Below, piece by piece: positions 1 through 61,919 of a stretch of 61,919 bases of DNA (position 1 is the first letter of the stretch; every line of letters begins with the position of its first letter). The notes beneath the pieces are model-generated. The model searched no databases. It worked only from the letters and a program-made list of their open reading frames with translations, and was not told the DNA's origin. The DNA is from a virus (Duplodnaviria > Caudoviricetes). The position numbers and the translations under genes are program-made. The stretch lies in IMG/VR virus record IMGVR_UViG_3300048574_000485, positions 1 through 61,919 of that record, one strand, 5' to 3'.

Positions 1-198
1 CTAGCAGTGATCGATGAGCGCCAAGTTGCTGAGGTTCTTCAGCAGCACGGGGCGGCTGTCGTCCCTGAGCCCGACGATGGCGTCGGACCGCACCTCCAAA
101 ACTTCCACCCACCGCATCCGCATCGTTGCGCCGCGACGGGTTGGGTACGCGACCCTGCAGCCAGTGGTGATCTCTCGTCCGAGAATGTCTTTCGCCAT
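1..198 (-). CDS. small hypothetical protein (65 aa)
   Basis: ATG at 198 preceded by GAAGGA; MAKDILGREITTGCRVAYP start typical of small phage beta-barrel proteins. Confidence 0.6.
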   Translation of the reverse strand: MAKDILGREITTGCRVAYPTRRGATMRMRWVEVLEVRSDAIVGLRDDSRPVLLKNLSNLALIDHC

Positions 199-307
199 GT
201 CGATCCTTCGATGGCTAAACGTATTGGGGCTGCCAGGCCTATCTTGAATTCTCAGATTTTGTCCAAGATTCCAAGAAGTCTTTGCCACCAACAAGCCTCC
301 TATATAG

Positions 308-1117
308 TTAACGTATTTCGCACCCTCGACCTGTCATGGATTCCCAGATTGGTTTGTGGAAGTATGCGGAGCGGGCCAGCTCCTGCTTCTCTGCGATCTG
401 ACGGCAGTACTCCCCATCAATCTCGATCAGTGTGCAGCCGCGTTCGATGCGGCGGCAGACCCGCATCGTTGTGCCGGTGCCGCCAAACGGATCAAGGACA
501 GTCTCACCTTCCTCGGTGCTGAGCTTGATGCATCGTTCCACCAGCTCCTCATGAAGCTGCGTCGGGTGCCAGTCGCATTTCTGCTTGGAGTTGCCAGTGA
601 TTCGCGGGAAGTCGAACACGTCACCAAGTCCAGGGTACTGGTGATCAAACACGTCCCCTGGCACTCGGCCACGACGGTCAGCCCGCTTGTCACCATTCCG
701 TTGTCGCCAGCTCGGCACCCGGATCTGATCTGGGTGGAGCGGTGACTCAGGCCAGCGGAAACGCCAGAGGGGTCGGTGGTTGTTCCCCAAGTCACGGTGG
801 GAGTGTTGACCAAACGTGAAGACTTGCACGCATGGTTTGGTCTCCAGCCGGGGAAACTCTTCCTGCAACTCGCAGGCGATCCGGCCGACCTGACAGGTCC
901 ACCGTGCGTTGAACGAGAGCCAAGTGATCCCGGCCCGCTGCACAAACAAGTGCAAGCACTTGCTCAGCCACGCGATGTATTCCCGCTCGGGAAGACGATC
1001 ACGGTAACGACCATAGCCAAGCCCGATGTTGTCGGGGGGGTCAGCAAAGATGCAGGCCACCGGGGTCAGGCTTGCTAGCACATCCAGGCAGTCACCGTTA
1101 TACAGGCAGTACTTCAC
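308..1117 (-). CDS. N6-adenine/N4-cytosine DNA methyltransferase (beta class), atypical DPPD motif
   Basis: GDCLDVL start, IFADPPDN (motif IV), HPTQLHEEL, VLDPFGGTGTT (motif I), LIEIDGEYC. Confidence 0.85.
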   Translation of the reverse strand: MKYCLYNGDCLDVLASLTPVACIFADPPDNIGLGYGRYRDRLPEREYIAWLSKCLHLFVQRAGITWLSFNARWTCQVGRIACELQEEFPRLETKPCVQVFTFGQHSHRDLGNNHRPLWRFRWPESPLHPDQIRVPSWRQRNGDKRADRRGRVPGDVFDHQYPGLGDVFDFPRITGNSKQKCDWHPTQLHEELVERCIKLSTEEGETVLDPFGGTGTTMRVCRRIERGCTLIEIDGEYCRQIAEKQELARSAYFHKPIWESMTGRGCEIR

Positions 1118-1314
1118 CTAACCACCTCCTCAGGTAAGACTGCCCCGCCGTTGCGGCAGTGCCTGAGACCTTCCTCGGCCTCACTCGGAGTCGCAACCCA
1201 CCAGTGGTCGCAGAACAGCATGCGAGGAGCCGCCGCTCGCTCATCCTCGCGGAGAGCCTTTTCGTGGGCGGCACGGCCGTCGCCCAGCTCCATGTCGTCG
1301 TTGTACTCGTTCAT
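1114..1314 (-). CDS. small hypothetical protein (66 aa)
   Basis: GGAGG RBS before ATG; GTGA overlap with the MTase start. Confidence 0.55.
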   Translation of the reverse strand: MNEYNDDMELGDGRAAHEKALREDERAAAPRMLFCDHWWVATPSEAEEGLRHCRNGGAVLPEEVVR

Positions 1315-1333
1315 GATGTTCCCTCCGATTGAA

Positions 1334-1666
1334 TTAGCGTTGGTCGCCGCTGCCCTGGAGGGTGCCACGTTCCTTGCGAGACCACAGCTTGGCAAGGTTA
1401 TCAGCGGCGATCTCCGACAGGTCCAGGCCCAGGTCGGTGGCCAGGGAGGCCATATACCAGAGCACGTCCCCCAGCTCCTGACTGATCGCTTGACGAGTTG
1501 TCTCGGGCACGACGCCATTGTTGTCGCGGATGACCTTCTTGACCTTGTTGGCGACCTCGCCAGCCTCCCCGGCGAGGCCTAGAGCGGGATAGGTGACCCT
1601 GGCATGGGACGGGTAGATGGCGGTTTCTTTAGCGCGCGATTGATAATCAAGGAAAGCGAGAGACAT
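1334..1666 (-). CDS. mazG: MazG-like nucleotide pyrophosphohydrolase
   Basis: LGLAGEAGEVANKVKK...ELGDVLWY...NLAKL; AAAGGA RBS. Confidence 0.9.
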   Translation of the reverse strand: MSLAFLDYQSRAKETAIYPSHARVTYPALGLAGEAGEVANKVKKVIRDNNGVVPETTRQAISQELGDVLWYMASLATDLGLDLSEIAADNLAKLWSRKERGTLQGSGDQR

Positions 1667-1682
1667 CAGAGTCCTTTCTGAG

Positions 1683-1718
1683 AAAACGCTGCCACCCTGC
1701 TGGCACAGGGTGGCAGCG
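1683..1718 (-). terminator. intrinsic terminator after RNR
   Basis: 13-bp inverted repeat CGCTGCCACCCTG/CAGGGTGGCAGCG followed by TTTT on the minus strand. Confidence 0.7.
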
Positions 1719-1730
1719 ATACGAGGTGGG

Positions 1731-3677
1731 TTACTTGACCGGGCAGTGGCCACCGGCACATTCAAGGTTGTCCAGGTGGTCGATCTGCTGATGGTCCGTA
1801 ATCTGAGTGATGGGCCGGCTTTGCGAGCGGAGCTTGTGGTATTGCTCCTCGGTGATCTTCTCCAGGGGAGCTTGAGCGAAGCCGTGTCCCTCGCCGAGCA
1901 GAAACGCGCAGGTTTTGACGCTGCTCTCGTAGTTCTCTTGCAGCCATCGCCTGATGAGCGGCAGCTCTTCCGGCTTGTAGTAATGGGTGCAGCTGATCGA
2001 CTGGTCGGCCCAGTAGGTCTGGAGGAACTTCTGGGTCTCCAACTGATCGGTCACGGTGATCTGGTCCTCAGTCACCGCATTTGGCCCCATGTCGACCGGG
2101 AACTCCACGACCATGGTCTCCGCATCCTCGGAGCCATCGAGCCTGCGTTGCGGCTCGACGTGGTAGCCGTGCCGCCGGCAGACCTCAACCAGCGGATCAA
2201 TGCCGCTGAATCGGATCCGGCGAATCAGATACCGGGCGAATGCAGCATGCATGCCGGGAGTGACGCCGAAGGGCAACAGGCTTAGCGTGCCCGAGGGTTT
2301 CATGGTGGTCAGGCGTTTGGACCGGTTGCAGCCAATCGCCCTGCTATACCGCTCGTCAGCCGCCTCAAGAGCACGGTAGACCCGGTTGAGGATCGGGGCG
2401 CTGTGGAACCAAGCTGCCGCCATCCAGCCGGTCAGGCCGAGGCCGATGCGGCGGTTTTCCGCCACTGCCCGCTGGGTCTCTGAATCGCTGTACGGAGCAC
2501 AGGAGATCGCCTTGGCTGCCTGGTAGAGCAGCGTGGCCGTGCTGATCAACTCGTCCACGTCTGCGATGTTGGGCAGGATCAACTCGCCCAGGTTGCAGGG
2601 CTCTTTGTTCCAGAGGTTAGCCTCCCCGCAGGGGTTGACTCCGACGATCCCGTAGTCCGGTCGGTAATCAGGCCCATCCACCAGCCGTGCAAACCGGCGA
2701 CAGTTGCGGAGGTTGACCAGCCCGTAGGGCTCGCCATTGCCTTGATACCCCTGCCAGAAGTCGGGCCGCAGATCGTCGATTGAATCACAGACGACGCTGT
2801 TATTGGACATCACCCGCCAGTTGGGGATCGGGTGCGTCTTCCAGTTCTTCGCCTCCAGGAACAGCCGGTCGCCTGGATCGCCGAGGGCGATCTCGCTCGA
2901 CCGCCGCACGTTCCCGGCCACGACGACCGACCCGATGATGTTCATGATGTCCACGACATCAATGGGCCTGAGCTTCTGGCCAACCCGGCTCCGCAGGATG
3001 TTGCAGATCTGTTCGATCCCTCGCACCAGGGGCTCGGGGCCGGATGCCGTGCCGCCGAACCCTTCGATCCGCAGGCCTGCATCCCGTATGCAACGGGTGG
3101 AATAGGTGAAGGGCTTCCCGGTAACGAAGAATGCCCTGAGCACCCGCCGCAGCGTCTCGACCCAGCCCTCACGATTGTCAGGGATAATGAAGTCGCAGTC
3201 GTAGCTGCTGACTCGCTTGATCGTGGGGCGGTGCCGAACCGGCGGCAGTGCGTAGACATGCTCGGGTAGACAGCTGACCCCAACCCCGCCACCCAGCATC
3301 AGCTGGTTGAAGGTGAAGCAGAACGCCTCCAGGTCGTCAGCCGCGACGAACCAACAGTTGCAGAGACTGTCGGCTCCGACTCGCTGGACCGTGGAGGTCC
3401 CGAGCTGCCACAAGGCGCGGCCTGAAGCCAAGCCGCGCAGATTGAACATCAGATCGTACAAACGCTCTAGTTCCTGGTCGGTGAACAGGCCACCGATCTC
3501 GACGAGACCGTTCACGGCACGAGCACAGGTCTCTCCCCATTCCTCTGTTCGTCCCAATTCAGGGACCAGTCGGCTGTACGTGCGTTTGTAGGTCACGTAC
3601 CCGACCGGCCCCCAAGGTGGAGTCTTCCCTGCATACTCCCGCAGGAAAGACTCCGAAAGGCCGGTGCTATACCTCAT
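1731..3677 (-). CDS. nrdJ: class II (adenosylcobalamin-dependent) ribonucleotide reductase
   Basis: YKRTYSR, GRALWQLG, NCWF, GGGVG, GNVRRSSEI, NPCGE, TMKPSGT, C-terminal CAGGHCPVK; no beta subunit gene. Confidence 0.92.
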   Translation of the reverse strand: MRYSTGLSESFLREYAGKTPPWGPVGYVTYKRTYSRLVPELGRTEEWGETCARAVNGLVEIGGLFTDQELERLYDLMFNLRGLASGRALWQLGTSTVQRVGADSLCNCWFVAADDLEAFCFTFNQLMLGGGVGVSCLPEHVYALPPVRHRPTIKRVSSYDCDFIIPDNREGWVETLRRVLRAFFVTGKPFTYSTRCIRDAGLRIEGFGGTASGPEPLVRGIEQICNILRSRVGQKLRPIDVVDIMNIIGSVVVAGNVRRSSEIALGDPGDRLFLEAKNWKTHPIPNWRVMSNNSVVCDSIDDLRPDFWQGYQGNGEPYGLVNLRNCRRFARLVDGPDYRPDYGIVGVNPCGEANLWNKEPCNLGELILPNIADVDELISTATLLYQAAKAISCAPYSDSETQRAVAENRRIGLGLTGWMAAAWFHSAPILNRVYRALEAADERYSRAIGCNRSKRLTTMKPSGTLSLLPFGVTPGMHAAFARYLIRRIRFSGIDPLVEVCRRHGYHVEPQRRLDGSEDAETMVVEFPVDMGPNAVTEDQITVTDQLETQKFLQTYWADQSISCTHYYKPEELPLIRRWLQENYESSVKTCAFLLGEGHGFAQAPLEKITEEQYHKLRSQSRPITQITDHQQIDHLDNLECAGGHCPVK

Positions 3678-3838
3678 GCTGGAATCCGTTCCTCGCTGAG
3701 TCGCCGCTCGATCTCCGCAATGAGATGATGGCGAACGATGTCATCTGAAGTCAGTCGAACGGTGCCGACCGACAGGGCGACGGCGATCAAGCCGACCAGG
3801 GTCAAGGCTACGACCAGACAATGCGAAACGAGTAACAT
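3674..3838 (-). CDS. small membrane protein (54 aa)
   Basis: MLLVSHCLVVALTLVGLIAVALSVG hydrophobic stretch; overlaps both neighbours; AAGGAG RBS. Confidence 0.55.
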   Translation of the reverse strand: MLLVSHCLVVALTLVGLIAVALSVGTVRLTSDDIVRHHLIAEIERRLSEERIPA

Positions 3839-4080
3839 TAGGACTCCTTCTTGCTGTCGCCGGGGAGAGTTGCCGGGCGCAGGGAAAGGGAAATGACGGG
3901 GATCAAGTCGCCCTCTTGGACCTGATCAGTCGCCCCTTGATAGTCCAGGTTCAACTGGACCACCTCAGAGCCATGGGCATTGGCAGCCAATGCCAGCCCC
4001 TTGAAGACCTCGATCAACCGATCAGGCGTCAGCTCAGCCTTGGCTAATCGCTCTAGAGCCTCTGGGAGAACGCGAAACAT
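3838..4080 (-). CDS. hypothetical protein (80 aa)
   Basis: GAGGTG RBS before MFRVLPEAL; tight operon packing. Confidence 0.65.
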   Translation of the reverse strand: MFRVLPEALERLAKAELTPDRLIEVFKGLALAANAHGSEVVQLNLDYQGATDQVQEGDLIPVISLSLRPATLPGDSKKES

Positions 4081-4087
4081 GCTCACC

Positions 4088-5080
4088 TCATTGGGCACGG
4101 GTAACTTGATTGAACCAGTTGTCGAGGGAGGAACCGGTTGGCTGGAGACCGACGGCAACGTCCTCCAAAGTGCGACACAGCTCGTCGGATTCCTCCCGGC
4201 TGAGCTGGGCGAAAATGTGCCCGCTCGTGATGGTGTCCCAGCAGCTGGTGATGCGATCCAGCAGACTCCGCTGGTAGTCGCCTCGGACGCGTGCGCGATG
4301 GGTCGCCACCCGCAGGTACGGCAGGGGTTGGCCGGGCTTGGCGACGATCTCCTCGATGCCAAGCACCACGTTTTCATCCCCCGGCAGCTCCCCTTGTAGC
4401 CAGCCGTAGATGCTCAGCTGGTCGGCATATTCGCGACTGCAGCCTTCCAGGTAGCCTGCATTGATCGTCAGGCCCCGGTGGTCGTAGGCGAGGTAGTTGG
4501 AATGCTCCTTCCCATGGGACGGGCTCTGCCGGGCAGCCGTGTAGCCGTCGCGGCAGATCATATACCCCTTGGAGGGGCTGACGGGGTTCTTGGAACAGTA
4601 CCCCCGAACCTTCCAGTCGACGATGACGTGGATCCGCCCCTGGCCCAGGTCCAGGACAAACCGGCAGTCAGGCTTGCCGAGGAACGGTACCCGCCCGGCC
4701 AGCTTGCCTTCGACCGTGAACTCAAACCGGGGAGGCTCGACGGAGACAGCCAGGAAGTCGTACAGGCGCTGAAAGGCCCCCGAATGCTTGTAGCTGTCGA
4801 AGACGTACTGCCCGTTCTCCCTGGCCCAGTCGCGGTGAGGTACTTCCACCTGGGTGCAGAAGATCGTATCGAACTCAAACTGGGGGTCGGCCCTCTTGCC
4901 GAACAATTGCTCATGCAGAGCCGCCTTCACATAGGCATCGAATGCCGCGCCGATTGCCATCGGCTTCAGCTGCGGCAGTCGCGGTGCCCGGTGTTCCGCC
5001 AGATACTTGAGGTAGAACTCTTCGCGGTCCTTCTCCCAGAGTGCCAGTGAGGAATAGCTGAGGTGGTTAGGGATTCTCAT
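4088..5080 (-). CDS. PD-(D/E)XK exonuclease (RecB/Cas4-like)
   Basis: HLSYSSL, IGAAFD, FLGKPD...IVDWK, QLSIYGW. Confidence 0.8.
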   Translation of the reverse strand: MRIPNHLSYSSLALWEKDREEFYLKYLAEHRAPRLPQLKPMAIGAAFDAYVKAALHEQLFGKRADPQFEFDTIFCTQVEVPHRDWARENGQYVFDSYKHSGAFQRLYDFLAVSVEPPRFEFTVEGKLAGRVPFLGKPDCRFVLDLGQGRIHVIVDWKVRGYCSKNPVSPSKGYMICRDGYTAARQSPSHGKEHSNYLAYDHRGLTINAGYLEGCSREYADQLSIYGWLQGELPGDENVVLGIEEIVAKPGQPLPYLRVATHRARVRGDYQRSLLDRITSCWDTITSGHIFAQLSREESDELCRTLEDVAVGLQPTGSSLDNWFNQVTRAQ

Positions 5081-5233
5081 TCATCACCTTCATAACATTT
5101 GGGGCCTATCTCTCGCGGGCTTGCGCGGAATTCGTCTGGCATGCGACACTGGATGGACGGTCCCTGCGTGATGGCAACCGCTTACCGGATCGTTTTGCTC
5201 AGGGGGCCGCATGCCCGCAGTCCTGCCAGTCGA

Positions 5234-5335
5234 AGAGCGGGTGCCGTCCAACTTCTCGGAAACAAATCAGCCACCGTTCTTGTGCTTGTCAGGCTTGTAG
5301 GCCCCTGCCAGCTGCAGGAACTCTCGCCTAGCCAT
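5234..5335 (-). pseudogene. 5' remnant of ATP-dependent DNA ligase
   Basis: GGAGG RBS then MARREFLQLAGAYKPDKHKNGG*FVSEKLDGTR; KxDG motif intact, TGA at 5267-5269, rest of gene missing. Confidence 0.75.
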
Positions 5336-5684
5336 TGGACCTCCGGTTGTCATAGATCTCAGAACAGACGAAGTCGAATCGGCCAATATCAACGCCTGCA
5401 AAACGGTACGTTCGGTAGTACGGCTCCTTGCCATTCAGTTGAGGGAGCCCGTAGTAGACGACGAGGTCGCGTGTTTGATTCAAGACCTCAAGCTGCGAGG
5501 CTAGCTCTCTGCGATTGCCGCACATCGGCTCCGCCTCCAGGCGTTGTCGCGCCTTCCCACGTTCATCGTCGATCACCTCCAGCACCGCCGTGGTAGTCGG
5601 TGTCGCCAGAAACCTCGCGCGGAACCGCCAGTCCGGTGAGCTGTCGAGTGCGATAGTGACTTCAAATAGCGTTTGTGTCTTCAT
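5328..5684 (-). CDS. hypothetical protein (118 aa)
   Basis: ORF co-oriented with the operon. Confidence 0.55.
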   Translation of the reverse strand: MKTQTLFEVTIALDSSPDWRFRARFLATPTTTAVLEVIDDERGKARQRLEAEPMCGNRRELASQLEVLNQTRDLVVYYGLPQLNGKEPYYRTYRFAGVDIGRFDFVCSEIYDNRRSNG

Positions 5685-5867
5685 GCTGCCGTTGAGAGTG
5701 ATGATGGGCGACGGCCTCCCCTTCCGTCACCCCGAGATACAACTCGCCCGTTAGGCACGTCACCGAGGGGGCGGGAGTGGTGCAGCGAGTACTCCGACTC
5801 ACGCCTCACACCGCGAGATAGGCTTCACGGCTCAGCGTGTCGTCCATGTAAAGATCGATGTGACGAA

Positions 5868-6524
5868 TCAACGGGAAGCCTCCAGCTTGGCTTGCATACG
5901 CTGGTAAACGTCCATTCGGAGCCGGGCAACGGTCGCCAGTGGAATGCCCGTGCGATGCGAGGTTTCCCTGTCGGTTGCCCCTTCACTGCGTAGATTGACA
6001 ATGGTGCGTTCTTCAGGAGTCTTGCAGCACGACATGGTCAATTCGAGCATCTCGTACCTGCAATACGGATCATCCCCTGCAACATCGTGTTGAACGATGT
6101 CCAGCGATTCCAATGCCGGAGCGACCGTCGTGTCGCCACTGGCCTGTGCCTGCCGTAACACCCTTGCAGGCACAAGAGGAGATAGCTGCGAGTCGGCAAA
6201 CGCTTTGAGTGCGCGGTCGATGGCTTTCTTGAGGTAGCCAAGCGGCCTTGGGTCCGTAGTGCGGTCGTGGGTGGCAAGTCGATCCACTGCCGTGACCAGT
6301 GCGAGAAAACCCTCAGCCATCAAATCGTCGCGATAGCGTTCCGCACACGGTGAGCTGCTGAGCAAGGCATTCATCCGGCTCACCACGAGCGGCATATTGC
6401 CTTCAATCATCTCGTTGCGAGCCGATCGGTCGCCCAACATCAGACGTTCGTACAGCTCCAGGTTCTTCTTCAGCGTGAGGGTCTTAATACCTCTTGCTGC
6501 CGCTTGCTTGCTAATACAGTTCAT
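5868..6524 (-). CDS. sigma70-family RNA polymerase sigma-like factor
   Basis: region 2-like ARNEMIEGNMPLVVS...RDDLMAEGFLALVTAVDR; region 4-like EERTIVNLR...ETSHRTGIPLATVARL. Confidence 0.8.
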   Translation of the reverse strand: MNCISKQAAARGIKTLTLKKNLELYERLMLGDRSARNEMIEGNMPLVVSRMNALLSSSPCAERYRDDLMAEGFLALVTAVDRLATHDRTTDPRPLGYLKKAIDRALKAFADSQLSPLVPARVLRQAQASGDTTVAPALESLDIVQHDVAGDDPYCRYEMLELTMSCCKTPEERTIVNLRSEGATDRETSHRTGIPLATVARLRMDVYQRMQAKLEASR

Positions 6525-7048
6525 CCTTGAACTTTCACCTTGAGGTCAGAGGGATAAGAAACAATCCAGAGACAGTGGGTATAAAAGCCCCGAGTTTCTG
6601 CAGCAGCTCGGGTGTACTCGTACGCCGATCCATCGGGGTCGTAGATTTGTCCACGGTCGTATGCAACCGCGTGCCCGCTCTTGCGTCCGACTCCAGTAAT
6701 GACTCCTAATGAGGTGTGGATGAGGTTGGTGAATATGCTCCAGTTGGCCGGGTAGCTTGTCCGGCCTGAGCCTCCGTACAGCACTGGTTCGACGGCAGCC
6801 TCCTTGGTCGGATGCATGGCCGGGACCAGCTCCAGGGGCGTAACTGCCCAGCCCCGCCGCAACGCCACCAAGGTGAACTCATGCGGATGGAATCCGCGAC
6901 GGCGGGTTGGCTCGGGCAGGCCGGGCCAGAGCACCTGGCTCCCGTCGTGCCCGACGAGATTGCATAGCTCCCGCACCGGTATATCGAACGCCATCGCGAA
7001 CGACGTGAGGAGGCAGCTCCAGCGGTTTGGCTTGAGTTGCAGATGCAT
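6521..7048 (-). CDS. putative papain-fold (C39-like) cysteine peptidase, cytoplasmic
   Basis: LQLKPNRWSCLLTSFAM (Q...C), GHAVAYD...QIYDP (H, D). Confidence 0.55.
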   Translation of the reverse strand: MHLQLKPNRWSCLLTSFAMAFDIPVRELCNLVGHDGSQVLWPGLPEPTRRRGFHPHEFTLVALRRGWAVTPLELVPAMHPTKEAAVEPVLYGGSGRTSYPANWSIFTNLIHTSLGVITGVGRKSGHAVAYDRGQIYDPDGSAYEYTRAAAETRGFYTHCLWIVSYPSDLKVKVQG

Positions 7049-7091
7049 GCGCGCACCCTCAGCGCAGTCGACTCTAGGGGAGGTCCAACAA

Positions 7092-7487
7092 CTACGACTC
7101 CTCGCGGTCTAGCTCGTCCAGCAACTCGTCAATAGACGGGATCTGTCCCCATCCCGGTTTCCAGTAGGACCGCCAGTTCGGCGGTTGGAAGAGCTTGTCG
7201 TATTCGTCTTGAGTAGCAGCAATGAGGATCCAAATCCCAACACCGTAGGATTCCCAGAGAGGCCACTTGAGCCGCTGGGCCTTGGTGAAGGAGTACTTGT
7301 TCGGTTGCTTGACATCGATCCATCGATAGTTCCAGGTCGGGTGGTAGCAGTAGAGGTCTGGGAAGCCTGTCTGGTACAGGTTGCCGTGGGTGCGTTCGAC
7401 CAACCACTTTCGATCTCGCAGAAACTGCATGAGATCTTTCTGAACGTGCCACTCGGGGCCGTGTTGTGGCCGTCTTAGGTTTCCCAT
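7092..7487 (-). CDS. VRR-NUC-like PD-(D/E)XK nuclease / junction resolvase
   Basis: PEWHVQKDL...GFPDL...WIDVK; GGGAG RBS. Confidence 0.75.
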   Translation of the reverse strand: MGNLRRPQHGPEWHVQKDLMQFLRDRKWLVERTHGNLYQTGFPDLYCYHPTWNYRWIDVKQPNKYSFTKAQRLKWPLWESYGVGIWILIAATQDEYDKLFQPPNWRSYWKPGWGQIPSIDELLDELDREES

Positions 7488-7488
7488 G

Positions 7489-7836
7489 TCACTCCCAGAA
7501 GTGTCCGTTCCTCCAAATCGTGGTTGTGGAGGTGTACTCCATCCGCCTCGTAAAGATACCTCCCGTACGGGTCGCCACGACTCGGACGACTCGTACATCA
7601 GCGTCTTCAGCCCACGGCAGGAAAGTCTCGTCGGCGTCAGCAATCGCAGCCCGTCGTGCTGCGGTCTCGGCACTTCGCTGGTTGGCAATCGTTCGGACCC
7701 GTCGCCATCCGATGAGTAGACATCGTTGCCACTCGGTCTTCCACCGAAAGTCGGGTTCGTACGTGCTGAGGGGTTCCCATAGACCGGTGTGTGGGTCGCG
7801 TTGTTCCAGGCGGTAGACAATCGAAGACGAATCCAT
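7489..7836 (-). CDS. hypothetical protein (115 aa)
   Basis: AAAGGA RBS; fills the gap between PolA and the nuclease. Confidence 0.6.
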   Translation of the reverse strand: MDSSSIVYRLEQRDPHTGLWEPLSTYEPDFRWKTEWQRCLLIGWRRVRTIANQRSAETAARRAAIADADETFLPWAEDADVRVVRVVATRTGGIFTRRMEYTSTTTIWRNGHFWE

Positions 7837-7847
7837 TCGTATCCTTT

Positions 7848-10310
7848 CTAGACAGCCGTCATTTCAGGGGCACGAATCTTCACGGGTTCCGCACCGCCCT
7901 TCTTCTCAGCCCAGTTCTCCATGTGCTCAAACCACGTCATGCCGATCAAAGGCACCTTGGGTCGGTACGACTCCACGGTGACGCGAACCTTCTCGGTCAC
8001 GCTCGGGACCATGCGGGGATGTGTCGTCACCATCAGCTCGTCGTGGACGTTGAGCGGCGCTACCAGGAACTCGTGAGTGCCCGCAGGCTGGAGATCCCAG
8101 ACGGCCCGTTGAACGGACTTGGTAATCTGACCGCCGGGCGACTGAATCTCATGGTTTGCCGCTGCCCGCATGTTGTTGTTTTGGATCCCAAAGGCTGCTC
8201 CGTACAAGGCCGAGCTGACTGCCCCGCCTGCTGTCTGAACTCGATCCCGTCGCACGACCTTGATTGGGCAGTTCCGCCATTCCTTGGGCGGTTTCTGCGC
8301 CAAGTCAAAGACTGCCTTGCAGATCCGATTTTCGAGGGTGAAGTACCTGCAGAAACCTAGGAACGATTCGATGTAGTCAGCGGGCTCACCCCAAATCACC
8401 TGCCGATTGTCGAGCTGCTTGATTGAGCAGAACTTGTCGAACGTCCCCTGGCGTGCCCTGCTGATACCAGGGAACCAGCTGTACCAAGTCTCCTCAGCTT
8501 GTCTGGCCACCTCAGCCGCGATGCCGAATTTGCGTTGGAGAGTCTCCCAGTTGCCACCATAGATCATGGCGAATACGCCGCTCTTGGCCTTGCCATACAT
8601 GTCGTTGTCGGTGCCCGCGCTCTCGATGATCTCCTCGTAGGTGTGACCTGGGTACATCGCCATGCCGAACAAGGCGTGGATTTTCCGGCCTTTGAGCAGT
8701 TCGGCTCGCAGGGCCGGATCGTTGTACACCGCGTCGGCCAGCGTCACCTCGAAGCTGTCGAAGTCGCCGCCGCACAGCTGGTAGCCATCCCAGGCCAAGG
8801 GGAATTGCATCCGCACTTCCTTGGTCTTCTTGATGCCCTGAGCATTCAGACCGCCGTCACCTGACATACGAGAGGAGAGCGTGCCGATCACGTTGAACGC
8901 TGTGTGGAACCTGCCGGCGAAGAGGAGCTTGTTGTACAGCTCGACTTCCTTAACGGCTTCCTTGATCGCCAGCAGCTCCTTGGCTCGGATCGCAGCTGGA
9001 TGCGGCCCCGGTTTCAGGGAGCCACTCCCCTTGCACCGCTGGCAGACACACTCCTCGTAGGTGCCCGTGCCGTCACACTTGGTGCAGGATTCCTCCTCGG
9101 TCACCCGCCAGTTGTCCAGGATCCGAGCCTCGGGGAACTCGTCGGCATCCTGAACCTCGATCTGCCAATTCTTGATCGCGACCAGCTTGGCCTTCCGGGT
9201 GGTCTCCTCGATGAACACCTGCTCGGTGGCGTCCATCGTCGCGGACAGGTAGGCACGCACCTCGCTCGGCTTGTTGACATTCACCGGGCTGTCTTCAACC
9301 ACCTCCAGAGCGTGATCTCGCAGGGCTTTGATCCCCTCGATATCGATCTTGAACCCGCGCCAGCGGATCGCCGGGACCATGCAGGCCAGGATCGAATCGT
9401 CGTCCCCAGGCTCGGGGCTGCCGAAGTATTTATCCAACTCTCGGGTGTAGACGATGTCGTCCTTCGCATACTCCCTGGCGTCCTCCTCGGCTGCCCAGTA
9501 GTCGATGAACTGCTTGACCACCGCAGGCCACGCCCGTCCCAGGAGCTTATCCTTGCCGGTCTGACGGTGCTTCCCCCAGACCTCCCAGTTCTTTTCGGGG
9601 CAGCTGACATGCAGGGCGGTCGGAGCATAGCCCAACTCGTAGGGACGCCATTCAGTGGGTGGTTCGATGTCCTTGTAGTGAAACTTCGGGACGTACCCCA
9701 GGAGATGCTCGGCCAGAAACTTCAGGCCACCTGCCGGGCTGAAGCGGAGGCAGACATCCTTGAAGTCCCTTTCGGGGGTGCCGTCCTTCCTCTTGCGGTC
9801 AAGCACTTGCCAGCGAGGAGCATCAGGGTTGGCCCGGCGGGCAAAGTAGATCCCGTCGATCTGAACGCGCTTCTCCAACTCGGTGGCCAGGGGCTGGGCC
9901 AGAACGGCTGGTACACGGCGGATCCTGACATCCTCGCGGGCCATTAGGGACTGCATTGCCCCCTTGCGGGAGTGCAACATGAGGTCCAGGGCGCTGACAG
10001 GTTTCAGGCAGGGACCGTCCATCCCTCGCGGTTCCAGCTGAGCAATCTCCTCGATATGCTGCTCCGGGATCCAATCGCCAGGGCACAGCCGCCAGATCGT
10101 GTAGATCTTGCAGCAATGGAACCAGTCGAAGACCAGATTGAAGCCGACCACGGTGTTCGCGGCGATCCATTCCAGCAGTTCCAGGGTCTCACCGACCGGG
10201 TGCTTCCAGATGTCATAGAGACGGATTGGTCCGTCATCCACGGCATACTGAAGCAATACCGGCATCGAGTGCAGGCCACACGTTTCGCTATCGATATAGA
10301 TCTTGTGCAT
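7848..10310 (-). CDS. polA: family A DNA polymerase with 3'-5' exonuclease and zinc-finger insert
   Basis: ExoI IDSETCGL, ExoII GFNLVFD, ExoIII YAKDDI; motif A GDFDSFE, motif B AKSGVFAMIYG, ANHEIQS, motif C VHDEL. Confidence 0.92.
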   Translation of the reverse strand: MHKIYIDSETCGLHSMPVLLQYAVDDGPIRLYDIWKHPVGETLELLEWIAANTVVGFNLVFDWFHCCKIYTIWRLCPGDWIPEQHIEEIAQLEPRGMDGPCLKPVSALDLMLHSRKGAMQSLMAREDVRIRRVPAVLAQPLATELEKRVQIDGIYFARRANPDAPRWQVLDRKRKDGTPERDFKDVCLRFSPAGGLKFLAEHLLGYVPKFHYKDIEPPTEWRPYELGYAPTALHVSCPEKNWEVWGKHRQTGKDKLLGRAWPAVVKQFIDYWAAEEDAREYAKDDIVYTRELDKYFGSPEPGDDDSILACMVPAIRWRGFKIDIEGIKALRDHALEVVEDSPVNVNKPSEVRAYLSATMDATEQVFIEETTRKAKLVAIKNWQIEVQDADEFPEARILDNWRVTEEESCTKCDGTGTYEECVCQRCKGSGSLKPGPHPAAIRAKELLAIKEAVKEVELYNKLLFAGRFHTAFNVIGTLSSRMSGDGGLNAQGIKKTKEVRMQFPLAWDGYQLCGGDFDSFEVTLADAVYNDPALRAELLKGRKIHALFGMAMYPGHTYEEIIESAGTDNDMYGKAKSGVFAMIYGGNWETLQRKFGIAAEVARQAEETWYSWFPGISRARQGTFDKFCSIKQLDNRQVIWGEPADYIESFLGFCRYFTLENRICKAVFDLAQKPPKEWRNCPIKVVRRDRVQTAGGAVSSALYGAAFGIQNNNMRAAANHEIQSPGGQITKSVQRAVWDLQPAGTHEFLVAPLNVHDELMVTTHPRMVPSVTEKVRVTVESYRPKVPLIGMTWFEHMENWAEKKGGAEPVKIRAPEMTAV

Positions 10311-10327
10311 CTCTCACCATAAAAGAG

Positions 10328-10456
10328 GGGGCTTCAGCATCGTCGCATGGCTTCCCTGGCATGCCACGCGAGGTTGACCGTTACGCCCGCCTACAGACAT
10401 CCCAGTCACCCGCCATGCGGTTATGGGTTCAGCGCTCACACGCACGCCGAAGCCCC
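10328..10456 (-). ncRNA. candidate structured RNA in the polA leader
   Basis: 13-bp closing stem with G-U pairs enclosing a GNRA-capped hairpin and a 9-bp hairpin; fills the intergenic gap. Confidence 0.55.
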
Positions 10457-10462
10457 TATCGA

Positions 10463-10831
10463 TCAGAACACGTCGTAGTGCCAGCCGTCGCCGTACACGC
10501 TGGCCGATACAGCCGAGGTGGCTTGGAAGGTCATGTCTGGGAACCGCAGTTCCATTTTCATCGCTTTGCCGATCCACCGGGGAATGGACACGCGGCGGTC
10601 GTGGACAAAGGTCGATTGAAGGAACTTGCCGACCCGCTTGTTCTTCAAGTGGGGGTCAGTTGCCGACATCCGCACAACGCCTTCCACGGGGTTCAGAACG
10701 GTCAACTCGTAGATCGCTCCTTCGGTCTCCACCAAGACAACATTCCCGGCCGCTAGCCGGGTGATATTGATCCCCGGTTGAGACTTCAGGGCTGCGGTGA
10801 TCTCACTCGGATTGGGGCGATTGCGTTCCAT
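10463..10831 (-). CDS. hypothetical protein (122 aa)
   Basis: MERNRPNPSE ORF overlapping the end of the ParB gene. Confidence 0.65.
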   Translation of the reverse strand: MERNRPNPSEITAALKSQPGINITRLAAGNVVLVETEGAIYELTVLNPVEGVVRMSATDPHLKNKRVGKFLQSTFVHDRRVSIPRWIGKAMKMELRFPDMTFQATSAVSASVYGDGWHYDVF

Positions 10832-11654
10832 CGCTAGTTCTCTTCTCAACTTCCTGTTGGATGTCTTGCTCGAGCTCGTCGTCCCGGACATACCCGGCAG
10901 CCCACGCCAGCGCTCGGGGAGGCAGTCCTCCGATCCCCAGGTCTAGCATCCGGGTGATCACCTTGCGGATCTGGTCCTTCGTTCTGCGATACCGGAAACT
11001 GCGGCAGTACGCAGGATCGAGATGGGCTAGCGACTTGGTCTTGCCTCGCTCTCTTACCCGACCAATCTCGTTCGCCGCTTTCAGTTGTTCTTCTGGGTCT
11101 TCGATTGCGAGGATGGTTTCCAGATTCACGGCACTCAGGAGGCCTGCACTGGCCTTGGCCTGGATCTCCTCGGGTAGCTGCAACAGACGCAACCGGATGT
11201 GGACCCATCGTGTTGGCCGCTTCAGCTCCCTGGCCGCTTCACGTAGCGATACCCCATTGGGGTACAAATTGCGGATCGCCTTGGCCTCCTCCAGGATATT
11301 CAAGTCGCTGCGTTCGAGGTTTTCGGCAAAGTTGATCAACCGGGCATCCCGCTCAGACAGCCCGTGCCGGATGCTCGCCGGGACGGTCTGCCAGGACAAA
11401 AAGAGCATGACTGCCTTGAACCTTCGGTGCCCAGCGATGAGTCGGTACTCCCGCCCATCCGGCAGGCCACCTTCGATGTCACCTGCAGGCTGCACGGTCA
11501 CCGGGAAATTCAGCCCGATCTGTCGGATGCTTTCCGAAAGATCTCGGATCGATTCCAGGGTGAAGGCACCACGACAGTTGAAGGAACTGTCGTAGTAGAT
11601 CTTCTCCACGGGGATATCGTACACGTCGTATTGTTCCAGCCGTTTCATGTTCAT
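10803..11654 (-). CDS. ParB/Srx-family protein 1
   Basis: LSESIRQIGLNFPVTV, LIAGHRRFKA, ENLERSDL, HTH AARELKRPTRWV. Confidence 0.88.
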   Translation of the reverse strand: MNMKRLEQYDVYDIPVEKIYYDSSFNCRGAFTLESIRDLSESIRQIGLNFPVTVQPAGDIEGGLPDGREYRLIAGHRRFKAVMLFLSWQTVPASIRHGLSERDARLINFAENLERSDLNILEEAKAIRNLYPNGVSLREAARELKRPTRWVHIRLRLLQLPEEIQAKASAGLLSAVNLETILAIEDPEEQLKAANEIGRVRERGKTKSLAHLDPAYCRSFRYRRTKDQIRKVITRMLDLGIGGLPPRALAWAAGYVRDDELEQDIQQEVEKRTSDGTQSPQSE

Positions 11655-11657
11655 ACG

Positions 11658-11730
11658 CGGCGGTGTCTGGGCTCGAACCAGAAACCCTCCGATTAACAGT
11701 CAGATGGCCTACCCATTGAGCTACACCGCA
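11658..11730 (-). tRNA. tRNA-Asn(GTT), imperfect
   Basis: GCGGTG/CACCGC acceptor, TCTGA-CTGTTAA-TCGGA anticodon arm, TCTGG-TTCGAGC-CCAGA T arm, G discriminator; 1:72 mismatch, weak D stem, no CCA. Confidence 0.75.
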
Positions 11731-11736
11731 GAGGCC

Positions 11737-11982
11737 TCACAGACCGTGATGGAGTTTCAACTCATCCAGGGCACTCCGTAGCCCGGAGGGCTCGATGTGG
11801 TCAACCCGTTCGACCAGGATATCGTCGATCGCATAGACGCGTCCCAGCCACATGTTCCAGACCACAAAGTGCCGCTGCCCCTGTCGGTCCCAGTAGCGGC
11901 ACCGATACGTCAGCGGCAAGAGTTGTTTCAGCCCCCACCAGACTCGCCCGAGGATCGCAGTAAAGAGTTTCATCGTTTCCAC
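11737..11982 (-). CDS. hypothetical protein (about 80 aa)
   Basis: ORF abutting the phosphoesterase stop. Confidence 0.6.
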   Translation of the reverse strand: METMKLFTAILGRVWWGLKQLLPLTYRCRYWDRQGQRHFVVWNMWLGRVYAIDDILVERVDHIEPSGLRSALDELKLHHGL

Positions 11983-13305
11983 CTATTGCAGAAGCGGCCC
12001 GACATCCCGACCGCCATCGATCAGGTACCGCTGTGGTCCGCTTGCCTCGCCGGAATGCTTCAGCTTTACATTGAGCCGCCAAGTGATTCCGTACTTAGGA
12101 TTCACGCCGTGACACCATTGTGAGGGCTCGCGGTAGCCGGTCAGTGCGTTGTAGGAAAACGCATCCGTCGCAACCCACGCACCATTGACCAGCAGTTCGC
12201 CGTCAATGTCAGAGAGGCTGGATGCCGTGTGGTGATGCCCGACGCAGAAATACCGGGGCCGGAGGCCGCCGCGTACGGCGCCCAGAGCGATCAGTCCGCG
12301 TTGTCGCCGGGTCATGCCGTACCAGGGGATCGCCATGTTGCTGCGCACGTCGTCCCCATGGGAGACATGGAAGCCCACTCCGTTGATCTCGACGTTGGCG
12401 ATCCAGGCGTTCGGAATCAGGAAGTTGACGTTTTCCAGGCCTTGACAGTGCAACCGAGATGTCTCGGCAACGAGGTAGTCCCAATTGTCGTGCGCCCCGT
12501 GATAGTCCTTCTTGTTGGTTCGCCGTCCATGGTTGCCAGCCAGATAAAGGACGTTCACCGTCTCGAAATGGGCCGCCAGATCGCGGTACATCAGACCGTG
12601 AAGCTGGCCAATGGCTAGGCAGTTCTTGAATTGGTTGCGGTAGTACGACCGCTGGACCGCACCATGGATCTCGCCTGAGCTGAAGTCGCCGTAGGCCAGT
12701 ACCCACAAGACGGGGAAATGGAACGTGGGGGACAGCGTGTTCTGCGTCCAGTCGAGTACTCGGTCCACATACCGCTCGGCCCGAGCACAACTGACGAGGA
12801 AATTGTGATCCTCCAGACCGTCGCACTCTTCAGGCGTGACCACGGCATCGTGGTGCCCGTCCGACATATGGAGCACGCAATGTTCCGTGATCCGGCCGTT
12901 GGGAACAGTAGAGGTCCAGGCCGGCGGCAACGGCTCCAGGCGGCTAATCCTACCGTCCATCTCATGGACGATAGCCTTGAACAGGCCTGCGACCTTGGCG
13001 TTTGCCTTGACCCGTTTTGTCTCGCGGGCCAGCTCATCCTTGAGATGAATGACCTCGCTCTCCAGTTCCAGGATCCGCTCGTCAGTCGGATCGTGCAGGA
13101 CGGTCTTCCGCTGGCCACCCGGCTTTCGGCTCGGTGGTGTTACCCCATCAGGCCAGGGGACTGACGCATGGGCTCGGCCATTGGCGATGTCACTCACCAG
13201 AGAGCGGCTGATGCCGTACTTCGTAGCGAGTTGCGGCTGGGTGAACCGGCCGCTCGCCAGATCGGCCTTCAGCTGGGCCACCTTCTTTTCCGTCAGGGTG
13301 CGCAT
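11983..13305 (-). CDS. HTH + coiled coil + calcineurin-like metallophosphoesterase
   Basis: TQPQLATKYGISRSLVSDI; SDGH, YGDF, GNHGR, SHGD, GHHH. Confidence 0.82.
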   Translation of the reverse strand: MRTLTEKKVAQLKADLASGRFTQPQLATKYGISRSLVSDIANGRAHASVPWPDGVTPPSRKPGGQRKTVLHDPTDERILELESEVIHLKDELARETKRVKANAKVAGLFKAIVHEMDGRISRLEPLPPAWTSTVPNGRITEHCVLHMSDGHHDAVVTPEECDGLEDHNFLVSCARAERYVDRVLDWTQNTLSPTFHFPVLWVLAYGDFSSGEIHGAVQRSYYRNQFKNCLAIGQLHGLMYRDLAAHFETVNVLYLAGNHGRRTNKKDYHGAHDNWDYLVAETSRLHCQGLENVNFLIPNAWIANVEINGVGFHVSHGDDVRSNMAIPWYGMTRRQRGLIALGAVRGGLRPRYFCVGHHHTASSLSDIDGELLVNGAWVATDAFSYNALTGYREPSQWCHGVNPKYGITWRLNVKLKHSGEASGPQRYLIDGGRDVGPLLQ

Positions 13306-13343
13306 AGGATCCCTTCCATGGGAACGAATTCAGGGGCCGAGGC

Positions 13344-15296
13344 TTACGCGGCTTCCGCGACCGTGTTGTCGAAAGAGCCAGTCACCTCTCCCAACGTCAG
13401 CAGCTCCAACCTGCGGTTCTCGCGGATCACATCGAGCACTTTCTGGTCAGTGGGCAGGTGGATCAGATCCACGATGGTGCAGCCCAGATTTTCATCCATA
13501 CCTTTGCGGTGGATGCGGTCCTCGGACTGGACCCTGTATTCCGGCTTGAAGGAATTGGACCAGTAGACTGCCATACGGGCCTCGACCAAAGTTAGGGACA
13601 TGCCACCGGACTCAGGGTGGGCCACAAAGGCGACCCGAGGATTGCCCTCTAGGTCCGACCAGTAATCCAGGGGCGCGACTTCGCGGCAGACCTTGCCCTC
13701 ATGGGTGATCGCCGTGAAGCCATGACCGTCGCACCTGACAACATCCCACCCCTCTCGTTGGCAGATCCCTACGACCCGGTCGACGCTCCCGGTGAACCCG
13801 GCGAACACGACAACTCGCCCCACTTCCTCGTTCTCGTCCAGCAGTTCCTTAAGCGCCGCTTCCTTCGGGCAGGGAACCTCACGGGCCATCCGTGTGAGCT
13901 TTGCGACCTCGCCGGATCCATCGCACCTGGGACAGGGCACCTCCTGCTTTTCCAACCGGGAGACCAACTCAGGGTCGAGCAGATCGGTCGTTTGGTAGAC
14001 CCGCCCAGAGTCGTCCGGGTCGTACCACTCCTCCACCACGCCCTTACTGTCGGGGCAGTGAGGGCACTTCATCACGCCATCCGGCACCTCTCGGTATTGG
14101 AAGCCGTCGCTCAGCTCGCGGAGTAGTGTCAGAGCAGTCACGGAATTGGCGGCGGAATTCACCAGTGCCTGGGCAACTCGCAGCGTGCTGGGAGTTGGCG
14201 TGCACTGAACGACGCGATAGCGTTTGTCCGGCAGCGTCAAGCAGTCCTTCTTGTGCTTGACGACAACCAGACCGCGCAGGCGTTCGTAGAGGTAGGCAAC
14301 CTCATTGATGCTGAGGACGAACTCGTGGTAGTCCTCGGGCTCGGTGACACCGTCCAGCTCATGCGGACCTTCCAGGATCGTCATGCCGCAGACGTTGCAC
14401 TTGTGAGCGTCATCCTTCCAGTTGCGGAGAGTCTGTCTTGCTCCCTGCCCAAAATCACGCTCGGCAAAGAATCCGAGCCGCCGCTTGAGAGCCTCCGCGC
14501 TTCCCTCTCGAAGGAAACCGGGCCATGCGATCTCGCACAGACTCCACCAGTCGGCGGGGCTCTTCGGACTCGGAGTCCCCGTCATCAGGATCACGTAGCC
14601 GTCATCGCCATAGACTTTGCGGATCATGTCGGCCAGTTTCTGAGCGGACTGGGACCGCTGTCGATTCCAGGTCTTCAGGCGGCTGGCCTCGTCAAAAATG
14701 ACACCTTGTGGAACCTCCTGGCCCGGTTTCCATTCGTCCATCACGCGGACCAGCGACTCATAGGTCATCATCTCGACACGGAGGGCCGGATCGATTCCCC
14801 AGATACGGAACTCTCTGGCAATGTTCGGCAAGGAACTCCTTGGTCCCACCCAATACCATAACTGTGCCGTAGACTGCTCCATGGTCTCCTGGGCAGCCAG
14901 CGTCTTGCCGACCCCCATTTCCGCTGCCCAGATCTGGTAGTGGTACGTCAGGCCTGAGTCGGCCAGATCGCACTGATGCGGCATCAGGGGGCGACGGTAA
15001 GTGTGCCGCTCCAACGGACGGTCGAACCACTCGTAGACGTTCTCGCCCTGGAGATACCGCAGCTGGAACAGGTTCCTCGGGCAGTTGGCAACCGACCAGA
15101 CCTTCTCGGGTTTCTCCTCATCGAAGCCGTGCCAACGAGATCCGGCCATCGCCTTGATCTCGTCCTTCAAGCTGAAGGGAGATTTCCTGAAGACGATCCG
15201 ACTGCCTCGGAACTCCAGGATCACCGGAACCTTGATCAGAGACCCTTTGGAGGTCTGAGTGATGAACTTGGTATGAAGAATCTGACCTTCGGCCAT
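13344..15296 (-). CDS. SNF2-like SF2 helicase with CxxC inserts
   Basis: EMGVGKT, FDEAS, MTGTP, SGGMSLTL, QSEDRIHRKG. Confidence 0.9.
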   Translation of the reverse strand: MAEGQILHTKFITQTSKGSLIKVPVILEFRGSRIVFRKSPFSLKDEIKAMAGSRWHGFDEEKPEKVWSVANCPRNLFQLRYLQGENVYEWFDRPLERHTYRRPLMPHQCDLADSGLTYHYQIWAAEMGVGKTLAAQETMEQSTAQLWYWVGPRSSLPNIAREFRIWGIDPALRVEMMTYESLVRVMDEWKPGQEVPQGVIFDEASRLKTWNRQRSQSAQKLADMIRKVYGDDGYVILMTGTPSPKSPADWWSLCEIAWPGFLREGSAEALKRRLGFFAERDFGQGARQTLRNWKDDAHKCNVCGMTILEGPHELDGVTEPEDYHEFVLSINEVAYLYERLRGLVVVKHKKDCLTLPDKRYRVVQCTPTPSTLRVAQALVNSAANSVTALTLLRELSDGFQYREVPDGVMKCPHCPDSKGVVEEWYDPDDSGRVYQTTDLLDPELVSRLEKQEVPCPRCDGSGEVAKLTRMAREVPCPKEAALKELLDENEEVGRVVVFAGFTGSVDRVVGICQREGWDVVRCDGHGFTAITHEGKVCREVAPLDYWSDLEGNPRVAFVAHPESGGMSLTLVEARMAVYWSNSFKPEYRVQSEDRIHRKGMDENLGCTIVDLIHLPTDQKVLDVIRENRRLELLTLGEVTGSFDNTVAEAA

Positions 15297-15820
15297 TATC
15301 GCCCTCGCTTGTCTTCAAGAAGCAACGTGTGGTCGTTCGCCTGCCTCCGGCGGTAATCACCCCACACATTGATGCCCATGCCCTCGAAGATTATGAGGAT
15401 CTTGTTGAAGCATGCTCTCACGCCGGTCTTTACGTCTGGGCGTGCCCCCGACACCACGGCGTCTCGCCACTGGGCCAGGGTGCCAGTCACCGCCGCAACG
15501 TACACCCCTCGGGCCACCGTTTCGGCGATGACGAATGGCAGGCCTGCCGCACACTGCAGGATGTCGACCATGTCCCGCTCATCAGCGAGGATGAGCAGAC
15601 TGAACGACACATGCGCCATCAGATGCGGGGAGACAGCCACGGGGGCCTGCGGGTCCCGCATCGCCGCCAGGCACGATAGGAAGCGTGCGGCCTCCGAGAG
15701 TGCCCGTCGACTGGCATCCGCAGCAGCCGCGGGGCTGTAGCCCAACACCTTGCATGCGGCGTCGAGAAACCTCGCGTAGTCGACACTGGGTTGTTGAATG
15801 AGAATCACGTCAGGTTGCAT
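15296..15820 (-). CDS. hypothetical protein, possible degenerate ThyX fold
   Basis: LMAHVSFSLLI and VTGTLAQWRDAV resemble ThyX segments; no RHRx7S signature. Confidence 0.4.
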   Translation of the reverse strand: MQPDVILIQQPSVDYARFLDAACKVLGYSPAAAADASRRALSEAARFLSCLAAMRDPQAPVAVSPHLMAHVSFSLLILADERDMVDILQCAAGLPFVIAETVARGVYVAAVTGTLAQWRDAVVSGARPDVKTGVRACFNKILIIFEGMGINVWGDYRRRQANDHTLLLEDKRGR

Positions 15821-15835
15821 GGAACACCTTCAAAG

Positions 15836-15949
15836 GGACGCTGCCAGGATTTGAACCTGGACCTGAGACCGAATAGCGAGTCCGTACATGTCGCCCGTTG
15901 TCATCGGGGCACCTCGTCAGTCAGCGTGCTACTTACACCACTAGCGTCC
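15836..15949 (-). ncRNA. tRNA-like RNA (114 nt) with enlarged anticodon arm
   Basis: GGACGCT/AGCGTCC acceptor, GTGT-AAGTA-GCAC D arm, CCAGG-TTCAAAT-CCTGG T arm, about 40 extra nt between. Confidence 0.7.
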
Positions 15950-16065
15950 AAATGGGGTCGCTCTGCGGGAGTGTGGAGAAGCGAGACACACCGCCGCTGT
16001 CGGGCGAGCGACCAAAAGACCGGCACTTTGACCTCCAAGTGCATAGGGTTGATTCCAACGACAAA

Positions 16066-16161
16066 GGGCGGGACTCGTCAGCTGGAAAATCCGTTTTCCG
16101 TCATGTTGGACATCCGGCCTCTTGCCGAATTGCTTCGATCGCAACCTGACGAGTCCCGCCC
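16066..16161 (-). ncRNA. multibranch structured element closed by a perfect 16-bp stem
   Basis: GGGCGGGACTCGTCAG/CTGACGAGTCCCGCCC enclosing four short hairpins. Confidence 0.55.
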
Positions 16162-16249
16162 AATCGCGCTGAAGGCCTGTGCATTCGAGGTGCATCATCA
16201 GGCCCATACAAAGCTAACGTAAAAAGGGGCTCCGACCTGTCACAGGTTT

Positions 16250-16984
16250 TTACCGAGCCCGCCGATTCGAGGATGACGCGTCAACCTTTTCCGCAGCGCT
16301 GTCCTTCGCGCTGATAAACTTCGCCACCTCGGCCTTGATGACCTCAAAGGCCGGAATCTGAGCAAACGGAGTCGAGCATTTGACGACCTGGGGGACGTGC
16401 CAAGAGAAGCTGCGAGCCTCGGCCAGCTTGACCTTCAAGGTAGCGGGGAGCGGGCCATGCGGCTGGCGATCCTTGTCCTCGCTAGCAGCGATATCAGCTG
16501 CAGTCAGGGGCAGGTACGGGAACAACTTCTTCGACTCCTGCCGCGCACTCTTGGTGCCGCAGTAGTACTCCAGGAACCGTCCGGTCGACCGCTCGATCAC
16601 CAAAAAGGAGGGGCCGAACATGCAGTGCGACTCGGGCTCCGACGACTGTTTAACGATCCGCCTGAACTCCTCGGATTCGGGGTTGTAGCAGGTGATGATC
16701 GCGTCCTTGTCGGACATATCGATTGCCTTCGGGCGGCGGGCAAGCGGCAAGATGTCGATGCTGTCGCCCAGGTCGATGATGTCGTCGTCACCGTCTGGAA
16801 CGCCGTAGTGACCGGGGCGGATCAGCCCCTTGTTGATCGCCTTGCCCTTCGTGTACAGCTGCAGGCGACCGAGCCAGTCGGCAGATTTGGCCAGCTCGTT
16901 GTAGATGTCATCGCTGCCCATCTGAGTGCTGGGGAGCTGCCCGAAGTCATACGCGACCAGACTGTTAGCGATGTCTTGCATCAT
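16250..16984 (-). CDS. replication-module protein, possibly ssDNA-binding
   Basis: long ORF in the replication operon; beta-rich with aromatic residues; function inferred from position only. Confidence 0.5.
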   Translation of the reverse strand: MMQDIANSLVAYDFGQLPSTQMGSDDIYNELAKSADWLGRLQLYTKGKAINKGLIRPGHYGVPDGDDDIIDLGDSIDILPLARRPKAIDMSDKDAIITCYNPESEEFRRIVKQSSEPESHCMFGPSFLVIERSTGRFLEYYCGTKSARQESKKLFPYLPLTAADIAASEDKDRQPHGPLPATLKVKLAEARSFSWHVPQVVKCSTPFAQIPAFEVIKAEVAKFISAKDSAAEKVDASSSNRRAR

Positions 16985-17036
16985 GCAAAACCTTTGCGAA
17001 AGAGGGATGAAGAATAGGCAACAAGAGAATGACGAC

Positions 17037-17936
17037 CTAAATCAGGTCATCTGCGGGCAAATCGTCGGATGCGATTTGGCGGCTCCGTTTTCTCACGGCA
17101 GCCTCTTGCTCCTGGACGCTCTGATGGTCCAGGTGCAATACCCATTTGATTGCGGCATACCAAGCATCAGTGAGGGTTTGGCTGTTCTCCACCATCATTA
17201 CCCTAGCCCCTGCGAGGCGGTCCTCCAGCTCACATTCCAGCTCCTTCAGGCCTCGCACGTGGGCCCGCGGTTGGAACGGCGCGGTGTAGAACGCCTCCAG
17301 TTTGCCTAGCCGTGCAGCCTCCATGAACTGCTTCACGACGCCAGCGGCAATCCTGCGGAATTCCGCAGCTGGTTTGATCTTGGCCAGATCCAGGTAGTCC
17401 AGCTGAAAACGCGGCGGAATCTTGGCCAGCATCACTGCATTGCCCAGACTGATGTCGCCACGGTCCATCGCCTTTTGGGCCTCATCGCGCAGTCTGAGCA
17501 GGCCGAGGATCTGCCCGACCCAGCTTGGACCCTTGTGGATCAACTGGGACAACTCGCCAAGAGTGATCTCGGGACGTGCCTTTTGGATGCGGCGAAGCTG
17601 CTTGGCCAGCTCAAGGGGAGTGGTCTCAGGACGCACAGCGTTGGCCTGCAGCTGTAGGCTCAGCACCTGGTTGTCAGAGATTCCATGCTTGACGATGCAC
17701 GGCACCTCCTGCATGCCTAGCTCGCGAGCACAGGTCCAGCGGTACATGCCGTCGATGATCTCGTACATCCCCGACACCCGTGTGGATGGCCGCACGGCAA
17801 TCGAGTTGAGGAAGCCTGCGGCTGCGAGGGAGTCCCGCAGCTCCAGGTACTCAAGCGATCCCTTATCGACCGTGCGTAGCAGAACCCACGGTTCAGTGAG
17901 CTGGTCAACGGGGATCGAGGTAACTTGATCTTCCAC
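17037..17936 (-). CDS. ParB/Srx-family protein 2
   Basis: LRDSLAAAGFLNSIAVR, EIIDGMYRW, QANAVR, HTH ELSQLIHKGPSWV. Confidence 0.85.
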   Translation of the reverse strand: MEDQVTSIPVDQLTEPWVLLRTVDKGSLEYLELRDSLAAAGFLNSIAVRPSTRVSGMYEIIDGMYRWTCARELGMQEVPCIVKHGISDNQVLSLQLQANAVRPETTPLELAKQLRRIQKARPEITLGELSQLIHKGPSWVGQILGLLRLRDEAQKAMDRGDISLGNAVMLAKIPPRFQLDYLDLAKIKPAAEFRRIAAGVVKQFMEAARLGKLEAFYTAPFQPRAHVRGLKELECELEDRLAGARVMMVENSQTLTDAWYAAIKWVLHLDHQSVQEQEAAVRKRSRQIASDDLPADDLI

Positions 17937-17980
17937 GTCACATCCTTGCAGACGAACAAACGAATCACAGGTCCGACAAA

Positions 17981-18012
17981 GATAAGTAGGAAAAAACGGG
18001 CTGTGATTCTCA
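17981..18012 (-). promoter_or_regulatory. phage-specific promoter motif, copy A (leftward replication operon)
   Basis: TGAGAAT-N15-CCTACTTATC on the minus strand. Confidence 0.65.
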
Positions 18013-18078
18013 AAAAAGTTCTGCGATTTCCAAAATTTGTGACGCTTAGCGATTGGGCCAGCAACTTTTTCATTTTTC

Positions 18079-18110
18079 TGAGAATTCCCGCCCTTTTCTT
18101 CCTACCTATC
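18079..18110 (+). promoter_or_regulatory. phage-specific promoter motif, copy B (primase operon)
   Basis: TGAGAAT-N15-CCTACCTATC. Confidence 0.65.
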
Positions 18111-18184
18111 TGTGTCGGAACGATGCGTCGTTTGTTGCTCGGCGTGCTTGCGCCGACAGCTTGTTCCCATAGGAGAGGTAGCCT

Positions 18185-20908
18185 GTGCCGACAGTCACGG
18201 AGTCCATCCAAGATTTCCTCCGCTCCCAACGGGAGCACCACCCCGGTCCCGATCTCCTGGACCGCTGGGGCCCCAACCTCGAAACCCAGATCAATGTCGC
18301 CGCCGATGATGGGGAGCCCGTGCCCGACCGGCGTAACACTTGGACCAATGGGGTCAACAAGTGGTGGAATATTCGCATTCCGAAGAACGCCAAGAGCGAT
18401 CCCGACTTCCAGGACTACGAGCTGCGATGGTCGCTGGCGAAGCACGCCGAGGGTGTCGGGTCGACCGGCTGGGACTGGATGAACCGTCGCTCGGTCTATG
18501 CAGGGTTCGACTTCGACGCGATCACGGGCCACGCGGCTGGTGTCGGCCTCTCCCCTGAACAGCTCGAGGAGGTTCGGCAGGCAGCCATGGCGTTGCCCTA
18601 CGTTGAGGTGCGCCGCAGTACGGGCGGGAAAGGGATCCACCTGTACGTCCACTTCGATGGGGAGGGGATCCCCACGGCGAACCATACCGAGCACGCAGCG
18701 CTCGCACGGTGCGTCTTGGCGATGATGTCCAGCGAGACCGGCTTCGACTTCGCCAGCCAGATCGACTGCTGCGGCAGCATCCTCTGGATCTGGCACCGTA
18801 AGCTGAATGCCGCCCACCAAGGACTGGGGCTGGTGAAGGCTGCCGCGAAGCGGCTGTCCGAGAGCGACCTCCCTGACAACTGGAAGGACCACGTCGAGGT
18901 GGTCGCTCGCCGCCGGGCCAAGATCCGTGTGCGTGCGGTGAACGATGACATCTGGGACCAGTTTGAGGCCTTGGCCAGCTCCCGCCGCACGGCTCCGCTG
19001 GATGAGAAGCACAAAGCCGTCATCGATGAGCTGACGCGGTCGGGGTACTCCACCATCTGGGTGCCTGACCACCATCTTTTGCAGTCGCACACCTGCGCCC
19101 TGCAGCAGCTCATGCAGAATGACAAGCTTCGCAGGGAGCTGGGCCTGATCGGGCTCTTCCAGACCAACTCGCCCGGCAGCGATCCTGGTACCCCCAACTG
19201 CTTCATGTTCCCGCAGCCGAGCGGGGCCTGGAGCGTGTTCCGATTCTCGCCCGGTGTCCAGGAGGCCGAGACCTGGGGGCGAAGCGACGAGGGCTGGACG
19301 CGCTGCTATTTCAATCAGGCTCCCGACCTCACGACGGCGGCCAAGGCGATGGGCGGGGCCGAGCTGGCCGACAACGGCGGCTTCATGTTCGACACTGCCC
19401 GCGAGGCCTTGCGAGTCATCGAGACCCTCGGTGAGACCATCGATCTGAAGGACAAGTTCCACTCGCGAGAGACCCACCTCAGAAAGAACAAGGACGGACG
19501 CCTGGTTGTCCGCATCAAGCAGAACCCCAACGAGGAAAAGCCCGACAAAGGCTGGTCCTCCAAGAAAGGCGGCTGGTGGGAACGCGTCTACAACATGATG
19601 GCTGAACCCCGCAGGAACAACGGTGTCGGGGCGACGGAGTTCGACAACATCGTCCGCGCCCTGGTCTCGCCAGCCGGTGAGCGGGCAGGTTGGGTCATCA
19701 GCCGGGCGACAGGGGGCTGGGATCGGGTGCCCAAGGATGACGCCAAATCCGCCCTGCTGGCCATGGGGCACGCCAAGGCGGATGCCGACGTGATTCTCGG
19801 CTGTGCGGTCCTGCGTTCCTGGAAGACCGTCCACCTGCCATTCCAGCCGGAATACCCCGGAGACCGGCAGTGGAACCTCGGGGCTGCCCAGCTGCGGTAT
19901 CCGCCCGCAGGTCTCCGCGACGACGACATACCCCACCACCCGCACTGGGACAAGATCCTGGATCACTGCTTCGGAGATCTCGACGAGGCGATTTGCAGGG
20001 AGCCGTGGGCACGGCGGGCCAACATCCGCACCGGCGCTCAGTACGGGCTCGCCTGGATCGCCTGCATGCTCAGGGAACCGTTCGAGCCGCTCCCCTACCT
20101 GTTCCTGTTTGGTCCCGAGAATTCAGGAAAGTCCATCTTGCATGAGGCGCTCGCCCTGTTGGTGACCGGCGGGGTGGTTCGGGCCGACCGGGCCTTGGCG
20201 AACCAGAATGAGTTCAACGGTGAATTGGCCAACGCAGTCCTTGCGGTGGTCGAGGAGGTCAACGTAGCCGCCTCGCCGCTGGCCCATAACCGGATCAAGG
20301 ATTGGGTCACCTCGCGAACGCTCTGGATCCGCAAGATGCGGACGGACGCGTACAGCCAGCCCAACACTCTGCACTTCATCCAGTGTGCGAACCACCAGAG
20401 CTACTGTCCCGTGCTTCCCGGGGACACCCGTATCACGGTGGTCTATGTGCCCGACCTCCTCAAGGAGCAGGAAGTCGCCAAGACCAAGATGATGGAGCAC
20501 CTGATCGAGGAAGCACCTCATTTCATGCATACCCTCATGAATCTGGAGCTGCCGCCGGTTGAAGGTCGTTTGCGTGTTCCCGTCGTGAACACCAGCGCCA
20601 AGACCAGATCCGAGGAACTCAACCGAGATCCCGTCGAGACCTACATCATGGAGTGCTGCTTCCCGGTGCCGGGCGAGAAGATCCCGTTTGCGGAGTTCTA
20701 TGACAGGTTCCTCGCTTGGCTGCCTGAGTCAGAGCACAAGAACTGGCACCGGCAGAAGGTCTCCAAGCACCTGCCGGTCAAGTACCCGGTCGGCGCTTGC
20801 ACCAACAACAAACGGTACATCGGCAACCTCTCCTGGGAGCCAAGCACCAAGGTGGGGACTCCTTACGTTGCCATCAACGGGCGGCTCCGTCAGACAGAAG
20901 ACACCTGA
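18185..20908 (+). CDS. primase-helicase (AEP-like primase + D5/SF3 helicase)
   Basis: FDFDA and STGGKGIHLY primase motifs; GPENSGKS Walker A, VVEE Walker B, GDTRI. Confidence 0.88.
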   Translation: MPTVTESIQDFLRSQREHHPGPDLLDRWGPNLETQINVAADDGEPVPDRRNTWTNGVNKWWNIRIPKNAKSDPDFQDYELRWSLAKHAEGVGSTGWDWMNRRSVYAGFDFDAITGHAAGVGLSPEQLEEVRQAAMALPYVEVRRSTGGKGIHLYVHFDGEGIPTANHTEHAALARCVLAMMSSETGFDFASQIDCCGSILWIWHRKLNAAHQGLGLVKAAAKRLSESDLPDNWKDHVEVVARRRAKIRVRAVNDDIWDQFEALASSRRTAPLDEKHKAVIDELTRSGYSTIWVPDHHLLQSHTCALQQLMQNDKLRRELGLIGLFQTNSPGSDPGTPNCFMFPQPSGAWSVFRFSPGVQEAETWGRSDEGWTRCYFNQAPDLTTAAKAMGGAELADNGGFMFDTAREALRVIETLGETIDLKDKFHSRETHLRKNKDGRLVVRIKQNPNEEKPDKGWSSKKGGWWERVYNMMAEPRRNNGVGATEFDNIVRALVSPAGERAGWVISRATGGWDRVPKDDAKSALLAMGHAKADADVILGCAVLRSWKTVHLPFQPEYPGDRQWNLGAAQLRYPPAGLRDDDIPHHPHWDKILDHCFGDLDEAICREPWARRANIRTGAQYGLAWIACMLREPFEPLPYLFLFGPENSGKSILHEALALLVTGGVVRADRALANQNEFNGELANAVLAVVEEVNVAASPLAHNRIKDWVTSRTLWIRKMRTDAYSQPNTLHFIQCANHQSYCPVLPGDTRITVVYVPDLLKEQEVAKTKMMEHLIEEAPHFMHTLMNLELPPVEGRLRVPVVNTSAKTRSEELNRDPVETYIMECCFPVPGEKIPFAEFYDRFLAWLPESEHKNWHRQKVSKHLPVKYPVGACTNNKRYIGNLSWEPSTKVGTPYVAINGRLRQTEDT

Positions 20909-20935
20909 TTATCTCCGTCGAAAACAAGGAAGTTC

Positions 20936-21613
20936 ATGACGACTCCTATCATCATCGGTCTCGGTCACTATTCTCGTACAGGCAAAGACACCTTCGCCAA
21001 TTACCTACTGCAATCGCTCTCCTGGCTCGCGCCAGACATCAAGGCCCGAAAGATCCCCTTCGCCTGGAAGCTGAAAGAGATCGCCCACGGTCTGTTCGGC
21101 TGGGCCGGGGTGCGCGAGCCGGAATTCTACGACACCCCCGAGGGGGCCGCCTATCGCGACATTGAGATTCCCGAGCTGGAGATGACACCGGTTCAGCTAT
21201 GGGTGGCGCTGGGGACGCCAGCGGTGCGTGAGAACGTCTACGACCGGACCTGGATCGACTACGTTCTCAAGACCGACCACGGTGTCGACGTGTTGATTGT
21301 TCCTGATGTGCGATTCCCCAATGAGACAATCGCAATTCATGAGGCTGGCGGCACCCTGGTCAAGATCATCAGGCCGGGCGTCGGGCCGCGGAGGACGGTC
21401 GCTGACTGGGCTTTGGTCGGCTACCAGGGTTGGGACAACGTGATCGGTGAGACGGGCTCCCTGGCAGGCCTGGAGCATTGGGCGGGGATCTATGCCCAGT
21501 GGGTTGTCCGGCGGGTGGCTGGCGAAGATCTGCCTTTGATCACTCGGCCACCCGAGGAGATCGCCGCCGCACTGAGAACCGAGGTTATCGAGCCGTGGGA
21601 GGTGGCAGCATGA
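20936..21613 (+). CDS. deoxynucleoside monophosphate kinase
   Basis: GLGHYSRTGKDT, FAWKLK, LGTPAVR, PDVRFPNE. Confidence 0.85.
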   Translation: MTTPIIIGLGHYSRTGKDTFANYLLQSLSWLAPDIKARKIPFAWKLKEIAHGLFGWAGVREPEFYDTPEGAAYRDIEIPELEMTPVQLWVALGTPAVRENVYDRTWIDYVLKTDHGVDVLIVPDVRFPNETIAIHEAGGTLVKIIRPGVGPRRTVADWALVGYQGWDNVIGETGSLAGLEHWAGIYAQWVVRRVAGEDLPLITRPPEEIAAALRTEVIEPWEVAA

Positions 21614-22230
21614 TCAAGGTCTATTCCGGCTTAGTCCACCTGAACGGCAATATGCTGGCCTCGCTTGACTTTGAGACCTCCGGTCGCCGCCCTGGCTACC
21701 ATGAGGTCATCCAGATCGCCGTGGTGCCCCTGGACTCGGATCTGAAACCGAGGACGGATGTTCGCCCCTTTTACATGAATGTCGCTCCGAACCACCCGGA
21801 GCGGGCCGACCCGCGGTCGACGGCTGTCCACAGGTTGGATATCAACGACCTGGTGCTCCACGCACCTAGTCAGGCCAAGGTGGCCGACCTCCTGGTCGAA
21901 TGGTGGGAGCGACTGGATCTGCCGGTGGGCAAGTGCTTGGTGCCCCTGGCCCATAACTGGGCCTTTGAATCGTCCTTCCTGAAGGCATGGCTGGGCGTGG
22001 ATCTGGCCGACCAGCTGTTCCACTCCCACGCTCGGGACGCCATGTCGTTGGCGCTCTCGATGAACGATCGGGCCGCATTCGCTGGCGAGCCGGCCCCGTT
22101 CAATCGGGTGGGGCTCTCCTCCCTGTGTAACAGATTCCAGGTTCACAATTCCAATCCACATGACGCGCTCTGTGACGCCCTGGCGGAAGCCGAGGTGTAC
22201 CGAGCGATGATCATGATGGACCTGTTTTGA
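21610..22230 (+). CDS. DEDDh 3'-5' exonuclease (DnaQ/RNase T-like)
   Basis: LDFETSG, AHNWAFE, HDALCDA; ATGA overlap with the kinase. Confidence 0.85.
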   Translation: MIKVYSGLVHLNGNMLASLDFETSGRRPGYHEVIQIAVVPLDSDLKPRTDVRPFYMNVAPNHPERADPRSTAVHRLDINDLVLHAPSQAKVADLLVEWWERLDLPVGKCLVPLAHNWAFESSFLKAWLGVDLADQLFHSHARDAMSLALSMNDRAAFAGEPAPFNRVGLSSLCNRFQVHNSNPHDALCDALAEAEVYRAMIMMDLF

Positions 22231-22238
22231 GGTGACCG

Positions 22239-23528
22239 ATGGGCAATTCTCCATGGACCCGCGAGAACTGGAACAGCCTCATTCGCCGCGTGAATGCGTT
22301 GTCCCAGAATCCCGACTCGGGCTGCGATCCAAAGGATCCTCTTGCCGAAGTTGGGCCGGATCACAGGTGGACCAAGGCCGACATCGAGGAAGTCCAGAAT
22401 CGACTCCAGGAGATCTGCGAGGAGAACCAATTCACCTCGCCGAACCTCTGGAAGCAGCAGATCGTCGACGAGATCAACGATGCCATCACCAAGGGATGGT
22501 GCGGTTGCGAGGACGAAGAGTGTCTCGATATGTGCCCCAACGCAGCTCCTCCCGCGGAACTCTATCTCGGGTCGTGGGCGGCTGTCTATCTCCACGTCGG
22601 CGACATCCACTATGACTGCTCGGGGCACTCCGAAGACTACGGCGATCTCTGGGAGAAGTGCAACGAAGTCGCCTCGCCCAACTATACGTCTGCGGAGGCC
22701 TCCCAGTATCAAGCGTACATCAGCGACGCAGGGAGGCAGGCCCAGGAGTGGGCCGTCTCCGCAGCCCGCGTATGCATGTACAAGGGGCAACTTCGGCGGC
22801 AGCAAGACATGCTTGCGGATGCCAAACGCGACCTCGCAGGCGCTGAGAAGCGGGTGGGGCTGTACTGCGTTCCCAATGGCAACCACGGCGAGTGCGCGGA
22901 TGCCAAGGATGCGGTCCAGTCGCTAACCCAGCAGATCGCTGATCTCGAGAAAGGAATCGCCGCGGCCCAGCAGCAGCTGGTTGAAGAGGAGAAAACCCGA
23001 GACCAAGCCGCCGAGGCTGCCGACGCAGCAGTCTCGGCCTCCTGGGCGCTCGGTGGGTCGTTTGGGCTGAACAAGCCAGAGTTGTCTATCAACTTCGTCC
23101 AGTTCTACCAATCCGTCACCGAGCCGTGGAACAAGTTCTACTCCTGCGACAATGCAAACGACGCTCCTAGCCGGTGCCGCACGTCCTTTTCCATCATGGC
23201 TTACGACGCCTATACGGGGAAATGGCACAGCGCGGCAAACGGCAGCTTCACGCCGAACGGGCTGGCCTATTCGGACAGTGTAACCAAGGGGCTGCCGTGG
23301 TGCGGCACCTATACGGAATACCATGAGGGCTGCCCTGGCTGGCCACCGTTCTACGGTCCCACGCCTCCCAGGCAATACGAGAAGTTCTGCCAGTGCTCCG
23401 GCCTAACGTGCGTCGGCTGCCAAGAGCATACTCTGCCACCGGTTGAACTCAAGTTTGTGGTCCACTACCCGGAACCCGTTAGGCCACCATGCCCGGAAAC
23501 AGATGGAAATGAAGGGAGAGGCGAATGA
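22239..23528 (+). CDS. Cys-rich protein with central coiled coil
   Basis: GAGGTG RBS; about 20 Cys; heptad-like segment. Confidence 0.7.
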   Translation: MGNSPWTRENWNSLIRRVNALSQNPDSGCDPKDPLAEVGPDHRWTKADIEEVQNRLQEICEENQFTSPNLWKQQIVDEINDAITKGWCGCEDEECLDMCPNAAPPAELYLGSWAAVYLHVGDIHYDCSGHSEDYGDLWEKCNEVASPNYTSAEASQYQAYISDAGRQAQEWAVSAARVCMYKGQLRRQQDMLADAKRDLAGAEKRVGLYCVPNGNHGECADAKDAVQSLTQQIADLEKGIAAAQQQLVEEEKTRDQAAEAADAAVSASWALGGSFGLNKPELSINFVQFYQSVTEPWNKFYSCDNANDAPSRCRTSFSIMAYDAYTGKWHSAANGSFTPNGLAYSDSVTKGLPWCGTYTEYHEGCPGWPPFYGPTPPRQYEKFCQCSGLTCVGCQEHTLPPVELKFVVHYPEPVRPPCPETDGNEGRGE

Positions 23529-24160
23529 GCATCTGCAAACACCTGCGGTTATCCAAGGTGGGCTCCAAGGTTGTCAGCCTGCACTGTGCAATCGGCCAGG
23601 GCAAAACAGCAGGGCGACTGGACGCCGTGATTTCGGCAGAGACTTGTGTGGGGTGCCCGCGACGGGAGCCACTGTCGGCAAAACCGATCCCATCCTGCGG
23701 GAAGCGTAGGGAGGGAATCTCAGACGGCCAGATCGTCTTGCTGGCCTGCCTGAATCCCGATGGCCCGAAGTATCAGACCAAGATCGAAGCCGAGGATTGC
23801 CGGCAATGCACAGTTCGCGAGGGGCTGGAGCCTCCCCGGCCATCTGAAGAGAAAGTCACGGCAACGCATATGCAGAGATCTTTTGACCGTCCCCGGATCT
23901 TCGCAGACGGAACGATTGCCTATCCGAAGCGAGGCTGGGAGCCGCCACCACCGATTGACGGCTACCACCGGAAGTCTACGAACACTCGCAGCTCGGATGC
24001 CTGGGTGTTCATCCCAGACTGGCCACCATGCAAGTGTCGGTCCATCGAGTACGTCGAAAAACCCTGCGGAGCAATCAATGTGATCGCCCACTGCAAGCGA
24101 TGGCCGACCCCGGTGCTCCACCCGTTCTGCCGGGCCTGCGACAAGCGGGAGGCCGCCTAA
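23525..24160 (+). CDS. Cys-rich repeat protein
   Basis: three C..R...C...CxxC..R modules; ATGA overlap. Confidence 0.7.
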   Translation: MSICKHLRLSKVGSKVVSLHCAIGQGKTAGRLDAVISAETCVGCPRREPLSAKPIPSCGKRREGISDGQIVLLACLNPDGPKYQTKIEAEDCRQCTVREGLEPPRPSEEKVTATHMQRSFDRPRIFADGTIAYPKRGWEPPPPIDGYHRKSTNTRSSDAWVFIPDWPPCKCRSIEYVEKPCGAINVIAHCKRWPTPVLHPFCRACDKREAA

Positions 24161-24609
24161 TGGGATGCCCTCATTGCCCAGACCATCGGCCACCTGCCGC
24201 GACGGAGCGGCCCAGCGTCCAGGGAGCACCGCTGCCTCCCGGCCAGACCGGCTATGTGGTGTACGACGGTGGACCGCCGCAGACCCCCATGGTCACGGTC
24301 CGCAATATCATCCCTCAGCGAGAGGGGATGCCCGTAGTCGACAACGAGGGAGCCATTGAGTACCCGATAGACCGTGATCCGCCGCAGCTCCTGGAAGGGT
24401 ACGAGCGGAAGTCCAGCAATCCCTGGCGGCTGGTGCCAGTTTGGAGCCCGTGCCAACTGCGTATGTACGCGGTCAGCACGCGGGAGGACTGCAACTGCGT
24501 GAATATCTCAGGAGTCTGCAACCATCCAGCGTCCGAGCACTTCACCCAGGTGGTCACGCACGCAGGCTGTCAGGCCTGCGCGGTTCGCATGCCGATCAAT
24601 GGCCGATAG
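24160..24609 (+). CDS. Cys-rich protein paralogous to the upstream gene
   Basis: TAATG overlap; shares G.I.YP...PP...GY.RKS...W...P.W.PC..R. Confidence 0.7.
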   Translation: MGCPHCPDHRPPAATERPSVQGAPLPPGQTGYVVYDGGPPQTPMVTVRNIIPQREGMPVVDNEGAIEYPIDRDPPQLLEGYERKSSNPWRLVPVWSPCQLRMYAVSTREDCNCVNISGVCNHPASEHFTQVVTHAGCQACAVRMPINGR

Positions 24610-24822
24610 GGTCGTAGGACCTGGCATGCCCAGCAGGCGGCTCCCAGACCAGCTTACGCACGTCACACGGGGACACGTCCACAATGGAGCAGCGCCCAAC
24701 GCGAACTCCGTAACGACGCAGCTCGCGGCGGCAGACATGGGTCTGCCGGTGGGTGATCGTTTCATCAGCGAGCCCAAGGCTTGTGCGATTTGTCCGAGCC
24801 AGGAGAATGCCGTTTCCATGGC

Positions 24823-27582
24823 TTAGTCCTTCAAGAATGCAGTCCCTGCTCCGAACTTCCCGCCCTCCTCGTCGTACTTGAAATCAAATTCCCTGCCGTC
24901 CGGGTGTTCGCCACTGGCGAACTTCACTCCGGTTTTCAGAAGGATCTCTTGCTGGTTGATCCCCTGGACGATCGACGACAGGTAGGCGATGACGCCGCGA
25001 TTCTGGGAGTCGATGATCTTGGTATGTCGAATATCGAGGGTGAGCTCGGGCTGGCCGATGCCGGGCAGCTTGGGCGGATCCACCGGTTTTGGGTAGCGAA
25101 GCCGCAAGTTGACCTTCGGACGGCTCCTTACCGACAGCTCGGCATAGGTCGTAGAGTTGACGACCGGCTGGGCCTGGAATCCACGGTCGCTAGGATGCCT
25201 GTCGCCCCAGTCGCTCCTCGCTCGGTAGACCACATTGGGACCGCCGACGAAAACCACGTCACCGTCGGAGATCGTATCAGTCGGCCCGACCGGCAGCTCG
25301 CCCCAGGCCTCCGCACCGATGCCGCCGCCACCTGCACGCCCCTCGGCAACCTCCTCTGCGGTCGGAAACGCCAGCGACGGGTCAACATTAGCAGGCCAGA
25401 AAAACGGATAGGTCTCCATCTTTCCCGCCTTGACGGGTGCCAAGCATTCAAACTCGATGGTCTGATCCGAGGAATCGTAGCTGGCTTTCTCAATGACCGC
25501 TTTGATGTCGCCGTTGGCCACATAGTTGCGGATGCCGAACTGCAGGAGTACGGTGTCAAAAGTCTCCAGGTTCAGCTTGTTGAGGAACGTCCTGAATCGA
25601 ACACGCTTCCAGGTGTTCGCCAGCCGGATCAGCCAGAACGTGGCGACCTTCTGAATGATGTCGGGCTGGTTGTAGATGTAGAAGTCGAACTCCCGCTCAT
25701 GCGTGCCGTACCGTGCGACGTTGTGCCTGAAGATCATCTTCTCGGGCTCTTCGGCTGCGTAGCTGAGCCGCCACGTCACGACCATCTTGGTGCATAGATC
25801 CTCAGTTGAAGTCAGCTCCAGCTCGATACCTACCTCAGAGTCCATGTCGCTGAGCGTGATCGAATCATCCGCGGTCGGCTCTTCGGCCAGATACTTGAGG
25901 TAGACGACCCCATTACTGATCCAGACGGCGCAGCGGGCCTGGAAGGCAATATCCTTGAGCACCTCCACGATGTTGCGGCGATCCAAGATCGGGAAGTTGG
26001 CTGGAAACACTGCAAGCTTTTCCCGTACAGCCGCGAATGAGACCTCGTCGCATTCCAGATCGCTGTAGGTGTCGACCAGGTAGCGGACAATGTCCACGAT
26101 GTTCGGCCCGATGGTCGATTCATAGGTCACATACAGATCGTCTTCCCAGCCCTGGTCCACGATGGACGAGAGCGGTTTTCGCAGGACAATTTGCGTTGCA
26201 GGGATCGGCCCGTAATTCTTGACCTCGACCGTCCAGAGACCATCAGGGACGTTGCAGAGGTTCCGTACATGATTCAGGGTCTTATATGCTTTGACAGCCA
26301 GGACTTGGCCGGGGGTGATCGACACGATACAGGTGATCGGTTCGTCGCCCGCGACGGTCACGTTCGATCCCGAATCCGCCCAGAAGTGCTGGGCCACTTG
26401 ATCCGGTTGGGCCTGGTTGTTTTCCGTCTTAGTAATGATGAAGCCTTCCGACCGTACCAAGCAGGGATTGAGAATGTCGCCCTCGCCGCAGGGAACCTGA
26501 ACTGAATAATCGAAGGGGGTGTACTCGTACTCCTGTTGAATGCAGGTGGTCAGCCCCCGAAAGACATTCAGTTCCTCCTCGGCTGCCGCTTCGTTCTCGG
26601 GATGCCGGCGGCTGGAGATGTAGAACTGGTCATTCTCGAAATGTCCCGTGAATAGGCCCCCGCCGATGCTGAGAGTCAGGCCGGTGTTCTGAGGGAAGTC
26701 TTCGCCGCCAAGGATCCGCACCGGGTTGCAGCCTAGCCCCTCTTTCTCGGCATCACTGATGGTCGTGCGGCGGTCGTTGGCTGCACAGTTGTTTCGGGTC
26801 ATTTCCGCCGCGATAGCTTCCCCCATTTGCCTGCGGATCTGGTTGGCCTGATCCAGGTAGTCCGACGCCTTCACCCGGTCATAGGCCGACCAAGCAGCAG
26901 AGGCTCGGTTCAGCACTCCGATCTGATGTCCGCCCAAGGCCAGGGTCTTGGCCAATCCAGGACTGGGGCCGAGGCCTGCGGTCGCATGCTTGTCGGCTCC
27001 GCTCAGGATTCCAACCCCACAAAGGGAGGTCCCCGAGATTGCGTGATTCACCTGCAGGGCAGGGCAATCCAAAACCTTGCCGAAGATCATCGGCCACGCC
27101 TTGCCGACCAGATCCTTGGGCAGGTAGGGGAACTGACCTTCCTCGGCGCTGAAGCCGATTTCCTTGTCCTCCAACTGCGAAACCAGCGAGAAGGACACCG
27201 TGCGATCCTTCTCGCTCCAGATGACAGGCGAGCTGATCTTGCCCGAGAGGAGTAGGAAACGATCCGAGAGGGCCAGCCCGTCGAACCATTGGTACACTCG
27301 CACGTCCCGCTGGTGGACATCGTGGGTGTCCATGATCGCCTTGATACTGCCGTCGGTGTCGTCCAGGGTGATCGAGATCTCCTGGGAGTTGTTGCTCTGG
27401 GTCACGTCGATGACGTTGTCCAGGCCGCTCACCTCCACGATCCGGCCGAGGACTGATTCCACGGTTCGGTCGGCGTAGGACGTTGTGTCACCGGAGACCC
27501 AGTCCACCTCGATGATCACGATGGGCTCGGTGCCCATCTTGCTGGCCAGCTTGGCCAGCCCGCCAGCTGAGATACTACGCAT
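24823..27582 (-). CDS. tail tip / baseplate hub protein
   Basis: 919 aa, last gene of the tail operon; GKAWPMIFG, ARYGTHEREFD, LETFDTV resemble tail-tip motifs. Confidence 0.7.
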   Translation of the reverse strand: MRSISAGGLAKLASKMGTEPIVIIEVDWVSGDTTSYADRTVESVLGRIVEVSGLDNVIDVTQSNNSQEISITLDDTDGSIKAIMDTHDVHQRDVRVYQWFDGLALSDRFLLLSGKISSPVIWSEKDRTVSFSLVSQLEDKEIGFSAEEGQFPYLPKDLVGKAWPMIFGKVLDCPALQVNHAISGTSLCGVGILSGADKHATAGLGPSPGLAKTLALGGHQIGVLNRASAAWSAYDRVKASDYLDQANQIRRQMGEAIAAEMTRNNCAANDRRTTISDAEKEGLGCNPVRILGGEDFPQNTGLTLSIGGGLFTGHFENDQFYISSRRHPENEAAAEEELNVFRGLTTCIQQEYEYTPFDYSVQVPCGEGDILNPCLVRSEGFIITKTENNQAQPDQVAQHFWADSGSNVTVAGDEPITCIVSITPGQVLAVKAYKTLNHVRNLCNVPDGLWTVEVKNYGPIPATQIVLRKPLSSIVDQGWEDDLYVTYESTIGPNIVDIVRYLVDTYSDLECDEVSFAAVREKLAVFPANFPILDRRNIVEVLKDIAFQARCAVWISNGVVYLKYLAEEPTADDSITLSDMDSEVGIELELTSTEDLCTKMVVTWRLSYAAEEPEKMIFRHNVARYGTHEREFDFYIYNQPDIIQKVATFWLIRLANTWKRVRFRTFLNKLNLETFDTVLLQFGIRNYVANGDIKAVIEKASYDSSDQTIEFECLAPVKAGKMETYPFFWPANVDPSLAFPTAEEVAEGRAGGGGIGAEAWGELPVGPTDTISDGDVVFVGGPNVVYRARSDWGDRHPSDRGFQAQPVVNSTTYAELSVRSRPKVNLRLRYPKPVDPPKLPGIGQPELTLDIRHTKIIDSQNRGVIAYLSSIVQGINQQEILLKTGVKFASGEHPDGREFDFKYDEEGGKFGAGTAFLKD

Positions 27583-27976
27583 CCTCTACTCCCTCAAACT
27601 CAAGCGTAATCGTCTGAGTCTCCCCACGGGGCATCGGCCGGATCGCCGGGCCGCCCCTCGCCGTGGTTTCAAACTCAAACGGGTTGTTGGTGAAATGGCC
27701 GACCCAGACCCGGCCATGGTGGTCGACCAGCCGGATCCGGGAGGCGAAGTAGGACTGAATGAAGGCACGCAGCTCCAGTCCCTTGTTGCGAGTGAGTTGG
27801 AACGTCCATCGGAGCTTCCGCCGCCCCCCGCGCCTCTTGACGTAGGTGTAGCGGGTGCCGTCAATCGCGCGTTTGACGGTGATCTGATCTGTTAGCCCCT
27901 CAGAGTCCGAGAACTCGGGGTTAGGCAGAATGGCCACCGTCTGGCGCGCCGGGTAGGGCGATTCCAATCGAAACAT
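27575..27976 (-). CDS. distal-tail-like minor tail protein
   Basis: small beta-rich protein directly before the hub; RAIDGTRYTY, TLEFEG. Confidence 0.55.
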   Translation of the reverse strand: MFRLESPYPARQTVAILPNPEFSDSEGLTDQITVKRAIDGTRYTYVKRRGGRRKLRWTFQLTRNKGLELRAFIQSYFASRIRLVDHHGRVWVGHFTNNPFEFETTARGGPAIRPMPRGETQTITLEFEGVEDA

Positions 27977-27996
27977 GTCGCCACCGGTGCCTTTCG

Positions 27997-30900
27997 CTAG
28001 AAGTACGAGATGGACATTGGCCCCCAGTGGGTCCAGACGTTGTAGTAGCCATCATTGGTGCCGGCGTACAGGAATACCGCGACACCGGCATTGTTCGCAG
28101 GCATGGTTGTTGAGACGGTTGCGATCAACCGGTCGTTGATGTAGTACTTGACGCCTGACGGTGTCCACCTGATCCGATAGACATTCTGTGCCAGGATGCT
28201 CTCGGTGGTCTGGAGCACCGTCGCAGGGCCGACATTGTTGTTGGTGTACAAGGACCACTGATTTGGAGAGTCAGTGCCGGTCCAGTACCGAAAAGCGGCC
28301 ATGTGGGCAACCGGAATGCGGTTGTTAAGCCACGGGGTACCGGACTGATTGACCAACCCGAGCCAAACATTCGCATGGGGAGCCCAGTCGGATGTTATAA
28401 GCAGTCGGACACAGAAATCGGGTTCGTTGCCCCAAGACGCAAGTAACGGCAGATACGCCCAGCAGTACCCATTGGTAGCCATGTCGTAGAACTGTCCGTT
28501 GGGATCCGACACCTGCCGTGTCGACGGAGTCAGTGTCCCGCTATTTCCATACTGCCAGACGTAATGCCCAGTAGTGCTGGGCGAGTCCTTGTACCCATGA
28601 ACATAGTACCCTTGGACTCCGGACTCGGCGGCTTTCGGATGGCACAGAGTGAGTCGTCTTGGATAGTGGTGGTTTGTCGGTGTATCAAACCCCCAGACAA
28701 CGCCGTTCTTGTCGGTGTTCCTGAGCTTGGAGTCATCGGACCAGAGAGTCGCCAATCCGCCCATGTCAGGAGCCGCCAACGGGTCAGGGATTTGCAGGCC
28801 GTCCGAACTGAAGACTGCCCGCGTTTTCCCTCCGGTTGTGATTGCGACCTTATCGTCGGCCGGATGGTAGAGCCCTGTATCTGCATCGCTATAGAACGTG
28901 TAGCCAGGAGCCGCAGCCGTTCCAGCCTTCCCACTGAGTGGCACATAGCTAGTAACGTAGGTGCTGGAGACCGACAACGCCTGGGCGCCGCCGCAAGCTA
29001 CCGACAGCCCATCCGTCGTGTGACGGTAGATGCCGGTGTCGAGGTCGCTGAGGAACGTGTAAGCAGGGCTTGCAGCCGTTCCATCAATGTTCGCCACTTT
29101 GACACGGGGGACGATGTATGAGGCTCCGACATACAGTCTCTCGGTGCCGCCGCAAGTGAAGCCTAGAGCATCGGCACTGTTCAAGTACATGCCGGTGTTT
29201 GTGTCGCTCCAGAAGGTATGGCTCGGAGCCGTAGCGGTGCCGTTGTCTCCGTATACCGTGGTCGGAATCTCTCCGAACCAGATATCGCTGATCCGAATGG
29301 TGTTATCAACCCCGTTGTAATTGACCAGATGCAGGAATCGGACATAGGCTGTGGCATAACGAAAATAGCTGTAGCTGTCGGTGGTAGTGTCTGCTTGCGG
29401 CCCGCCAATGATGCCGGAATACTGTGTCCAAGTGTTGGGAGCACTGACGTTGCTTGCGGCAATGTACTTGTAGGAAGCAGAGCCCCAGCAATTCCGCACC
29501 TTCGTCCCAGCAGGCAAATTTGGCCCCGTCCATGCAGTACGCAGGGTGATCACGTTGCCAGAAATAGCACCAGGATCCCATAGGCCGGCAGAGCTGCCAC
29601 CCCAGGCATAATTCCTCGTGTAGGTGTAGTCAGGGTAAGTGTAACCACAGGCATTTGTATACGGATACCAAGCCATCTGCCGGTAATAGCTCCCGGCGAC
29701 ACTGCACCAGCCCGTGGCATCGGTCAGCGTGATCGCAGTGTCGCCCGTATTCAGAGGTGCGGCAAGCGTCGTGTCAGTTGACCCTGAATACTTGTTTACA
29801 TTCGGAGAATAGATCGGAAAGCCGTCGATGTCGTACTCAATGATGCCGATGTATTGTCTGTTCGTGGGAGCGTATCCGGTGCCGTCCGCGTTACCCGACT
29901 TTGCCCACAGCGACAGCCGGTATTTCCTGGTGGGATCAACTGGAATCAACTCGTCGTTTGTGCGCGTAGCGGATCCGCCGGAAGTCTTGAAGCTACCGTA
30001 ACCGCCATGTGTCTCAACTTGATCAAACGTGGCGTATGAAAAGTTGTAGTTCGACTTCATCCCGCCTGACCCATTGGTCAGAAGGTTCATGCCTCGGGAT
30101 TCGATATACTTGCGTGGAACCAGATAATCCCGTCCCGCGAAGGATGAGGGCGGATCGGCAGCCGCTTTGACTTGCCCAATGAATGTTGCTAAGCCGGTCC
30201 CATCGATAGTGACTACCGACGTGCCGCCGACCGTAATCCCCAGGACATCCGAGCTGGGCCGGTACAACCCGGTGTTCGGATCCGAGGTGAACGAGTAAGC
30301 AGGAGCAGATACCGTCCCATCACCGATCAGCAACGGAGTCGTGACACTTCCACCTCCACCGCTGATGTTGGTCGGCAGGTTGAAGGTGATCCCGGTGCTG
30401 GTAACTCTGAAAGCTTCGACACCGCCTACAACCAGGGCAATGGTGCCGTTGGCGGGGAAGTTCAAACCCGTGTTAGGATCATCAGTGTGGTAGAACGACG
30501 GGCGAGAATTCGTACCCGTCTGAGCACCTAAGGGCGTATAGACACTGGCCGCTGTCGGTGTGAAGTGGGCGAGCGAAGCACCGCCCCCTGCGATACCGAC
30601 AGAATTGGTGGCTGGCCGAAAGATGCCGGTGTTGGGCACGCCCGCGAAGCACAGCGACGGGACTGCAGCGGATCCGGTCGGGACGTTGAGGGGTAACAGA
30701 GAGCTGACTCGCGATCCAGACACGCTGAAGCCTGGAATCGAGACTCCGCGTGAGTCAACCGTGCCGAAGGTGAGAGTGGTACTGGCGGATCGAAGCCAAT
30801 TCCCGCCGAATCGCGTATCGAATTCGCCATTGACCGCGTTCCCGCCATACAGCTCGCCACCGAATACCACATAGGTATCAACGGAGCCTTCGGGCGTGTA

Positions 30901-31065
30901 CAGACCACCGATCCAGAGAGGGTGCGACGAGTCATTGATATTGGCCTTGATCAACGGCGCGGCGACACCAGTGTCAGCAGAGACGGTTCCCAGGTCCAGC
31001 CCGTCGTGATCTTGGAGTTGCTGGGTCTGGCCATTCACGATCTGCAACGGTCTGCGCAGGGTCAT
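27997..31065 (-). CDS. tail fibre / receptor-binding protein
   Basis: about six GT...P.Y.F.SD.NTG.Y...D.....GG repeats; Gly/Ser/Thr rich; aromatic-rich internal and C-terminal domains. Confidence 0.8.
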   Translation of the reverse strand: MTLRRPLQIVNGQTQQLQDHDGLDLGTVSADTGVAAPLIKANINDSSHPLWIGGLYTPEGSVDTYVVFGGELYGGNAVNGEFDTRFGGNWLRSASTTLTFGTVDSRGVSIPGFSVSGSRVSSLLPLNVPTGSAAVPSLCFAGVPNTGIFRPATNSVGIAGGGASLAHFTPTAASVYTPLGAQTGTNSRPSFYHTDDPNTGLNFPANGTIALVVGGVEAFRVTSTGITFNLPTNISGGGGSVTTPLLIGDGTVSAPAYSFTSDPNTGLYRPSSDVLGITVGGTSVVTIDGTGLATFIGQVKAAADPPSSFAGRDYLVPRKYIESRGMNLLTNGSGGMKSNYNFSYATFDQVETHGGYGSFKTSGGSATRTNDELIPVDPTRKYRLSLWAKSGNADGTGYAPTNRQYIGIIEYDIDGFPIYSPNVNKYSGSTDTTLAAPLNTGDTAITLTDATGWCSVAGSYYRQMAWYPYTNACGYTYPDYTYTRNYAWGGSSAGLWDPGAISGNVITLRTAWTGPNLPAGTKVRNCWGSASYKYIAASNVSAPNTWTQYSGIIGGPQADTTTDSYSYFRYATAYVRFLHLVNYNGVDNTIRISDIWFGEIPTTVYGDNGTATAPSHTFWSDTNTGMYLNSADALGFTCGGTERLYVGASYIVPRVKVANIDGTAASPAYTFLSDLDTGIYRHTTDGLSVACGGAQALSVSSTYVTSYVPLSGKAGTAAAPGYTFYSDADTGLYHPADDKVAITTGGKTRAVFSSDGLQIPDPLAAPDMGGLATLWSDDSKLRNTDKNGVVWGFDTPTNHHYPRRLTLCHPKAAESGVQGYYVHGYKDSPSTTGHYVWQYGNSGTLTPSTRQVSDPNGQFYDMATNGYCWAYLPLLASWGNEPDFCVRLLITSDWAPHANVWLGLVNQSGTPWLNNRIPVAHMAAFRYWTGTDSPNQWSLYTNNNVGPATVLQTTESILAQNVYRIRWTPSGVKYYINDRLIATVSTTMPANNAGVAVFLYAGTNDGYYNVWTHWGPMSISYF

Positions 31066-31080
31066 TGAATCTCTCCCAAA

Positions 31081-31121
31081 AACAAACCCTCCACCACGAT
31101 CCTATGACCGTGGTGGAGGGT
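31081..31121 (-). terminator. intrinsic terminator-like hairpin
   Basis: ACCCTCCACCACG/CGTGGTGGAGGGT followed by TTGTTTTT on the minus strand. Confidence 0.65.
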
Positions 31122-31137
31122 ATCAATCAGCACATCC

Positions 31138-31620
31138 TTACAGCTTGATCGGAGCTTCAATCGAGATCTCCAGCTCGGTGCTGGAGACCGCCGTGCCGAT
31201 CCGCACGACGAACTCGCCAGCGTTCGTCGGGGCCGTCGCGGTCAACTTTCCAGCGGTAGCAGCAGACAGCCAATAGACGGCACCAGGCGTAAGGCCGCCG
31301 GTCCCGCCAGCAACAGCGTCCCACTGGGTCGTCGTGGCAGAGAGAATGGCATCGGTCTGCACGTTCATGTTTGCTGCCGCCGCAGCGGACACGTCCGCAC
31401 AGAGACCGAGCACCTGAACGGTGCCCGAAGCGTTGGCTTGGGCCTTGTCTGCCTGACCGCCAGCCTTCACATACACAGGCGTCCCGATGACGATAGCGCT
31501 GGCGCTGCCATTCTGAACCTGAACAGCATCAGACGTACTAACCGGGGCATCGAGCGTGTCTCCAGCCTGGAGCTGCTCGATCTGGCCATTGGAAATCACC
31601 AAGGGCTTTTTCAGAGCCAT
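31138..31620 (-). CDS. small virion protein (decoration/fibre adaptor-like, 160 aa)
   Basis: AAAGGA RBS; MALKKPLVISNGQ; paralogous to the C-terminus of 31635-33866. Confidence 0.7.
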   Translation of the reverse strand: MALKKPLVISNGQIEQLQAGDTLDAPVSTSDAVQVQNGSASAIVIGTPVYVKAGGQADKAQANASGTVQVLGLCADVSAAAAANMNVQTDAILSATTTQWDAVAGGTGGLTPGAVYWLSAATAGKLTATAPTNAGEFVVRIGTAVSSTELEISIEAPIKL

Positions 31621-31634
31621 ATCAGAATCCTTTC

Positions 31635-33866
31635 TTACAGTCGGATGGGTGGCTCGATTTCGATGTCGAGCGAAAGCGGGGATATGGCACGTCCAACGCG
31701 GACGAGATAGTTGCCCGCCAGTGATGGAGGAGTGGAGGTGATGCGCCCAGGTTTGGCCGGGTCCAGGAAGTACACCTGTCCAGCGGCCAGCGTCGAGGTG
31801 CTCGCCACTAGCGACCAATCGTCGCGGGTGACCTTGCCCTCGGTGACGTAGTTGCAGGCAAAGCCTGCCAGCGCCTCGCTGATGGCAAAGCCAACAATCC
31901 CGGCCTTGGGCATCGCATCAGCCTGTGCCAGATTCGCGTGGCCTGTCGCGGCGAGGTAGATCGGGGTGCCGATCTGCACTGCCGCATCAACCTCGGCGTT
32001 GTAGAACGCAACGTCGCCAACTCCAACCATTTCATCCACGTAGGGATATGGGCCTTCGGGCCGAGGATCGCTGGAGGTGCGAGACACACCATAGAGCCGG
32101 GTCGGGATGACCTGCGGGTTCCAGGTCGGGTCCAGCTCGCCTTCAAACTCGATGCTCGCCGTGTATCGATCGGGTCCGTCGTGAACCACGGCTTCATCTG
32201 GATTGGTGATTACACCCCGCCAGTAGCGGTGCTCATGATCAATCAGGCCGATTTCCTGCCCCAGGTGGTCTTCCAGGAAGGTCAGAAGATCCCATGCTTG
32301 CTGCTGCAAGAGTGCGGAGAACGTGAGTACAAGAGTCTGGGGCTTAGGCCAGATCGGATCTGCGTAAATGACGAGCGTACCGCCGCGAGTCTCCCGGTTG
32401 ATCCGGTTGAATTGCAGCCGATCCTTGTTACCGAACTCTGGCGTTCGGAGCGTCACCGAGGCCTGGACCGCGCCCTCAGCCGGGTAGACCAGCTGAAATG
32501 GGGCCAGGATGCCGTCCATCGGGCCTGACAAGGTCGGGCTCGGGGGCGACGGAGCGTTCGGATCGGTGCTCTCCCCAACGAACGGGGTGTACTGATATCT
32601 GTTGCCGGGACTCTCAATGACGTAGACGGTGGACTGGTGAATCTCCAGGCCGACCAGAGGCTCGAAGCCGCGATCCACCGAGGCCTCGACCTCCTGGGCC
32701 AGCTCCAGCATGTTCTGGGGGCGCACCTGGACCAGCTCAACGGCCGCAGCATCTGAGAGCGATAGTCGGGCTACCGTAGCCTCTAGGTGGCTCAGACGGG
32801 CATTCTGATCGACTGCCAGTTCATCGCCAGCCGACAGGTCGGTGGCCCTGGGTTTGATGACGACCGCCTTCGCCTGCTGGACCATCTGCAGGTATTGCCG
32901 CAAGGCCTCGCCTTCCGACAGCCCATAAGCGGCAACGCCCGTCAGGCCTGACGACACGTCCACAAAATCCAACGCCGGCTCATCGTAGACCTCAGTGGTC
33001 TCGATCAGCTGGCTGATCGCGTCCACCCGATACGGACGGATCACGTTATGGCTGTCGGTGACCTCCAGTTGATTGGCTGCCGCCACCCCCCGGATATTGG
33101 AGGTGGCAACCTGGGCCAGTCTGATCTGCGTAGCAGGTAGATCAATACTCTTGCCAGGGCCGATCTCTCGCGGGTTGGACCGGGGGAACTGGTCCAGCTC
33201 AATCCGGCTAGCCGCGGACAGACGGATGAACCCCTCCTCGGCGAGTTGGGATAGGGCCAGGGTGCTGCTCGCGCGGATCGCTCGGATGGCGGTCGCGAGC
33301 TGAGCGAGCTCCAAGGCCTCGACCACCTGACGCCCGATGCTCCTGGTGTCAGCAAGGCTATCGAGCGACAGGCTGCTCTTGGCGGCGATCCGTATCGTGC
33401 CTCTGCGGGCCGGGGCCGTGGACAGCGTCACCGTGCTGGCTGCGAAGGCCAGCAGAGGCCGGCCGGCGTGCGGCCTGCCAGTCAGCTGGAGGGGCGACGA
33501 GGCCTGCACCGCCCTTGGCCCAGCGTAGGCCGTCGATGCCCCGAGAGCGAGGGTAGACCGGGCCGAGCCAGATTTGGGCCTGCCCTGGGGCGAGCCTCCT
33601 TGCGATAGCGTCAGACTGCTGGAAGCCGAGGCAGGCAAGGATCTGCCCGCTGCGGAGGCGCCCACACTGAGAATCAGAGCACTCGTTGTGGTTAGCTCAG
33701 ATGTCACTCCGTTGAGAATAGGAGCAAGCACCTCGACGTATTGCCGGGTCACCCGCGCGTTGCCGTCTCCAGGTGCAATGACCTCCGCGTACTGTCGACT
33801 GACGCGAGCCTGACCGGTGCCGGGGCTGAGGACTTCCAGGAATTGTCGGGAGACTCGCGAGGACAT
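31635..33866 (-). CDS. multidomain tail protein (repeat stalk + Dit-like domain + adaptor domain)
   Basis: RVSRQY.EV repeats, SS.L.L.Q repeats, two domains paralogous to neighbouring genes. Confidence 0.7.
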   Translation of the reverse strand: MSSRVSRQFLEVLSPGTGQARVSRQYAEVIAPGDGNARVTRQYVEVLAPILNGVTSELTTTSALILSVGASAAGRSLPASASSSLTLSQGGSPQGRPKSGSARSTLALGASTAYAGPRAVQASSPLQLTGRPHAGRPLLAFAASTVTLSTAPARRGTIRIAAKSSLSLDSLADTRSIGRQVVEALELAQLATAIRAIRASSTLALSQLAEEGFIRLSAASRIELDQFPRSNPREIGPGKSIDLPATQIRLAQVATSNIRGVAAANQLEVTDSHNVIRPYRVDAISQLIETTEVYDEPALDFVDVSSGLTGVAAYGLSEGEALRQYLQMVQQAKAVVIKPRATDLSAGDELAVDQNARLSHLEATVARLSLSDAAAVELVQVRPQNMLELAQEVEASVDRGFEPLVGLEIHQSTVYVIESPGNRYQYTPFVGESTDPNAPSPPSPTLSGPMDGILAPFQLVYPAEGAVQASVTLRTPEFGNKDRLQFNRINRETRGGTLVIYADPIWPKPQTLVLTFSALLQQQAWDLLTFLEDHLGQEIGLIDHEHRYWRGVITNPDEAVVHDGPDRYTASIEFEGELDPTWNPQVIPTRLYGVSRTSSDPRPEGPYPYVDEMVGVGDVAFYNAEVDAAVQIGTPIYLAATGHANLAQADAMPKAGIVGFAISEALAGFACNYVTEGKVTRDDWSLVASTSTLAAGQVYFLDPAKPGRITSTPPSLAGNYLVRVGRAISPLSLDIEIEPPIRL

Positions 33867-33877
33867 CGTCAGCCTCC

Positions 33878-34927
33878 CTACACTTTCACGCCGAATTCAG
33901 CCGCGTTGAGACCGGCGATCGTCCAGGCCGCTCCGGTGGCAGGGTCCAGCTCCGCAATGCGTCTTTTGGTGGCGTAGGTAGTCGTCCCGATGGGGCTCGC
34001 AACACCGTCGTCCTGAGAGACGCCCGACCGCACGACCTGCATCAGATTGAAGGTCGTTGCGTCGGTCTCGCGTGCATCGGTATTGATCTGGATACCTTTG
34101 ATGTCATCGAGCACACCGGCCAGAGCATCGTAGCGATACAAGTCGAGTTGCCCCGCCGTGGCCGTTTCGATGTACGTCGCGTCGTCGTCGACAACGGATT
34201 CGGATACCATGGCCGCATTATCGGTGCCGCTTGAAGGTGCCCATCCGGAGGCTGTTGCCGAGGATGGCCGCAATGCGGTGACCTTCATATTGCCGAGGAA
34301 CGAGTTGTTCGTTGCACCGCTTCCGTCGAGACAATAGAAGTCATCGAATGTGAAGTAGACATCGACGTTACTGGACCCAGAAAGCTGGAACGCGCTGTAG
34401 TAACCCGACATGCCGGCCTGCGTTTTGGCCGACCCGCTCAAGACGGTCTCGCCGTCGATCCGCATCTCATACGTGCCAGGATTTCCCCAGGTCGCCTTGA
34501 GCTCGATGTAATGCCAGACGCCCGTGCCGATTGTATGCCCCACCGTTCCGCCGATGTACGTGCTGCCGCAGTAGAGCAGTACTTCGCCGCTATTTGCGAG
34601 CCGTAGTTGGACGCTCTCTGTCGACCCTTCATAGAAACTCATGAACGAGTTGGATGACCCAGGCGTCGTCACCGCCGTCGAATCGAGTTTCACGCCGCAT
34701 CCAGCAACCATCGTAGGACTGGTTGTCAGAGCATGTGATCGAATGCTGCAGAGGCCGGAGATCCCTTTGAGTCGCAACGCATACCCTCCGGTCCTCCCTG
34801 CAACGACGCTGGCATATCCGGTGTTCGTAGTTACGTTATACTTGCGTGCGAGGGCATTCGACGGGGACACCCCAGTGCCGACCGTCGTACCATACCCCTC
34901 AAACCCATCGATCCAAAGCAATGCCAT
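33878..34927 (-). CDS. virion structural protein with lectin-like beta sandwich
   Basis: WIDGFEGY, WHYIELK, MRIDG, FDDFY, DPATGAAWT. Confidence 0.6.
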   Translation of the reverse strand: MALLWIDGFEGYGTTVGTGVSPSNALARKYNVTTNTGYASVVAGRTGGYALRLKGISGLCSIRSHALTTSPTMVAGCGVKLDSTAVTTPGSSNSFMSFYEGSTESVQLRLANSGEVLLYCGSTYIGGTVGHTIGTGVWHYIELKATWGNPGTYEMRIDGETVLSGSAKTQAGMSGYYSAFQLSGSSNVDVYFTFDDFYCLDGSGATNNSFLGNMKVTALRPSSATASGWAPSSGTDNAAMVSESVVDDDATYIETATAGQLDLYRYDALAGVLDDIKGIQINTDARETDATTFNLMQVVRSGVSQDDGVASPIGTTTYATKRRIAELDPATGAAWTIAGLNAAEFGVKV

Positions 34928-35000
34928 CGGGGGTGCTCCTTAGTGAACGAACGGCTGGGCCGGGACAAGCCCAACCCAGCCATTCCGAGGGAGAGAGTCG

Positions 35001-35612
35001 TTACGCGCTGACGGTGTAGGTCACCTTCAGCTGGTCGCCGTTCTGCACCGCAACATCACCGCTGGAGAAGAGGGCAGTCGCCCAGAGGCAGCCGCCAGCC
35101 GCGTGATCGGACTTGAGATTGGCTTGGGCCACACCCCCAACGAGGAAGACACCCTTGATGGTGCCTGCCGACGTGACGTTGAAGATCGCCACGGTGCCGT
35201 TGGTGATCGACTGGTTCGCGGCAGCGTTCTCCTGCCACTCGGGACGGGTCGTCGCGTTGTCGGTGTTGTTGCCGTCCGTATAGCCGGTGAACTCGGCCCA
35301 GCCATTGCTGACACCGATGTTGGCATAGGTGTCCGTGGCAGCCAGAGCCGTGTAACCGGTGTTGTCGATCAGCCCGAGAAACCAGGATCCGATGGCGGTC
35401 GCGCCGTGGAACATCACGTCCAAAAGCTTGTTCTTGCCTTCGTTGCAGATCCCATTCGGGAATTGGTACTCATTGATCCGCTTTCCGTTGCGATAGTGCA
35501 CGACCACGAAACGGCCGCGGGGATTCAGGCCTTCGATATCGAGCGAGGGCGTCTGCTTCGTGCGGACCAGCGCGGCCTTGGCCTGTTGGGTCACGTTAAC
35601 GTGATTGGACAT
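35001..35612 (-). CDS. virion structural protein (tail/baseplate-associated)
   Basis: NGICNEGKNKLLD...GDQLKVTYTVS; follows the tape measure gene. Confidence 0.6.
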   Translation of the reverse strand: MSNHVNVTQQAKAALVRTKQTPSLDIEGLNPRGRFVVVHYRNGKRINEYQFPNGICNEGKNKLLDVMFHGATAIGSWFLGLIDNTGYTALAATDTYANIGVSNGWAEFTGYTDGNNTDNATTRPEWQENAAANQSITNGTVAIFNVTSAGTIKGVFLVGGVAQANLKSDHAAGGCLWATALFSSGDVAVQNGDQLKVTYTVSA

Positions 35613-35684
35613 GGGTAGGGTATCTCCCTGTTAGAAAATGGCCCCCAGCCGCTGGCGAGCGGTGGCTCGGGCTCTTGGTAGAAG

Positions 35685-35717
35685 AACCCGGTGCCGCCCT
35701 ACTGGCGGCACCGGGTT
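35685..35717 (-). terminator. stable hairpin after the tape measure gene
   Basis: AACCCGGTGCCGCC/GGCGGCACCGGGTT 14-bp inverted repeat. Confidence 0.55.
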
Positions 35718-35720
35718 GAA

Positions 35721-38700
35721 TTACAGACGAGAGGTGCCACGTCGCAGCTCACGACGCAGCTCGCTGGCGATCTGCCGGGCCGTCTGGCGACCAGAGTCGC
35801 CGCCCTTGACGGTCACATTGATGTCGCCAATGTTGGTCACCGTTCCGCCATCGGAACGGAATACCGGTTGAACTCCAGCGTTGATCGCCTGGAGCTGAGA
35901 GTAAAACCTTCGCGACGATGCGGCATTGATCACAGTCTCACCCGGAGTGAGCATTGCCGGGATGGTGTCGGTGCCCCGCCTGACAAAGCCTCCTCCGTCG
36001 AAGTAGCGAGCAATCCGATTGAACCGCTGCATCATGCCGCCATGCGCAACATAGCCAAGGTCCGAGGGGACTGACGACGCTGCGTAAGCCATGGTTTCGG
36101 CCTGAAGAGCGGCGTTCCAGAACGCATCGGCCAAGGCTTGGGCATTCTGCGTGGCATTGATCAAAGCCGCGTCTGTGCCCTGGACTGCGTTCTGAATACT
36201 CTGAGCGCCTTCCTTCACCTGCGGCACGACTTGCTGCATCCCCTTCAGTTGCTCACCGATCTGTGCATCGATTTGGCGGATGAGATCCAGCTCCTTGAGT
36301 GCCTCGGGGGCAGGCTTCGCCGGGTTGAGACGGCTGTTCCTGATCTTGTCAAGCGCCCCAGCTCGTTTATCAAGCTCGCTCAAGGCATTGTTTAACTCCA
36401 GGATCGGAGTCGCCATTGATGCGGTCTTGAAGGATCCCAAGGTCTTCAGGAACTGCTCGGTATCCGTCTTCAACTGCTCGACCGCATCGATTTGAAGGCC
36501 AGGATCCTTGACCGCCTCCTTGACCCGCGTGATCAACTTGTTGTATGCGACCGCAGCTTCGTCGATCTCTTGGATGGCGGTCGCGGTCATGTCACCCATC
36601 GGGATGACTTGCGTCCGCCTTTCCTGGAGTGTCTTGAGTCTTTTCGTCGCATCAATGAGCAGATTGTCGTAAGTCAGCAGTTCTCTTTGGGCATTCTGCA
36701 GCTGAAGCCGTTCCTCGTTGATCGCGTTTTTCCGTTCTTCGAAAGCCTTTAGAGCTTTCGTAGCGTCCGAGTGACTCTCAATGTCCATGCCCGTCAGCTG
36801 TTTGAGTGGCACGCCTGCCGGAAGCTTGGATGCGACCTGAGCCTGAGCAGCATTCACCTTGTCCACCAACTTCGCCAGCGCTTCGGGAGCGATGGTGATC
36901 TCCCGGATCTCGATGCTCTTTAGCTGCCGCTCTATCTCCGGCTTCAGGTTGTCAAATCTGAGCATCTCGGTGACAGATAGCTTGCCCCCTTGGGTAAAGA
37001 GCCGTTGGATCTCCTTGAATGCCGACTGGGCATCTTGGGTAGCCCGTTGTCGAACCTTGTCGGAAATCCCTTTCTCGCCCAGCGTCTTCAGCGCGTCATC
37101 GAGCTTCTTCTGCTGCGCTTCGATGCCCCAGAGATCCTGCGTACCTCGACGGGCAGCTTCTGCTTGCCGCTGTAGTTCCGCATCCTGGATATTCTGGTAC
37201 TGCTTTTCCGCTGCAATACGCTTATTGACGAGATCCGTTGCGGCTTCATCGGCCTTGTTCATCATCGCGCGGTTGTCCGCCTGCTTTCCAATCGCATAGG
37301 CCTGCTGGGTCAGGGCCTCCGCACGGCGAAATGCCTCGTCCGCGGATTGGAACTGCTCGGGTGTCGTCGCCGTCGACAGCTTTCGGGCCGCTTCAGAGCT
37401 GAGAGTCGACGATCGACTGAGAAGTTGGCCGAATTGTCGCAACGGCTCCAATTGATCGAGCTGGTGCTGGAAGAGCGTGTCACTCAGGCTGGCACGCTGA
37501 GACTCGATCCGTTTGAGCGAAGACTCAATTGCCCTGACGCCTTCGCGCTCAGCCTCGACCATCTTTCGGATGCGGTCCTTCTGCATGCTGACGATGGCGT
37601 CCACCGACTGCTTATAGACGGTCTCCTTGAGGGCCATCGCTTGTCGCGCATTGCCCACATCATCGAAATAGGCCTTCCGCTGCTCATTCAGCAGCTTCAA
37701 GTACTCCTGCAGCGTTTTGGCGTTCGTAACCTTCTCTTGGTCCAATCGTGCGCGAGCCAGTTCCTTCTCGAATGCCAGTTGTTGCTCCGCACTATTCCGC
37801 AGAGCCGTGACGGTCTTCCACATGGCGTCGCCAATGGTCCTGCCGAGAAAATCTCCGATGGACCATGCGGCCAATGCGCCGCCGACCACGGTCAAAGCTT
37901 TACCCATCGCGGTGACGCTCTTGGTGCCGTTCTCCATGGTGCTCGTGAAGAATTTGGCATGGGCGGCAGCAACGGTCAGACCAGCGCCGAACGTCGCCAC
38001 GAGACCGATGGCCGCCGTTATGGGCATGGCCAACGATCTCAACGCGTTGATGGCGGTATTCGCCCCTCCCACAAAGGCGAGGAACTTGGCCGCCGCTGCC
38101 ATCAACGTATCACCAAAGTCCGTCGCGAAGAAATTCCGCATCTTGTTCAAGTCTGCGGTGACCTTCTCGACATCCGTATCCACGATCAGCCGGAACTTCC
38201 TATTGAGAATCGCGCTGGATGCTCTCTGCAACTGATCGAGGGCTTGAGTGAACTTGATGGCACCTTCCTCGGACGTCAGTCGCAGGGCCGCATTCAAGGC
38301 GCGAACATTGGGGAATAGCCGGCCCATGTCAGCGATGCTCCCGCCGACCTCCTCCCGCATGGCCTGAAGAGCGCCGACTAGTCCAATCGCCGCGACCGCA
38401 TCCGCCCCGCTTTCATAGCCCAGCCGCTTCAACGCCTTGGCTCCAGCCTCCGAGGGCTTGATCAGCGCCGTCAGGACAGCGCGGATCTCCGTAGAAGCAC
38501 GGGCCGTGCTCTGCCCACCAATCGTGATGGATACCAGTGACGCTTCTAGTTCCTCCAGCGCGACGCCTAGCTCTGCTGCTGCAGGCATCGTCTGCCCGAA
38601 GGATGCGACCATTAGGCTTGCGCGAGTCTGGCCCAGCTCAATCGTTTTAAAGAACTGAGCCGCCATCCTGTCGGCATCATTGCTGTTCTTGCCGAAGCTG

Positions 38701-39620
38701 TTCATCGCTCCGGTCAGCAAGAGGATGGAGTCATCCACGCTAGAGACGGACACCTTGGCCAGCTTACCGGCAGCCCCCAGGACTTGTAGCGACTCTGCCG
38801 CCCCGCCGACTTGGTTCGACAGGGTTTGATAGTACCCCTCTGCAACCGTTTCAAAGGGTTGGTTCAACTGGTTGGAGAGGGCAATTACGTCTGTTTTGAT
38901 CATCCCCAGGTTGGGGTTGTCGCCCGAGATCGTTCCAATTTCTGCAACGCGCCGGTTGAAGTCGACCGTGTCGCGAATCGCCCCCCGCAGGGCATCACGA
39001 AAAGTGCTGAGGGCACGGACGATCGCCTGGGTCGTGACAATCCTGGCCATCGTCTTGAAGTCAACGGTGATCTCTTGCACGTTGGTCCGCATCTGACCGA
39101 GGGTGTGGTTCACGGCAGCGAGTTTGTTCGCCATCGTGTTGCCCGCCCCCGTAAACGTGCCGCCGAGACTATTGGCATACTGTTGGATGTCGTTGACCGT
39201 CATTCCCATCTTCTGTGCATAGGAAGCGGCATTTACGACGGCACTCTGATAGGCTCTCCGCATCGCCACCGTGGCAGCTTTGGGGATGGCCTGAAACTGC
39301 TGTTGAATTGCCTGGATGTACTCGCTGAGATCCGGGGGTGTCGCGGCTACAGTGGCCTTTTGGGTTTGTGCAGCGGTGGCCGAAGCGAAGTTGCTCTGCA
39401 ACTTCGCCACCTTCTCCAGATCTTTGACCGCCTGACTGGCAAAGCCGCCAACCTGGCGAAGGGCAGCCACCGTCTTCCCGGCCATCTTGTTGAAGCGGTC
39501 AAACGCCCCCAGGCCAGACGACAGTCGCCCCTCCAGGTTCTGAAGGGCCTTGTCCAGGGTGTCCAGGGCGCTGAGAGCCTCGGACGCATCAAAACCGATT
39601 GATTGACGGATTTCGTCCAT
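35721..39620 (-). CDS. tail tape measure protein
   Basis: 1299 aa, helical and Ala-rich; TP901-type core; C-terminal GTDTIPAMLTPGETVIN. Confidence 0.92.
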   Translation of the reverse strand: MDEIRQSIGFDASEALSALDTLDKALQNLEGRLSSGLGAFDRFNKMAGKTVAALRQVGGFASQAVKDLEKVAKLQSNFASATAAQTQKATVAATPPDLSEYIQAIQQQFQAIPKAATVAMRRAYQSAVVNAASYAQKMGMTVNDIQQYANSLGGTFTGAGNTMANKLAAVNHTLGQMRTNVQEITVDFKTMARIVTTQAIVRALSTFRDALRGAIRDTVDFNRRVAEIGTISGDNPNLGMIKTDVIALSNQLNQPFETVAEGYYQTLSNQVGGAAESLQVLGAAGKLAKVSVSSVDDSILLLTGAMNSFGKNSNDADRMAAQFFKTIELGQTRASLMVASFGQTMPAAAELGVALEELEASLVSITIGGQSTARASTEIRAVLTALIKPSEAGAKALKRLGYESGADAVAAIGLVGALQAMREEVGGSIADMGRLFPNVRALNAALRLTSEEGAIKFTQALDQLQRASSAILNRKFRLIVDTDVEKVTADLNKMRNFFATDFGDTLMAAAAKFLAFVGGANTAINALRSLAMPITAAIGLVATFGAGLTVAAAHAKFFTSTMENGTKSVTAMGKALTVVGGALAAWSIGDFLGRTIGDAMWKTVTALRNSAEQQLAFEKELARARLDQEKVTNAKTLQEYLKLLNEQRKAYFDDVGNARQAMALKETVYKQSVDAIVSMQKDRIRKMVEAEREGVRAIESSLKRIESQRASLSDTLFQHQLDQLEPLRQFGQLLSRSSTLSSEAARKLSTATTPEQFQSADEAFRRAEALTQQAYAIGKQADNRAMMNKADEAATDLVNKRIAAEKQYQNIQDAELQRQAEAARRGTQDLWGIEAQQKKLDDALKTLGEKGISDKVRQRATQDAQSAFKEIQRLFTQGGKLSVTEMLRFDNLKPEIERQLKSIEIREITIAPEALAKLVDKVNAAQAQVASKLPAGVPLKQLTGMDIESHSDATKALKAFEERKNAINEERLQLQNAQRELLTYDNLLIDATKRLKTLQERRTQVIPMGDMTATAIQEIDEAAVAYNKLITRVKEAVKDPGLQIDAVEQLKTDTEQFLKTLGSFKTASMATPILELNNALSELDKRAGALDKIRNSRLNPAKPAPEALKELDLIRQIDAQIGEQLKGMQQVVPQVKEGAQSIQNAVQGTDAALINATQNAQALADAFWNAALQAETMAYAASSVPSDLGYVAHGGMMQRFNRIARYFDGGGFVRRGTDTIPAMLTPGETVINAASSRRFYSQLQAINAGVQPVFRSDGGTVTNIGDINVTVKGGDSGRQTARQIASELRRELRRGTSRL

Positions 39621-39622
39621 CG

Positions 39623-40126
39623 CTACACCCTGTACGACTTGAGGGTCAGGCTATCCCATGGGGACGGCAGCCGAACGGCGGCTAGCGCCGGTTGGGCCAC
39701 TGCCGCGGCGATGTCCTGGAAGTGATAAGGCCCAGGCTGCTTCAGCTGGGAAATAAGACCGGGGTCGGGATCGACGTTCGCGTTGTGGTATTCGTTCCAG
39801 ATGAGGTGAGGGAGGGATGTGGAATACGTGAACGTGTAGATCCCTTTCTGGGGATCCGTCTCAACCACCCCCTCCCCCATCCGGTGCCCCAGCGCAACGC
39901 GGTTGATCGCGTTGTCTGGCGAGATCGACATCCGAAAATCGATCTCCATGGCCAGCCGCAAGAACGTGGCGTGGCTAGCGCCGGACCAGACAGGGATGAC
40001 CTGGAGTGCAGCTGCGATCCAGGCGAACGCCGCCTTGCCGAGAGCCGATGAGAGGTACGCATGCATACGCTTGCGGTACTTCGCCTTGTCCAGGCGAGGA
40101 GCAACGAAGCGGATCCGAAATCGCAT
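39623..40126 (-). CDS. neck/tail completion protein (HK97 gp10-like)
   Basis: IPVWSGASHAT, WNEY; start uncertain. Confidence 0.5.
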   Translation of the reverse strand: MRFRIRFVAPRLDKAKYRKRMHAYLSSALGKAAFAWIAAALQVIPVWSGASHATFLRLAMEIDFRMSISPDNAINRVALGHRMGEGVVETDPQKGIYTFTYSTSLPHLIWNEYHNANVDPDPGLISQLKQPGPYHFQDIAAAVAQPALAAVRLPSPWDSLTLKSYRV

Positions 40127-40136
40127 GGTCAGCAGC

Positions 40137-40409
40137 CTATTTGCGAGTGCGGGGTCGCCCATGACCACTGGAGAACGGTTGGAACGCATTGGCGATCTGC
40201 GACGCACGCTCTGACTCGTCGTGTTCACACACTTGGTCGAACGCGAGGATCAGAGCTTGAGTGTGGACGCTGCACTCGTCCCAGGAGGCCTTGACGCCTG
40301 GTGGCAGGATTCCTAGTCGCTGACAGGCGCACCAGACTGCGTACTCGGCAGTTCGGTACTTGGGCCAGAGGATGCGGGAGCTGCCAGCTGCTGACCACGT
40401 AGAAAAACC
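40137..40409 (-). CDS. -1 frameshift extension of the tail assembly chaperone (gpT-like)
   Basis: open -1 frame without ATG after G GTT TTT: STWSAAGSSRILWPKYRTAEYAVWCACQRLGILPP...RPRTRK*. Confidence 0.75.
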   Translation of the reverse strand, partial: GFSTWSAAGSSRILWPKYRTAEYAVWCACQRLGILPPGVKASWDECSVHTQALILAFDQVCEHDESERASQIANAFQPFSSGHGRPRTRK

Positions 40410-40840
40410 TCGCGAGCCTTTTTGAGCTTGCTTTCATCCAAGCAGTTGGCTTCCAGGGCCAGCTGGATGACGCGGTTGATCTCGACCTGGGACAGACCGC
40501 CGTTTCGCATATCCTGCTCCCAGTTCGCCCAGGTGCTCGGATTGGACGGATCCACGGTCTCCCACTCGACCTGGGAAGGCTCGAGCGAGTTGATGACCAG
40601 GTAGGCCAGCCGCCGCTTGTGGTAGCTCGCCAAGACCGACTTGTAGTTCTCGTCGTCGGGGTTGGGCACCCAGCCGTCCTTGGTGAGCTTGCCCGGCGGG
40701 GTCGGCTCGGGGCAGAGCTTCTGGAACTCCTCCATGTCGGGAAGGCCGATCGCACGGAACACGATCTGCTGGTCACCGCGAGGCAGGATGAGGATCTCTT
40801 CCGTTGGAAGGGTCTTCGGATCAACTCCACCAATACGCAT
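40313..40840 (-). CDS. tail assembly chaperone (gpG-like)
   Basis: lies between the tail tube and tape measure genes; slippery site near the 3' end. Confidence 0.8.
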   Translation of the reverse strand: MRIGGVDPKTLPTEEILILPRGDQQIVFRAIGLPDMEEFQKLCPEPTPPGKLTKDGWVPNPDDENYKSVLASYHKRRLAYLVINSLEPSQVEWETVDPSNPSTWANWEQDMRNGGLSQVEINRVIQLALEANCLDESKLKKAREVFLRGQQLAAPASSGPSTELPSTQSGAPVSD

Positions 40841-40928
40841 TCTGCTAGTCTCCCTCAAACACAAACGAGAAACGCTGCCGGGCTGAACAATTCAGCCTGG
40901 CACTACCGAACCAGCACGGAGCGGCGCC

Positions 40929-41684
40929 CTACGCGGCGGCAGCCTGCCGAGACACGCTCGGCTCGCTCGCATTGCAGCGTCCCTTGGTCGAGATCGTGGC
41001 ATCGCTGAGATTGAACTCCAGCGAGTCGTAGCGGAAATCGGGGAAGAGAGTGATCTCCGTAGACGTTTGGCCGCACGGCGGCTTGTGCTCTACTTCAAGA
41101 TCAACGGCATACGGCTCACAGAGGTCCGTCGAAGAGCTGACCCACTCGGCCGCGCCGCCCTTACGCTTGAGCGCGTCCACGACGGTGACAGGCTCGCCCG
41201 TCCCCGACGTGACATGCTCATACACGAAGTCGATGGTGACATCGAGCGGCACCTGATTGCCCTCGCGTACGGTGTCGAGGTTCCCTCGGTCGAGCTGGTA
41301 GTTGTATTCCTTGTTCTCGGTATACGTCAGATTGCCGTCACCGGTCTTGACCTCCAGCTGCTGGGGCAGGAACGTGATCACGGCGTTGTCAGCCGGAACC
41401 CCAGCGACGGTGGACAACGCGGGGCTGAACGTAATCTCGGTCGTCGGACCAGTGCCGTCGCTCGGGGTACGCGCGGTAACCGTGTATGTGCCGGTGCAGC
41501 CCGCCACGGTAAACCGAGCGCCAACCGGAATCAGGTCCGTCTGGGCGGTATTCAGCGCCACAGCGTCGACGGCCAGTTGTGTGTCGCCATCTGCAGGCGG
41601 GATCGCCGTCTGATTGACGGCCGCCGTCCCCGACAAGCCATCCTTGATGCGGATAATGGCATTACGCAGTTCAATACGTGCCAT
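40929..41684 (-). CDS. major tail (tube) protein
   Basis: size, position, strong AGGAG RBS, beta-rich sequence. Confidence 0.75.
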   Translation of the reverse strand: MARIELRNAIIRIKDGLSGTAAVNQTAIPPADGDTQLAVDAVALNTAQTDLIPVGARFTVAGCTGTYTVTARTPSDGTGPTTEITFSPALSTVAGVPADNAVITFLPQQLEVKTGDGNLTYTENKEYNYQLDRGNLDTVREGNQVPLDVTIDFVYEHVTSGTGEPVTVVDALKRKGGAAEWVSSSTDLCEPYAVDLEVEHKPPCGQTSTEITLFPDFRYDSLEFNLSDATISTKGRCNASEPSVSRQAAAA

Positions 41685-41699
41685 TGAGCGTATCTCCTG

Positions 41700-42191
41700 T
41701 TAGTCTGTTAGGTACATGACGTAACGAGCATCCACTGCCGACTGGCGGATACGATCCGTCGCATCGATTTGGCCGAAGTGGAGCACTCGGACAGACTCAC
41801 CCGGCTCAGGCCGAGGGTGAAGGCAGCCTACGTAACTGCCGTCATCACCCGGTTGCGAACCGTACCGGTAGACGTGGATGGGCTGATCCATGGCTTCATG
41901 AAACAGCCCTGCGTGGTTGAGAAAGACATGGCGGTTCTTCCACGGTCGATCAAACCGACTCGTCAGAAGGACGTTGACGTCGGTCCACAAGCGGTAGTAG
42001 CCGTGGCTGAGTTCTTGGGTATACGGGCCGTTCACTCGGATCTCGATGCGTTCAGACTGCTCCATGAATGACGTTGTGCGGTCATCGATACCTTCGATGA
42101 GGGCCGGCAGCTGATTGGCATCAGCGACAGCTTTCAGGTAGGTGGAGCACGACGCGTAGACCCAGCGAGCCCAACTTGGGTTTGCTGGCAT
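41700..42191 (-). CDS. tail terminator/completion protein
   Basis: position between head closure and tail tube genes. Confidence 0.55.
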   Translation of the reverse strand: MPANPSWARWVYASCSTYLKAVADANQLPALIEGIDDRTTSFMEQSERIEIRVNGPYTQELSHGYYRLWTDVNVLLTSRFDRPWKNRHVFLNHAGLFHEAMDQPIHVYRYGSQPGDDGSYVGCLHPRPEPGESVRVLHFGQIDATDRIRQSAVDARYVMYLTD

Positions 42192-43771
42192 TAGAGGATC
42201 CCTGCGCCGAAGAGCGATTCGGAGCCTGTGTGGAGGGTGTCAGGCATGCTGCCCAGCGTGGCCTGCACCGAAAAGAACGTCTTGTCTTGCGACCAGTAGA
42301 GCCGGTTGGTGTCAGCGTGGTAGGTGATGCCCTCGGCCACATTCGCCATCTGGCACACCACCTGTTGGTTCGTGCCCGACAGATTGTTGCGATACAGGTA
42401 TTTCTTCGTTCCGTCGGCAATGACGCTGCAATAGAACAGCCACCCGCCCGAAGCATCAGCAGTGAGCCCAGAGATTTCCCAAGGTAGAGAACCTTTGAGG
42501 ACCGTGTACTGAGAGAAGTCCGAACTATGGAACCGAACCAGTGCGCGGTTGTTGGTGCTGGCATTCAGAATCGACCCGTACAGCGTCCCATTTACGGCGA
42601 CCAGCGAGAAGACATCGACATACTGGGAAAAGGCGTATTCGACCACACCCGTACCATCCAGGTTTGCCTTCCCGATCTTGTACACCGGGTCCGATGTGGC
42701 ACGGGCAAAGTAGAGCTTTCCAGCGGCGGGATCGATGCAGAGCGCCCTCAGGCCAGGGTAGCTAGACGCTGAGAGCACGAGACTCTTGGGTGTCGCATAG
42801 TCGGCACTAGCAGCCTTGCGATAAATGCCGTGGCTCGCCTCAAGCCAGTAGACGTGCCCAGCCGCGGCATCGGTCTTTACATGCTGGATCGCGTCTGGCC
42901 CGACTGCGGTGAAACTCCTCTTGAAGGTGCCTGTAAGCGTATACGCTTGCAGCTTGCCTTGTGTGAAATTGCTGATGTACGCAACCGCGTTTGCCCCCGC
43001 GATATGCGTAGAGGCACTCGACTGATCAACAGCAAGCAGTGAGCTGCCACTGCGTGAGTACACGGGCTGGAGACAACTGTCCTGCCCCAATGCCAGCGGC
43101 GATTCCGAATCTCGCGGATAGCCGGAAACGGTCAGCGTAGCTTGCTGCTCCGGCGTGAGTGACGAGTCCGCAACTCGCAGGCAGCCGAGAACAAACGAGG
43201 CAGCCTGCGCAGCCGGAATCACATCCGGCGACAATCCCACGCTGACCGGAGGTGGCGGCTGGGGTCCTACCTCCGGCACCGGCGGGGCACTTACGACAGG
43301 CACCGTGTCCTTGGCGTAGAGGTGATGAACTCTTCCCGGGTTTTCTCCGATCAGCGCTTTGCCGATGACCACCCATGCGGCGTCAAACTCAAACTCCTGG
43401 ATGCTGTCAATCGAGTACTGCCGATTGCCGTAGGCCAACCAGTCGTCCTTATGCAGTTGCAGGCCGGGTACATCTCGCCGGTCGATGATGAACATGCGGG
43501 TGCCAGAGTCGTAGTACCCGCCCATCACCATGCCCTTGTTGGCCGAGATGGCAGAGATCGACCGCTGTGCTTCGCGTGCCACCTTCACCGGGAGAACAAT
43601 TGCCCTGTCTACCCTCGTGGCATTCCTGGATACCTTGGCCGCGCCAGTAATCGGGTCCACATGAGAGCCAACCAGCGAGAAGATATCCACAGTGCCGCCG
43701 TATTGTCGCTTCAGCGAGTACAGAGCCTGCTGAATCTGTCGATTGAGTATGCGGTCAGCTGGGTAGCTCAT
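42191..43771 (-). CDS. head-closure protein fused to a beta-propeller
   Basis: N-terminal ~150 aa closure-like domain, Pro-rich linker, YWTD-like blades (HVYWLE, KLYFAR, WLFYCS, RLYWSQ). Confidence 0.6.
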   Translation of the reverse strand: MSYPADRILNRQIQQALYSLKRQYGGTVDIFSLVGSHVDPITGAAKVSRNATRVDRAIVLPVKVAREAQRSISAISANKGMVMGGYYDSGTRMFIIDRRDVPGLQLHKDDWLAYGNRQYSIDSIQEFEFDAAWVVIGKALIGENPGRVHHLYAKDTVPVVSAPPVPEVGPQPPPPVSVGLSPDVIPAAQAASFVLGCLRVADSSLTPEQQATLTVSGYPRDSESPLALGQDSCLQPVYSRSGSSLLAVDQSSASTHIAGANAVAYISNFTQGKLQAYTLTGTFKRSFTAVGPDAIQHVKTDAAAGHVYWLEASHGIYRKAASADYATPKSLVLSASSYPGLRALCIDPAAGKLYFARATSDPVYKIGKANLDGTGVVEYAFSQYVDVFSLVAVNGTLYGSILNASTNNRALVRFHSSDFSQYTVLKGSLPWEISGLTADASGGWLFYCSVIADGTKKYLYRNNLSGTNQQVVCQMANVAEGITYHADTNRLYWSQDKTFFSVQATLGSMPDTLHTGSESLFGAGIL

Positions 43772-43783
43772 GGTCCTCCTCGA

Positions 43784-44071
43784 CTACGGCTTGGGAGGCG
43801 TCTTGCCATTCTGCCGGTCAAGGGAGCGTTCCAGCCGTTCCATGACCGCCGTGTTCTTGGCAATCACCTCCGAGCATTCGCGGACCAGGGGCAGGATTAC
43901 CTTCCGCTGCTCATCTTCCAGCTGGTCGATTCGCAGATTGAGCCGCTCTTCACGTCGGTAATCCCTCCAGACGAAGAAAACACAGGCGACGATGAGAGGC
44001 CCAAAACTCTTGACTAGCCAGACCAGATCAGAGAGATCGCTGATCAGGCCGATCGGTAACGACGTGTCCAT
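43784..44071 (-). CDS. single-TM membrane protein, holin-like
   Basis: FGPLIVACVFFVW then a charged coiled coil. Confidence 0.55.
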   Translation of the reverse strand: MDTSLPIGLISDLSDLVWLVKSFGPLIVACVFFVWRDYRREERLNLRIDQLEDEQRKVILPLVRECSEVIAKNTAVMERLERSLDRQNGKTPPKP

Positions 44072-44095
44072 CGTCGCAGCCCTTTCCAAGGAGAG

Positions 44096-44131
44096 AGCCA
44101 CCCACCCGGAGTTGCCTCCCGGTGGGTGGCT
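44096..44131 (-). terminator. hairpin after the capsid gene
   Basis: AGCCACCCACC/GGTGGGTGGCT inverted repeat. Confidence 0.55.
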
Positions 44132-44152
44132 GCAATGGTCGGAGCAGAGCGA

Positions 44153-45574
44153 CTAGCCCAACAGGATGACGCACTGCTTGGGATCGAGAACGGCCACGCC
44201 CGCGAGCATGTCCAAGTTCACCTTGGTCCCGCCCGCATCGAGGTCGTACTGCATCGACACTCGCATCGCGATGTCGTTGTAGGCGCTGTAACCGCTCAGC
44301 ACGCCCATGGCGTTGTTCGGAACGGCGAGGGGCCGGGTGACCAGGGCCATCGCGTCACGGCAGAACGCCATGTTGAGCGAGCCAGCGGGGCCGGGGAAGA
44401 CCGGATCGCCGTCGGCAATCGCGGCCTCCAGCGGGCGATCCAGCCAGATCGCCTGAACGCCGGCGCCCGCCTCTTCCGACTCGATGATCGTGTAGGTGCG
44501 GCGGCTGGAGCCGGTGCCGAACGCGACCAACTGGCCGACCTGCGGGGCCTTGCCTTCGCTGTAGCCGTCCACCAGGACCTTGCCGATGTGGTTGGCGGAG
44601 AAAGCGCCGTTGGCGAGGCACTTCTTGTAGATGGTGATCGCCGCACCGGCCTCGGTGCCGTACTTGTTCGCCTCGTGGAGGGTCACGGCAGTCGTGTCGG
44701 CAACCGCCGTGGCAGCCGTGATGTAGGTCGGCTGGTCGTTGCCAGCCACGGTGGCGAACTCACCGACCGAGGCCGCATAACCGGTGACCATGCAGGCCCG
44801 CTCGCCGCTGCCGCCAGCCGCCAGGGCATTCGTCACCGTGCCGGCTGCAACGTCCACGCCCAGCATGTCGAGCGAGCTGACGTTCTGTGCCATGTAGGTG
44901 TTGAAGCCGAGGATGCGGCCCAGGATCGCGTTCTGGAGAGCGTTGCCGCCGTCCCCGCGTTCGTCGGCCTTCAAGAAGAGGTCCGTCTTGAGCATCGCGG
45001 TTTCGGAGGCCGGGCCCAGCACCAGGCTGCGGCCGGCGACCGGGGCCTTGTTCTTGTTGAGGATCTCGCGGGCTTCCAGGACGAAGTCCTTGGCGTTGTC
45101 CTTGGTCAGATTCCGCAGGCGACCGACGCGCTGCGCCGGGGTGCCGAGGAACGCGGGGCTGCGCCCGAGGACGGCGCGATCCACCGAGCGAGCGATGGTC
45201 GCCATCGCGGGCCGCAGGTAGATGTCGATCAGATCCTGGAATGCCATCGAGGCCTCGCCATCCTTGATGACGAAGCTGGTGTAGAACCACTGGTCCAACT
45301 TGACTTGGACGTTGGTGGCAGCCGCATCCTGGTGTTCCAGGCCGCTGGTGCTGTCGTTCTTGCGGCGGATCTTGAACTCGCCGGGACGGCGGGTGTTGAC
45401 GACGTCGCCGTAGCTCGCAATGCTGTTCTCGAAATCACGGTGGACCATGTTGGCCACGACCATGTTCTCTTCGAGGATGTACAGCGATTCCTGAGCCCAG
45501 ATTTCGGGGATGAAAGCGTCGTTGTCGTTGGCGTAGCAGGTGATAACCGCCGCCGAGGCGTACAGACAATCCAT
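44153..45574 (-). CDS. major capsid protein (P22 coat-like, HK97 fold) with inserted domains
   Basis: FIPEIWAQE, GDVVNTRRP, GRILGFNTYMAQN, NMAFCRDAMALVTRPL; strongly biased codon usage. Confidence 0.92.
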   Translation of the reverse strand: MDCLYASAAVITCYANDNDAFIPEIWAQESLYILEENMVVANMVHRDFENSIASYGDVVNTRRPGEFKIRRKNDSTSGLEHQDAAATNVQVKLDQWFYTSFVIKDGEASMAFQDLIDIYLRPAMATIARSVDRAVLGRSPAFLGTPAQRVGRLRNLTKDNAKDFVLEAREILNKNKAPVAGRSLVLGPASETAMLKTDLFLKADERGDGGNALQNAILGRILGFNTYMAQNVSSLDMLGVDVAAGTVTNALAAGGSGERACMVTGYAASVGEFATVAGNDQPTYITAATAVADTTAVTLHEANKYGTEAGAAITIYKKCLANGAFSANHIGKVLVDGYSEGKAPQVGQLVAFGTGSSRRTYTIIESEEAGAGVQAIWLDRPLEAAIADGDPVFPGPAGSLNMAFCRDAMALVTRPLAVPNNAMGVLSGYSAYNDIAMRVSMQYDLDAGGTKVNLDMLAGVAVLDPKQCVILLG

Positions 45575-45634
45575 TGTCTTGTATCTCCAAACGAAAAGGG
45601 GTCGCAGAAACAGACGGACAGATACCCCTGATGG

Positions 45635-46477
45635 TTAACGGCGGCCGCGCGGACGAAGTCCGAGAAGCTCAGGGTTCTTTTCTCGGAGTTCTCTGTATTG
45701 CTGAGGAGTCAGCTTGCGCAGAGCGACGCGACCGTTCGCACCCGATGCAAGGCCACCGGTAGCCGAATTGGCACCCAGACCGGAAACCACGCCACTCTTG
45801 AAGAGGTTGGCGTATTCCGACATCTCCTTCATCTTCTTGAGGATTTCGCTGGGTGTCGCCTGAATGACTGTCGGTTCCCCCGTCTGTGCGTCCACCTCGG
45901 GGAAATCAATCATGACTTTGAAGTTGCCCGAGGGCTTGCCGGTCTTGTCAACATCCTCGGCCAGCTTCGTCCAAGGACGGAGCTGTGTGACGATTTGCCG
46001 GGGGTTGTAAGCTTCCTGGCCGACCGCAGCGTCTTGGAGGGCCCGGTTGATCGTTTCCTCACGATACCGGTTTTCCCAGACTTCCGCCTTCTTGTCAGAC
46101 TCAGTAAGCCGCTGGGTGAACTGCTCTTCCAGCTGTTTGCGTTCATGGGCCAGCTGCTGTTCTTTGGTCCGCAGCTGCTTCCGCACGTCTTCCAGCGACT
46201 GCTGGAGCGTATCGCGTTCCTGCTCGCTCAGATTCCGGTTCTTGAGCAGTTCTTCATACTTGCCTTCCAGCTCGCGCATCTTGTCGGCGCGAACCTTTCG
46301 ATCCTTGGCAAGACGCTCCTCGACAATCCGGTTCACCTCATCCACGGTGAACGCCTTGTCCACAGGAGTCATGTCGTCGCCACTGGGATCCTGCGTTGGA
46401 TCCGGCGGATCGCCGCCATCGTTGTCAAAGCAGTTGAGCAGAGCGGAAGACCAGTAGAAGCCATCAGAAGAAAGCAT
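45635..46477 (-). CDS. capsid scaffolding protein
   Basis: FTVDEVNRIVEERL, long coiled coil, directly upstream of the capsid gene. Confidence 0.82.
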   Translation of the reverse strand: MLSSDGFYWSSALLNCFDNDGGDPPDPTQDPSGDDMTPVDKAFTVDEVNRIVEERLAKDRKVRADKMRELEGKYEELLKNRNLSEQERDTLQQSLEDVRKQLRTKEQQLAHERKQLEEQFTQRLTESDKKAEVWENRYREETINRALQDAAVGQEAYNPRQIVTQLRPWTKLAEDVDKTGKPSGNFKVMIDFPEVDAQTGEPTVIQATPSEILKKMKEMSEYANLFKSGVVSGLGANSATGGLASGANGRVALRKLTPQQYRELREKNPELLGLRPRGRR

Positions 46478-46580
46478 TAGAAACCTCTTGGAACAATACC
46501 CCGCAAGGAAGACAAGCTCGCCGGGCGGGTGACTGATCGGCCGAGCATGACCCGGCATCACGCCGGTAGGAGTTGGGTGC

Positions 46581-47102
46581 TTACGACACCCGACTGAATC
46601 GCATCGCGTCGTCGTCCCGCAGGAACGGCTTCAGTAGCCGCCATGCGTGAGCGCTGGGGACGCCATTGATGATGTGTTCAATTGGAAGTTGGGCGCGGGA
46701 GTAAGTGGTCCGCACCGATTCATAGCCCTGGCTGACAATCCCGAGAGCTTCCAGCTCCAGCTCGGGATCTTTGCCGTCGAGTAGCGAGTGGGCGATCTCA
46801 TAGCAGGCCAGTCGGATCGCCTCGGGCACCTCCGTGTCGGCTCCTCGGGGGAACTCCAGGGCCTGAGAGGCTTCAGCCGCCCGAATCTGCTCGGGTGCGG
46901 CATCCGGGGTGGTCTGAAGCAGCTCGTACACAGCGTGTTTCGAGCCTTTGAAGTTGAGCGTATCGATGATAATGGTCGCCCCCAGCAGAGCCTTGGGCTT
47001 GTTGGCCGGGTTGGTCCTGCTCCAGGCCTGCTCATGGAGCCGCATGGAAAAGTACTCATCGGCTTCCTGGAGCGTCCCGTAGTATTGCTGGTTGATTGCC
47101 AT
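46581..47102 (-). CDS. head-tail adaptor (gp6/gp15-like)
   Basis: YGTLQEADEYF, QALEFPR, VPEAIRLACYEIA. Confidence 0.78.
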   Translation of the reverse strand: MAINQQYYGTLQEADEYFSMRLHEQAWSRTNPANKPKALLGATIIIDTLNFKGSKHAVYELLQTTPDAAPEQIRAAEASQALEFPRGADTEVPEAIRLACYEIAHSLLDGKDPELELEALGIVSQGYESVRTTYSRAQLPIEHIINGVPSAHAWRLLKPFLRDDDAMRFSRVS

Positions 47103-47113
47103 GGTGTTGCTCC

Positions 47114-48925
47114 CTAGTCGCCTGGCCCGGTGGCAGCCCCCTCGCCGCGAACGCGTGACGCAGTGCTGTCCCGCATCGTGTTGTCCCGGCTGGCTGCCTT
47201 CTCATCCGCACCTGCGTTGGCCGGATCGGCTGAGAGGTCATCAACACCGCGCGCCGCCGGGTCCGATGGAGAGGGACGCTGGTCGACAGATGCCTGAGCC
47301 TGAGCGATCCGCATGGCGCGGTCGATATGGTCTTCGCGGGCTCGCAGATATTCGTCATCTGGGAAGCCAAGCGCGACGGACGCATTCTTGTCACCGACCA
47401 GCCCCGCATTCTTGGCGTCGATGATGGTCTTCGCGTCCGAGGTGGTGTACGGGGAGGCGTCGATCTCCTGGGAGATGGTCTCGACCGTGTCCACACTGAC
47501 CTTGCCGCCCAGAAGGGTCTGCACGACGCACTTGGCGATTTCCCGCTTCACCGTGCGGCCAGGGACGGCGAACATCAATTTGGAGAGCTTGGTTGCCTCC
47601 TCGATCCGGTCGTTGTCGGTCTTGAGGTTGTACCGATCGGGGTACTTGATCGTCGCGACCTGGCGATTGCTCGGTGTCCGCTCTTCATAAGCGGCCCAGT
47701 GCTCCGCGATCTGTCGCTCAGCGCTCTCCAGGACCAGTCCGATATAGCTCAGGCCTGCCTCCAGGCCCTGGTTGTCCATACTCTTGGACTCGGCCGAGGC
47801 TCGGGTGGCCAGATTGACGACCGCAAGGTTGACCAGCTTGCGGATGTCCTGCTCAAGCTTGGCCTGCAACTGCAACGAGGCTTGCAGCGGCTCGGGGGAC
47901 GGGTGGATGAACGCGGGAGGGTTGGCCTTGATGTCGTAGGCCCGGCCTTGGGCCGTGCCCACCCGGATGTCGGTGTCGGAAGCACCCTGGCCACCTGCCG
48001 TGGCAGTCCCCTCCGCGCTGGCAGCCACTTTCAGGTGACTGCCGACCGCTCGCATGTCCCGCTGCTCGACGTAGAACGGGAAGTTGGCCTTGAGGGCGTA
48101 GTTCACGTCGGAACTGCCCAGGTTCAGCAACGCAATCTGATGGGCACAAACGTCCTTGATCAGGCTGTCGCCAATGTCGATCAGGACGAACGGGATCCGC
48201 GTCAGCTCCAGCTCCTGGGATCCGCCAGGGTTTCCGTCGCGATCAGTCGGGTTGCCATCGGCATCGTAGAACTGAAGGTTGACCCGGCGGGTGCCAGGAT
48301 CGATCCACATCAGCCGGTGCCGTGCACCCGTATGAGTTGGCAACCCAGTCGTCTGGTCGTAGTTCAGCACCGAATCTCGAAGCAGGACTGCCTGAAACTC
48401 CGAGGGGGCCTCGGGACGCGTACAGGCCCAGGAGAGGATGTCCTCAACTGAGTAGGCATAGAGGTACGGGCGGCTGTCTCCGACATCGGCCAGGGTGGCC
48501 GGGCCGGTCAGCACCGGCGCGTCCACGAAAACGCCCACCTGTCCCATGCACAACAGATCGGTCAAGATCTTCCGACCGAGGAAGGCGTTCATGTTTGAGC
48601 CGCGACGGTCTACTCCGAGGTCCAGACCACGAATCGCTTTCTGGTAGCTGTCGCTTCCGCCGGAGCGAACCACGTCGCCCATCCGTTGAAAGATGCTGTT
48701 GCGAATGTCGTTGATGGCGGTCTTGGCGAAACCTGGAATCGGGGTCATCTTGCGACGGGATTCAAAGTCTTTTTCGTCCTCCCGGTGTGTGAATCGTTCC
48801 AGGTATCTGCCTCGGAAGATCTCCCCGCCCTCGTAGGACAGCCGCCACTTCTCCCAGTCGGCCATCCTGAGCAGGTAGTCAGGATGTCGACACTTGACGA
48901 TCATGGAGATGTTGTCTGCTGCCAT
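47114..48925 (-). CDS. portal protein
   Basis: RHPDY...W...YEGG, RPYLYAYSVEDILSW, LTRIPFV; follows TerL. Confidence 0.85.
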   Translation of the reverse strand: MAADNISMIVKCRHPDYLLRMADWEKWRLSYEGGEIFRGRYLERFTHREDEKDFESRRKMTPIPGFAKTAINDIRNSIFQRMGDVVRSGGSDSYQKAIRGLDLGVDRRGSNMNAFLGRKILTDLLCMGQVGVFVDAPVLTGPATLADVGDSRPYLYAYSVEDILSWACTRPEAPSEFQAVLLRDSVLNYDQTTGLPTHTGARHRLMWIDPGTRRVNLQFYDADGNPTDRDGNPGGSQELELTRIPFVLIDIGDSLIKDVCAHQIALLNLGSSDVNYALKANFPFYVEQRDMRAVGSHLKVAASAEGTATAGGQGASDTDIRVGTAQGRAYDIKANPPAFIHPSPEPLQASLQLQAKLEQDIRKLVNLAVVNLATRASAESKSMDNQGLEAGLSYIGLVLESAERQIAEHWAAYEERTPSNRQVATIKYPDRYNLKTDNDRIEEATKLSKLMFAVPGRTVKREIAKCVVQTLLGGKVSVDTVETISQEIDASPYTTSDAKTIIDAKNAGLVGDKNASVALGFPDDEYLRAREDHIDRAMRIAQAQASVDQRPSPSDPAARGVDDLSADPANAGADEKAASRDNTMRDSTASRVRGEGAATGPGD

Positions 48926-48934
48926 CCTCGCCTC

Positions 48935-50602
48935 TCAGATAAACTTGCCGATGTCTTCGCCAGTCGTGATCGAAGCCGCCAGCGGCAGAGCGATCTCCGC
49001 ATACGTGAAGGAATGGGCATAGTGATCAGGGCCGGTCGAGACAAAGGTGGCAACCGCGTTGCCATCGTCTTCCGTCTCGTAGGTCCGAACCATCGCCTTC
49101 AGATGCTCGCGGTACTCCTGGGAGATGTCGCAGGGGAGAAAGATTCGCGGCGGGTCCGTCTTGAAACGGCCCAGCGCCGCAGTAAGCCAGTTGGTGCGGT
49201 CCACCGTTGCCATCGGGGCCCCGCTGTCTTCATCTGAGATGGAGATTTCCTTAGCTGTCTGCCCTCGCCGGTAGCGGCAGAGATAAACATAGCCGGGGAA
49301 CCGCCGGGCGAAACGCCGAGCCTCGTTGATCTGCGGATCGGCGTCGATGACGCAGGCCAATACCTGCCACTCGGACATCAGCTCATCGAGGATATGCCAA
49401 TCATCCTCATGGAATTTGCCGTACCAGAGCAGCTTTCCGAGCGCCGCGACGTTCAGGTCGTGGTCGAAGTGATCGAAGAACCACTCACAGACGCTGACAT
49501 AGGACCATTTTCCCTGGTCCACCCCCATCGTGATCGTGCGGCGACCACCTCGCTGGGGTCGCGGGTCTTCAATCGAATGTTTCCGGATGCAACGGTTGAG
49601 CATCTCATCAGTGACTTTTGCCCCGTCACCGATGAACGGCAGCCCGAGCTTGGAGTTGTGGAACTCCTTGTTGGCTGCCTCGTCGCCAAACCCACGGTAA
49701 TAAGCCTCGACCAGCTCACCGGGGGTGACCGTGTATGAGTACAGCTGACTGACGTGGAAGCCTCGTTTCTCAGGATTCCCGTTGAGATTCGTTGGCTCCC
49801 AGATCGCCGCGGAAAGATACTGCGGCTTCGCCTGATGTTCCAGCTTCGCCTTGCATTCCTTGCACTTCAGGTATGACTCGTGGCACCGCGGATCACTGAT
49901 GCTGTCACCGATGATTTCGATGCAGTCAGGCCAGATCAGCTCTGTCCAGCGGGAACAGGAGGGGCACGGGAAGCAGTAATGCTCCTGCGTCGAGTCAAGG
50001 TAAAGCTTATGGATCCCGTAGTTGGGGATCGTTGGTGTGGAGATCGCCCAGATCTCCTTGTGCAGCTGGCCTGACAACCGTTCGAGGGCGAGCCAGACAG
50101 CCGACTGGTCCATCCGATCCACTTCATCCAGGAACAAGGCGGAGACGGGGATGGACACCAGGTTGCTGTCGCTACGGGAGCCGCGTATGTACAGCGTATT
50201 CGCCCCCGCCTGTTTCAGATTCACCGAGTTGGTGTCGGTGAAAATCGATTGCAGGTAGGGGCTAAGCTTGAGTGCGGTGGCAAAACGTGCCTTGGAGAAG
50301 TCGCTGGCCACCGTCGCAGTCGGTAGGACGTAGAGCACGTCCCGGTGCTTACGGTCGAGAACAAACAAGGCCCGGTTGATCAACACCTCTGTTACGCCCA
50401 GCTGCGCGGCCTTCATCGCACAGTTGTACTGGGCTCGCGAGTCATGTATCTCGCGAACCCAGGGGTGAAACCTCCAGGAATACGGCCCTGGAAACGGTTC
50501 GCCCATCATGCGGCGTTTCGCCGCCCATCGAGAGCAGGTGTTCAGCGTTCGATTCTGCAGACCCTCTGCAAAAGTGATCTGGAATTCAGCAGACAGATCC
50601 AT
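48935..50602 (-). CDS. terL: terminase large subunit (lambda gpA-like)
   Basis: MKAAQLGVTE, FLDEVD, ISTPT, CPSC...CKEC, MGVDQG, PDHYAH. Confidence 0.92.
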   Translation of the reverse strand: MDLSAEFQITFAEGLQNRTLNTCSRWAAKRRMMGEPFPGPYSWRFHPWVREIHDSRAQYNCAMKAAQLGVTEVLINRALFVLDRKHRDVLYVLPTATVASDFSKARFATALKLSPYLQSIFTDTNSVNLKQAGANTLYIRGSRSDSNLVSIPVSALFLDEVDRMDQSAVWLALERLSGQLHKEIWAISTPTIPNYGIHKLYLDSTQEHYCFPCPSCSRWTELIWPDCIEIIGDSISDPRCHESYLKCKECKAKLEHQAKPQYLSAAIWEPTNLNGNPEKRGFHVSQLYSYTVTPGELVEAYYRGFGDEAANKEFHNSKLGLPFIGDGAKVTDEMLNRCIRKHSIEDPRPQRGGRRTITMGVDQGKWSYVSVCEWFFDHFDHDLNVAALGKLLWYGKFHEDDWHILDELMSEWQVLACVIDADPQINEARRFARRFPGYVYLCRYRRGQTAKEISISDEDSGAPMATVDRTNWLTAALGRFKTDPPRIFLPCDISQEYREHLKAMVRTYETEDDGNAVATFVSTGPDHYAHSFTYAEIALPLAASITTGEDIGKFI

Positions 50603-50638
50603 AATTCAGGTCGCAAGGGCTAAGCCTGCGACCTGGGT

Positions 50639-50983
50639 TTACTCAGTCGCCGGGCTCGGTGGAGAAGGGGTTCCCGTCTTGGGCTCAGCGTGGAACTGGT
50701 CGGCCTTCGGTTCGACCTTCGGCTTCACATAGGGTCGCGGAGCGGGCTTAGGAGCCATTGAGGCCGTCTGAAGAACGATGGCTCGCACACGATCATCAAC
50801 TCGCCCACGAGAGTCGCAGAACTCAGCGATGACATCGACCTCGTCGTCACACACGCCTTTCGGCAGCCGGACCGTCAGAACGGTGTGGCTGTCATCAAGC
50901 GTATGAACCGTGGTCGACTTCGCGCTTTTGACCGTGATCTTGACCAGCGGGTGCTGGTCACTCTTTGGGAGCTTGATATTCAT
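50639..50983 (-). CDS. hypothetical protein with Pro/Lys-rich tail
   Basis: AGGAG RBS; ORF precedes TerL. Confidence 0.55.
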   Translation of the reverse strand: MNIKLPKSDQHPLVKITVKSAKSTTVHTLDDSHTVLTVRLPKGVCDDEVDVIAEFCDSRGRVDDRVRAIVLQTASMAPKPAPRPYVKPKVEPKADQFHAEPKTGTPSPPSPATE

Positions 50984-50997
50984 CGTGATTGAATCTC

Positions 50998-51225
50998 CTA
51001 CTTGAAGTGGAAGTTGAATCGGAACAAACTCCAAGGGGAGAACGGAGCTGGCGTCGGGGCAGGGTACGGGACCGGATAGGGGACCGGATACGGTCTTGGA
51101 TGGTGATGCCAGTCATGATGGGGGCGATGATGTGGATGACGATGGTCACCGTGCTGGACAGTCGCCGCCGACCCAGGGGCGCACGCCGCCGCAATCAGAA
51201 GCAAGACACACAAAAGACGTTTCAT
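50998..51225 (-). CDS. small exported His/Pro-rich peptide
   Basis: signal peptide MKRLLCVLLLIAAACAPGSAA; HGDHRHPHHRPHHDWHHH; PYPVPYPVPYP. Confidence 0.7.
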   Translation of the reverse strand: MKRLLCVLLLIAAACAPGSAATVQHGDHRHPHHRPHHDWHHHPRPYPVPYPVPYPAPTPAPFSPWSLFRFNFHFK

Positions 51226-51314
51226 AAGACTCCTCACAACAAGAGACCGATGCTTGGCGGCACTCTAAGCGAGTGCCGCGAAGCATCGGTCCCGCAGAAC
51301 GCAGGACCGATGCA

Positions 51315-51752
51315 TCAATGTGAACGAAGCCAGTTGCGAAGGCCCAGAAGAACCTGGACATCATTGGTCCGCTTGACCTCGCGTCCGTTCTCACGAACCA
51401 CGTAGGTCGGGACCGCTTCAATCCGGTATCGCTCGGCCAGATCGCGGCGGGCATCAATATCGATCGAAAAGATCTTGACGCCTTGCTGCTGGAGTTGTGC
51501 GACCGTGAGCTTGTTACGCTTGCACGGGCCGCACCAGGACGCGGTGAATGCCACTACATCACGAGTGCCCATGACCACGCGGTACGGACATTGGCCGTTG
51601 GGGCAGTTCCCGTCACGGCATGGGATACAGGGGCACTGTCCATTCGGACACTGACCGTTCGGGCAACCAGGAGGGCAAGAAGGTTGCCGCGTTTGATCGC
51701 AGCCGGTCAGGATCGCGACCAGCAACAGAACCAGGAATAAGGCTCTCTTCAT
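51315..51752 (-). CDS. lipoprotein thioredoxin with CPNGQC repeats
   Basis: lipobox LTGC; Cys-rich linker; FTASWCGPC; cis-Pro AVPTY. Confidence 0.82.
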   Translation of the reverse strand: MKRALFLVLLLVAILTGCDQTRQPSCPPGCPNGQCPNGQCPCIPCRDGNCPNGQCPYRVVMGTRDVVAFTASWCGPCKRNKLTVAQLQQQGVKIFSIDIDARRDLAERYRIEAVPTYVVRENGREVKRTNDVQVLLGLRNWLRSH

Positions 51753-51756
51753 GACA

Positions 51757-52200
51757 CTACACCCGAGATGAGGCAGAAATGGAGGCAGCCGCAGCCTGGG
51801 CCTGAGAGGCAACAGACGTGCTCACAAGGGACGGATCAGTCGCCTTGACGGTGTCGGCCAGCTTTGCAGCGATTAAGGCCCGACCAGCTTCCGTTCGGAG
51901 GCGAACATCCAGTACTCGCTGAAACACCGTCTCAAATTCCTTGACGACAGCCTCTTCCCCTTCAAGGAACAGACGGGAGGTCTCGCCAATCTTGTGTGCC
52001 ATCCCGCTGTAGTCCCCGACCGAATAGTCAGTAAGGAGATCGGGGAGGCGTTTCAGGCCAAGACTGGTCAGGACCGCGGCCAGTTTGGCCGCGCCGCGAC
52101 GGCGCTGTTCGGTCTCTTCATCCTTCTGCAGCAGCCACTTGGCTGCCAGGAAACCGACCGCCACCGTCAGACAACAGATTGCAATGTAAGGGGCGCTCAC
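51757..52200 (-). CDS. N-terminally anchored membrane protein
   Basis: GAGG RBS + GTG; YIAICCLTVAVGFLAAKWLL transmembrane segment. Confidence 0.6.
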   Translation of the reverse strand: MSAPYIAICCLTVAVGFLAAKWLLQKDEETEQRRRGAAKLAAVLTSLGLKRLPDLLTDYSVGDYSGMAHKIGETSRLFLEGEEAVVKEFETVFQRVLDVRLRTEAGRALIAAKLADTVKATDPSLVSTSVASQAQAAAASISASSRV

Positions 52201-52310
52201 GACGAGTACCTCGCAAGAAATGAGACGGGCCGCCTGAGAGCGGCCCGAGATTGTGTGAAAGATAACCTGCTCGGGGCCTACCGTGGCGTGTCCGAGCGGG
52301 AGGACATCTG

Positions 52311-53018
52311 TTACTTGGCGAAGTAGGTTTCCTTCCACCACGCGATTCCGCCACCCACAAATCCGCCGCAGAGCAGCACGACCAGCAACCAGACCGGCGG
52401 CATGTCCTCCGTCATGCCTGGGCCGACAAACGGGGCCGGGCTAGGTGACGGACCTGGGATGAACGGAGGGCCGCCGTCATCGGGGTCAGGACCGGGTTCG
52501 GGAGTCGGCTCGGGCTCCGGTTGAGGTTGCGGCCGGGGGCAGGGGCCGGGACCAGGACAGGGGCCAGGTCGGGGACAGGGCCAGTTGGATCGGAAATCGT
52601 TGGCCATTCCACGGGCCAGCGAGTCGGCCGACAGCGGCAACTGAGCCCCGGCATACTCCGAAATCACCTGCCCGTCTGGACTCTGCAGCCGCACACAGGG
52701 CACTTGTTGGGTCGAGGACGCATACCTGTCGCGGAACATTACCGTGTCGGTGGTAATGACGTTGTAGTGCGTCTGCGATTTCAAGCTCTTGAGCGTGGGA
52801 TGTGAATGAAACCACTGCTGAAGGGAGACCACGCGAGCATCATTCCGATTGCCAAGGATCGTCAGGTAGAATTTCCCCTGGTCCTGCGGCAACCGGACAA
52901 CGCGTTCCTCCGCGTAGCGGACGCCATACTCGGCGTCTGTCCGATAGGTCGTGTGCTCCTCCGCAAAAGCCGCGATCGGCACGAGGAGCAATACCAGACA
53001 ATTGATGATACGTGTCAT
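52311..53018 (-). CDS. exported thioredoxin-like-fold protein with Pro-rich stalk and C-terminal TM anchor
   Basis: signal peptide ending AFA; QVPCVRLQSPDG; PCPRPGPCPGPGPCP; C-terminal hydrophobic segment. Confidence 0.6.
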   Translation of the reverse strand: MTRIINCLVLLLVPIAAFAEEHTTYRTDAEYGVRYAEERVVRLPQDQGKFYLTILGNRNDARVVSLQQWFHSHPTLKSLKSQTHYNVITTDTVMFRDRYASSTQQVPCVRLQSPDGQVISEYAGAQLPLSADSLARGMANDFRSNWPCPRPGPCPGPGPCPRPQPQPEPEPTPEPGPDPDDGGPPFIPGPSPSPAPFVGPGMTEDMPPVWLLVVLLCGGFVGGGIAWWKETYFAK

Positions 53019-53037
53019 GTTTTCCCTCCTGGGGATT

Positions 53038-53613
53038 CTATCTCTGCGGGAGTGGGGGTGCCGGGGTGTATACAGGCGTGATCGCCCACGAATTGCTGTT
53101 GTACCACTCACTCAAAAAGGTCTCGCGAGGCATCCACTTGATCTTCTCAATGCGGTTGTTGTCGAGGATTCCCGCCCACTGGTTGTCGAAGTGGACCAAG
53201 CAGACCATGTGCCTGCCGCCCATGCACGTTACCCCGCACCCTCGCCGCGTTTGGCAGGCCCATTCCAGGAACCTGACATCTCGCTTGTTTTCCGTTGAAG
53301 CGTAGCGGACGCCCGCGGAATTGAACTTCCGCATCAGGTCTTCTTCCCACTCGCCGTCCCCGTGGTTCTGTCGCCACCAGTCGGCCAGCTTCAGGTGGCC
53401 TTGCCACCTCATCAACATGATCATCGACGCATGGACGCAGCTGCCCTGTTGTTTGGGGCCCAGCCAGTTCTTCTGCCGCAGGGCCATGGGCAGGTTGACG
53501 GTTGGCAGTTCCCTGCGGATCGTCACGGGCCTCGGGGCTGTGACTGCGGACGTTGTTCCCACGCACCCGCCAAGCGAAAAGACCAGCAGCAGCGAAAGCA
53601 GAAAGTGTTTCAT
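53038..53613 (-). CDS. lipoprotein C39-like cysteine peptidase
   Basis: lipobox LGGC; RQKNW...GSCVHAS; HMVCLV; ILDNN. Confidence 0.65.
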   Translation of the reverse strand: MKHFLLSLLLVFSLGGCVGTTSAVTAPRPVTIRRELPTVNLPMALRQKNWLGPKQQGSCVHASMIMLMRWQGHLKLADWWRQNHGDGEWEEDLMRKFNSAGVRYASTENKRDVRFLEWACQTRRGCGVTCMGGRHMVCLVHFDNQWAGILDNNRIEKIKWMPRETFLSEWYNSNSWAITPVYTPAPPLPQR

Positions 53614-54209
53614 TTCAACCTCCAGGGTGCTTGCAGGATGCCTCTTTTCCGCTCCGTGCGGATCAGTCGGTTGGGACTCCAGCGGCTGATATGATCGGTC
53701 TGGAAAACACCAAGAACCGTATGCGCCGCACATACCCATTCACTGCAGAAGATCGCGCTCAGGTCGGCTGGCCACAATTTGGACTCCAGCCAGGACCATC
53801 CGAGGCCTCCTGCTCGGACAGCTCCAATCGAGTCGTAAGGCATCCCAAGGGTGGATAGGAGGAACTCGCTCAATCGCTCCCGCTCAAAGTCATAAAGCAG
53901 GCGGTACAGTGGGTAGTGCCATATCTTGCCGCAATAGCCCTTCACTCGCTCTTCCAGGGCAACGGCTTTGGTGCCGGGGATATCGATTCCTTGAATCGCA
54001 CAGGGGATGTCAGACAGGACAGTGGACTCAAACAACAGGAGTTGGTCCGCATAGTCTGCCATGACCCCGACATGGCTGATGGACCAGTATGGGATGCCGT
54101 AGGTGGCCAGATTGATGAAGGCACTGAGCCAGCAATCCCCGGAAAAACCAATAACGTCACCAGCTCGGATGATGGGGTGAAAGCCGTTGGTTACCGTGGG
54201 CATCGTCAC
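53610..54209 (-). CDS. permuted papain-like NlpC/P60 enzyme (YiiX/YaeF-like)
   Basis: RAGDVIGF, SHVGV, LFES, LGMPYD, IFCSEWV (His precedes Cys). Confidence 0.78.
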   Translation of the reverse strand: MTMPTVTNGFHPIIRAGDVIGFSGDCWLSAFINLATYGIPYWSISHVGVMADYADQLLLFESTVLSDIPCAIQGIDIPGTKAVALEERVKGYCGKIWHYPLYRLLYDFERERLSEFLLSTLGMPYDSIGAVRAGGLGWSWLESKLWPADLSAIFCSEWVCAAHTVLGVFQTDHISRWSPNRLIRTERKRGILQAPWRLK

Positions 54210-54363
54210 CCCTCCCCTTCGATTCTTGCCAGGAGGTGACCTTCACTCGCCTGCTGTACCCGTGATATCGCTTCGCACCCTCTGCGTAGCAGTCTTCGCA
54301 GCGAGTCTCATTGCTGTAGGTCACGATCTTTCCGCAGGCACACCAAACTGGAAGATTCACCAT
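54157..54363 (-). CDS. small zinc-finger protein
   Basis: CACG...CEDC. Confidence 0.5.
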   Translation of the reverse strand: MVNLPVWCACGKIVTYSNETRCEDCYAEGAKRYHGYSRRVKVTSWQESKGRGDDAHGNQRLSPHHPSW

Positions 54364-54437
54364 CGCCCTCGCAAGAAAGAGGAGACGCCTCGGAAACGAG
54401 GCGTCAAATCAGAGACTCCGCCCGAAGAGGCTGATCT

Positions 54438-55007
54438 CTAGCTGGACGGTAACGCTTTCGGTGGCTCGGTCGAATTGCCCGTGGCCTGAACCGAGGCCAC
54501 GATCCGCTCAACCACGCGGTCCACGATCATCTCAAACCCTTCAATCTCCTCCAGCTCCTCGGCCACGATCATGCACATTTCCTGGCCCAGTCGGAGCACG
54601 GTCTGCCTGGACAGCAGGGTGCCAAGGTTCTGCTTCAGCTGCTCGGCACTCTTAACCAGACGCTCCATTGTCAGGAGCAACTGATTCAAGGGACCACAAG
54701 CCGCCAGCAGATCTGCGTCGTTCTGAATCAGGTTGAATCGACGCTCGATCAGCATGTGGGTCAGGGCAATTGCGTCCCGCAGCTCGCGGATCGGCTCTTG
54801 ATCCACCGACAACTGCGCCAAACGGAGCCGATCCTGGGCCTGAGCCAGGAGGTACGAACGCATATCCTCGGCGGCCGCCGTGCTCTTGCCGCCGTGAAAG
54901 AGGCAAAACTCCGAGCCGCGTTCCGCTTCGTTGGAGCACTGCCCATCGGGAGCTGCCGACTTGCAGCGTCGGGGGTCTGCCGGATCTATTACGCGTCGTA
55001 CTTGCAC
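54438..55007 (-). CDS. terS: terminase small subunit (HGGxS-type zinc finger)
   Basis: RCKSA...QC...FCLFHGGKS followed by helical region; first gene of the late operon. Confidence 0.6.
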   Translation of the reverse strand: MQVRRVIDPADPRRCKSAAPDGQCSNEAERGSEFCLFHGGKSTAAAEDMRSYLLAQAQDRLRLAQLSVDQEPIRELRDAIALTHMLIERRFNLIQNDADLLAACGPLNQLLLTMERLVKSAEQLKQNLGTLLSRQTVLRLGQEMCMIVAEELEEIEGFEMIVDRVVERIVASVQATGNSTEPPKALPSS

Positions 55008-55024
55008 TCGGTAGTCCTCACATA

Positions 55025-55056
55025 GATAGGTAGGAAAAAACGCGAGAAAATTCTCA
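55025..55056 (-). promoter_or_regulatory. phage-specific promoter motif, copy C (morphogenesis operon)
   Basis: TGAGAAT-N15-CCTACCTATC on the minus strand. Confidence 0.65.
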
Positions 55057-55182
55057 CAAATTCGGGAGATTTCGCCAAAATGGCGTGAATACTGCCATCG
55101 ACGCGTCGAAAAACCCAAGAAAGTTGCGGGGGTCTTTTTGCGTTAACTAGATAGGGGCGCAATTTCGGCCCGGAGCGAAGGC

Positions 55183-55659
55183 ATGAAGCCAAAGCTAGAA
55201 ATGACAGCTGAAGTCACGTATCGAGTTCACTACCAGAAGTTGGAAGACTTTCTGGCCCAGGTCTATGCCATGAAGGAGTTCGACTTCCTCCTGGCGACAG
55301 GTCTGACAGGAGGCAACTGCCCTGAGTACGTCGTCACCGGATCGTTCTCGGAGACTGCCTGGAACCTGCAGCGACAGGTGAAACGGATCCGGCAGGGGTG
55401 CAAATCGAAGAATGTGCCCTTGATTCTCAACGTCCTGGCAGTTGATGGATACATCCCGACAGGCAAGTACGTTGTCGACACTCGCCCGAAGGTGCCACCG
55501 CTCAGGCAATACCGTGCGTTGCTCCAGGTGACGGGCAACCCGGATCACCCATCATGCCTGGCGATCAAGAAGGCCAACAAGCACGACAAGCAGTTCATCG
55601 AAAGGGCCACTTCCCTCGACCTGATCTGCCTCGAGCAGCGAGGACCGAAATGCGAATAG
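55183..55659 (+). CDS. hypothetical protein (158 aa)
   Basis: ORF with plausible RBS. Confidence 0.6.
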   Translation: MKPKLEMTAEVTYRVHYQKLEDFLAQVYAMKEFDFLLATGLTGGNCPEYVVTGSFSETAWNLQRQVKRIRQGCKSKNVPLILNVLAVDGYIPTGKYVVDTRPKVPPLRQYRALLQVTGNPDHPSCLAIKKANKHDKQFIERATSLDLICLEQRGPKCE

Positions 55660-55889
55660 GCCAGCTGCTGCTGGTCCTCAGCTTGGCGGGCAATGCCCTG
55701 CTGCTCTACGACCGGTACGGGCAGGTGCCGGTCGTGGAGACCAAGCTGCCGCCAGCCCCCATTCGGGTCAAGAGGCAGGGCGAGCCGGTTCTCCCGCCAG
55801 TCCCCCCGCCTCTGTCGCCCGTACCAGTTCCAATGAGAGGATCGGCCGTCGACCGGATCGACGTGCCAGACCGTATCCCCACTGATTAA
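55650..55889 (+). CDS. small membrane-anchored Pro-rich protein
   Basis: GAGGA RBS; MRIGQLLLVLSLAGNALLLY. Confidence 0.55.
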   Translation: MRIGQLLLVLSLAGNALLLYDRYGQVPVVETKLPPAPIRVKRQGEPVLPPVPPPLSPVPVPMRGSAVDRIDVPDRIPTD

Positions 55890-55892
55890 TCC

Positions 55893-56321
55893 CTATCCCT
55901 TGCGACGTTTGCGAGGAGTCTTCGGCGGCACCAGGGCCGACTTAACCCTCTCAACCTCGTCGCAGATGAGTTGTAGCGCGTGAATCACAATTCTCGCCTC
56001 CTTGATCACATAGCGACTGCCCACCTGGACGCCATGGACAAACATCTCGGCGCGAGGGTGTCGACGGCTGCCCCCGGGCGGGCGTATCTCCGCTACGAAC
56101 TCCAGACTCTGATGACGGCTAGGGGCGTGGAACGGACGTAGCGTCAGCCGGACGCCCCAATCGGTCTCACTGCGGTCAATCGCAGATAGCATCGAGCATC
56201 TTGCCTCTTCTCCGTCTCGCCCTCGCTGGTCGAACCTGGCCCTCAAACACATATACGTATTTTTGACGTGGAATCTGTCACGAAATCTCGTTCTTTCTCG
56301 AATCTGCCGTTTTTTGCTCAC
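55893..56321 (-). CDS. basic hypothetical protein
   Basis: 142-aa ORF; start uncertain. Confidence 0.45.
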   Translation of the reverse strand: MSKKRQIRERTRFRDRFHVKNTYMCLRARFDQRGRDGEEARCSMLSAIDRSETDWGVRLTLRPFHAPSRHQSLEFVAEIRPPGGSRRHPRAEMFVHGVQVGSRYVIKEARIVIHALQLICDEVERVKSALVPPKTPRKRRKG

Positions 56322-56430
56322 AGAGGGTTGAACCCCCTGGAAAGAATTCCTAGACTTCCTCCAGCGCTCCCGTAGAAACAGCGTACAAATCCAGGATTCT
56401 CACCGTCGCTCGGACAGAGAAGGGGGATCA

Positions 56431-57531
56431 ATGCAGGATCTTACCCAGCCGCTCTCCAGGATCACCGATCCGGTCGTCGCCAACCTTGTTGGAATGTACT
56501 GCCAGGACGATGGCACGACGCATCCCTGGTTCAAGCGACGACTTCGTCAGCAGCCCGAGAGCGTGCAGAAGGATGTCTGGAAATGGATCGAAGCTCTCAG
56601 CCTGAGAGAACGCCGCGACCAGCTCCTCAAGCAGCGGAGGCTGGAAGGCAAGGCGTCGATCCTGGAAGAAGAGGAATGGGACCGGCTGGCTGAAATCGTC
56701 CTGACATCTCAGTTGAAGTCCCCTCAGCTGTCTCTCGCCAAGCTCGCCAATCGAGCCATCTCGCAGTTCCCCAAGCACCGGCAGGTGCGGCTGACAGGAA
56801 GGAACATCAGGCCTCTCGTAGCGCGGATCCGAGAGCATCTGGAACGCCTGAACGCAACCGAAAAGCGTCTGCATACCGTCGAGGCCAAGCTGAAGGGCAT
56901 CGAGGAGGCACCGACCAAACGGGAGATCCTCGAAGGTCTCTCCGATCCCGAGGTGGTTCGGCACTTTGGCGAACGGATCTTCCAACTGCTGACGCCAAGC
57001 CAGATCCTCAGCAACCTGGACGACGAAACGATCACCGACCATGTGCCGACTCCCAGGCTGATCGGCAAGGCGATTGAACGTGGGCTGGAAGCCTATGAGG
57101 AAGCCACACTCGGACTGCGAGAGTCGATCCGAGACTTGCAGGATCAGATCGCAGAGGCCGCAGCCTTCCAAGCCCAAGGACAAACCCGAGCCGCCGCGCG
57201 GACTCCCGTGAAACCGGCATCACCTTCACTTCCCCGCGTGGCGCTGCTCGGGCCTTTAAGTGGTCAGGCCCATATCATCTGCAAGAAGCTAGAAGGCCGG
57301 GCACGGTTTGAGACCGTCGACAAGAATCAGCTGGAAGCTGGCCGAGCCATGCCTACAGGCTGTCAGTATGTGGTCGTCTGGGTCGACTTCGTCCCGCCCG
57401 CCACCCAGACGCTGATCTGTGACCGGAATCCAGGTGCCATGCTGGTTAGGCACCATGGGGGTGTCACAGGGCTGGTTCGGAAACTCGATATGTTCCTCCC
57501 CGTGACAGAAGGAAGCCCGGTGCTGCGATGA
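56431..57531 (+). CDS. helical protein with C-terminal alpha/beta (DUF2325-like) domain
   Basis: RVALLGPL...YVVVWVDFV...HHGGVTGL. Confidence 0.65.
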   Translation: MQDLTQPLSRITDPVVANLVGMYCQDDGTTHPWFKRRLRQQPESVQKDVWKWIEALSLRERRDQLLKQRRLEGKASILEEEEWDRLAEIVLTSQLKSPQLSLAKLANRAISQFPKHRQVRLTGRNIRPLVARIREHLERLNATEKRLHTVEAKLKGIEEAPTKREILEGLSDPEVVRHFGERIFQLLTPSQILSNLDDETITDHVPTPRLIGKAIERGLEAYEEATLGLRESIRDLQDQIAEAAAFQAQGQTRAAARTPVKPASPSLPRVALLGPLSGQAHIICKKLEGRARFETVDKNQLEAGRAMPTGCQYVVVWVDFVPPATQTLICDRNPGAMLVRHHGGVTGLVRKLDMFLPVTEGSPVLR

Positions 57532-57621
57532 TTGGCGTGTGCTCAGGATGCGGCGCAGAGATTCTAGGTCGGTATGTGGTCGACGGTAGTGGAGCGGTCT
57601 ACCATCCAGCCTGCTACGTGT

Positions 57622-58041
57622 TCATACACCTGGGATCGGTGGACGAAGCTGATCTGGAGGGTAATACTTCTTCCGAAACTCCAGATCGGCCCGCTTCAGC
57701 GCCAGGGCAAACTCTACAGCCTCGGTAGATCCTGCGACGGTCTCACGCCACTTGGCGACCAGGGACATGGGCGCGTCCCAGTAGTAGGACACCGCACGGT
57801 GCGATTCCTCCACGATAGCTCGCACCAGATCGCCGCAGAGGATCGGACGCCTCCCGTGATAGGGTCGCCCAGCTGACCCGGAACTGGTCGGCTTGCACAT
57901 TGGCCACGGCTGCAGGGCCTTGCTGAAGCCGGCAACTTTCACGTCCCCAAAAAGCTCGCAGTGCAGGGTGTCTCCTACCTTGCACGGCGGAGGATTGTAG
58001 GGACCTGAGAGGAGAATTGGTGCCCGCACTTTCTTAGGCAT
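57622..58041 (-). CDS. hypothetical protein with HTH-like C-terminus
   Basis: overlaps the recombinase stop; ESHRAVSYYWDAPMSLVAKWR. Confidence 0.6.
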   Translation of the reverse strand: MPKKVRAPILLSGPYNPPPCKVGDTLHCELFGDVKVAGFSKALQPWPMCKPTSSGSAGRPYHGRRPILCGDLVRAIVEESHRAVSYYWDAPMSLVAKWRETVAGSTEAVEFALALKRADLEFRKKYYPPDQLRPPIPGV

Positions 58042-58747
58042 TGGTCAGCTCTCCCTCCTGCTTGAACCGCTTGAGAATCCTGCTCAAAGTCGGAGCGTTG
58101 AAAGGTTTCCCCTCCTGGTTCGTCAGCCCCTCGCCATTGAGGATCTCGGCGATCTCACGCAGGGACTTGCCCTTCTCCTGGAGCTGCACGACTCGCGGCA
58201 CGATAACAAGCCGGTATGCATCCAGAGTGCGTTCGGTCTTCAGACGAGCAGCTGCGGCGCAGGCCTGCTTGGTTCCCCGCAGGTGTTCCCGCCCCTTCCA
58301 ATGTCCTGGCCGAGCCGATCCGAGCTTCACGCCGCGACGAACGGCAGCTGCAAGAGCATCCTTGGTCCGCTGACGAATACGCTTCGCTTCATCTTCGGCC
58401 ACGGCCGCCAGAATGTGAATCGTGAGCGGGGTGGCATGAGGGTTGTCGCAGCAGACAAAGTCGATACCCGAATTCATCAAGGTCGCGATGAACTGAACAT
58501 TGCGAGCCAGCCGGTCAAGTTTGGCGACCACCAGCTTCGCGCCTGAAGCGTGGCAATAGGCGATAGCTTCTTTCAGGGTGACGCGGTCGCCAGTCGTACC
58601 GGTCTCAATCTCGACAAACTCCTTAATGATCTTGCCGTGGTCACTCTTGGCATACTTCTCCACAGTATCTCGCTGGGCCTCCAGACCGAGACCTGATTTG
58701 CCTTGCTTCTTGCCACTAACCCGGAGGAGTGAGACGAGCTTGTTCAT
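58034..58747 (-). CDS. serine recombinase (resolvase/invertase family)
   Basis: LRVSGKKQ, GLEAQR, VAKLDRLARN, EDEAKRIRQRTK, C-terminal SLREIAEILNGEG. Confidence 0.92.
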   Translation of the reverse strand: MNKLVSLLRVSGKKQGKSGLGLEAQRDTVEKYAKSDHGKIIKEFVEIETGTTGDRVTLKEAIAYCHASGAKLVVAKLDRLARNVQFIATLMNSGIDFVCCDNPHATPLTIHILAAVAEDEAKRIRQRTKDALAAAVRRGVKLGSARPGHWKGREHLRGTKQACAAAARLKTERTLDAYRLVIVPRVVQLQEKGKSLREIAEILNGEGLTNQEGKPFNAPTLSRILKRFKQEGELTNA

Positions 58748-58793
58748 CGGAGTACCTCATCGCAGTTACGTGTCCTTTGACGTTGCCGAATCA

Positions 58794-58821
58794 ATACTAC
58801 CACACTGTCACCACCTGTCAA
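58794..58821 (-). promoter_or_regulatory. sigma70-type promoter for the recombinase
   Basis: TTGACA-N16-TAGTAT with extended -10 TG. Confidence 0.7.
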
Positions 58822-58955
58822 CTTCATGGATTCATCGTTCTCTCTTTGCGAGATAAGTGGTAGAAAAGGATTACGGATTGCAGAACCTGTCAAAGGATAT
58901 GTAACAAAATCTACGATCTAGATGCGCCCCAGATATCGAACTCGGCGGGGGTTGG

Positions 58956-59387
58956 ATGGAAAAGAAGGACGGACTCGGTACTGAACAACCATTGGATATC
59001 GATTGTCCGATGGTTCAAGCATGGAAGGCAGGCACGACTAGGTATAGACCTGTCTTCCGAGGCAGATCTCTAGAGATAGAGAACGGCAGCGTAGAGGTCA
59101 CGCTCCGCAATCTCAGAGAGATCGATCGGGAGATAGGCCTCAGAAGCCGAGTGACAAATATCCTGGTAGGTCCGAGAAGACAGACTCTCATAGTCTTCTC
59201 CTCTGGAGAGACCTATCTGGCCACAGGATTCTCTGTAGGTTCCTCGGATATGAAGGTGAGGGGTTTGGCCGAATTCGTGCGCGATACACATCTCTCACAG
59301 GACTCCGTAGCTGAGATTTTTGAGACTCTTGCGAGTCTCCCCGAGGAGTACGAGGGAGACCTTCCATTCGACAACCTGCCCCTGTAG
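58956..59387 (+). CDS. hypothetical protein (143 aa)
   Basis: isolated ORF with distinct purine-rich composition. Confidence 0.55.
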   Translation: MEKKDGLGTEQPLDIDCPMVQAWKAGTTRYRPVFRGRSLEIENGSVEVTLRNLREIDREIGLRSRVTNILVGPRRQTLIVFSSGETYLATGFSVGSSDMKVRGLAEFVRDTHLSQDSVAEIFETLASLPEEYEGDLPFDNLPL

Positions 59388-59672
59388 CAGCTGACTGAGC
59401 CCCAGCTCGCCGCCCGCCCTGGCCCCCTTTCTGCTGCTCATCGCCACCAGATGATTTTCGTATCATCGGTGATCGAGGTCCGCAGACCTCCGCTACCCTG
59501 GATTTTCGACGCGTCACTACCTCGTCACGCAGCACCCGTGCGCGAGCATAGGGCTGCTGGTTTTGACGATTGCAGGGGTGGTATCGGTTTTGCGATTTGA
59601 CCCCACCCCCAGCTGCTGGCCTGACCGCCCCGATCTTGGCCCCTCTTCAGATGTGACGAGTAGACTGCGGGG

Positions 59673-59712
59673 TGTTACGTGTCCTTTGTTGTTCAACGAA
59701 GGACACGTAACA
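59673..59712. repeat. near-perfect palindrome of the AAGGACACGTAACA motif
   Basis: TGTTACGTGTCCTT-tgttgttcaacg-AAGGACACGTAACA. Confidence 0.8.
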
Positions 59713-60252
59713 GCAACGAAATCAATGCCGACAAGTCTAATGCCATCAATAACTTATGTGACTGCATTGCTTGTTGGCTGTCGCACAATGGCCCACAACT
59801 CCAGGCGGAGAAGGGTGGCGATAGCAATGGCCGTGCCGGTTCCGCATATCCCGGCCAGCCACCCCCTCGTATGGGTTGATTTGAGGGCCGCGTATCCTCC
59901 CCTTTGGCTCGCTATCACACCTAAGAGGGGTAAGCCTGACGCGTAGGTACCCCACTAACTGCGCGTGAGAGTTACCGGGAATGCTAGCAGGGTTACCCTA
60001 CCGTGATGCTGATGATAACGCCCTAAGTCTTTACTAATACTGTATTTAGTTATTTGAGTTAACGAGGTAACCAAGTAACACTATTAATACTAAGACTAAG
60101 AAAGAAAATATTAAAGCTTTATAAAGATAAAGGGAAACGGACAGTAACTCATTAACTCCCGCCGGTCACCTGCCCCCGCCGATCGCCTGCCCCGCTGATC
60201 GCCCTAACATGCAGGCAGCAATGTCACTTGCAGCAATTCAGCCAGCAATTGC

Positions 60253-60280
60253 TTGACAGCGACAACGGATGAACTAGTCT
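60253..60280 (+). promoter_or_regulatory. sigma70-type early promoter
   Basis: TTGACA-N16-TAGTCT. Confidence 0.7.
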
Positions 60281-60338
60281 TCTGTTGGCGGGGCAACGAC
60301 AACGGACACGTAACACCGCCTGAGGGACACAAGAGACC

Positions 60339-60572
60339 ATGCCGCAACGGCAGCAAAGGTGGACCCCGTCAAAGGTGATGCGCACACGATCGGTCGATTC
60401 GGTTCAATCGGAGGTTCGGAATATGATTACGGTATCGCGTTGGAAGCACTACGTTTTCGCCACCTATCGGTATGGCACCGTCGTGATCGAATATTCCGGC
60501 CTTACTGAACATGAGGCGGTTTCCCGCCTCGCCGAGGGGCTCAAGAAGCAAGGTATTACTCTGGAGGGTTAG
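60339..60572 (+). CDS. small early protein
   Basis: follows the promoter; start may be 60423. Confidence 0.5.
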   Translation: MPQRQQRWTPSKVMRTRSVDSVQSEVRNMITVSRWKHYVFATYRYGTVVIEYSGLTEHEAVSRLAEGLKKQGITLEG

Positions 60573-60576
60573 ACGA

Positions 60577-60795
60577 ATGAAAAGAGCTGAACAACTCACC
60601 ACGGAAGAATTGCGGGCGATTGTCAACGATCTGCAAGAGCTGCTGTATCTGGACATTGTGAGCGACGAAACGGGGGACACCGATGCCTGGAACCCCAACA
60701 AGGAATGGGATTGCTGCGACATTTGCGCAGGGCTGTCTGCTCTTGCACGGGAGCATGAACTAGTCCCGGATAGAGTGACCCCGCTGGAGGGCTGA
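60577..60795 (+). CDS. small early protein
   Basis: GGAGG RBS; WNPNKEWDCCD. Confidence 0.6.
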   Translation: MKRAEQLTTEELRAIVNDLQELLYLDIVSDETGDTDAWNPNKEWDCCDICAGLSALAREHELVPDRVTPLEG

Positions 60796-60798
60796 TCA

Positions 60799-61035
60799 AT
60801 GTGCGTCACCTATACGATTCCAGTAGGCGCGGGGTGTCTAAAGAAGAATTCAGACGGCTCATTGTCTGCTGTAACACCCGATGGCGCGTGCGATACTCCC
60901 GCCCGATATCCGGACGGGACAATGGTTTGGGGCATTCCCAAGAGGATTCCAGCCTACCTCAAGCAAGCGCTAACTGCTGAGCTAAACGAAGCTATTAAGA
61001 ACGGGGTAGGATACTCTAACGATAGGTTGCAATAG
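60799..61035 (+). CDS. small early protein
   Basis: GGAGG RBS. Confidence 0.55.
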   Translation: MCVTYTIPVGAGCLKKNSDGSLSAVTPDGACDTPARYPDGTMVWGIPKRIPAYLKQALTAELNEAIKNGVGYSNDRLQ

Positions 61036-61063
61036 ACGTTGCGACCATTCCACGCCAAATTGC

Positions 61064-61091
61064 TTGACAGCGACAACGGATGGACTAGGCT
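61064..61091 (+). promoter_or_regulatory. sigma70-type early promoter (near-duplicate of 60253)
   Basis: TTGACA-N16-TAGGCT; nearly identical spacer. Confidence 0.7.
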
Positions 61092-61141
61092 TTGAGTGGC
61101 AGAGCAACGACAAAGGACATGCAACAGCAGAGGTGGCACCA

Positions 61142-61609
61142 ATGGGATGGCTCTTCACGCACGGCGCAACCCGATCGGACATTATCAAGAGTCGGATCAA
61201 GACAGAAGAGAACGAAACCAGACGCTATGAGACTCTGAAGCATTGCCTCGTGGGCAACGTCCTTTGGACCGTCAACCGAATCACGGTCAAAGAGACTGGG
61301 GAGGAAAAGCTTTTCATCGGTTGCGATCTGCTCAGAGCGCAGCGAGGGTACGGGTGGGGCTACAAGGACATGGAAGAATCCAGCCACCCCTTTTACTACT
61401 CCTGCCCTCTTGCCTACCTAGAAATGGTCCCCGAAAAATGCGCGGCATGGCGGGAAGGGGTCCGCAAGTATCATCGCAAGCTTGTTGTCGGCCAAACCTA
61501 CAAGCTTGCCAATTGCCGCATCCCCGAGATTACCATCACTAGCTTGCGCCCCTTGTGCGGCCAGTATGGTGGATTGACCTACCGAATCCGCAAGGCGTTG
61601 ATCGCTTGA
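61142..61609 (+). CDS. DUF6927-like mobile-element protein
   Basis: MGWLF...WGYKDMEESSHPFYYSCP...WREGVR. Confidence 0.65.
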   Translation: MGWLFTHGATRSDIIKSRIKTEENETRRYETLKHCLVGNVLWTVNRITVKETGEEKLFIGCDLLRAQRGYGWGYKDMEESSHPFYYSCPLAYLEMVPEKCAAWREGVRKYHRKLVVGQTYKLANCRIPEITITSLRPLCGQYGGLTYRIRKALIA

Positions 61610-61661
61610 CGCCAGCGCTTCATGGTCGGGAAACATCGCAGAGACAGAAGGATAAGCAACA

Positions 61662-61919
61662 ATGGCCACCACCACCCGTAAAGCCCGCAAGTCGGTCAGC
61701 CGCAAGCCCGCTATCCAGAGCAATGGTTGCATTCTGTACGAAGGACCGTCCGCGCTTGATGGAAGCCCGATTGTAGTGGTCCTAGTCGGTCTCAAGCGAC
61801 GGTCCAAGAATCCGAAAACCGGGGCCATGGTCCAGATGTATATTCTCCGCGCCGACATGCACCCGATTGACGCAATCCGCGCGGGGGAAGATAAGTCCAT
61901 TTGCGGGAACTGCCCTCAT
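61662..61919 (+). CDS. conserved phage early protein (truncated by window end)
   Basis: ILYEGPSALDGSPIVV...NPKTGAMVQMYIL...ICGNCP. Confidence 0.7.
   Translation, partial: MATTTRKARKSVSRKPAIQSNGCILYEGPSALDGSPIVVVLVGLKRRSKNPKTGAMVQMYILRADMHPIDAIRAGEDKSICGNCPH

What the first reader, a model, noticed from the sequence alone, without database searches (positions are those of the whole stretch)
15836..15949. tRNA-like RNA with an oversized anticodon arm and mixed identity signals
Seen: intact acceptor, D and T arms, but about 40 extra nt forming an interrupted long arm (CUGA/UCAG, GAC/GUC, GAG/CUC, CCCG/CGGG). The arm is capped by the 7-nt loop AU-GAC-AA, which looks like a Val anticodon loop. 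The acceptor end can be read as G-1:C73, the known tRNA-His identity pair. No CCA is encoded. Inference: a tRNA mimic (decoy for anticodon nucleases or synthetases), a processing signal, or a tRNA with a short intron, which would be unusual for a bacterial virus.
Basis: partly seen in the sequence, partly recalled or inferred. Interest (0 to 1): 0.75.

Follow-up and report, generated by a model that had tools for sequence, protein, structure and literature searches.

The report
Anticodon-less tRNA-like element in phage
This is a tRNA-shaped RNA element in a phage of planctomycete bacteria; it belongs to an apparently undescribed family that has lost the anticodon loop and most likely marks where RNA is cut or ended between two genes, and its oversized arm is a lineage-specific expansion, not an intron or a Val/His identity signal.

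Summary
On the minus strand at 15836-15948 lies a tRNA-shaped element with acceptor, D and canonical T arms and a ~60-nt arm where the anticodon arm should be.

It is not a chance match. A covariance model built from six related elements in other phages, with the window left out, scores it 47.2 bits (E about 7e-11). This is the model's only hit in the window.

The relatives sit in the same slot between two conserved genes (p244, p174) of phages linked to Planctomycetota. They share the acceptor, D and T arms with strong covariation: 11 of 19 pairs change on both sides, and 0 of 500 shuffles match this. Their "anticodon" arm is only a hairpin with a 3-5-nt loop, or a long expansion.

The family therefore cannot decode. 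The intron, Val-anticodon and His (G-1:C73) readings are not conserved.

In close relatives the same position holds a plain terminator hairpin. The best reading is a tRNA-derived, cis-acting RNA-end or processing module, like plant t-elements or mascRNA. That function is inferred, not shown.

Rfam has no such family.

The parts
15836..15948 (-). Whole tRNA-like element (family position 1 = 15948; discriminator C = 15836), 113 nt
   Evidence: ARAGORN -i call c[15835,15948]. Covariance model R1: 47.2 bits, E 7e-11, model positions 1-69 of 69. Rfam mascRNA-menRNA 29.4 bits.
15941..15948 (-). Acceptor 5' strand GACGCU-(A)-G. A at 15942 is a 1-nt insertion relative to the family, which reads GACGCUG in L040/L058.
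Evidence: Alignment A3 and the cmsearch alignment, which places 'a' as an insert.
15926..15938 (-). D arm: stem GUGU/GCAC, 5-nt loop AAGUA, no G18G19
   Evidence: ARAGORN drawing. Invariant columns in A3. Host tRNA-Gln/Trp D arms carry extra loop bases including GG at this place.
15865..15924 (-). Expanded arm in place of the anticodon arm (~60 nt). The base helix is homologous to the 7-bp stem of L074. About 42-52 nt are extra relative to short-armed relatives.
   Evidence: cmsearch shows a 52-nt insert inside the arm. L074 arm CUGACCG-CAGC-CGGUCGG. MFE fold. ARAGORN's 41-nt 'intron' is 15877-15917.
15894..15908 (-).
   Evidence: Present in the MFE and centroid folds. No counterpart in any relative.
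15844..15860 (-). T arm CCAGG-UUCAAAU-CCUGG. The third stem pair is A-U where relatives have G-C (a change on both sides).
   Evidence: Pair columns 121:133.
15837..15843 (-). Acceptor 3' strand CAGCGUC, followed by discriminator C (15836), then C and UUUG
15956..16013 (-). Stable hairpin ending 7 nt upstream of the element. It is analogous in position to conserved 'hairpin 1' of the other group-1 loci but not similar in sequence.
   Evidence: strand folding: -26.6 kcal/mol, z -3.1, 0 of 200 shuffles as stable. Hairpin 1 in relatives.
15821..15835 (-). 15-nt spacer with an RBS-like GAAGGUG between the element and the p174 start codon
   Evidence: Sequence. Five further elements (4 group-1, 1 group-2), of the 13 listed, have a p174 start 21-23 nt after the element.
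15296..15820 (-). p174, conserved hypothetical gene immediately downstream
   Evidence: ORF list. Synteny. 290 homologues, none with a function.
16250..16984 (-). p244, conserved hypothetical gene upstream. Together with p174 it defines the slot.
   Evidence: No Pfam, PHROG or PDB match.

Best explanation
The element is one member of a family of tRNA-derived, anticodon-less RNA elements. They occupy a fixed slot between two conserved genes (p244 and p174) in the replication module of siphovirus-like phages of Planctomycetota.

Shown: the family keeps a tRNA 'body' (acceptor stem, D stem, canonical T arm) under structural selection. The arm that replaces the anticodon arm is free to vary, from a 5-bp hairpin with a 3-nt loop to more than 100 nt. 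The window's oversized arm is one such lineage-specific expansion. It is not an intron and carries no amino-acid identity.

Inferred mechanism:
1. The element is co-transcribed with p244.
2. It acts in cis as an RNA-end-forming module. Host tRNA-end enzymes that read only the acceptor/T-arm half (RNase P at 15948, RNase Z or exonucleases near 15836, possibly the CCA-adding enzyme) cut it out.
3. This leaves the upstream mRNA ending in a protective hairpin and gives p174 a short leader.
4. In relatives it may also serve as the stem of an intrinsic terminator.

This works like plant-mitochondrial t-elements and the MALAT1/mascRNA 3'-end module. I put family membership and non-decoding status at 0.9 or more, and the cis processing/termination function at about 0.5.
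For: Membership:
- Model R1 was built from six other phages' elements. It scores the window 47.2 bits (E 7e-11), covers all 69 model positions, and has no other hit in the window.
- 27 invariant columns are shared by 11 aligned members.

Structure under selection:
- 96.1% of cells are paired.
- 11 of 19 pairs have changes on both sides.
- 0 of 500 shuffles reach the observed values.
- Slid controls give 31-51% paired.
- The window itself carries a both-sides change in the T stem.

No decoding:
- Arms of short members end in GGA, CAGC, AAGC or UAGA loops.
- Among the 20 loci scanned, Rfam tRNA passes its threshold for only 1 group-1 member (L059). 15 of the 20 loci (8 group-1, the rest group-2) give mascRNA-menRNA matches at 25.5-33.4 bits, below its threshold.
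- The D loop lacks GG, unlike host tRNAs.

Cis role:
- The element is single-copy and always in the slot in 5 of 5 related phage records searched whole and in the window.
- It lies on the same strand as the flanking genes.
- It abuts conserved hairpin 1 by 4-5 nt, which leaves no room for a promoter.
- In element-less relatives exactly this position holds a GC-rich terminator hairpin between the same flanks.
- On the p244 tree, group-1 loci are interspersed with near-identical terminator-only loci.
- Of the 13 elements listed (12 group-1 and L002, group-2), the window's among them, end 15-23 nt before the p174 start.
- The window also has a stable hairpin 7 nt upstream.
- All three structural groups share only the acceptor/T-arm half. 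By established knowledge this is the minimal substrate of RNase P, RNase Z and the CCA-adding enzyme.

Precedent:
- t-elements act as RNase P/Z signals at mRNA ends (PMC1920247, passages read).
- RNase P cleaves phage and operon RNAs (PMC11143913, passages read).
Against: - No expression or end-mapping data exist, so the function is pure inference.
- The window's context differs from the other group-1 loci. The element is ~300 nt from p244, behind other hairpins, and the sequence of hairpin 1 is not conserved.
- Its trailer has only 3 T in 10. Across the family, T-richness after the element is only modestly above genuine phage tRNAs (4.96 vs 4.14 per 10 nt, one-sided p 0.024). The trailer therefore does not separate 'terminator' from 'ordinary tRNA trailer'.
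- The missing D-loop GG should weaken the D/T elbow that bacterial RNase P also contacts (established knowledge).
- The window's copy has a bulged A in the acceptor stem and two broken arm pairs, so it could be a decaying copy.
- Four of 11 aligned sequences have an A.C mismatch at acceptor pair 4:69.
- The covariation alignment was fitted to the model's structure, which biases it towards that structure, and it includes one group-2 sequence (L002).
- The tree is the quick search only, with a midpoint root.
Confidence: 0.5

Rival explanations
1. Trans-acting tRNA mimic. The element is cut out, CCA-tailed and accumulates as a stable small RNA. It then titrates or misleads a host factor that recognises the tRNA body, such as a tRNA-directed defence nuclease or modifying toxin, a processing enzyme, or a synthetase. 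The variable arm may be evolving under an arms race.
For: - The tRNA body is conserved with covariation while the arm is hypervariable.
- Three structural groups were retained across divergent phages.
- Bacterial and phage tRNA mimics with tRNA-type modification and RNase P/CCA processing are known (YrlA, PMC4201824, abstract read).
- Phage small RNAs of unknown function exist (T4 RNAC/RNAD, PMC9697503, passages read).
Against: - Anticodon-directed nucleases cannot be decoyed by arms that lack an anticodon loop.
- The discriminator and base -1 vary, so no single synthetase identity is kept.
- The element swaps freely with a plain terminator hairpin among near-identical phages, which suggests it is dispensable in trans.
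- No partner protein is evident: p174 and p244 have no recognisable family.
Confidence: 0.17
2. Decaying relic. The window's copy, and perhaps much of the family, is a degenerating tRNA gene (ancestor possibly Gln-like) with no present function. The long arm is junk insertion.
For: - Window-specific defects: an A insertion in the acceptor stem, two mismatched arm pairs, a 52-nt insert, and a lower model score than the short members (47 vs 80-93 bits).
- The arm is no more stable than shuffles.
- A truncated copy exists (L118), and so does a D-arm duplication (L021).
- 47 of 86 p244 loci do without any element.
- Host tRNA-Gln genes are 4 of the 8 best host matches to the model.
Against: - Compensatory changes in 11 of 19 pairs across the family argue for selection on the fold, including one in the window's own T stem.
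- The T loop and D stem are nearly invariant across phages whose p244 proteins are only 45-65% identical.
- The insertions are confined to the tip of one arm and are not scattered.
Confidence: 0.2
3. A functional tRNA with a short intron. ARAGORN's reading is tRNA-Ser(GCU) with a 41-nt intron. Alternatively, Val(GAC) with an intron at the canonical 37/38 site.
For: - ARAGORN -i gives a 73-nt cloverleaf with anticodon loop CU-GCU-AU once 15877-15917 is removed.
- Only 1 such call arose in 30 shuffled windows.
Against: - Insert-free homologues have no 7-nt anticodon loop.
- The ARAGORN stem needs two G.U pairs and a 7-nt variable loop, and for Ser it lacks the long variable arm of bacterial tRNA-Ser (established knowledge).
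- Both unpaired stretches around the central 4-bp helix lie on the same strand in the fold, so there is no bulge-helix-bulge.
- 41-52 nt is far too short for group I/II self-splicing, and no intron family matched.
- No splicing endonuclease was found in the phage or in 4 host-clade MAGs.
- ARAGORN -i also produced an obviously false call in L015.
Confidence: 0.02
4. Phage attachment site (attP) carrying a copy of a host tRNA gene segment.
For: IMG/VR classes the record as a provirus. A serine recombinase is encoded at 58034-58747.
Against: - The recombinase lies 42 kb away.
- Both halves of the cloverleaf are present.
- The stems co-vary between phages and do not match one host tRNA.
- Host-clade MAGs gave only 23-43-bit matches to ordinary tRNAs.
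Confidence: 0.02

Closest known systems
Plant-mitochondrial t-elements (tRNA-like cis signals for RNase P / RNase Z at mRNA ends; Forner et al. 2007, PMC1920247, passages read)
   Same: - A non-canonical cloverleaf with a perfectly kept GGTTCRANYCC T-arm motif.
- Placed between coding regions.
- No decoding role.
- Some are reduced to an acceptor-like stem plus T arm, like group 3 here.
[quoted passage not shown]
   Different: - Organellar, not phage.
- For t-elements the RNA ends and non-encoded C/A additions were mapped. Here nothing is mapped.
- The phage elements form one homologous, co-varying family in a fixed syntenic slot and alternate with an intrinsic-terminator hairpin.
mascRNA / MEN-beta tRNA-like RNA (Rfam RF01684)
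   Same: - Best-scoring Rfam family for the window (29.4 bits) and for 15 of the 20 related loci scanned (25.5-33.4 bits).
- A tRNA-like body without a functional anticodon loop.
- It lies directly downstream of a protective RNA structure at the 3' end of a longer transcript. That mascRNA is released by RNase P and RNase Z is recalled knowledge, not read here.
   Different: - All scores are below the gathering score of 42.5, so this is not a member.
- mascRNA is a vertebrate nuclear lncRNA context.
- The upstream protective element there is a triple helix, here a simple hairpin.
- No homology is implied.
Bacterial/phage YrlA Y RNAs (tRNA-mimicking domain; Chen et al. 2014, PMC4201824, abstract read)
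   Same: A tRNA-like domain in a non-coding RNA, also found in phages. Substrates of tRNA enzymes.
   Different: - YrlA genes lie near Ro60. No TROVE/Ro60 family match was found in this record.
- In YrlA the RNA ends form a long Ro-binding stem and the tRNA-like part is internal (recalled).
- No Rfam Y RNA family matched at E<=10 in the 401 nt around the element.
Canonical phage-encoded tRNAs (Rfam RF00005)
   Same: - The same slot holds ordinary tRNAs (Met, Thr, Glu, Arg, Leu) in more distant relatives.
- The body resembles host-clade tRNA-Gln/Trp genes.
- CCA is not encoded in either.
   Different: - No 7-nt anticodon loop.
- The D loop lacks GG.
- It fails the Rfam tRNA threshold.
- The arm is hypervariable.

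Membership tests
Group-1 phage tRNA-like element (family defined here; model R1) | Full-length match to a covariance model built from other members (acceptor, D stem, arm base, T arm) | tested here: met
   47.2 bits, E 7e-11 over 422 kb, model positions 1-69 of 69. The window was not in the seed.
Group-1 phage tRNA-like element (family defined here; model R1) | Location in the p244-p174 slot, same strand as the flanking genes | tested here: met
   Synteny ParB-p244-slot-p174-SNF2. The element is 15 nt upstream of the p174 start.
Canonical decoding tRNA (Rfam RF00005) | Score at or above the Rfam gathering threshold (29 bits) | tested here: not met
   No RF00005 match at this place, either at gathering or at E<=10 in a 401-nt search.
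Canonical decoding tRNA (Rfam RF00005) | 7-nt anticodon loop on a 5-bp stem at the canonical distance from the D and T arms | tested here: not met
   About 60 nt occupy the place. Insert-free homologues have 3-5-nt loops.
Canonical decoding tRNA (Rfam RF00005) | D-loop G18G19 for the D/T elbow | tested here: not met
   The D loop is AAGUA. The family consensus is AAGCA. Host tRNAs have GG.
Canonical decoding tRNA (Rfam RF00005) | T arm with the GGTTCRANYCC motif and a 7-bp acceptor stem | tested here: met
   GGUUCAAAUCC. The acceptor has 7 bp with one bulged A, or 7 perfect bp in a register shifted by one base.
Intron-containing tRNA (archaeal-type BHB intron) | Bulge-helix-bulge: two 3-nt bulges on opposite strands flanking a 4-bp helix at the splice sites | tested here: not met
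   In the MFE fold the unpaired stretches next to the 4-bp helix CGAG/CUCG (CUAU and GGA) lie on the same strand (by inspection).
Intron-containing tRNA (archaeal-type BHB intron) | A splicing endonuclease (PF01974) available in virus or host | tested here: not met
   0 of 5 records matched (the phage record and 4 host-clade MAGs, all incomplete). 4 archaeal controls were positive.
Intron-containing tRNA (bacterial group I intron in the anticodon loop) | A self-splicing intron fold (hundreds of nt, Rfam intron family) | tested here: not met
   The insert is 41-52 nt. No intron family matched at E<=10.
tRNA-His-type identity | G-1:C73 conserved among homologues | tested here: not met
   G-1 occurs in 2 of 12 distinct group-1 sequences and C73 in 3 of 12. 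Both occur together only in the window.
mascRNA-menRNA (RF01684) | Score at or above the gathering threshold (42.5 bits) | tested here: not met
   29.4 bits. Relatives score 25.5-33.4 bits.
YrlA / bacterial Y RNA | Encoded near a Ro60 (TROVE) gene | tested here: not met
   No PF05731 match in the 61.9-kb record, which is 60% complete. 2 controls were positive.
tmRNA | tRNA-like domain plus tag reading frame | tested here: not met
   ARAGORN tmRNA mode made no tmRNA call. No Rfam tmRNA match here.
t-element-like processing signal | RNA 5'/3' ends coincide with the element's ends; non-encoded CCA-type additions | not testable with these tools
   This needs RNA-seq or RACE from infected cells or metatranscriptomes.

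The most novel reading that the evidence does not exclude
Phages of Planctomycetota encode a family of anticodon-less 'tRNA bodies' that exist in three structural groups. RNase P/Z release them, they are CCA-tailed, and they act in trans as decoys or sponges for a host factor that recognises the acceptor/T-arm half of tRNA, for example a tRNA-directed defence enzyme or toxin. The hypervariable arm, including the window's 60-nt version with its anticodon-loop-like tip, is the diversifying face of an arms race. The swap with a plain terminator hairpin marks phages that do not need the decoy.
Probability: 0.15. Interest if true: 0.8.

Novelty: new variant of a known kind. Interest (0 to 1): 0.55.

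Why it matters
tRNA-shaped RNAs that do not decode are known from plant mitochondria, vertebrate lncRNAs, RNA viruses and Ro-associated Y RNAs. A homologous, co-varying family embedded at a fixed gene junction of DNA phages, and interchangeable with an intrinsic terminator, does not appear in Rfam 15. My paper searches did not find it either.

If the processing reading is right, phages use tRNA punctuation with degenerate tRNAs to shape their mRNAs. It would also give a natural series, from a 48-nt minimal form to a 175-nt expanded form, for asking what bacterial RNase P, RNase Z and the CCA-adding enzyme really need.

There is a practical point. Default tRNA finders skip most members or give them arbitrary names. 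ARAGORN calls them Ser+intron, Pro+intron, Cys, Arg or '???'. Phage tRNA censuses and 'intron-containing phage tRNA' claims can therefore be misled.

Tried and rejected
- GenBank phages: blastn with 2 kb around the element gave no match. With the 115-nt element it gave only 17-22% coverage hits to the T arms of unrelated tRNAs.
- Exact 20-nt D-arm stretch of the window: 0 hits in IMG/VR, 0 in GTDB genomes, 1 in metagenomes. The single hit (L016) is an AT-rich chance match with no flanking similarity.
- The motif CUGACGAG is shared by the arm, by the upstream inverted repeat and (with one extra base) by the arm of L023. It occurs 7 times in the window against 3.6 expected, and 7 of 100 shuffles did as well. 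I did not pursue a 'mobile hairpin insertion' idea.
- Function of the flanking genes:
  - p174 has 290 homologues, all hypothetical. The ESM Atlas gave nothing above chance.
  - The p244 profile has no PDB relative.
  - Neither has a Pfam or PHROG family.
  - No RNA ligase, RNA repair enzyme or nucleotidyltransferase was recognised among the 64 ORFs scanned.
- sigma-70-type promoter scan around the element: none found.
- U-tract as evidence for termination: only a weak contrast with genuine tRNAs, so I do not rely on it.
- Earlier notes of this scan: nothing held for this place or sequence.
- The catalogue of IMG/VR structured RNAs (PMC10690425). Its two 'sometimes tRNA' motifs that I could look up come from Betaproteobacteria-lake and human-gut phages. 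My motif and contig names were absent from the 4 of 6 supplement files that could be searched. Two zip files could not be read, so prior inclusion of this family there cannot be excluded.
- The preprint on three bacterial tRNA-mimic families (skipping-rope, DUF2693-FD, salivarius-1; abstract and outline read) describes motifs with different connectivity. No such Rfam family matched here.
Full report
WHAT IS THERE

The window is a 61.9-kb IMG/VR phage record, classed as a provirus and 60% complete. It is siphovirus-like. Structural genes include the terminase large subunit, portal and tape measure. The replication module includes PolA, an SNF2-type helicase, two ParB-like genes, a primase-helicase, an exonuclease and a ribonucleotide reductase.

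The finding lies on the minus strand. The reverse complement of 15836-15949 shows:
- an acceptor stem
- a D arm (stem GUGU/GCAC, loop AAGUA)
- a canonical T arm (CCAGG-UUCAAAU-CCUGG)
- about 60 nt in place of the anticodon arm

So does the 7-nt loop AUGACAA on a CCCG/CGGG stem.

Default ARAGORN and Rfam at gathering thresholds see only an ordinary tRNA-Asn at 11657-11730. With introns allowed, ARAGORN calls 'tRNA-Ser(GCU) with a 41-nt intron' at c[15835,15948]. Rfam at relaxed thresholds gives one relevant match, the tRNA-like mascRNA-menRNA model. It scores 29.4 bits (below its gathering score of 42.5) with a 56-nt local insert.

The long arm is not unusually stable (MFE -38.6 kcal/mol, z -0.33).

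The region is intergenic. The two ORFs that overlap it, 15941-16207 (minus) and 15791-16222 (plus), have no PHROG family. The minus-strand ORF has no tblastn counterpart in any related locus.

IS IT MORE THAN CHANCE?

Yes. ARAGORN in intron mode made 1 call in 30 dinucleotide shuffles of the whole window, and none in default mode. That mode does err: its call in related locus L015 has no proper T loop.

The decisive test is independent of ARAGORN. I built covariance model R1 from six related elements of other phages, leaving the window out. It scores the window's element 47.2 bits, E about 7e-11 in a 422-kb search. It covers all 69 model positions and has no other hit in the window.

RELATIVES AND THE SLOT

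The flanking genes are p244 (16250-16984) and p174 (15296-15820). They and the order ParB-p244-slot-p174-SNF2 are conserved in about 100 loci. Most loci come from IMG/VR. Five come from MAG contigs titled Pirellulales, Planctomycetaceae or Planctomycetota, so the host clade is Planctomycetota. p174 homologues are also named from Thermoguttaceae MAGs.

No near-identical relative of the window was available. The closest p244 proteins are 63-65% identical.

Of 86 loci with a usable p244, as classified for:
- 47 have no tRNA-like element in the slot. A few of these loci are truncated, so 47 is an upper bound.
- 12 have canonical tRNAs within 1.5 kb downstream (Met, Thr, Glu, Arg, Leu).
- 27 have a non-canonical tRNA-like element, in three groups:
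  - Group 1: 13 loci including the window. Two more, L098 and L117, came from other searches, giving 12 distinct sequences.
  - Group 2: 10 loci, with a class-II-like layout. L002 also belongs here.
  - Group 3: 4 loci, minimal forms of 48-68 nt made of an acceptor stem, one hairpin and a T arm. L017 folds at -32.6 kcal/mol, z -5.3.

A scan of IMG/VR with the 18-letter D-arm motif found 6 loci. Four were already known and two were new. One new locus (L117) holds a full element and the other (L118) only a truncated 5' half.

THE WINDOW'S ELEMENT IS A GROUP-1 MEMBER

Eleven group-1 sequences share 27 invariant columns across the acceptor, D and T arms.

On the model-fitted alignment of 11 sequences (10 group-1 plus L002), one search gives:
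- 96.1% of cells form standard pairs.
- 11 of 19 pairs show changes on both sides.
- 0 of 500 shuffles reach any observed measure.
- Sliding the 3' partners by 1-3 columns drops pairing to 31-51%.

Caveats: the alignment was fitted to this structure, the sequences are related, and 4 of 11 have an A.C mismatch at acceptor pair 4:69.

The window itself carries a both-sides change in the T stem (A-U where the others have G-C).

Compared with its relatives the window has four differences:
- an extra A between acceptor pairs 6 and 7 (GACGCU-A-G against GACGCUG in L040/L058)
- two mismatched pairs at the base of the arm
- 52 nt inserted where L074 has a CAGC tetraloop on the homologous stem (CUGACCG/CGGUCGG)
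- C rather than U at position 73

THE 'ANTICODON' ARM IS NOT AN ANTICODON ARM

Short group-1 members end this arm as follows:
- GGA: L044/L045, L081, L084
- CAGC: L028/L117, L074
- AAGC: L031
- UAGA: L059/L098
- a 5-nt loop: L021

Three lineages expand it:
- the window, about 60 nt
- L023, about 50 nt
- L040/L058, about 125 nt

L023 and the window share a short motif at the start of the expansion (GACUGA(A)CGAG) and its partner CUCG. Otherwise the expansions are unrelated.

Among the 20 related loci scanned with Rfam:
- The tRNA model passes its threshold for only one group-1 member (L059, 38.5 bits).
- It also passes for a different insert-bearing tRNA-like gene in L056.
- 15 loci (8 group-1, the rest group-2) give mascRNA-menRNA matches below threshold.

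ARAGORN's names for members are arbitrary: Ser+intron, Pro+106-nt intron, Cys, Arg, '???(ag)'.

The family therefore cannot decode. Deleting the window's insert would not recreate a tRNA.

The His reading fails too. G-1 occurs in 2 of 12 distinct members. Position 73 is U in 8, C in 3 and G in 1. Only the window has G-1 with C73.

The absence of CCA is uninformative. None of the 33 tRNA genes listed from host-clade MAG contigs encodes it.

ORIGIN

In five host-clade MAGs, model R1 finds only ordinary tRNAs at 23-43 bits. Of the eight best matches that were fetched, four are tRNA-Gln. The others are Gly, Lys, Cys and Glu.

Host tRNA-Gln and tRNA-Trp genes share the 5' motif CCGUGGUGUAA and T arms such as GUCCAGGUUCAAAUCCUGG with the phage elements. 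Their D loops, however, carry the extra bases with GG that the elements lack.

I infer descent from such a tRNA by loss of the D-loop GG and of the anticodon loop. The isotype is not settled.

CONTEXT AND LIKELY FUNCTION

In the other group-1 loci the order is:
1. p244 stop codon
2. a conserved, co-varying hairpin ('hairpin 1', CCCUGCCGG...CCGGCAGGG)
3. UUCU
4. the element
5. a U-rich tract continuing as ...CCGCUUGG

This leaves no room for a promoter between hairpin 1 and the element.

In element-less relatives both flanks align, and a GC-rich terminator hairpin sits exactly where the element would be.

On a p244 tree (quick search only, midpoint root):
- Groups 2 and 3 are supported clades.
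- Group 1 is interspersed with terminator-only loci on very short branches, for example L040/L058 beside L036, L035 and L037.
- Group 1 needs 9 label changes, 3 of them forced by well-supported branches.

So the element and the plain hairpin are exchanged as a cassette.

The element is single-copy and in the slot in 5 of 5 related phage records searched whole.

Of the 13 elements listed (12 group-1 and the group-2 element of L002), 6 end 15-23 nt before the p174 start: 15 nt in the window, and 21-23 nt in L031, L044, L074, L084 and L002. Four further group-2 loci show an ATG in the same 22-24-nt range in the flank printed. That count is mine, read from those printed flanks.

The window's slot is longer (429 nt) and arranged differently. 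In order along the minus strand it holds:
- a terminator-like hairpin over the p244 stop (about 16225-16263, not significant, z -0.7)
- a very stable multi-hairpin structure closed by a 16-bp perfect inverted repeat (16066-16161, z -5.7)
- a small terminator-like hairpin (16023-16042)
- a stable hairpin (15956-16013, z -3.1) ending 7 nt before the element
- the element
- CUUUG, an RBS-like GAAGGUG, and the p174 start

What all three groups keep is the acceptor/T-arm half. By established knowledge this half is what RNase P, RNase Z and the CCA-adding enzyme recognise.

The most economical reading is therefore a cis-acting RNA-end module. The element is transcribed with p244 and excised by tRNA-end enzymes. 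This leaves p244 mRNA with a hairpin-protected 3' end and p174 with a short leader. In some phages it may double as the terminator stem.

Two systems work the same way:
- Plant-mitochondrial t-elements, which were found with the same GGTTCRANYCC motif and whose ends coincide with mapped mRNA termini (PMC1920247, passages read).
- The MALAT1/mascRNA module (recalled knowledge, plus the Rfam match).

RNase P cleavage of phage and operon RNAs is documented (PMC11143913, passages and reference list read).

This step is inferred. I have no RNA data. The U-tract contrast with genuine tRNAs is weak (4.96 vs 4.14 T per 10 nt, p 0.024; the window has 3 of 10). The missing D-loop GG may weaken RNase P recognition.

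RIVALS

- Trans-acting decoy or sponge. This remains possible (about 0.17). It cannot be a decoy for anticodon nucleases, and it must be dispensable, given the swaps with a plain hairpin.
- Relic without function. This is plausible for the window's somewhat damaged copy (about 0.2). Family-wide covariation argues against it for the family.
- Spliced tRNA. This is very unlikely (about 0.02):
  - No bulge-helix-bulge can be drawn.
  - No endonuclease was found in the phage or in 4 host-clade MAGs, with positive archaeal controls.
  - The insert is too short for self-splicing and no intron family matched.
  - Homologues lack anticodon loops.
- YrlA-type Y RNA. Not supported: no TROVE/Ro60 gene in the record.
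- attP. Not supported: the recombinase is 42 kb away, the stems co-vary, and no host tRNA matches closely.

NOVELTY

The kind of element, a non-decoding tRNA-like RNA used by tRNA-end enzymes, is known. This homologous phage family, its three structural grades, its fixed junction and its exchange with a terminator hairpin are not in Rfam 15. Six full-text searches did not turn them up.

A 2023 catalogue of IMG/VR structured RNAs mentions tRNA-like motifs. The two I could look up belong to other hosts, and my motif and contig names were absent from the 4 of 6 supplement files that could be read. The two unreadable archives leave prior listing possible.

A 2026 preprint on three bacterial tRNA-mimic families concerns different motifs (abstract and outline read).

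VERDICT

The element is a new variant of a known kind.

Interest is moderate, 0.55. The family is new and instructive, and it is a trap for tRNA annotation. The window's oversized arm itself looks like an unconserved expansion, and the function remains inferred.

Noticed in passing
window 16066-16161 (both strands; read on minus): A 16-bp perfect inverted repeat (GGGCGGGACUCGUCAG / CUGACGAGUCCCGCCC) closes a junction of several small hairpins. MFE is -59.3 kcal/mol, z -5.7, with 0 of 200 shuffles as stable. Bases 16141-16151 beside its arm are also perfectly complementary (11 nt) to the p174 start region at 15808-15818. It has no counterpart in related loci.
   Followed up: partly
window 17948-18143: A large imperfect inverted repeat (70-nt arms, 77% complementary, 56 nt apart; z -6.3) lies in the divergent intergenic region between ParB (17037-17936, minus) and the primase-helicase (18185-20908, plus). 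Five relatives give weak miRNA-precursor-like Rfam matches at the same relative place (L021, L023, L063, L080, L081). It may be an origin or operator.
   Followed up: partly
window 11657-11730 (minus): An ordinary tRNA-Asn(GUU), 44.4 bits to Rfam tRNA, between a ParB-like gene and an 81-aa ORF that precedes the exonuclease gene. It is the only canonical tRNA in the record.
   Followed up: yes
L056 2989-3400; L089 3261-3364: Other relatives carry further aberrant tRNA-like genes near the slot. L056 has a 140-nt element with two long arms (3060-3199) and a gene that Rfam scores as tRNA (48.3 bits) with an insert (3295-3399; ARAGORN -i 'Gly + 12-nt intron'). L089 has 'Ala + 32-nt intron' beside a normal tRNA-Thr.
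   Followed up: no
L021 2320-2405; L118 370-420: L021's element has a tandem duplication of the D arm, and ARAGORN calls it tRNA-Cys. L118 keeps only the 5' half of a group-1 element, with no T arm.
   Followed up: partly
L105 (G005:C22) and L108 (G004:C76): Planctomycetota MAG contigs hold dense arrays of 15 and 12 tRNA genes within less than 1.9 kb. They may be prophage or mobile-element tRNA arrays.
   Followed up: no
L002 1052-3325; L011/L013 3986-5270: The SNF2-type helicase homologue is interrupted by about 1 kb in L002 (two tblastn segments). In L011/L013 it starts about 1.3 kb after p174. This suggests an inserted gene, intein or intron there.
   Followed up: no
Group-1 loci, e.g. L040 2249-2281, L028 2243-2275: 'Hairpin 1' directly after the p244 stop codon is conserved in sequence and co-varies (CCCUGCC/GGCAGGG against CCCCACC/GGUGGGG). 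It is also present in element-less relatives. Its role is unknown; it may be a 3'-end protection element or a protein-binding site.
   Followed up: partly
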